Assembly: GCF_002571385.2 (NCBI RefSeq)
Contig: NW_019217785.1
Span: 1,724,163-1,788,162, forward strand
Origin: Stylophora pistillata
Lineage: Eukaryota
DNA: 64,000 nt
Direction: 5' to 3'
Shown here: positions 1 to 64,000 of the stretch, one piece after another
How the letters are laid out: each line of letters starts with the position of its first letter
Numbering within the stretch: position 1 is the first letter of the stretch
Position numbers and translations under genes: made by a program
Notes under the pieces: model-generated
Databases searched by the model: none
Seen by the model: only the letters and a program-made list of their open reading frames with translations
Told to the model about the DNA's origin: nothing

Positions 1-232
1 GAAAGCTAGACTGAAAACATTATGGAGAGGGAGCATTTGCTGTGGCGGCACCGAGACTATGGAACTTGATCCCACTTGTACTAAGATCTAGTAGTTCGAT
101 AGACATTTTTAAATGACATTTAAAAACATATCTTTTTAAACAAGCTTTTTAACTCTTTTAATTTTTAGATGATTTTTAACTTATTGATGTAAAGCACCAT
201 GGACAAATAGTGGATTGTGCACTATATAAATA

Positions 233-268
<36 letters not shown>

Positions 269-270
269 TA
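1..270 (+). mobile_element. 3' end of a CR1/L2-type LINE with (TTA)n tail
   Basis: Frame KHYGEGAFAVAAPRLWNLIP...FK*HLKTYLFKQAF is typical of the RT C-terminal region. Followed by a 3' UTR and an (ATT)n tail at about 235-265. Confidence 0.7.
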
Positions 271-696
271 CTATGGACACCTATGCTGCTTCAGGATTGG
301 GTTTCACAGCCATACCCCATAGAGGAACAGACACTGTATTAACATGCACTAAACTAACTTTTCATACAACAAAATGGATTGTTATGCTAGATGTCTGTTC
401 AAAAGAAACCAAAAAATAATAAAGACCTCTTTGGAATTGCTCAAAAACCTAGAAAACTTGTTGTGTCCAAAAATCACCCCTTAGAGCCCAAGAGAAGAAA
501 GTAGCATGTCTTGTATTTTCTAAAATTTATGACATTAACTGAACACTTTTTCCACACAAACAAAACTTGTATATTCATTTTATAGTTACTGTAACTATGT
601 GTGCAGAGGCAACCACTGTAGAGAGGTACACATGTATGTTTTTAACTTAAATAAGAGGAGCAGGGGACATTCATACACTCCTTTTTCTTAAAGCAG

Positions 697-787
697 TTTT
701 CTTAACTTTTTCAACAAGTCATACACAAGATGGCTGATTTTGTTGGTTCAATCGATGTGTGGCCTTCAGTTGGCTTTTCAGCTCAAG
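697..787 (+). CDS. Candidate upstream exon of SPG11
   Basis: Pyrimidine tract and cag acceptor, open frame FLNFFNKSYTRWLILLVQSMCGLQLAFQLK, donor AAG|gtaggt. Phase-compatible with 1634-1741. No recognised homology. Confidence 0.4.
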
Positions 788-1633
788 GTAGGTTCACAAC
801 TTACTATGTAAGTTTTTATCAGCAGTTTAAGATGAAAAATCCACATAAATTTTATTGATTCTTCATGTAGAAAGGCAAGAAGGGTGATTAGGTGCAATTG
901 TAATTTTTGTATTAAGTTTTTTAAATTGATGGTGAGGAATAAGTTTATTCTATATTGCTAGAAATCATTATCTTTGAAAACTTCATAATATTATGTGAAA
1001 AGTAATTAATTATGATTACCGGTACATTAAAGTTCACACAGCAACCAGGTGGACAATCAGACATGGTTTGATACTGCTCTGGTTTAAAGATTTAATGAAT
1101 GTAACTGGGGAAATTGTAATTCATTGACCCAGTGTTTCAACGCTCCTGTCTACTGCCTTTATCAGGGGTGATCTGATCATTGCAACAAGAGGCCCTTTTA
1201 TATGCTGACTAGTTAGCTTCCCTTTTTTCTGACGAGGTGTTAAAATAGGCATCAGGTAGTAAGCCACCATCATCATACAATACAATACAATACAAACTTT
1301 ATTGACACTCCCTAAAGAGGGTTTTTCGGTGACAACGAGTTGAGCATGATTTAAATGAGTGTGAGTTGATATGCCAAGCTTCCAAACAAAGGCGTTGGTG
1401 GTAGTGGCGATTGGTGGTGATAATTTCAGAATTATCTCACCCAATTATATGGTTAGTAAGGGATGTGTACTCCGACAAAGCTGAATTTTCTTTTTTTGCA
1501 AAAGGAGACCACTTATCTGATGCTCTCTCAAACATGTACCAAACTGACATTTGGTCTGTCTGATATACTCATGATCACAGTCATTGCATGGAATAGAATA
1601 AATGGCATGGGTTTCATTGTTCTTTCATAACAG

Positions 1634-1741
1634 GATCCTTGGGTTTGGCAAAATTATGTCCCAAAGTCTGAAAAGGTTTTAAGCAACTTTAACATTGTGG
1701 TTATTAAAAATTCTCTTGATGGGCTCCATAACACTCTGGAT
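1634..1741 (+). CDS. Candidate upstream exon of SPG11
   Basis: Acceptor aacag|, 108-nt open frame DPWVWQNYVPKSEKVLSNFNIVVIKNSLDGLHNTLD, donor gtaagg. Joining to 3092 needs a further exon that I could not identify. Confidence 0.45.
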
Positions 1742-2439
1742 GTAAGGAAACCATTTGCTGGTTCCTTCTCATCAAGATTGTTACTAGTTGTAACTGGTTT
1801 CTGGTAGTAACGGACAAATGTTTAGGTATAGCCATTTGCCTTTAGGAAAACATATTTTCTCTCCTCAACCCTGGAATCAAGTGAAGATGGTAGACAGTCA
1901 GCCCTCCTGAGTAAAGTTATAGCTATGGACTTTTTATGGCAAATAGGGTGGTGAGAGTCAAAAGCAAGATATTTGTTGGGTGGGTTTGTAATAAACACTT
2001 GTCTCTAGTTTCTCCTGTTCCTCTTAGCACAGATTTAAATCAGGAAAGAGCAAGTGTCTATCATTTTCGCACTCAAGGGTGAATTGGATAGACAGCTCCA
2101 CTGAATCCAAATGTAATAGGGGGTGTTCTGCTTCATTTCTGGATACTGCTGAAATGAAATCATTGACATATCATTTCCAGAACAAGGGTTTAACTGGTGA
2201 AGTGGCTAAAGCCCTTTGTTCTAGATCTTCCCATTACCATAATTATTAGCAATGACAGCAAGGACAGGTGAACCCATAGCTGTACTAAAGACCTGTTGAT
2301 AGTGATTGTTGCATTAAGCAAAATTTGGAAGGGATGATGAAAACCATATGCTGCCCATTATAGGAATGCTTTTCTGTAGATTTTTGCTTATTCATCAGTA
2401 CTACCCTACTAACAGCTTTCATCAGTACTACATTACTAA

Positions 2440-2855
2440 CAGTACTAAACCTCTCGCGAGCAAGCATGAATACCTACGTACAAGCGTACTAACTACAACT
2501 CTCGAACGAGCAGGAATACCTACGTACTAGCGTACTTACTACACCTCTCGAGCGAGCAAGCATGAATACCTACGTACTAGCGTACTAACTACAACTCTCG
2601 AACGAGCAGGAATACCTACGTACTAGTGTACTAGTGTACTAACTACAGCTCTTGAGCAAGCATAAATACCTACGTACTAGCGTACTAACTAAACCTCTCA
2701 AGCGAGCAGGAATACCTACGTACTAGCGTACTAGCGTACTAAGTAAACCTCTCCAGCAAGCATGAATACCTACGTACTAGCGTACTAACTAAACCTCTCG
2801 AGCGAGCAGGAATACCTACGTACTAGCGTACTAGCGTACTAAGTAAACCTCTCGA
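2440..2855. repeat. Minisatellite, 8 units of about 46-54 bp with core AATACCTACGTACTAGCGTACT
   Basis: Cores at about 2468, 2515, 2565, 2611, 2664, 2711, 2765 and 2811. Units alternate between GCATG(A)- and GCAGG-leading types. Confidence 0.9.
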
Positions 2856-3091
2856 GGGACGTCACATTACCCGCTAGAGCCATTCCTGTTTAAACTCGGT
2901 CGTGGGGCAAGATGGCGGCCGATTTTCTGTATTTTGACTGGGCACAGAAAATTGAAGATTTGAGCAAATAAAAATTTTTTTGCACAGAAATACTCCAAAA
3001 AATATGCTTATTTTGTTAAGCAAAAAAAATTTGGGGGTTTAGGTGCACTTTAAAAGACAGTGCCTTACTATCAGAGCTCATTTTTTTTCAG

Positions 3092-6000
3092 ATTATGTTG
3101 CAGTCCAAGAGAGACCAACTTTTGTATACTTAGAAGTATCTGATGATCTCTCCTTTCTTGTTTGTGCTGATGGTAACAGCAATATTTTTGTGGTAAACCT
3201 TGATGAACATTTTAAAGAGTTCCCTTCTCAGCAGATTGGTCCAACCCACTCTAGGATCAAAGGTCCTTCTTTTTCATGCGTAAAGTTTCAGTATGAATTA
3301 GGAGATGAAGATTCTGTGGCCCGTAATGCAGAAATGTCTGATATTGCCTATGGGGACAGGGTGTGGAAAACAGAGATATTGGCTTTCAGGAAGGGTGCAA
3401 AGCAAGCCTGCTGTGAAAAGGGTACAGGTGGGAGTCAGCTATGAATGTGGTTTTTATTAAATTAAAATGTGAAACATGATCATTTGAATTTTGCATGAAC
3501 CTGAAAAAAATCAGACATTGTGCATGATGTGTGAAAGGTGAAGTGGGACAGAGGGGCAGGAGCCTGGGAGAACAGGGGGCGGGAGAGGGAGGGAAGCGGG
3601 AGAACAGAGGGCAGGAAACAGTATCTACATGAGGGTGGGAAGCAGGAGCAGAAATAAATAAGGTGATAGTTTGTTGTTTATTACTGGGTATTATTCAGTC
3701 AAAGACACTTATCTAGTAAAGTTTTGAAAATTCCATTTAACATCCACCAATGCCTAAAAGAAAATTTTGGAGGTAAGAAAACGTAAATTTGTACTCGGGC
3801 TGGAAAAACAGCATTACTTCTGGTGAATTTGGAAATCCCTTCAATTTGGTTTTATCATTGATCATGAGATGGCATGACATGTACAGTGTCTGGTAAGCTA
3901 TAGCTGTCAAAAATCTCCAGCAAAGAAAGCAATTCAGGGTCATTCAGGTCAAATGTCATCAAAGACTTTATCAATCAGCTTCAGAATTTTTTGTTGTGGC
4001 CATGAAAAAATCTGTTCATGGAAGACCTTGGGAGCTTGCTCTGTACAACGGCACAATCCCAAAAAAAAGATTCTCCTGGTTAACCTGAAGACAGGAGCAA
4101 CACAATGAAGGGCGGGAGTTGGGAGGCAAAGGGGCATAAAAGTACCAGATGCAGGAGAACATGGCGTGGGAAGTGGCAGACTCTGACCCCCTGTCCCCCC
4201 TCTCCTGAAAAGGCCAAATATTTCTACTTGACTTAGCTTTACAAAGGGTATAGGGGACCCTCTTATAAGGTAATGTTAACTAAATCCAAAGCAGAAACAT
4301 CATGTAAACTTAGTGGTGGTGGCTGTGACAGTTATAGCTTTCTTTCTCAGATTCCTCTATACCTATGACATCTGATATCTGACATTTTGTTTGCTTCTTT
4401 TCCTAGATGTAAGCCATTTTTGTAAGCCAACAGTGAAGAAAAGGTGGTTTTCTGATCTAGTTGGTCCTGATGTTGGAAATCTGTTGGTTGCATTGAGTAG
4501 TTGTGGTAAACAAACCGCAAAAAGCTGTAGCAACATGAGTGGATTTAAAGGAGAAAAGGGGGAGGCTGAAGAGACTCAACCTGAAGTATTGCCATCCCAT
4601 GAGATTTTACAGAAAACCATTTTTGTTAAATGTGAAGACTGGATGAAAATGTACAAGTTGGAGGGAATATGGGCGACTCCAGCTTCATTCTTACTCTGTT
4701 TCAAACCAGAGAGACTAATGGAAAATCCAAGTGATGTTCCCCATGGTGTTCTGTGTTTGTTTTCTTTGAAAACTCAAAAATATCTCTACCACTGGTAAGC
4801 TATTTAACTTTTTTTAATAACAGAGTCTATATAGTTTAAGTTTCTAAAGTTTGTATACTTTGTTATTAGTTGCTAAAGCATGGTAAAAAGTGTAGTCATA
4901 ATTTTATTGTGTCTATTAGGAAAGGTTAAGTGAGGTGTTATCGTCTTACCAGGGTTCTTCTTTCAAAAGACAACTTTGAAGTTGAACAACCCATAAAAGA
5001 TAATACTTTAGGCACACCTATTTTCTCGGTTCTTTCCCTCCATCTATGAGGTGCTGCAAAAATAATTTACTCTTAATTTTGAGGTTGTGACAACAGACAA
5101 ACAAGAAATGTACTGGTTTAATTCCAAACTTCTTTAATTTGCAGGTGTTTGGAACCTTCAGTGATAGTACAAAGTTGTGAACCAGCATTTCCAAATCTGG
5201 TGCTCACAAGCACATCCCTGGCAGTACCAGCTTTTGATATTAGTCAAGATCAGCTTGTCCATAAAGTAATGAATGTGTTTCAATCATCAGCTGAATAATT
5301 AGTTATCTTTCTTCTTGTTTTAGCCAGGAGAATTATCTTGTTTAAAGAAAGAATGCTAAGAGGATGTGTCAAAGCNNNNNNNNNNNNNNNNNNNNNNNNN
5401 NNNNNNNNNNNNNNNNNNATATATATATATATATATATATATAACTAACTGCAGACAGTACTGTTTCGGCCTTCTGGGCCTCATCAGTGCAGTGCTAATG
5501 CTAGGATGGGGGAGAACCGAGACGGTCACCCCAAACGACCCAACCTTTGTGGTATCGTCTAAGCCATGCCAGAGTGCTCAAACTAGAGTAAACCAGTTTA
5601 TAACTATGTATATAACATTTTATATACAGTATAAAATGTTATATAACTATGCAATGAAAAATTCTTTTAACAGAGTTATAACTCTCTCATTTGGTGGCTA
5701 TTTTTGACTCCTTTTTAGGAATGGTCTTAGGTGGAAAATGTTGATGGAAACTTTGCTCTACTGTTTTGTAGGTAATTATGTACGAGAATGCAGTGCTGGC
5801 AGACTCTCTTTGCTTTGTGAATCAGTGGGATCATTGTACCATTCCAATTCATGCTTTAGAAGTGGCCTTAAAACTAAGGCAACTCGACACAGTTGCCTTT
5901 TTTTTAAAAAACCAGGACAAAGGCAAGAACCGAGCTCTAAAATGTCATGTTAGAATTTATAATACAGCAATTAATGTTAAATCTTTTAAACTTTTTGAGA

Positions 6001-9000
6001 AATGGGTTTAGATGTAGAGAGGATATCACCTGGTGTTTTTTCAGAGATGTGTACTACTTAGACAAACGACAGTCCATATTTTCTGGTTTTCATAGCATCA
6101 TCAACTGAAGCAGAGTGTACATGTTGGGAGAACCCAAGAAAAGCTTGTAAGCCTTTAGTTTGCAAGGGAAGGGATTTTAATCTGCCTTTACTATCAACAT
6201 TTTTATTATTTGAAATACCAATCTGTTTATAAAATAAATCTTCCATGGTTTGATGATTTGCCTACTCTCTTTCAGCTTTCACAAACAGATGTGCTGCTCT
6301 CTACTCTTCATCAGACTCTGTATTGTCTTTAAATTCAGCATCATCACCATCTGGTGAAGGTGTACTGGGTACCACTGATGTGGTGGCAGTTACAGAGGCC
6401 CTTGTTGGTGCTGTCAACTACAATAGTCAGCGTAAGTGAGGAACATTGCACTTTTGATCTCTACTTGTATGGGTACAAAAGTGGAGGAGTGTGCCACAAT
6501 GGGAATCAACCATTATTTTAAAACAAATTGATATTCACTAAGAAGTAATAATTTTTTTCCAAAAGCAAAAAATAACCTACATCAGTTCTCATGCTGATTC
6601 CTTTTGAATAGATGAGGACAAATAACATGAAGTAGTTGAAAGGTGTTTGGCAAGGAGAGATCTGTGGTGAACAGCTGTGTTTCTGGGAACCCTCAGTTAG
6701 TGTTCTTAACAGTCTCGTGTATTTCAATTGATTTTGTGATGGTTTTTTAGTCATGCATATGCGGTTTTGTTTGTACAGGACACACCTTGATTTTATGACT
6801 TGATTTGGATTGGCTAGTTTTGTATCAAATTACTTGTATATAGTTTCTGACACTTTGAGACTAGCAGATAAGAAAAAGGTTTAATTTACAATACAGGTGT
6901 GGTTCTTTTATGACTTTATGAAAGTTATATTTTAATAGATACACTTTACTCTAAGATGACATTTTTTTTCCAGAACAACACTACCAGCATTTCACAAGGC
7001 AACTTGCACAGATGACCCTAAGTTACCTTCACAACCTAATGGAAGATGGAGCAAAGCTGTTAGAGGGTGAAGTTCGTAAAGAGACTGCTATTGTGCATGA
7101 AACTGATCAAGTTATATGTACTTCATTACATCAGGAAATTAAAGATTGCCTCGATTTTCTGACTCTAAGCATTGTGAAGCTTCAAAGCCATCTCAGCAAC
7201 ATTCCTTTGGATGATGCTCAAAGTTTTGAAAATGTGGATTATGATCCAATGTCTTTTGCCAGATTGGATGCAGATGAGGAAGATGGATCCATGACAAGGT
7301 GGAACAAAATGAAGGATGAGGTATTGTAATCATGAGTTTGTTATTTTGTGAACTGTAGATGTATCAAACTCTGAAAAGATTTTTTGATTTTTGAGACTTG
7401 GAGACACACGTGCTTGACCCTCATCAATTAATTCTCCAGCCTTTACAAGCAAAATATTGAATGATAGAATTTACAAGAAATGAGAAGACCACAAACAACC
7501 TGTAACCTTGAAAAATGTTGGTTTTGGAAGTGACTACGTAGTTACATGGGAAGTTCTGTTACCATGTTAGCAGCCTCCAAGAGTAAAATAATGGTTTTAC
7601 CTTGTGATGTTGCTTTAACAATGCTGCCAATCCCATCTTGGATCCCAGGAGGGATTGGTGGGATCCAGCTTAAATTTTGGCTGCCTTTTTCCCTAATAAT
7701 GAGAATTGGTTGCTGCTCAGTTTTGATCCATTCTTTTCATAAATAAATTCCATACCCTTAAAAGACAAATACCACATCTTGTATTCATTGTATATTAGGG
7801 TACAAAGTTAATCACTGATTATGGTTATTTTGCTGTAATGTCATAACCTTTCCTTTACTTGCAAGGATATTGTTGAAGATGCCATTGCCAGGAGACACAT
7901 TTGTTCAGCTCAAGCATTTTTCCAGAGCAGGAGACCTGTTCAGCTGGTATATCCAGAATTTTCAAAGCAATTATTTACTACATGTATGCTTTGCTTAAGC
8001 TTATGTAGGGGCTTGCTTACAGCCAATTGTCTGGTTTGTCATGACAGAGTTACACTGTTTAAGGTCTGTAAGGGCTCTATTTGGGATAGTAGGCTTTGGT
8101 GGCTGAGCATTTGACTTTTAATGTCCACATGCACAAGGTTAACCTTCGTGGCCAAAGACTTGATCTCAGTAATAATTTCTGTGACGGGAATGTTGGTTGA
8201 TGTTACAACAAAATTCAATCCTTTCTTGTGTCATGGAAACCTTAAAGCAATATTACATTTAATGGATACAATGTGCATCAATGGTGACACATTGCCTTTC
8301 AACCTCATTGCCTAATGCAGATTAGCATTATAACAGTGGAAATTAAACACTATGATCATCAATTGATAGCTTGACCCTTCCTAAGACATTATATTATATA
8401 TTCATTCATGATAATGTTTTTTATTAAGCTACCATAAACTAACTCACCTTTTAATACTTTGGAGTGGTCAACCTTTTGTAAATTTTAAATTAAAGGTTCT
8501 CATAGTTAATGAATAGCCAGACTATATCACTAGACTGTTACAAGTGGATGTTTTGCTGATGAGAGGTCATGCTTATTAGAATTATATTCAGCCCTCAGAA
8601 CACGAAACTGTTCATTGTGATGGCTCCCTTTCAAGCTTCATACAAGTTGGTCTTCAAGTGATTTTTAAAAGACTTATTGATCATGACATGGAAACTGTGA
8701 CAACCCTGTTAACAAACATGGTAGGTTTGACTTCAACAAAACAAGCATTTCGTTTTAGTCTCTTAGAGTTCTTTTCCTAAAACCACACAGGAATTTTCTC
8801 CTTTTTAGCAAGAACAGTATTATCAGACTTCTGTAAAAGTGTAGTGCAATTTTCTGGCTGAGTGTACTCCTGAGAAGGACTGTTCAGTGTCGGTGGTGGT
8901 AACTGACATTTGACAACCTGTGTTGAAATCATCATCAGAGTCATCATCTGACTTCTGTAGTTAATCAGACAAATAAAAAATTGATGTATATTTTTCAAAT

Positions 9001-12000
9001 TATCTAATTAGCTTCTTCCCTTTTAAAAGCAGATGATAATCATGGCAGTCATGAACTGGTACATGACTATATTTACTTCCAATTTAAACTATTTCTTTCA
9101 GGGGCGGGACATTTGGCAACAGCTTCATAAAGTTTGTTTGTACACACTTCACAGACCTCTTAGAGATTTTCTGGTGAGGCCTCTTTGAAATTAGCAGAAA
9201 CAGTTTCCAGGGAATCAATATATGTAATAAGAGTGAAACTGTAAAGCTGATCAGAACATGTCACTTTTATACAAGGTTCAATCAGCCTTTTGCTTGTAGT
9301 CCATCACTAGCTTGCCTATTTCTTTTTCCCATATTGAATGACCATGATTAATCTAGTTCCTTGGCTGTTCTGCTCATCCAGAGGATCTTGACTTGTGAAG
9401 TACAATGTAGGAAGAAAGTTGTTAAAATGACCAAATGCCTAGTGGTGTACTGAATTGTTACTACTTAGCCAAATGCAAAAGTATAGATAACAATTCACAG
9501 TTTGAGTCATTGAATTTGAATATATGAAAAATCATATGTGTTGCACAACTATTGCAATTAGCACCTCAACATTTGCACCTTCATTATTCGCATCCACCAA
9601 TCACAATACATGTAATTATCACATCAGCATCTGCATGGACACAATGCCTATATAAATCTGTGGGCAGGCTTTATTAAACATTCTACTTTGAGCACAAAAA
9701 GTAGCGGTCAACATATGTGTGCACTGCGGCATTACAAAATGTATATGAAAGTGATCCTTGTGGTAATGAACACTACTTACTATGAAGTAGTGAAAATAAG
9801 GACTGAAAAAAAAATTCAGGCTCATACAGGATTCGAACCCATGCCCTCTGCAATACCAGTGCAGTGCTCTACCAACTGAACTAACAAGACAATGAGGAGC
9901 TCCCAGTTGGCTTGGTCTAAGACTGAAGTTTGTGTCCTCCAAACTAACATTCTTGAATGAATGGAACATGGTTATAACAAAATGTTTCGCCATTTCATAA
10001 TTTTTCCATCGGTAGGTGAATGAGTTAGAATCAAGAGATTTCTTACCAGCTGAAGAAAGGAATGTAGTGAAGTTTTCTCAAACCTTGGAAATTTTGTACA
10101 GTCACCAATCCTTCACAGAGGCTAAGACAAATGTGAGAATTAATTACCCAAAAGACAGGTCTGTGACAAGATTGTAATCATTATATATGCTACATTTGAC
10201 TTAGGTTATTAGATAGTGATGTAAAGATAACTGAATCCATTGTAAATGCAAATAAACACAGGCAGGATTGTGGTGTTACTTAATTATTTTTTGTCATAAT
10301 ATTATACAAGTAGCTGTGCAGTTGATCACCACATGGATGTGTTGTAAGACAAATTAATCTGGTTGCGGTGCAGTTACAGTATGGTATTTTGTATCTTAGT
10401 TGGAGGGACCTTGGACTGTTAAAAAGTTCTTTTAATCTGGGTTCAGCTCAAATCCTTGAGACTTACATTCAGAGTGGAAATTTAACACCTGTGGACCTCA
10501 ACAAACAGGTAAAATCTTCACAGATTCATTTACACTGTATAGTAGTACATAACTCACTATACAGGTACATTAGAGGACAGTATACCAAGTTTGGGCACTG
10601 TACTTGGAATTAGATGTTCTGGGTCTTTATTTGCTGGAAACAAATAATTCTTTATGGTTATCTGCACTTTTGAAATGTGAATTCCTGTGGACATATTGTG
10701 GGCAAACTACTGCATACTTGGCCAAAACCTGACAAACTTGAGCCATACAAATTAGTTCAATCAAACTGCTTTTAAGCATTTTTATATAACAGGATGCTTT
10801 TTTCTCATTTTTACAGGCAAGTAGATAATGCGTTGTGAAAGTTCATGTGTAATATGTACTCATGTTTGTATTATGCTATGATTTCACAGAATCTCTTAAG
10901 TGGTAGTGGTTATGTTGAGGTACCTCTGGCTTGGGTTTGTTCTTGGGATATGGCATCAAGACAGAGAATTTTAGCAGAGAGGGTGTTCTCAAGTAAAGGT
11001 AAGGTACCGATTTACAGAGTTTGTGTTTTTACAAGTAAATGAATGAACAAACTAAGGTAAAATGAAGAAGAAACCAGAAAGAGAGTTCCCTTCCTAACAC
11101 AGGGCACTCTACATTTAGATATGATACACAAAATATGAATGATCTAGTTCATCAGGTTAGTATACTCAGATCAAACATGCCCCCATCATCAATCCATTAT
11201 ACACTTGGTACCTGAATCTTCACAAGTTTATGATGACCAAAGTGATGGAAAGTTTCTGAGTCATTTGAGGAGTGCAATCACATAGGTGCAACTCCATAAA
11301 CACTTTTGCCTGAGTCTCTTTTAAAACAGCAAGAGAATTTCCAGCTGCTCACAGCACACAAATGAAGAGAAATAAGATAGTTACTGTTAATTGTTTTAGT
11401 ACTGGCCATGTTTGTTTGAAGAGTGGATAATGCTATCTAATGGCCAGGATAAATCTCTATCTGGTGGATCCAGGGCAGAACTTTTTGTTAGCATTAATCT
11501 GCTGAATGGCAATTTATCCATTGGATAGAATAATCCACTCTTTGAACGACTGGGCCTAGATGGTTATGCTGGTTTGTTACTTAAAAATTACTTATTAGAA
11601 GCATTCTACTAGTACATTTACAAGTATTTACCAGTCTGTGAGGAGTGATTCATTATGATCAAAATGCTTGAACTTGACTGCTACTGTATTTAAAGTATTT
11701 TCAATAACAACCTATTTTTCAGCGGGAGATTATAGTTGTCCATGCCCCAATATTGGATTAAGTTCAGATGCACTTTGGGAGTACCTTTCCTCTCATATGG
11801 ATTGGCAGACTTTGTTGTCTTGGATTAGATCAGTTGCTCATGATAACAATCCACCTCAAGATGATCCCTCACTACCTGTGCGTGGGAAATTGTGTGTTGT
11901 TAATGACTGGAACATTATTTTCCCTTCACTGCCATGTGGCATCTTCAGTCAAGGAGATTTCTGTCACAAGGTTGTCAAAACAATGATTTTGGAAGAGATT

Positions 12001-26100: not shown

Positions 26101-29100
26101 ACAGCACATTACTTAGACGACTGTTGATAAACCAATACCGTACTTCACCGCGAGCACCTTTGTACTATGTTAACGATTATAAAGAGTGACCGAAGATATT
26201 AACTCTTGTTACCTTTAAACAAATGTTCACCAATACTTCAATTATTTGATTGTTATCTAACACCTGACAAGACCATCATGTCTAACGTTTAATACTCCAT
26301 TAACAGGCAGTCATCGGCGAGGCTCCTCGGATGTACAAAGTATGATTGTAACATTAAAATTGTCCTTTGTTTGCTTGGTTTTCATATGGCCCTAAAACAT
26401 GAATCGTCTCATTTGGATTAGTTTTGGATCAGTTTTTATTTGCTTTACCATGTTACATACGAGACTTGTGTATAGTTGTTGTCTTTTGTTTGGGTGTTAA
26501 AAATAGTCGAGGGGAAGAATATAACGATTGTAGATAGATGCTGAAGTTTTAAGGACACTCACTCTGTACTGAGTGAACAGACTTCATCAATCAGGAAGAT
26601 TACTTTACCAATCAAAAAGCTTGGCCGAAGTAGTCATTGTCTACTGGACTTTCATGCTGGAGTTTGATATACATGCATTAAGTAATGTACGTAAACAAGT
26701 AACAGAAAGATGTTTGACCCAAGAAATGACTCCTAGTAGAAGGAATCCACATTGAATGTACTGTCGCAATGTGAATTTGTAGATCAGTGTATGATATGAT
26801 GCAATATAAGAAAAAACCTGTAACTGTTCTGGCAGTTCGTTGTGAAATTCTACTTATCGAAGCCAAAAAAGTATTACTTAACGCCATATTAATAATGTAA
26901 GTGAAAAAACTACTGCGAAAATTTAAAAAATTTCAATTTTTGAAACTTTTAGTCTTTTGTTTGTGATCAACTGACGAAGTCGTGGACGAAACTAGTTTTG
27001 AAGTTTTCGCAGTAGTGTGTTGAAAGTAGAAGTTAGTTGGAGTTTTTTCACTTACATTGTTAATATGGCGTTCTGGCAGTTATAATGAACCTTTTGGTCT
27101 CAGGCCTTTGTCAGATGGAACTATGTCCAGATTAAAAGTGAAAAAGCTTGAAATCTCAGTTATATGAAAAAATATCTTATTTTGAGAGAGGTTTGTTCAA
27201 TTTAAATGGAGAAGTCTGGCTAGACAGCTCCATTGTTGAAAGGCACCCTGAGATTATCTGAATCATGTCTTTCGTCATTTTGTTAGACTGATCCATGGTA
27301 ACGTTGTGTAATAATAACATATTTTATTCGCACGGATTTACAAAAATCGCTAGTTTAGCCGTCGTGAATTGCCTCTCAAACCGCCCAGAATCCCGGAAGT
27401 AAGTCAACATCACTGCTGTTATCTACTACATATTAAATCAAAGCATATTGTAATTCAACAGAACTTCAGTGGCACAAGTGGACCCTAACAGACCTTACAG
27501 CCCTCATTTTAACTATTGTGGAAACGAGAGAGAAACTTGCTCATACCCTAGCCAAGGCGTTTTACATCTTTGATCCAGTGAGTAATGATTTTGTTCAAAG
27601 ATATCACGATAGTGGTTATTTACCAGTTTCAAGTGGTGCAAACAAAAGGGCGATTTGGAAAAAATTTATCAAAACACCTTTTGCACGAATCTTTTGCACA
27701 ACTTAAGAATGACGAAAACTCTTCATCAACGGGCCAGATACACGAAAGTATCTACACCTCCAACATAAAACCAGAAAGACCACAAGGCAGTTACGGCTCT
27801 TCTGACGGGCTATGTAAGCCAAAATTGATTTTTATTTTTACTTTAAAAAGGCAGGACTACAGCAACAATCCTCGTCACAGCTGTTGAAAAATTCCCCTTT
27901 CCCTGCCTTTTCAGTATTGGTAACGAGAAAATTGGACCACCTGAAAAAAACAGGATCTCAGCCTTGAGAGAGAAGCGGGTATTTTTTTTTTAAACAAAAC
28001 TTAGCAAGGTTTGTAGTCGAGAGAATAAGTTTAACATCCATGGAAATACAGAGTAATACTTATCGAAGAATTTTTGGTATTGTTACTTCTCAGGCCAGTC
28101 CTCTTCTAAACTTTTTTCGTTTTCACGAGACCTTTTTGGTGCACCGTGACTATGAAGCTTGTCAGGAATATTTGACTTCATTCAAGAGAACTTACCTCAA
28201 GGTATGGTAAAAATGTGTTCACAGTGCGAACACGTGTGGCCTACGTATTACATTTATAGCACTGACTTACTTTCAAGAAACTCAAATCTCAAAAGAAGTG
28301 GTTGTAACAAAAATCGGATGACATTTGAATTCAAATGTCAGTTAGATTTGCACATCAGTCAAACCATGACCGATCCTGACTTCAATGAGCTCAACTTGGA
28401 AACAAATTTCATTCCGTGTCAGGTGACAAGCACGGCTAGACTTGTGTGCATTTAAAGGCGACTAGAATAATTTCAATCTGCTTGTCATAGCTGGATTTGT
28501 GAATTTTTTCTGTTGTTCGATCCATTTGATACTCAAAGTGCGCAATTTTTGTCTTTGAGAAAGAGTTTGTTGGTAACTGTTTTAATAACCCTGGCGTTGT
28601 TGACCGTTTATGTAAACATACTGATTTAAAAGGTTAATCTAATTTCAGAAGCTTTTTTTCTTGATGAGCGTTCAAGTTCATTATTATTAAAAACTTCAAC
28701 TTATTTAACTAAAGGATGTTCCTTGATGTGAGTGGTTGTTCACTATTATTCGCAGTTCACTGTGTCAGTAGATGATATAATTATTTACTTTGTAGCTGTC
28801 TATGAAAGCCACTGCCGACAAGCACGCGACTGTACTCAAGATTGGAAGTCTGGAATGGCTGGAAGAGCTGACTTGTCGAGTCACGAAGCATATGCTCTCA
28901 CGCGGTGACAATGCCCACGAACAGGGCCATTTACTCGCAATTTTGGCAGAAAGCATGTTTGGACGAAACTTTGCGTGTAAAGGTTTGTTCTGATCACTTG
29001 ACTTAAAGGGCATAAAAAAGAGATGATATTCACCAGGTGAAAAATCTTTGAGCCTCTCTGAAAGTTTCCTTGTACTTAAAAGAAAAAAAAAAGACTTAAG

Positions 29101-32100
29101 TTGTAAGAAAGGGACGAACAACTGTGTAGCTAGAACAAGACGGTAAGCTCCATGAGAATCCAAATAGTGAAATCCACTTTCAAGAGGATAACTGCTTCGA
29201 ACAGGCGATTAGATTTGAAGCCAGAAATTATATGTATACAGCCCCTTTGTTTACCTCTGTTGTGATTTTTTTTTTTTTAGTACCTGCTTATTATGAGCTG
29301 CACGAAGTGAGTAAAGTTCTTCGCGGCACAAATGCGAATATACGACTTGAGGTAATGGTGGAGCAGGGAAATGAAGCTGATAGCCAAGCTGAGATGGAAA
29401 GAGTGCTTGGTTCCCTGCTCAAGACTAAGCACTTCGCAGAGGCCAGAATATTTGCTAAATTGATGGGCTTGTCTGATGATCACATTACGATAAAACAGGT
29501 AAGAAGACTTCAGAAACATGACCGCACCAAAAATGCAAAACGGCCTAGTTTCTTTTTTTTTTTTTTTGTATTTGTATCATTTGTATTTGTATTTACGAAT
29601 ATTTATACAGGGTAGCCCAGTTTAGCAGATCGATAGTTTAAATGGGGCCCTGTGAACAACCACCCATCCCACCCCAGGGGAGGACATCCACCACACAGTA
29701 ATCTCGTGCGTGGGAAATTAACGTCTCCTACCCCTAACTCTGCAGGAGACGGGGCCTACGGTTTATTCGTCCTTATCCAAGAAGACTAGAATATCTATCC
29801 ATCTCTTGATGGATAGGTAGCAAATTCTCCTCAGTTATTTTAAGACCATGACTATTGGTCTGGCCAGGGTAAAAGGAGCTGGGAGGCCCGGCCATGAAGG
29901 TGGCTCGCCAAGGTCTATAAAATGGTCAGAACTTGATCTTGACCTCTAACCCAGCGACTCAATACCGTGAAATCTGGAAAGAGTTAGGTCATGTGACTGC
30001 ACATTTTGCAAAAGGCGAGAGTCACATGATGAAGTGTTTTTTAAACAAAAACTCAGTGATCCCTTAATTTTGAGATATTCCCCCTTCATGTAATAGGGTC
30101 TTTAAATAATGCTTGACATACATAATACAGTAGCATTCTGAGTCTGTCATATGACGACACCTCCAACAGACCTCGCACCCTCCTTCTTATTCTACCTTTC
30201 GACTGTAGGTTGAAGCTGACTTAGAAATTGCCAAGAATTCCATGTTGTGGGAGATAGAACAGGGAAGACTCGCTTTCTGGCACAGAGCAGAAAAGAGCTT
30301 CAAAGACAATGGTTGTACAGCAGACACCGCAGGCTCATTCTTTGAGGTGAACAATATTTCTCCTGTCTATTTGGCTCGCTCTGTCAGTTCGTACAGAAAT
30401 GGGTTCACAAAACAATGTATCCGTTCGCCTTGAAGATAGAAAAAAAGTTAAAGAATGGATTAGTTTGGTGAATATATGATTGAGCTCATTGCTATTGTGG
30501 GAATACGGGCCAGACCAGGTCCAGTTCTTTCAAGGAGGTCGGATATTGCCCTCTTTCTAATTTTACATTATGGACCACGAATGCAAAAATGAACTCTGTC
30601 GATTCGTAGCTGTAAGACATAACCAGGACACTTCGCAAGTAATTATTGGTCCATATTTGTTATTAGATCAGAGTATGCAATCACGATTGTGACGTTTTAA
30701 AATTAACCTTATATTCGCGGAAAATTCCTGTGATACCGTAACCTTGTACTAATACTTGATTGATCTATAAGGCATAGTTATGAGTCTCACACGCGTGCAG
30801 TACATTCAACTACGGTGAAGTGTGTGGTCAACTGTCACTCAAGAAATGTCCCATGCGCTGCACTTCTTCATCAAGCGTTATTTTATTATTTTTTTTTACT
30901 GAAAATGATTCGAGGGATGTTAAAACAGATAACCGAGAAGAGCTAGAAAGAGGGTGGAAACAACTGTTTCACAATGTACAAAGGGTACTAGGACACAACT
31001 GCAACAGTCTTTTGAGTTACTAACAAACCCCTGTGGCTACACCACTGATAAAGTTATCGTCAAGATGGCCAAAGTTAAAATGACCAAAGCTGGTATCTCA
31101 TTTATTACCTTACCTTGCAGAATCAAGCTAGCGACACTGAATTGTCGTTTACTGAACGTGCTATGCTAGTTGGGATAGCTGTGAAGTGGTTTTTTCCCTC
31201 TTCTGACCAGCAACATAGACCATTGGAGGAGCTGAAAGAACTTCAAAAGAAACGCTGGCTGTATAAGATACGAGCAGAAATTGAGAAAGAGGTATAAAAT
31301 GTGAACTGAATTAAACAAGGAAAGAAGAATGAGAATAGATACTATGTGTCAAAAGTAGGCTTGACCATAACAATCTTTTGGATGCTGTTTATGTGTGGTG
31401 AGTGGGAGGGGCATTCAGGTGTGCACCAGTTGCTCTAAACTCTCTCCTAGCTATAAACAGGTGCATATATACTCTAAAGTATAACTTTGTGAACTTATGG
31501 TGCTTATTCTTGAGCGAAAGAACCAGAGGCTTTCCTTAAACGCATGCGCTGTGGATGAGTTCCACAAAAATGACTGGTTTTCTTGTCACGCTCTTTTGTG
31601 CCTTATTATACTCATGCTCTTTTTCCCTTTTAGGACAGGTTAACCAGATCTGTTAGCCATCTAGAATTTCTTTCTCACGAAACGGAAGTGGAATTATTAA
31701 ACGAAGTCAAAACAACCAACAAAGTTGTGATTCCAGTTAAGTTAGAAGAACTAGTGCAAGAGGATACTGCTGAAGGACAACTCCATGGTGAATGTCCGCT
31801 GGAAACCGACAAGGTTTGAAAAAGACTGGAAAGTTTGAAAAGGACTGAAAAGTTTCGACCAAACAGATGTGAATCGATAGCTTTTTTGTTTTGCGTTGCT
31901 TTTTTTTTTCAACACTGTTATGGTTTATTTAATATTTGATTTGTTTGCGATGCATTTGATTTATGTGTAGGATTCATTGACCTTTACTTTTTTGCATTTC
32001 ATTCTGCCAAGTGGCACCAATTGTTTTGGGCTTGTTCATACGAATCTGTTCGTGTAAATTGCATTTTTATTTCCTTTTTCTTTGGAGGGAGGGAGGTTTC

Positions 32101-35100
32101 TAGTGCAGACCCTCATCACTTTAATTATTTGTCACTGCAACACCAATTGCCGAACTAAACTTCAGTGCCGACTTACTGCTGACAGCTGAAGTTTAATTAG
32201 AACACACAGCAGTCTTTGTAGTGTGAATTTCATGACTAAATATTCTCGGAGTCGTAACTATAACTTAACTTATATGGCCAAAAGTTATTTTTGGCATGTG
32301 ATATTAATGCTGTTTTCTAGAGCAAACTGCCGCAACTGTTAAGCTGATTTTCATTGTTGTCCAATGACATTAAGAATTTGCCATTGTGGCGGTGAAGTTT
32401 CTCCAGCAAGGAAGGTTAATAAAGCACCTACTTACTTTACCTGTTATTTTTGTTTGGGATTGATCCGTTGTTTTTGGTTTGGATTGATAGGAAATCCGAG
32501 CGTTGGAAAATATCATTTGTCGCTTGTTGGAACATTGTCATGTGAGCCAGGCGCGATGGCTTGCAAGTTTATTCAATCGCAGTTGTTTAGCGTTAGACGT
32601 GGTCATGGTAAGACGTTTACTGTCTCTTTAGCAGCGAGAATAGGGGAACTTTTGATTTAAAAGCAATCTTTCCTATGGTACGTGCTTGTCTCCCCTGAAA
32701 TGATGATAGAGTAGCTTTCTCCTTTTGATTTTAGCAACTATTTTCTGTTTCAGGAGTAGCGCGATTTATATTGATAGCAGAGCTTAAAATTTACACGAGA
32801 AAATGTTCAGTCTCGTGACCTTTTTAACAATTTTTTTTTTCATAAGGGCGAAATGAGGTGTTAAAAAACTTTTTTCGTAGAACTACTTTCACAAATGGTT
32901 TACAGCCACACTTAACTCTTAAAAGACAAGGTTTGTTTGCCCTAACGAACTATCCCGCAAACAATTTGGGAAATGTGAGTAAGGATAAACGCTTGGCGCT
33001 TGTATTAAAAAACGCTCCGCTGTATTTGTCAGAGCTTGTACTTACATACCTGTCTTAACTCTGGATTAGTCTTGCATTCACTTGGCTCAAGGAACACGTT
33101 CCATAGACACCCTAGATGTTCATGTAAGAAGCCTCCTTACCCGAAATGCTCAGAGACGTGAAAGCTTTGGAAGCGCTAGCCCATTCTCCCGCTCTGGTAG
33201 TTTTATTTTCTCCTCGTCTTTCACGGAGAAGGTTCCAAACGAGCGTCACGACTCCGTTTCCTCTTCGGATTGGGTTAAAGTCGAAGATATCATCTCCGCC
33301 TTGGAAAGCCTAGCTTTTCACAGTAGGCAGGGAAAGAGGTGTTGTACCTGTGTCATCGCCTGCTACAAAGTTGCTCAAGTAAGATCAGCACTATTTGATA
33401 TTTATTTATGGCTGGTGCTTGTTGCCAATGTAACACGCGCCCTTCTCTCCGTTGAAGCCCATTGGCTGAGTACAAATTATGCGAATTTGGCTGAATACAG
33501 AAGGGCATTCAAAGGCTACGTCCTGGTTTTTTCTTTGTTTGGGAAAGATCAAACCGGCATTGGACTGGTTTGATTCCATCCCAAATTAGCCATTCCTCCG
33601 TCGTCGTTTTGTGCGCGCGGATGACTGTCCGTCGCTAAACTCTTGAAATCGCAAAAAATTTGCTGTCTTCAGCTACAAGAACAACAAAACACACTTTTCC
33701 GGTTATGTTAAATGTTCCTTCTTCGTTCGATCGCTGTCCTCTACAAGTCTTACCGCCATCACCTGAATAAAGAAATTGTTCGAACTGCGAATACCCGGTC
33801 AAACTTTACGTGTAATATTTCATGTGTCTTGATTTATTTCTCACGGTCTGCTTAAAAGTCGTGTCATCTCTTACGTGCGCCATCATTATTTCAGGCAAAG
33901 TTAGCCGTGTGATTCTGTTTATGATTCCCTTTCAATCAGCGTTTGATCCCAATTAGTCGCATCGTTGTTCGATGTTCTGTGTTTACCACGTTATTATCTC
34001 TTCCAGACGCTGGGGCAAGATTACGAGCAAATTGTGAATAAGAAGCCCCTGAAGGTGCTCCATTCGTTGTTACTTTCTGGATTTGATAGCCGCTATAAAC
34101 TGATGGAGGGTTATATTAAAGCCGTTCATCTTGATTCTGTAGAGGTAACAGTTTTGAGACATTATATGCTAATTACTACTTGAGTTCGGGCTTAATTTCT
34201 AACAAATAAAATATTTTTCAATTAGGTGACTGGATTTTTGGCCACTATCATCTTGAATTCTCTCATTGTTCACTGCACTGGTGAAGGTAACTTTTTTTTA
34301 AGTGTGTCTGTTTGTTTTCATGTCATTTCAAATGTTTCCTTGAATGTTGAATAGTGATTCAGTCAGCCTTGCGGAGTAAGATAATCATGTAATTTTCTTT
34401 TAACTGCTCAAGTACCGTTTCTCTTATCAACCTCGTGATCGAGACAAATCCAAATGAAATTTGTAGAACAGTGTTTTTATAATGGTTTCAAACTCGTGTC
34501 TCTCCCTTGGTAGGAGAATTGATCTTTGAAATAATCCTAGAAGGAATAGAATGTACTGAGTGGTCAAGGGTTTTGATTTAAATCCATAATATTGTATTGC
34601 ATACAGAAATTTCAGAGAAAGAATACAGTGATTTAACCGTAAATGCAGCACCGTCTTGTGAAGACATAAGTCACATGATTCGCCTGTGTCCTGACTATTC
34701 CTTGCTGGGCAGTCGACTCTTAGATGAGGTTTCATCGTTAGTCAACGAGTATGCATCAGGAACCATAGGTACTGGAGGTATATATTTTTATCCTTTTTCC
34801 ATGTTCAACAGGCTCTCAGAGTCGTGAAAGATTGATTTAGATGTCTTTCCCTGCACTATAAGTACCACTTTTTCTTCAGCATTCGCATGCGACGGTGGAG
34901 ATCATTCAAATTAATTTACGACTCAACGGTTTATCATTCTGAAGGTCCGACTGTTAAAAAGACTTTTGGCCGCTCTTGCTGTGCTCTTTCTGGTGAAATT
35001 TAGAGAAAATATACGATCCGAAGTGAACCGCCATCCGTATCACGATGTGTAATTTGTAAAAGAGTGAATCTTTAGCGTCTCTGGAAAGTTTTAGTACCAC

Positions 35101-38100
35101 GCCAGTAATGTTACGTATCATTCTATCTTAGATACTGTACCAGATCTTATCCCCGAGAAACCTGTGTTTCTCTTTGCATCAGTGGCATAATGCATAGCAT
35201 CGGATTTTCAGAGCGACCCGACAAAAACGTGTTACGTGTATTGGGCAAACTCTCTTCCAGGATCACATTGTATTTATGAATTTACTAAGGTTCTTGGAAA
35301 GGATCACGCCATAATGTTGATATCAGTATTTCATTAAATGGTTTGAACCCGGGGGTAATTATGGCAAGTCAATTGTAGCAATATTCAATAAATGGATTTT
35401 TCAATTCAAAGAGTCTAGTTTAGTTCAATTCAACCCGTAAATTTATGTTCAGCATACTATTTTTTGTGTTCAACGTCCTATTTTGCATTCAATACACTTT
35501 GGTATCATTCAATGCGATTGCTTCGGTTCAACCTCTTTTTTTATTTCAATTACGCATATTACGTTCAACACTTTTTATTTCGTTCAATGCAATTTATTTT
35601 CGTTCAATGATTTACTGCACAGCGGTTGACCATTATTGCCCAGTCCCTTTTGATCTCGGCAGATCACGAAAGGCTTGAATACTTTTTGATAGGCCATTTT
35701 AATTTTTTGCTTCTTGATTGATCGTAATGTCTTTACAATCAAATTTAATGCTGACGAGGACCTATCAACATTTCTTCATACAGTTCTGGACCAAGCAGAA
35801 CAGTCTTTACTTCGAGGAGACTGCTCCCTAGATAGTTTGCAAACGCAGACGGTTGTCGATCAAACGATTAGCTTGCTTAGAACCTTGGCTGAACCCTGTC
35901 AACCCCATTTAACACCTTGATTGTGATGAGTTTAACATTGACCTCGCTCTTTGCAACGTTGAGAACACTCGGTTTCCACTAGAACTTGAAGTTTCAGGCC
36001 GGGATGTCTCAGAGCTAGCAGTCTGTTCGTCTAAAATCTTTTTCACAAGCTCTGAAGCTTCTCCAAGCCAAGACGACAACTTCAAAAGAGATGAGCGATC
36101 ACATTATTTTGTTCTGACAACTACTCGTTTTCTTCAAAATGGCGGGCTAGGAAGGCAAGCGAGAAGTGAACACTGAGGAAGCTAGAGTTCTTTCGGTCAA
36201 CCGCTGTGCAGTAAATAATTGAACGAAAATAAATTGCATTGAACGAAATAAAAAGTGTTGAACGTAATATGCGTAATTGAAATAAAAAAAGAGGTTGAAC
36301 CGAAGCAATCGCGTTGAATGATACCAAAGTGTATTGAATGCAAAATGGGACGTTGAACCCAAAAAATAGTGTGCTGAATATAAATTTACGCGTTGAATTG
36401 AACTAAACTAGACTCTTTGAATTGAAAATTCCATTTATTGAATATTGCTACAATTGGCTTGCCATAGGTAATACTCTTTCACACCAGCATTTCAGTAGTG
36501 CGCCCGATTTCCAGTAGTTCAGCGTACTCATGTGTTGCCTCTCAAAGTTTAAACATATAACTCTGTCTCTAAACAGTATTGAGCTTGAAAGTAGAGTTGC
36601 TGGTTCGTGCCCATCAATGTCACACTTTAGCCTGTAACATGGAGGGTATTGCAACAGTCCTGCGACATGGACGAGTACTCACAGCTGCCTTGACCGAATC
36701 CAGAGATTACATGCTCATGGTAACGTGTGCTTCTCTACTAAAAACATTTACTTAATTTGTATGGCAATTGAAAAAAAGTTAATTGTAGAGACAGTTTCCT
36801 TTTCTTCTGTAGGTTCGTTTGCTCACGGGTATCGGAAGGTTTAACGAGATGTCTTACATCATTGACACACTCTTCGAGCACGAGCACTTCGAACTTCTCT
36901 GTCGGAAAGGGATTGACAAGGTAACACTTCTTTTTGAATACTGAAAACTGACTGCACCCATGAGAATGAAAACATTACGATATTCCGAGTCTTTGTGGTT
37001 ATCCCCAAAGACTTGCCTACACATTGGATGAAACTACAAACCCAAAGATGCAAGGAATATGTTCGCTTGATTTCTTTCCAACGAACAAGCCGTGACGTAG
37101 TTTCTTTGAAATAAAAAAAGAACCCCACAGAACCTCACTTAAACAATAAATCGAAACTGACCAATCACAGTTGACAATAGTTCTTGGAGCCTACCAAGCC
37201 ATCACGATCCAGTATAATGAACACATCAGTTTCCCTAAACCAGACTTATGACACTAGACTAACAAAGAACCTCATGGACTTTGGTGTTGAGTTCCTCTCA
37301 GAGTGTCAGTTGTCAGTCACTGTAGAGGCGACTTAAGTTCAGGACATGACCGTCAAATGAATTAAGTTCTTGTATTCAATACCAATACTGTTTTGCATTT
37401 AACTGTGGTTGATATGCGTACCAAAGCTACAAATGTGTAACCAGACGTTTCTTTCTTTTAAGTCATTCATGCCTTTGTTTCCCAGTTTAAATGTGGACTT
37501 TCGTTTGATTGACCTCTTTCAAAAATAGCATTCCTAATTGTTGTTACTTTTATACAGGTAAATTAGTCTTGTCAAGGCGTGAACAAACAGTAGAATTTTC
37601 TCGTGGAAGAGAGGCATAGGAGGCTATTTGTGCTCCTACCCACCACTTATAAAATATATTGAATTGCTCCACTGATCGTTGTATTATGAAAATTTTGGAA
37701 AGAAAACACACCAGTAAAATAGCGAGGACTTTTTTGGTCAGTTTTGCATTTTTTCCTATCTGCCTGATACTTGAACAGCTTTATTTTTTGTCAGTACCTA
37801 TTTTCTCTTGGGCTTTCCTACTGGGAAAAATTACACTAAATGTCCTGTTGTAAGTCTGGCTCTTTTGTTGATTCGTTCGTTCCTTTTTTTCATTTATTTC
37901 AGTTAGTAGCTTATTGCCTTCTTTGTTTATGTTTGTTCTATTGTTTCTTGTTTCACGCTTTTAAGCGCCAACAATGTGGTTGTCTTTTTTTTTTTTTTTT
38001 GCCTCAGGAAAATAAGCTGAAAGTAGCGCTTCTTGATTACTTAAGAAAACAACATCCGGAGGACACAGACAAGTTTTCTATGGTGGCGCATCACTTTCGC

Positions 38101-41100
38101 ATGTACCGGGAAATTGCCAAAACTTTGGAGGACACCGCCGTCAAGCAGCTGGCTAGTTTAGGCAATTGTTTCCCAGGTATTTTCCTGTGATGAATAGTGT
38201 ATTTGGTTGTCGAGTGGACTTGGAAATTGGCTTGGTCATTAAAGGTTTAAGCGGAAATTGTGCTTTGTCGAGAACACCAAGAACTGTTTTTCAGGGGTCA
38301 AAAAAGGATGTTGCTTTTCAGGAACTGGCCAAGTTTTACGTTTAGGGCCCCAAAAGAATAACGTTGCAAATGTTTGGAAAGCTGCAAAGGCACCATTTTA
38401 AAATTTGGTTGAAACGATGATCGACGATCAATTGTCAAACATGAAAATATAAATATTTCAAACAAAGCATCATCTTACAAACTCCCATAAGTAAAACCAT
38501 GGTATGTTACAATGGCAACGGGTCTTCCTTTTTTGGAGTTGAATCATTTCTTTCCTCACGCGTCCTCTGGCACTTCCCGTTATAAGCAAATCGAACGCAT
38601 CTTTCTTCTTTTCCGCCCAAAGTGATTAATTTTCTGCATTAGAGTACAGATATCTGTAGGGGAGCTTAAGAATTTAGAAACTTTATTATCCCAATAACCC
38701 CATCTTACCATGTAAGGGCAACGGAACACGCAAAATGTGCCATAGTATTACATAGGGTAACAGGACAAAATATGAAAGACAGACTTGACTCTTCAAGAAA
38801 CAAACCTTTAGGTGCATCAAATTCTGTTAAGGATCATTAAAAACAATTTAATGGTATTGTCTGCTGTGTTCGTCTTTCGCGCATCTATTATGTGATCGAT
38901 ACGACACTCTGACAAGGCTGCGGGAAGTACTCCGAAAAAATGAAGCCAAACTATTAGAAAGTGAAATAATAGTGGAATGATAAATCTATTATTCCAGGGT
39001 TAACACATAAAAAGAGCGGAAAATTTGCTAATTACGTAATTCCCATAATATCCGCGCGTACTACATGTTAAACCATCGAAAAAGATGTATGTTTTTGGGC
39101 CCCCTTTTGATCCCCTTTTTATTCGTTTCAGATAAGAAACACGGCCAGGGAAATGCTGAGAAAGGTGGGCTTGATCTTAAGATTCACTAAATGACACATG
39201 CTTCTCGTGTCATCTCGGTCTCTGCTCATCAGCATACAATGTACTGAAGACCTTTCATATTATCGTATGTCCGTAAATAAATGGTGTAAACGTGACGAAA
39301 GTAAGAATATCATACCGTTCTGTCAACCGGAACTTTAATCAGGCATACTCGCTGTAGAGTGAAAGAGAAATTGAAAAGGTGTAGAGTGAAAGTGAACGTT
39401 AAATCATTCAAGTATTCACAGGGCAAAAGATTAACCTTGCATTAAATGGACTGAAGCGACGCCTTTTCAAGTTAAGATAATCTTTTTAATCAAACTCAGC
39501 CTACGGAAAAAGATAGATAAACCGAATGTAAGGAAACGGAAGGGATGTCATAACTTGTGGAAATCGTGTGCCATAGATTGTTATAAGGGTCTTGTTAATT
39601 AGTGCAATTCTATAACCTATTCGACTTTCTTTTGCAAGTATTTAAGGAATCAGAATCAGATTTATAACCTTTTAAGTTATGTTTGCAAATTGGATGCAGC
39701 TTTATCTTATTCTGCTTGGCTTCGTAGTCAGTAGATTAAAACAAATACATCAGTTACGTAATTCACAAGTTCGTGCCGTCTCCTTTTTGCGGTTATTTTT
39801 TTGAGAATCTGCGATGCCTGTGTCAGTCTTCATTTAGTATCGAACCTTTGTTCTCGACTAATATGGCTTTTATGACCTTTCTTAAAATGCTTCAGGAGCT
39901 GCAGAAGTTTTCTTTAAACTAAATTCCATTATGAAATCCTTCTGCTACGCTTCGGATAACTATGCCAAGGTAAGTGGGTAACACGCCGGTGAGATATGTA
40001 ACTGAAATAATAATTTTAGTTCTTGTCAGGTTTTTGTTGTTGTTGTTGTTGTAACTGGCGGCGAAAACCGAATGAGTGTTTTGACTCTGAATCTAAACCC
40101 TAGATTGTGATATTCTTCTTCTCCAGTCCTTACCGTATTCTTAATCTACTAGTTTAGCAACTCAGGTTTCCTTTCTTGTAACCATTAGGAGAACTGCTGG
40201 CGACATTCACAGACCTGTCTGAAGAATGCAAGATTGGTTCACCTGCAGATCCAGTTTCTTTCCTCTGGAGTCACAGTAGTAAACTTGAGTGACGTTGCTT
40301 TGAAGAAATTCCTTGCCCATCACACGCACTTCTTTCAGGTTAGAGGTGTACGCATTGCAGATTGTTTTTAATTGTGATAACAGTCATTTGCATTTACATA
40401 ACTTAACAATTATCAATAGATTAATCAAACGACGATTCATGTCTTGTTTCTTAAGTGTAGAATCTTAACCACAGTCAATGATAAGGTTGCTTGATGTTGA
40501 ATCTCCGGATTATCCATGTATTCATGGAAACCTTCTTTCTTCACATGACTGGTGCTTTTATGATGATTTATTTAACGGTACCAACATTCGACTCAAGTTT
40601 AATTAATTGCTGATATTTGCTGCATCAGATTTTATCATCAAACGAGGCCTTGCAATAATTCTTTAATATCTATGCAGTAACCAGAACATCTTGTGGCTGC
40701 GAGGAATAAGACGTTTATTCTCAAGTGTTTTGGGTGTCTCTGTCGAGCAATACTAGTGATTTTGGGTAGCACGGTGCAACTCGTGCTCCAATGCTCATTA
40801 GGTTTTCCTTCATTTTGAATCACTTCTCCACCTAATATTTAATGGTTTACTTAACAAGTAGAGGGCTTTTACCGTGTTTGTATATCCTCATCTCAACATA
40901 TAGGGATGAGAGAATTTTAATTTTGAGAAGGGGTCCAGGGTTTGCATAACTTTCTCGAATTCTCAAAACCCTTGCGTGTCTAGAGGACGCTATCTCCTCT
41001 ATTGCCTTGAAAAAGCGTGACATCAAAATGTGTACATACTCACATCTAAGTACACCTATCGGCCAATGAGAGCGTGCGCACTTTCCTAAATATTTCATTA

Positions 41101-63389: not shown

Positions 63390-64000
63390 ATAATCAGGAT
63401 TAGAAGAATATATAGGGGGTGCGAATTCTTGAATTCATCACTTTTTATCACAATGCATTGCATTTAACCAGAGTGTACTGTGCTATGCTTGTTGTGTTTA
63501 TTGTATTGCATTGTATGGTGTTTCTACTCTAAGGACATTTCCCATAATTATATACTCAATTGTGTTGTAAATTCTACTCAGTCTTAAGTAAAGACAAATC
63601 AACTAATTGCAAGTGTTGTACTATGGTAAATCTACCATCTTGATCACTGAATGAAGGACAGTTGAATTAGAGCAAAGAAAGGAATCACTTGATCAATGAA
63701 TAACTGTGCCTTATGTAAGTAGACAGGCTGGTAAGCTGGCAGAAGAAGTGTTGATAATCCTGTGCAACTCCTGCCATTTGCTAATGCTTTTTTAAAAGAT
63801 TTAAAAATCTTCTATCTTCAAAGTCAAGTTCTTATTGGGACACCTCTAAATGACTCTCCTTTGCAATGTGATAGTAAGGGTTAGTTTTACTACTGAAACA
63901 GGTAGACTGTTTTTTTTTTTTTCGGAGATGCATGAAACAGTTGCTGCTGGGGAGAAACATATTTGAATCAAGCTCATGTGATCTATCCCAGACACCTCAA

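What the first reader, a model, noticed from the sequence alone, without database searches (positions are those of the whole stretch)
5419..5610. Intact hammerhead ribozyme / retrozyme embedded in (TA)n, antisense in an SPG11 intron
A complete type I hammerhead (5448-5493, - strand) has every catalytic nucleotide, a 6-bp stem I, a 4-bp stem II and a palindromic stem III (CAGTACTG) that would favour dimeric cleavage. It sits in a ~170-nt non-coding unit that ends in a (TA)n run next to an assembly gap, which may hide tandem copies. This fits non-autonomous retrozymes that yield small circular RNAs, a class known from corals. Microsatellite targeting is an inference.
Basis: partly seen in the sequence, partly recalled or inferred. 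Interest (0 to 1): 0.7.

Follow-up and report, generated by a model that had tools for sequence, protein, structure and literature searches.

The report
Coral retrozyme copy with priming footprint
This is a shortened, backwards-facing copy of a 245-base coral repeat that carries a hammerhead (self-cutting RNA) motif and occurs hundreds of times in the genome; it belongs to a known class called retrozymes, and the fixed ends of its copies in TA repeats likely record where a Penelope-type reverse transcriptase starts copying it.

Summary
The hammerhead is real: type I, minus strand 5493-5448, full core, predicted cut 5454/5453, antisense in an intron of an SPG11 homologue. It is a 155-bp, 5'-truncated single copy of a 245-nt tandem family with at least 655 exact ribozyme ends in this coral genome: a non-LTR retrozyme, a class already described in Acropora. 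The gap probably hides no tandem copies: this end is the family's terminal form, and arrays extend the other way. Beyond the known class: TA-ending insertions stop 8-12 nt past the cut site, and most ends (183, versus 46 and 2) carry a GTTA duplication absent from internal junctions; 3 carry it twice; a sister family has it in 0 of 21 ends. Short pieces starting at the cut site lie inside (TA)n (25 hits, control 0). Neptune-type Penelope ends lie just upstream in the same orientation (11 versus 1). Best reading: a Penelope enzyme nicks (TA)n and primes internally on the retrozyme RNA, often slipping four bases. Cleavage and circles were not shown; RNA reads were few and on both strands. The scan noted Penelope-linked, TA-targeting retrozymes before on other DNA.

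The parts
5442..5596 (-). 5'-truncated retrozyme copy: unit positions 103-245 plus the 12-nt terminal segment
   Evidence: 143 of 143 bases identical to the 245-nt unit of tandem arrays
5448..5493 (-). Type I hammerhead motif; predicted cut between 5454 and 5453
   Evidence: Sequence; Rfam HH9 25.7 bits, below cut-off; 98% of stem cells paired and one compensatory pair across two families
5442..5453 (-). Terminal segment with GTTA duplication (TGCA GTTA GTTA), found at insertion ends only
   Evidence: 183 exact copies versus internal form 423
5419..5443 (.). (TA)n run, likely the target that primed insertion
   Evidence: family-wide junction counts
5597..5649 (.). AT-rich 5'-junction DNA: perfect 16-bp inverted repeat (5609-5624 / 5630-5645) and TATATAACTA repeated at 5438, 5597 and 5640; left arm possibly made during insertion
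   Evidence: contigs of other individuals branch at 5621-5623; origin inferred
5266..5771 (+). Intron of the SPG11 (spatacsin) homologue that holds the copy, antisense
   Evidence: GT..AG ends with in-frame join; downstream exon matches PDB 8yad_B; exon reads on both sides

Best explanation
This is a 5'-truncated, solitary genomic copy of a 245-nt hammerhead-bearing tandem repeat family (a coral non-LTR retrozyme) that was likely inserted into a (TA)n run by the endonuclease and reverse transcriptase of a Neptune-type Penelope element. Shown: the family, its arrays, its fixed 3' end on (TA)n, variable 5' truncation and its junctions with Penelope ends. Inferred: arrays are transcribed, the ribozyme cuts out 245-nt monomers that are ligated into circles (known for Acropora retrozymes, not shown here); the Penelope GIY-YIG nicks (TA)n; the nicked end pairs with RNA positions +7 to +14 after the cut site (7 of 8 pairs) and primes internally; after about three bases the primer usually slips back four (6 of 7 pairs), writing GTTA twice; synthesis then runs through the ribozyme and round the unit, giving truncated monomers such as this one or arrays; on cut linear RNA it runs off at the cut site and leaves 8-12-nt stubs. 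This copy faces antisense to SPG11, so its ribozyme would not be in the pre-mRNA.
For: Family and arrays with 244-245 spacing; 112 of 154 sampled insertions hold one ribozyme, 42 hold two or more. Terminal forms 183 duplicated: 46 plain: 2 matching the internal junction: 3 triplicated. Duplicated and plain ends occur in all three subfamilies A, B, C. Sister family (254 nt, same first 9 nt, one TA fewer) has 16 plain, 5 other and 0 duplicated ends of 21, as expected if slippage needs the extra pairs (6 versus 4). Pattern (TA)n+TGCAGTTA: 25 hits versus 0 control; 16 plain stubs, 5 duplicated stubs, 2 whole units starting at the cut site, 2 other. 5' TA 73 of 133 versus 2.9% background. Penelope 3' region within 60 nt upstream in the same orientation 13, downstream tail-to-tail 2; 11 versus 1 after dropping loci fetched through the endonuclease search, p 0.006; five joins have 0-5 nt between the two (L029, L112, L116, L157, L177). 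[quoted passage not shown] Substitutions at ribozyme positions 206-227 about 0.008 per site versus 0.032 in positions 100-205. Penelope RT initiates inside its RNA at fixed sites in vitro (PMC11167929, parts 1-2 read).
Against: No direct sign of cleavage or circles: 621 and 507 of 12.9 million and 224 of 9.7 million RNA reads, on both strands, 69-72% running into flanking DNA, no pile-up of ends at the cut site. In the Anolis Penelope the ribozyme was not needed for insertion, uncut RNA was the main substrate, and the start site had no homology to the target (PMC11167929). The retrozyme shows no sequence match to the two Penelope ends used, so it is not a simple derivative of them, and no intact full-length partner was found (longest unbroken frame 455 aa). 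The upstream/downstream count used a library of only two Penelope families and three other repeats; recurring downstream flanks (L015/L018, L022/L030/L072) were not classified, and one upstream Penelope was inverted (L207). 3' ends were mostly fetched by patterns that require TATA, so the share ending on TA (131 of 145) is biased; 9 of 154 insertions end mid-unit at scattered places. Array lengths and A/B mosaics may be assembly artefacts. Stubs cannot be assigned to one family, several lie in the same locus, and their first T is ambiguous with the TA run.
Confidence: 0.72

Rival explanations
1. Same family and Penelope-type enzyme, but the template is an uncut linear transcript of a source array that already ends in GTTAGTTA(UA)n; the terminal form is inherited, plain ends arise by mis-priming or later loss of four bases, and no slippage or circle is needed.
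For: RNA reads with the terminal form running into TA are present (101, 85 and 35 loose ends); unprocessed RNA was the main substrate for the Anolis element (PMC11167929); each family could have its own source tail, which would also explain the sister family's plain ends.
Against: Needs separate duplicated-tail sources in subfamilies A, B and C while all their internal junctions keep the other form; copying a linear source can only shorten arrays; 3 triplicated ends and cut-site stubs need extra steps.
Confidence: 0.2
2. The family is moved by another reverse transcriptase (a LINE or a Naiad-type Penelope) and lies beside Neptune ends only because all share (TA)n targets.
For: (TA)n runs here collect several unrelated elements; Naiads prefer (TA)n (PMC8557442, passages); the unit matches the tested Penelope ends nowhere.
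Against: Orientation excess 11 versus 1 and direct joins without TA; no poly(A) tail; a fixed internal start is a Penelope trait (PMC11167929).
Confidence: 0.12
3. A satellite spread at DNA level (unequal crossover, extrachromosomal circles captured at fragile TA repeats), with the hammerhead as a passenger.
For: Arrays are near-identical; local amplification by unequal crossover is proposed in bioRxiv 10.64898/2026.07.22.740005.
Against: Fixed 3' end with variable 5' truncation, stubs starting at the RNA cut site, and lower divergence in the ribozyme point to an RNA intermediate.
Confidence: 0.05

Closest known systems
Cnidarian non-LTR retrozymes, Acropora millepora (Cervera and de la Pena 2020, PMC7229834; read: part 2 of 6 of the text and passages; supplement not readable)
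   Same: Canonical type I hammerhead in small tandem repeats; variants of about 225 and 245 bp, matching the 245-nt unit here; GC below 50% (here 49%); no LTR or coding frame.
   Different: The main text has no occurrence of 'microsatellite' or 'integration' and names LINEs or Penelope elements only as candidate movers. Fixed ends, GTTA duplication, stubs and Penelope joins are not in the parts read. Whether this is the same sequence family could not be checked, as the sequences are in the unread supplement.
Non-LTR retrozymes as non-autonomous Penelope derivatives (Li et al. 2026, bioRxiv 10.64898/2026.07.22.740005; read: parts 1-3 of 5 and passages)
   Same: Monomers, dimers and multimers; co-occurrence with Penelope elements including Neptune in coral.
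   Different: Its evidence is co-occurrence and pLTR homology in Xenopus; 'insertion site' occurs 0 times. Here the link comes from junctions, and no homology to the tested Penelope ends was found.
EN+ Penelope-like elements: Neptune/Nematis (Craig et al. 2021, PMC8557442, passages) and Poseidon PAc (Frangieh et al. 2024, PMC11167929, parts 1-2 of 4)
   Same: (TA)n bias linked to the CX2-5CxxC linker; 5' truncation; inverted 5' pieces; reverse transcription starting inside the RNA at fixed sites downstream of the hammerhead.
   Different: This element encodes nothing, has a canonical rather than minimal hammerhead, starts 7-8 nt after the cut with partial pairing to the target, and shows one start with a 4-nt repeat instead of two starts 30-40 nt apart (no second fixed end).

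Membership tests
Type I hammerhead ribozyme | Core CUGANGA, GAAA, UH with three helices, open at stem I | tested here: met
   110 of 112 stem cells paired in 8 rows of two families (98.2%)
Type I hammerhead ribozyme | Match to an Rfam hammerhead model at curated score | tested here: not met
   None at gathering; HH9 25.7 versus 52 bits, E 4.2e-4
Type I hammerhead ribozyme | Covarying stems | tested here: inconclusive
   One compensatory pair (stem II, G-C to A-U, between families), two one-sided changes; 21 of 500 shuffles reach the score
Type I hammerhead ribozyme | Self-cleavage | not testable with these tools
   No read-end pile-up; cut-site stubs are indirect
Non-LTR retrozyme | 150-450-bp non-coding tandem unit with one type I hammerhead per unit | tested here: met
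   245-nt unit; arrays of 2-12 in the assembly
Non-LTR retrozyme | No LTRs, GC below 50%, dispersed multi-copy | tested here: met
   GC 0.49; at least 655 exact ribozyme ends on many contigs
Non-LTR retrozyme | Abundant linear and circular monomer RNA | tested here: inconclusive
   Few reads, both strands; 55, 73 and 24 reads span the unit join, which fits arrays or circles alike; libraries not shown to keep 245-nt non-polyadenylated RNA
Non-LTR retrozyme | Self-paired circular fold | tested here: inconclusive
   Circular fold -76.8 kcal/mol, z -2.1, 2 of 100 shuffles as low; the active hammerhead fold is not the predicted minimum
Non-autonomous Penelope-like element | Fixed 3' end, 5' truncation, (TA)n target bias | tested here: met
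Non-autonomous Penelope-like element | Sequence homology to the pLTR of an autonomous partner | tested here: inconclusive
   No match between the unit and the 3' regions of two Neptune-type families; other Penelope families in the genome were not compared
Neptune/Nematis clade (candidate partner) | RT, CX2-5CxxC linker, C-terminal GIY-YIG with CCHH | tested here: met
   no tree was built, so Neptune versus Nematis rests on PMC8557442 listing Neptune for A. millepora

The most novel reading that the evidence does not exclude
A Penelope reverse transcriptase, sister to telomerase, performs telomerase-like primer realignment on a retrozyme RNA in vivo: it primes from nicked (TA)n 7-8 nt after the hammerhead cut, slips back to add a GTTA repeat (once in 183 ends, twice in 3), then copies round the circle or jumps onto its own RNA. 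The insertion ends would then be a genomic record of in vivo cleavage, the priming register and the partner enzyme for animal retrozymes.
Probability: 0.35. Interest if true: 0.72.

Novelty: new member of a known kind. Interest (0 to 1): 0.42.

Why it matters
The element class is known and this copy is probably inert. What is open in the papers read is which enzyme moves animal retrozymes and how it primes on their RNA. This family is young (52 of the sampled duplicated-end copies covering position 150 onward differ from the unit at two places or fewer; the window insertion looks polymorphic) and its ends give exact predictions: priming at +7/+8, a 4-nt slip that depends on one extra UA, stubs ending at the cut site, and a named partner. 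These can be tested with the in vitro Penelope assay of PMC11167929.

Tried and rejected
Rfam at gathering score found only five tRNA-like hits. Hidden tandem copies in the gap: rejected as unlikely (terminal form). L065 first looked like an autonomous element ending in this ribozyme; alignment of the other Penelope 3' regions showed it is a chimera. Target-derived origin of the extra T: 13 of 40 TA-bearing 5' flanks start T|T for duplicated ends, 4 of 21 for plain ends, 62 of 267 in background, so not supported. A shared pool of tail RNAs jumping onto any circle: disfavoured, since the sister family has the same first 9 nt but 0 of 21 duplicated ends. Alternating 244/245 arrays as dimer circles: not used, may be assembly paths. 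A second fixed 3' end: none. RNA end pile-ups: none. The first pair count used a mis-registered structure and a misaligned third family; it was discarded and redone on 8 rows of two families. Summed contig depths were not used as copy number. Literature searches; none listed a paper on retrozyme insertion ends in (TA)n, but subscription journals and the PMC7229834 supplement were not seen. Earlier-finding look-ups by sequence and by relatives gave nothing.

Full report
Observation. The minus strand at 5493-5448 reads stem I ACTGCA, core CTGATGA, stem II GGCC-CAGAA-GGCC, GAAA, stem III within the palindrome ACAGTACTGT, C17, and TGCAGT. C17 is at 5454. It was the only motif in the window with this core and a 4-bp stem II directly after it in the first scan. 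Rfam has no hammerhead hit at gathering score; the best is HH9 at 25.7 bits, E 4.2e-4, cut-off 52. The exon at 5772-5936 matches spatacsin, and a GT..AG intron at 5266-5771 joins the exons in frame. In run X24 all exon reads have the first mate on the minus strand; neighbouring introns are seen spliced (3 reads each), but this one is not listed. Runs holding the stretch include coral metagenomes.

The family. A search of the own genome (398 Mb) gave 116 matches from 40 of 767 candidates scored, many in arrays with period 245. The unit is 245 nt, GC 0.49. The window copy is unit positions 103-245, 100% identical, plus 12 nt. I sampled 295 ribozyme sites in 154 insertions from loci L001-L120 and L156-L215: 112 single, 42 with two or more. 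Three subfamilies (A; B, 244 nt; older C) differ outside the ribozyme; substitutions are about 0.008 per site at positions 206-227, which my pattern did not constrain, against 0.032 at 100-205 (copies are related, so these are not independent events). A sister family of 254 nt shares the ribozyme, the first 9 nt after the cut and a few short motifs. Across 8 rows of both families 98.2% of stem cells pair, with one compensatory pair: weak covariation.

The ends. Inside arrays the sequence after the cut is TGCAGTTAGATATAGC (65 of 65). Genome-wide exact counts after GAAACAGTACTGTC: TGCAGTTAGATATA 423, of which 2 continue into TA; TGCAGTTAGTTATA 183; TGCAGTTATATA 46; and, with a shorter anchor, GTTA three times in 3. 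All reversed-pattern controls were 0. So most termini differ from the internal junction by a GTTA duplication. The window copy has this terminal form, and arrays extend on the other side; hidden tandem copies in the gap are therefore unlikely, and run X7 has a contig running 43 letters past 5375 at flank depth (letters not shown). Duplicated and plain ends occur in all subfamilies: A 52 and 5, B 10 and 8, C 3 and 3 among copies reaching position 150 (sample enriched for plain ends). The sister family has 16 plain, 5 other, 0 duplicated of 21. A (TA)n primer pairs with RNA +7 to +14 at 7 of 8 positions; after three added bases a 4-nt slip keeps 6 of 7 pairs in family 1 but 4 of 7 in family 2 (pair counts only, no hybrid energies). 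The extra T is not explained by the target. The pattern (TA)n+TGCAGTTA occurs 25 times against 0; 21 are 8-12-nt stubs inside TA and 2 are whole units starting at the cut site, with the caveats that some share a locus, some are fold-back centres and either family could be the source.

5' ends are scattered along the unit; 25 of 133 fall at +4 to +13, the ATATA motif. TATATA lies within 30 nt of 73 of 133 readable 5' junctions (21 of 154 were unreadable: N, locus edge or continuing unit) against 152 of 5277 background windows. TA on both sides of variably truncated copies fits a pre-existing target; no empty allele was read directly. For the window locus, run X5 holds the 5' junction at depth 52 against 87-103 in the flanks and its contigs branch at 5621, and X7 has a contig that leaves the window sequence at 5623 (only 24 of 1148 pieces shown). 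I infer a presence/absence polymorphism, with the left arm of the 16-bp hairpin made at insertion.

The likely mover. A GIY-YIG frame upstream of one copy led to an abundant family (153 matches, 150 of 2425 candidates scored) with RT, CxxC-x4-CxxC linker and C-terminal endonuclease, minimal hammerheads in the 3' region and ends on (TA)n: the Neptune/Nematis layout of PMC8557442. No intact full frame was found. Its 3' regions lie within 60 nt upstream of retrozyme 5' ends in the same orientation 13 times, inverted once, and tail-to-tail downstream twice; without loci fetched through the endonuclease search, 11 versus 1, p 0.006. This fits template jumps from retrozyme to Penelope RNA or polar insertion at Penelope ends; the small library limits the claim. 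The unit itself shows no match to these Penelope ends.

RNA. About 2, 2 and 6 in 100 of three raw runs were read: 621, 507 and 224 reads, mostly diverged copies, on both strands, about 70% running into flanks; 55, 73 and 24 span the unit join; no pile-up of ends. In X24 ribozyme-antisense depth exceeds sense (36-46 versus 18-28). This looks like read-through of embedded copies and neither shows nor excludes circles. In the monomer, stem III adds only 0.4 kcal/mol and a non-catalytic fold is 3.6 lower; the palindrome could pair between neighbours at -13.4. The Acropora retrozyme nonetheless cleaved as a monomer at about 0.8 per minute (PMC7229834).

Comparison. Membership in non-LTR retrozymes is met on all DNA-level features; cleavage and circles are untested. 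PMC7229834 describes coral units of about 225 and 245 bp and proposes target-primed copying of circles by LINE or Penelope enzymes; its supplement could not be read and may hold this sequence. The 2026 preprint ties retrozymes to Penelope pLTRs. PMC11167929 shows internal, fixed-site initiation by a Penelope RT, but without target homology and without need for cleavage, which supports the enzyme class and cuts against a required circle. PMC4209133 (part 1 of 4) gives the weak-helix-III dimer model. Searches listed nothing on retrozyme ends in (TA)n. That telomerase realigns its primer is established knowledge, recalled; that Penelope RTs are sister to telomerase is in PMC8557442. Earlier AI notes of this scan reached similar Penelope and TA readings on other DNA; they are not support.

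Verdict. A new or already catalogued member of a known class; this copy is probably inert. Confidence that it is a retrozyme copy about 0.95; that a Neptune-type enzyme inserted it by internal priming at (TA)n about 0.72; that the GTTA duplication is de novo slippage on a circle about 0.35. Interest 0.42.

Noticed in passing
window 43798 (-), 44791 (+), 62681 (-): Three near-identical minimal hammerhead motifs (stem I TGACT/AGTCA, core CTGATGA, GAAACGTC) of the Penelope terminal-repeat kind; two face each other about 1 kb apart.
   Followed up: no
window 55813 (+); L023:1780-1839, L234:1037-1096, L050, L074, L194, L223: A third type I hammerhead family (stem I TCTGT/ACAGA, stem III around CTC.GAG) with a variable stem II.
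   Followed up: partly
G000 C28:1247976-1249113, C199, C547, C589 (L216-L245): Sister retrozyme family of 254 nt, tandem, longer stem III, ends on (TA)n; chimeras with family 1 at L012 and L042.
   Followed up: yes
window 9818-9890, 22254-22326, 22588-22660, 63197-63269, 50689-50760: Five tRNA-like Rfam hits; the pair at 22254-22660 forms a large inverted structure of a repeat, not ordinary tRNA genes.
   Followed up: no
L123, L107, L052, L057, L079: A tRNA-bearing repeat also ends on (TA)n and is joined directly to Penelope and retrozyme pieces in the same orientation.
   Followed up: partly
window 15329-16088: 390-bp direct duplication with (TA)n in each copy and a 15-N run between; may be a false duplication across a gap.
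   Followed up: no
window 2453-2856; 23735-23930; 57284-57692: Tandem arrays of 46/54/100 bp, 40 bp and 13 bp.
   Followed up: no
L019/L199 (C236), L210 (C81), L180 (C190), L014: Retrozyme insertions with inverted arms, back-to-back or tail-to-tail across one TA run.
   Followed up: no
L139 and L142; L170 and L171; L084 and L086: Pairs of insertions on different contigs or places with the same 5' flank, suggesting segmental duplicates, haplotypes or carriage inside another repeat; not merged before counting.
   Followed up: no
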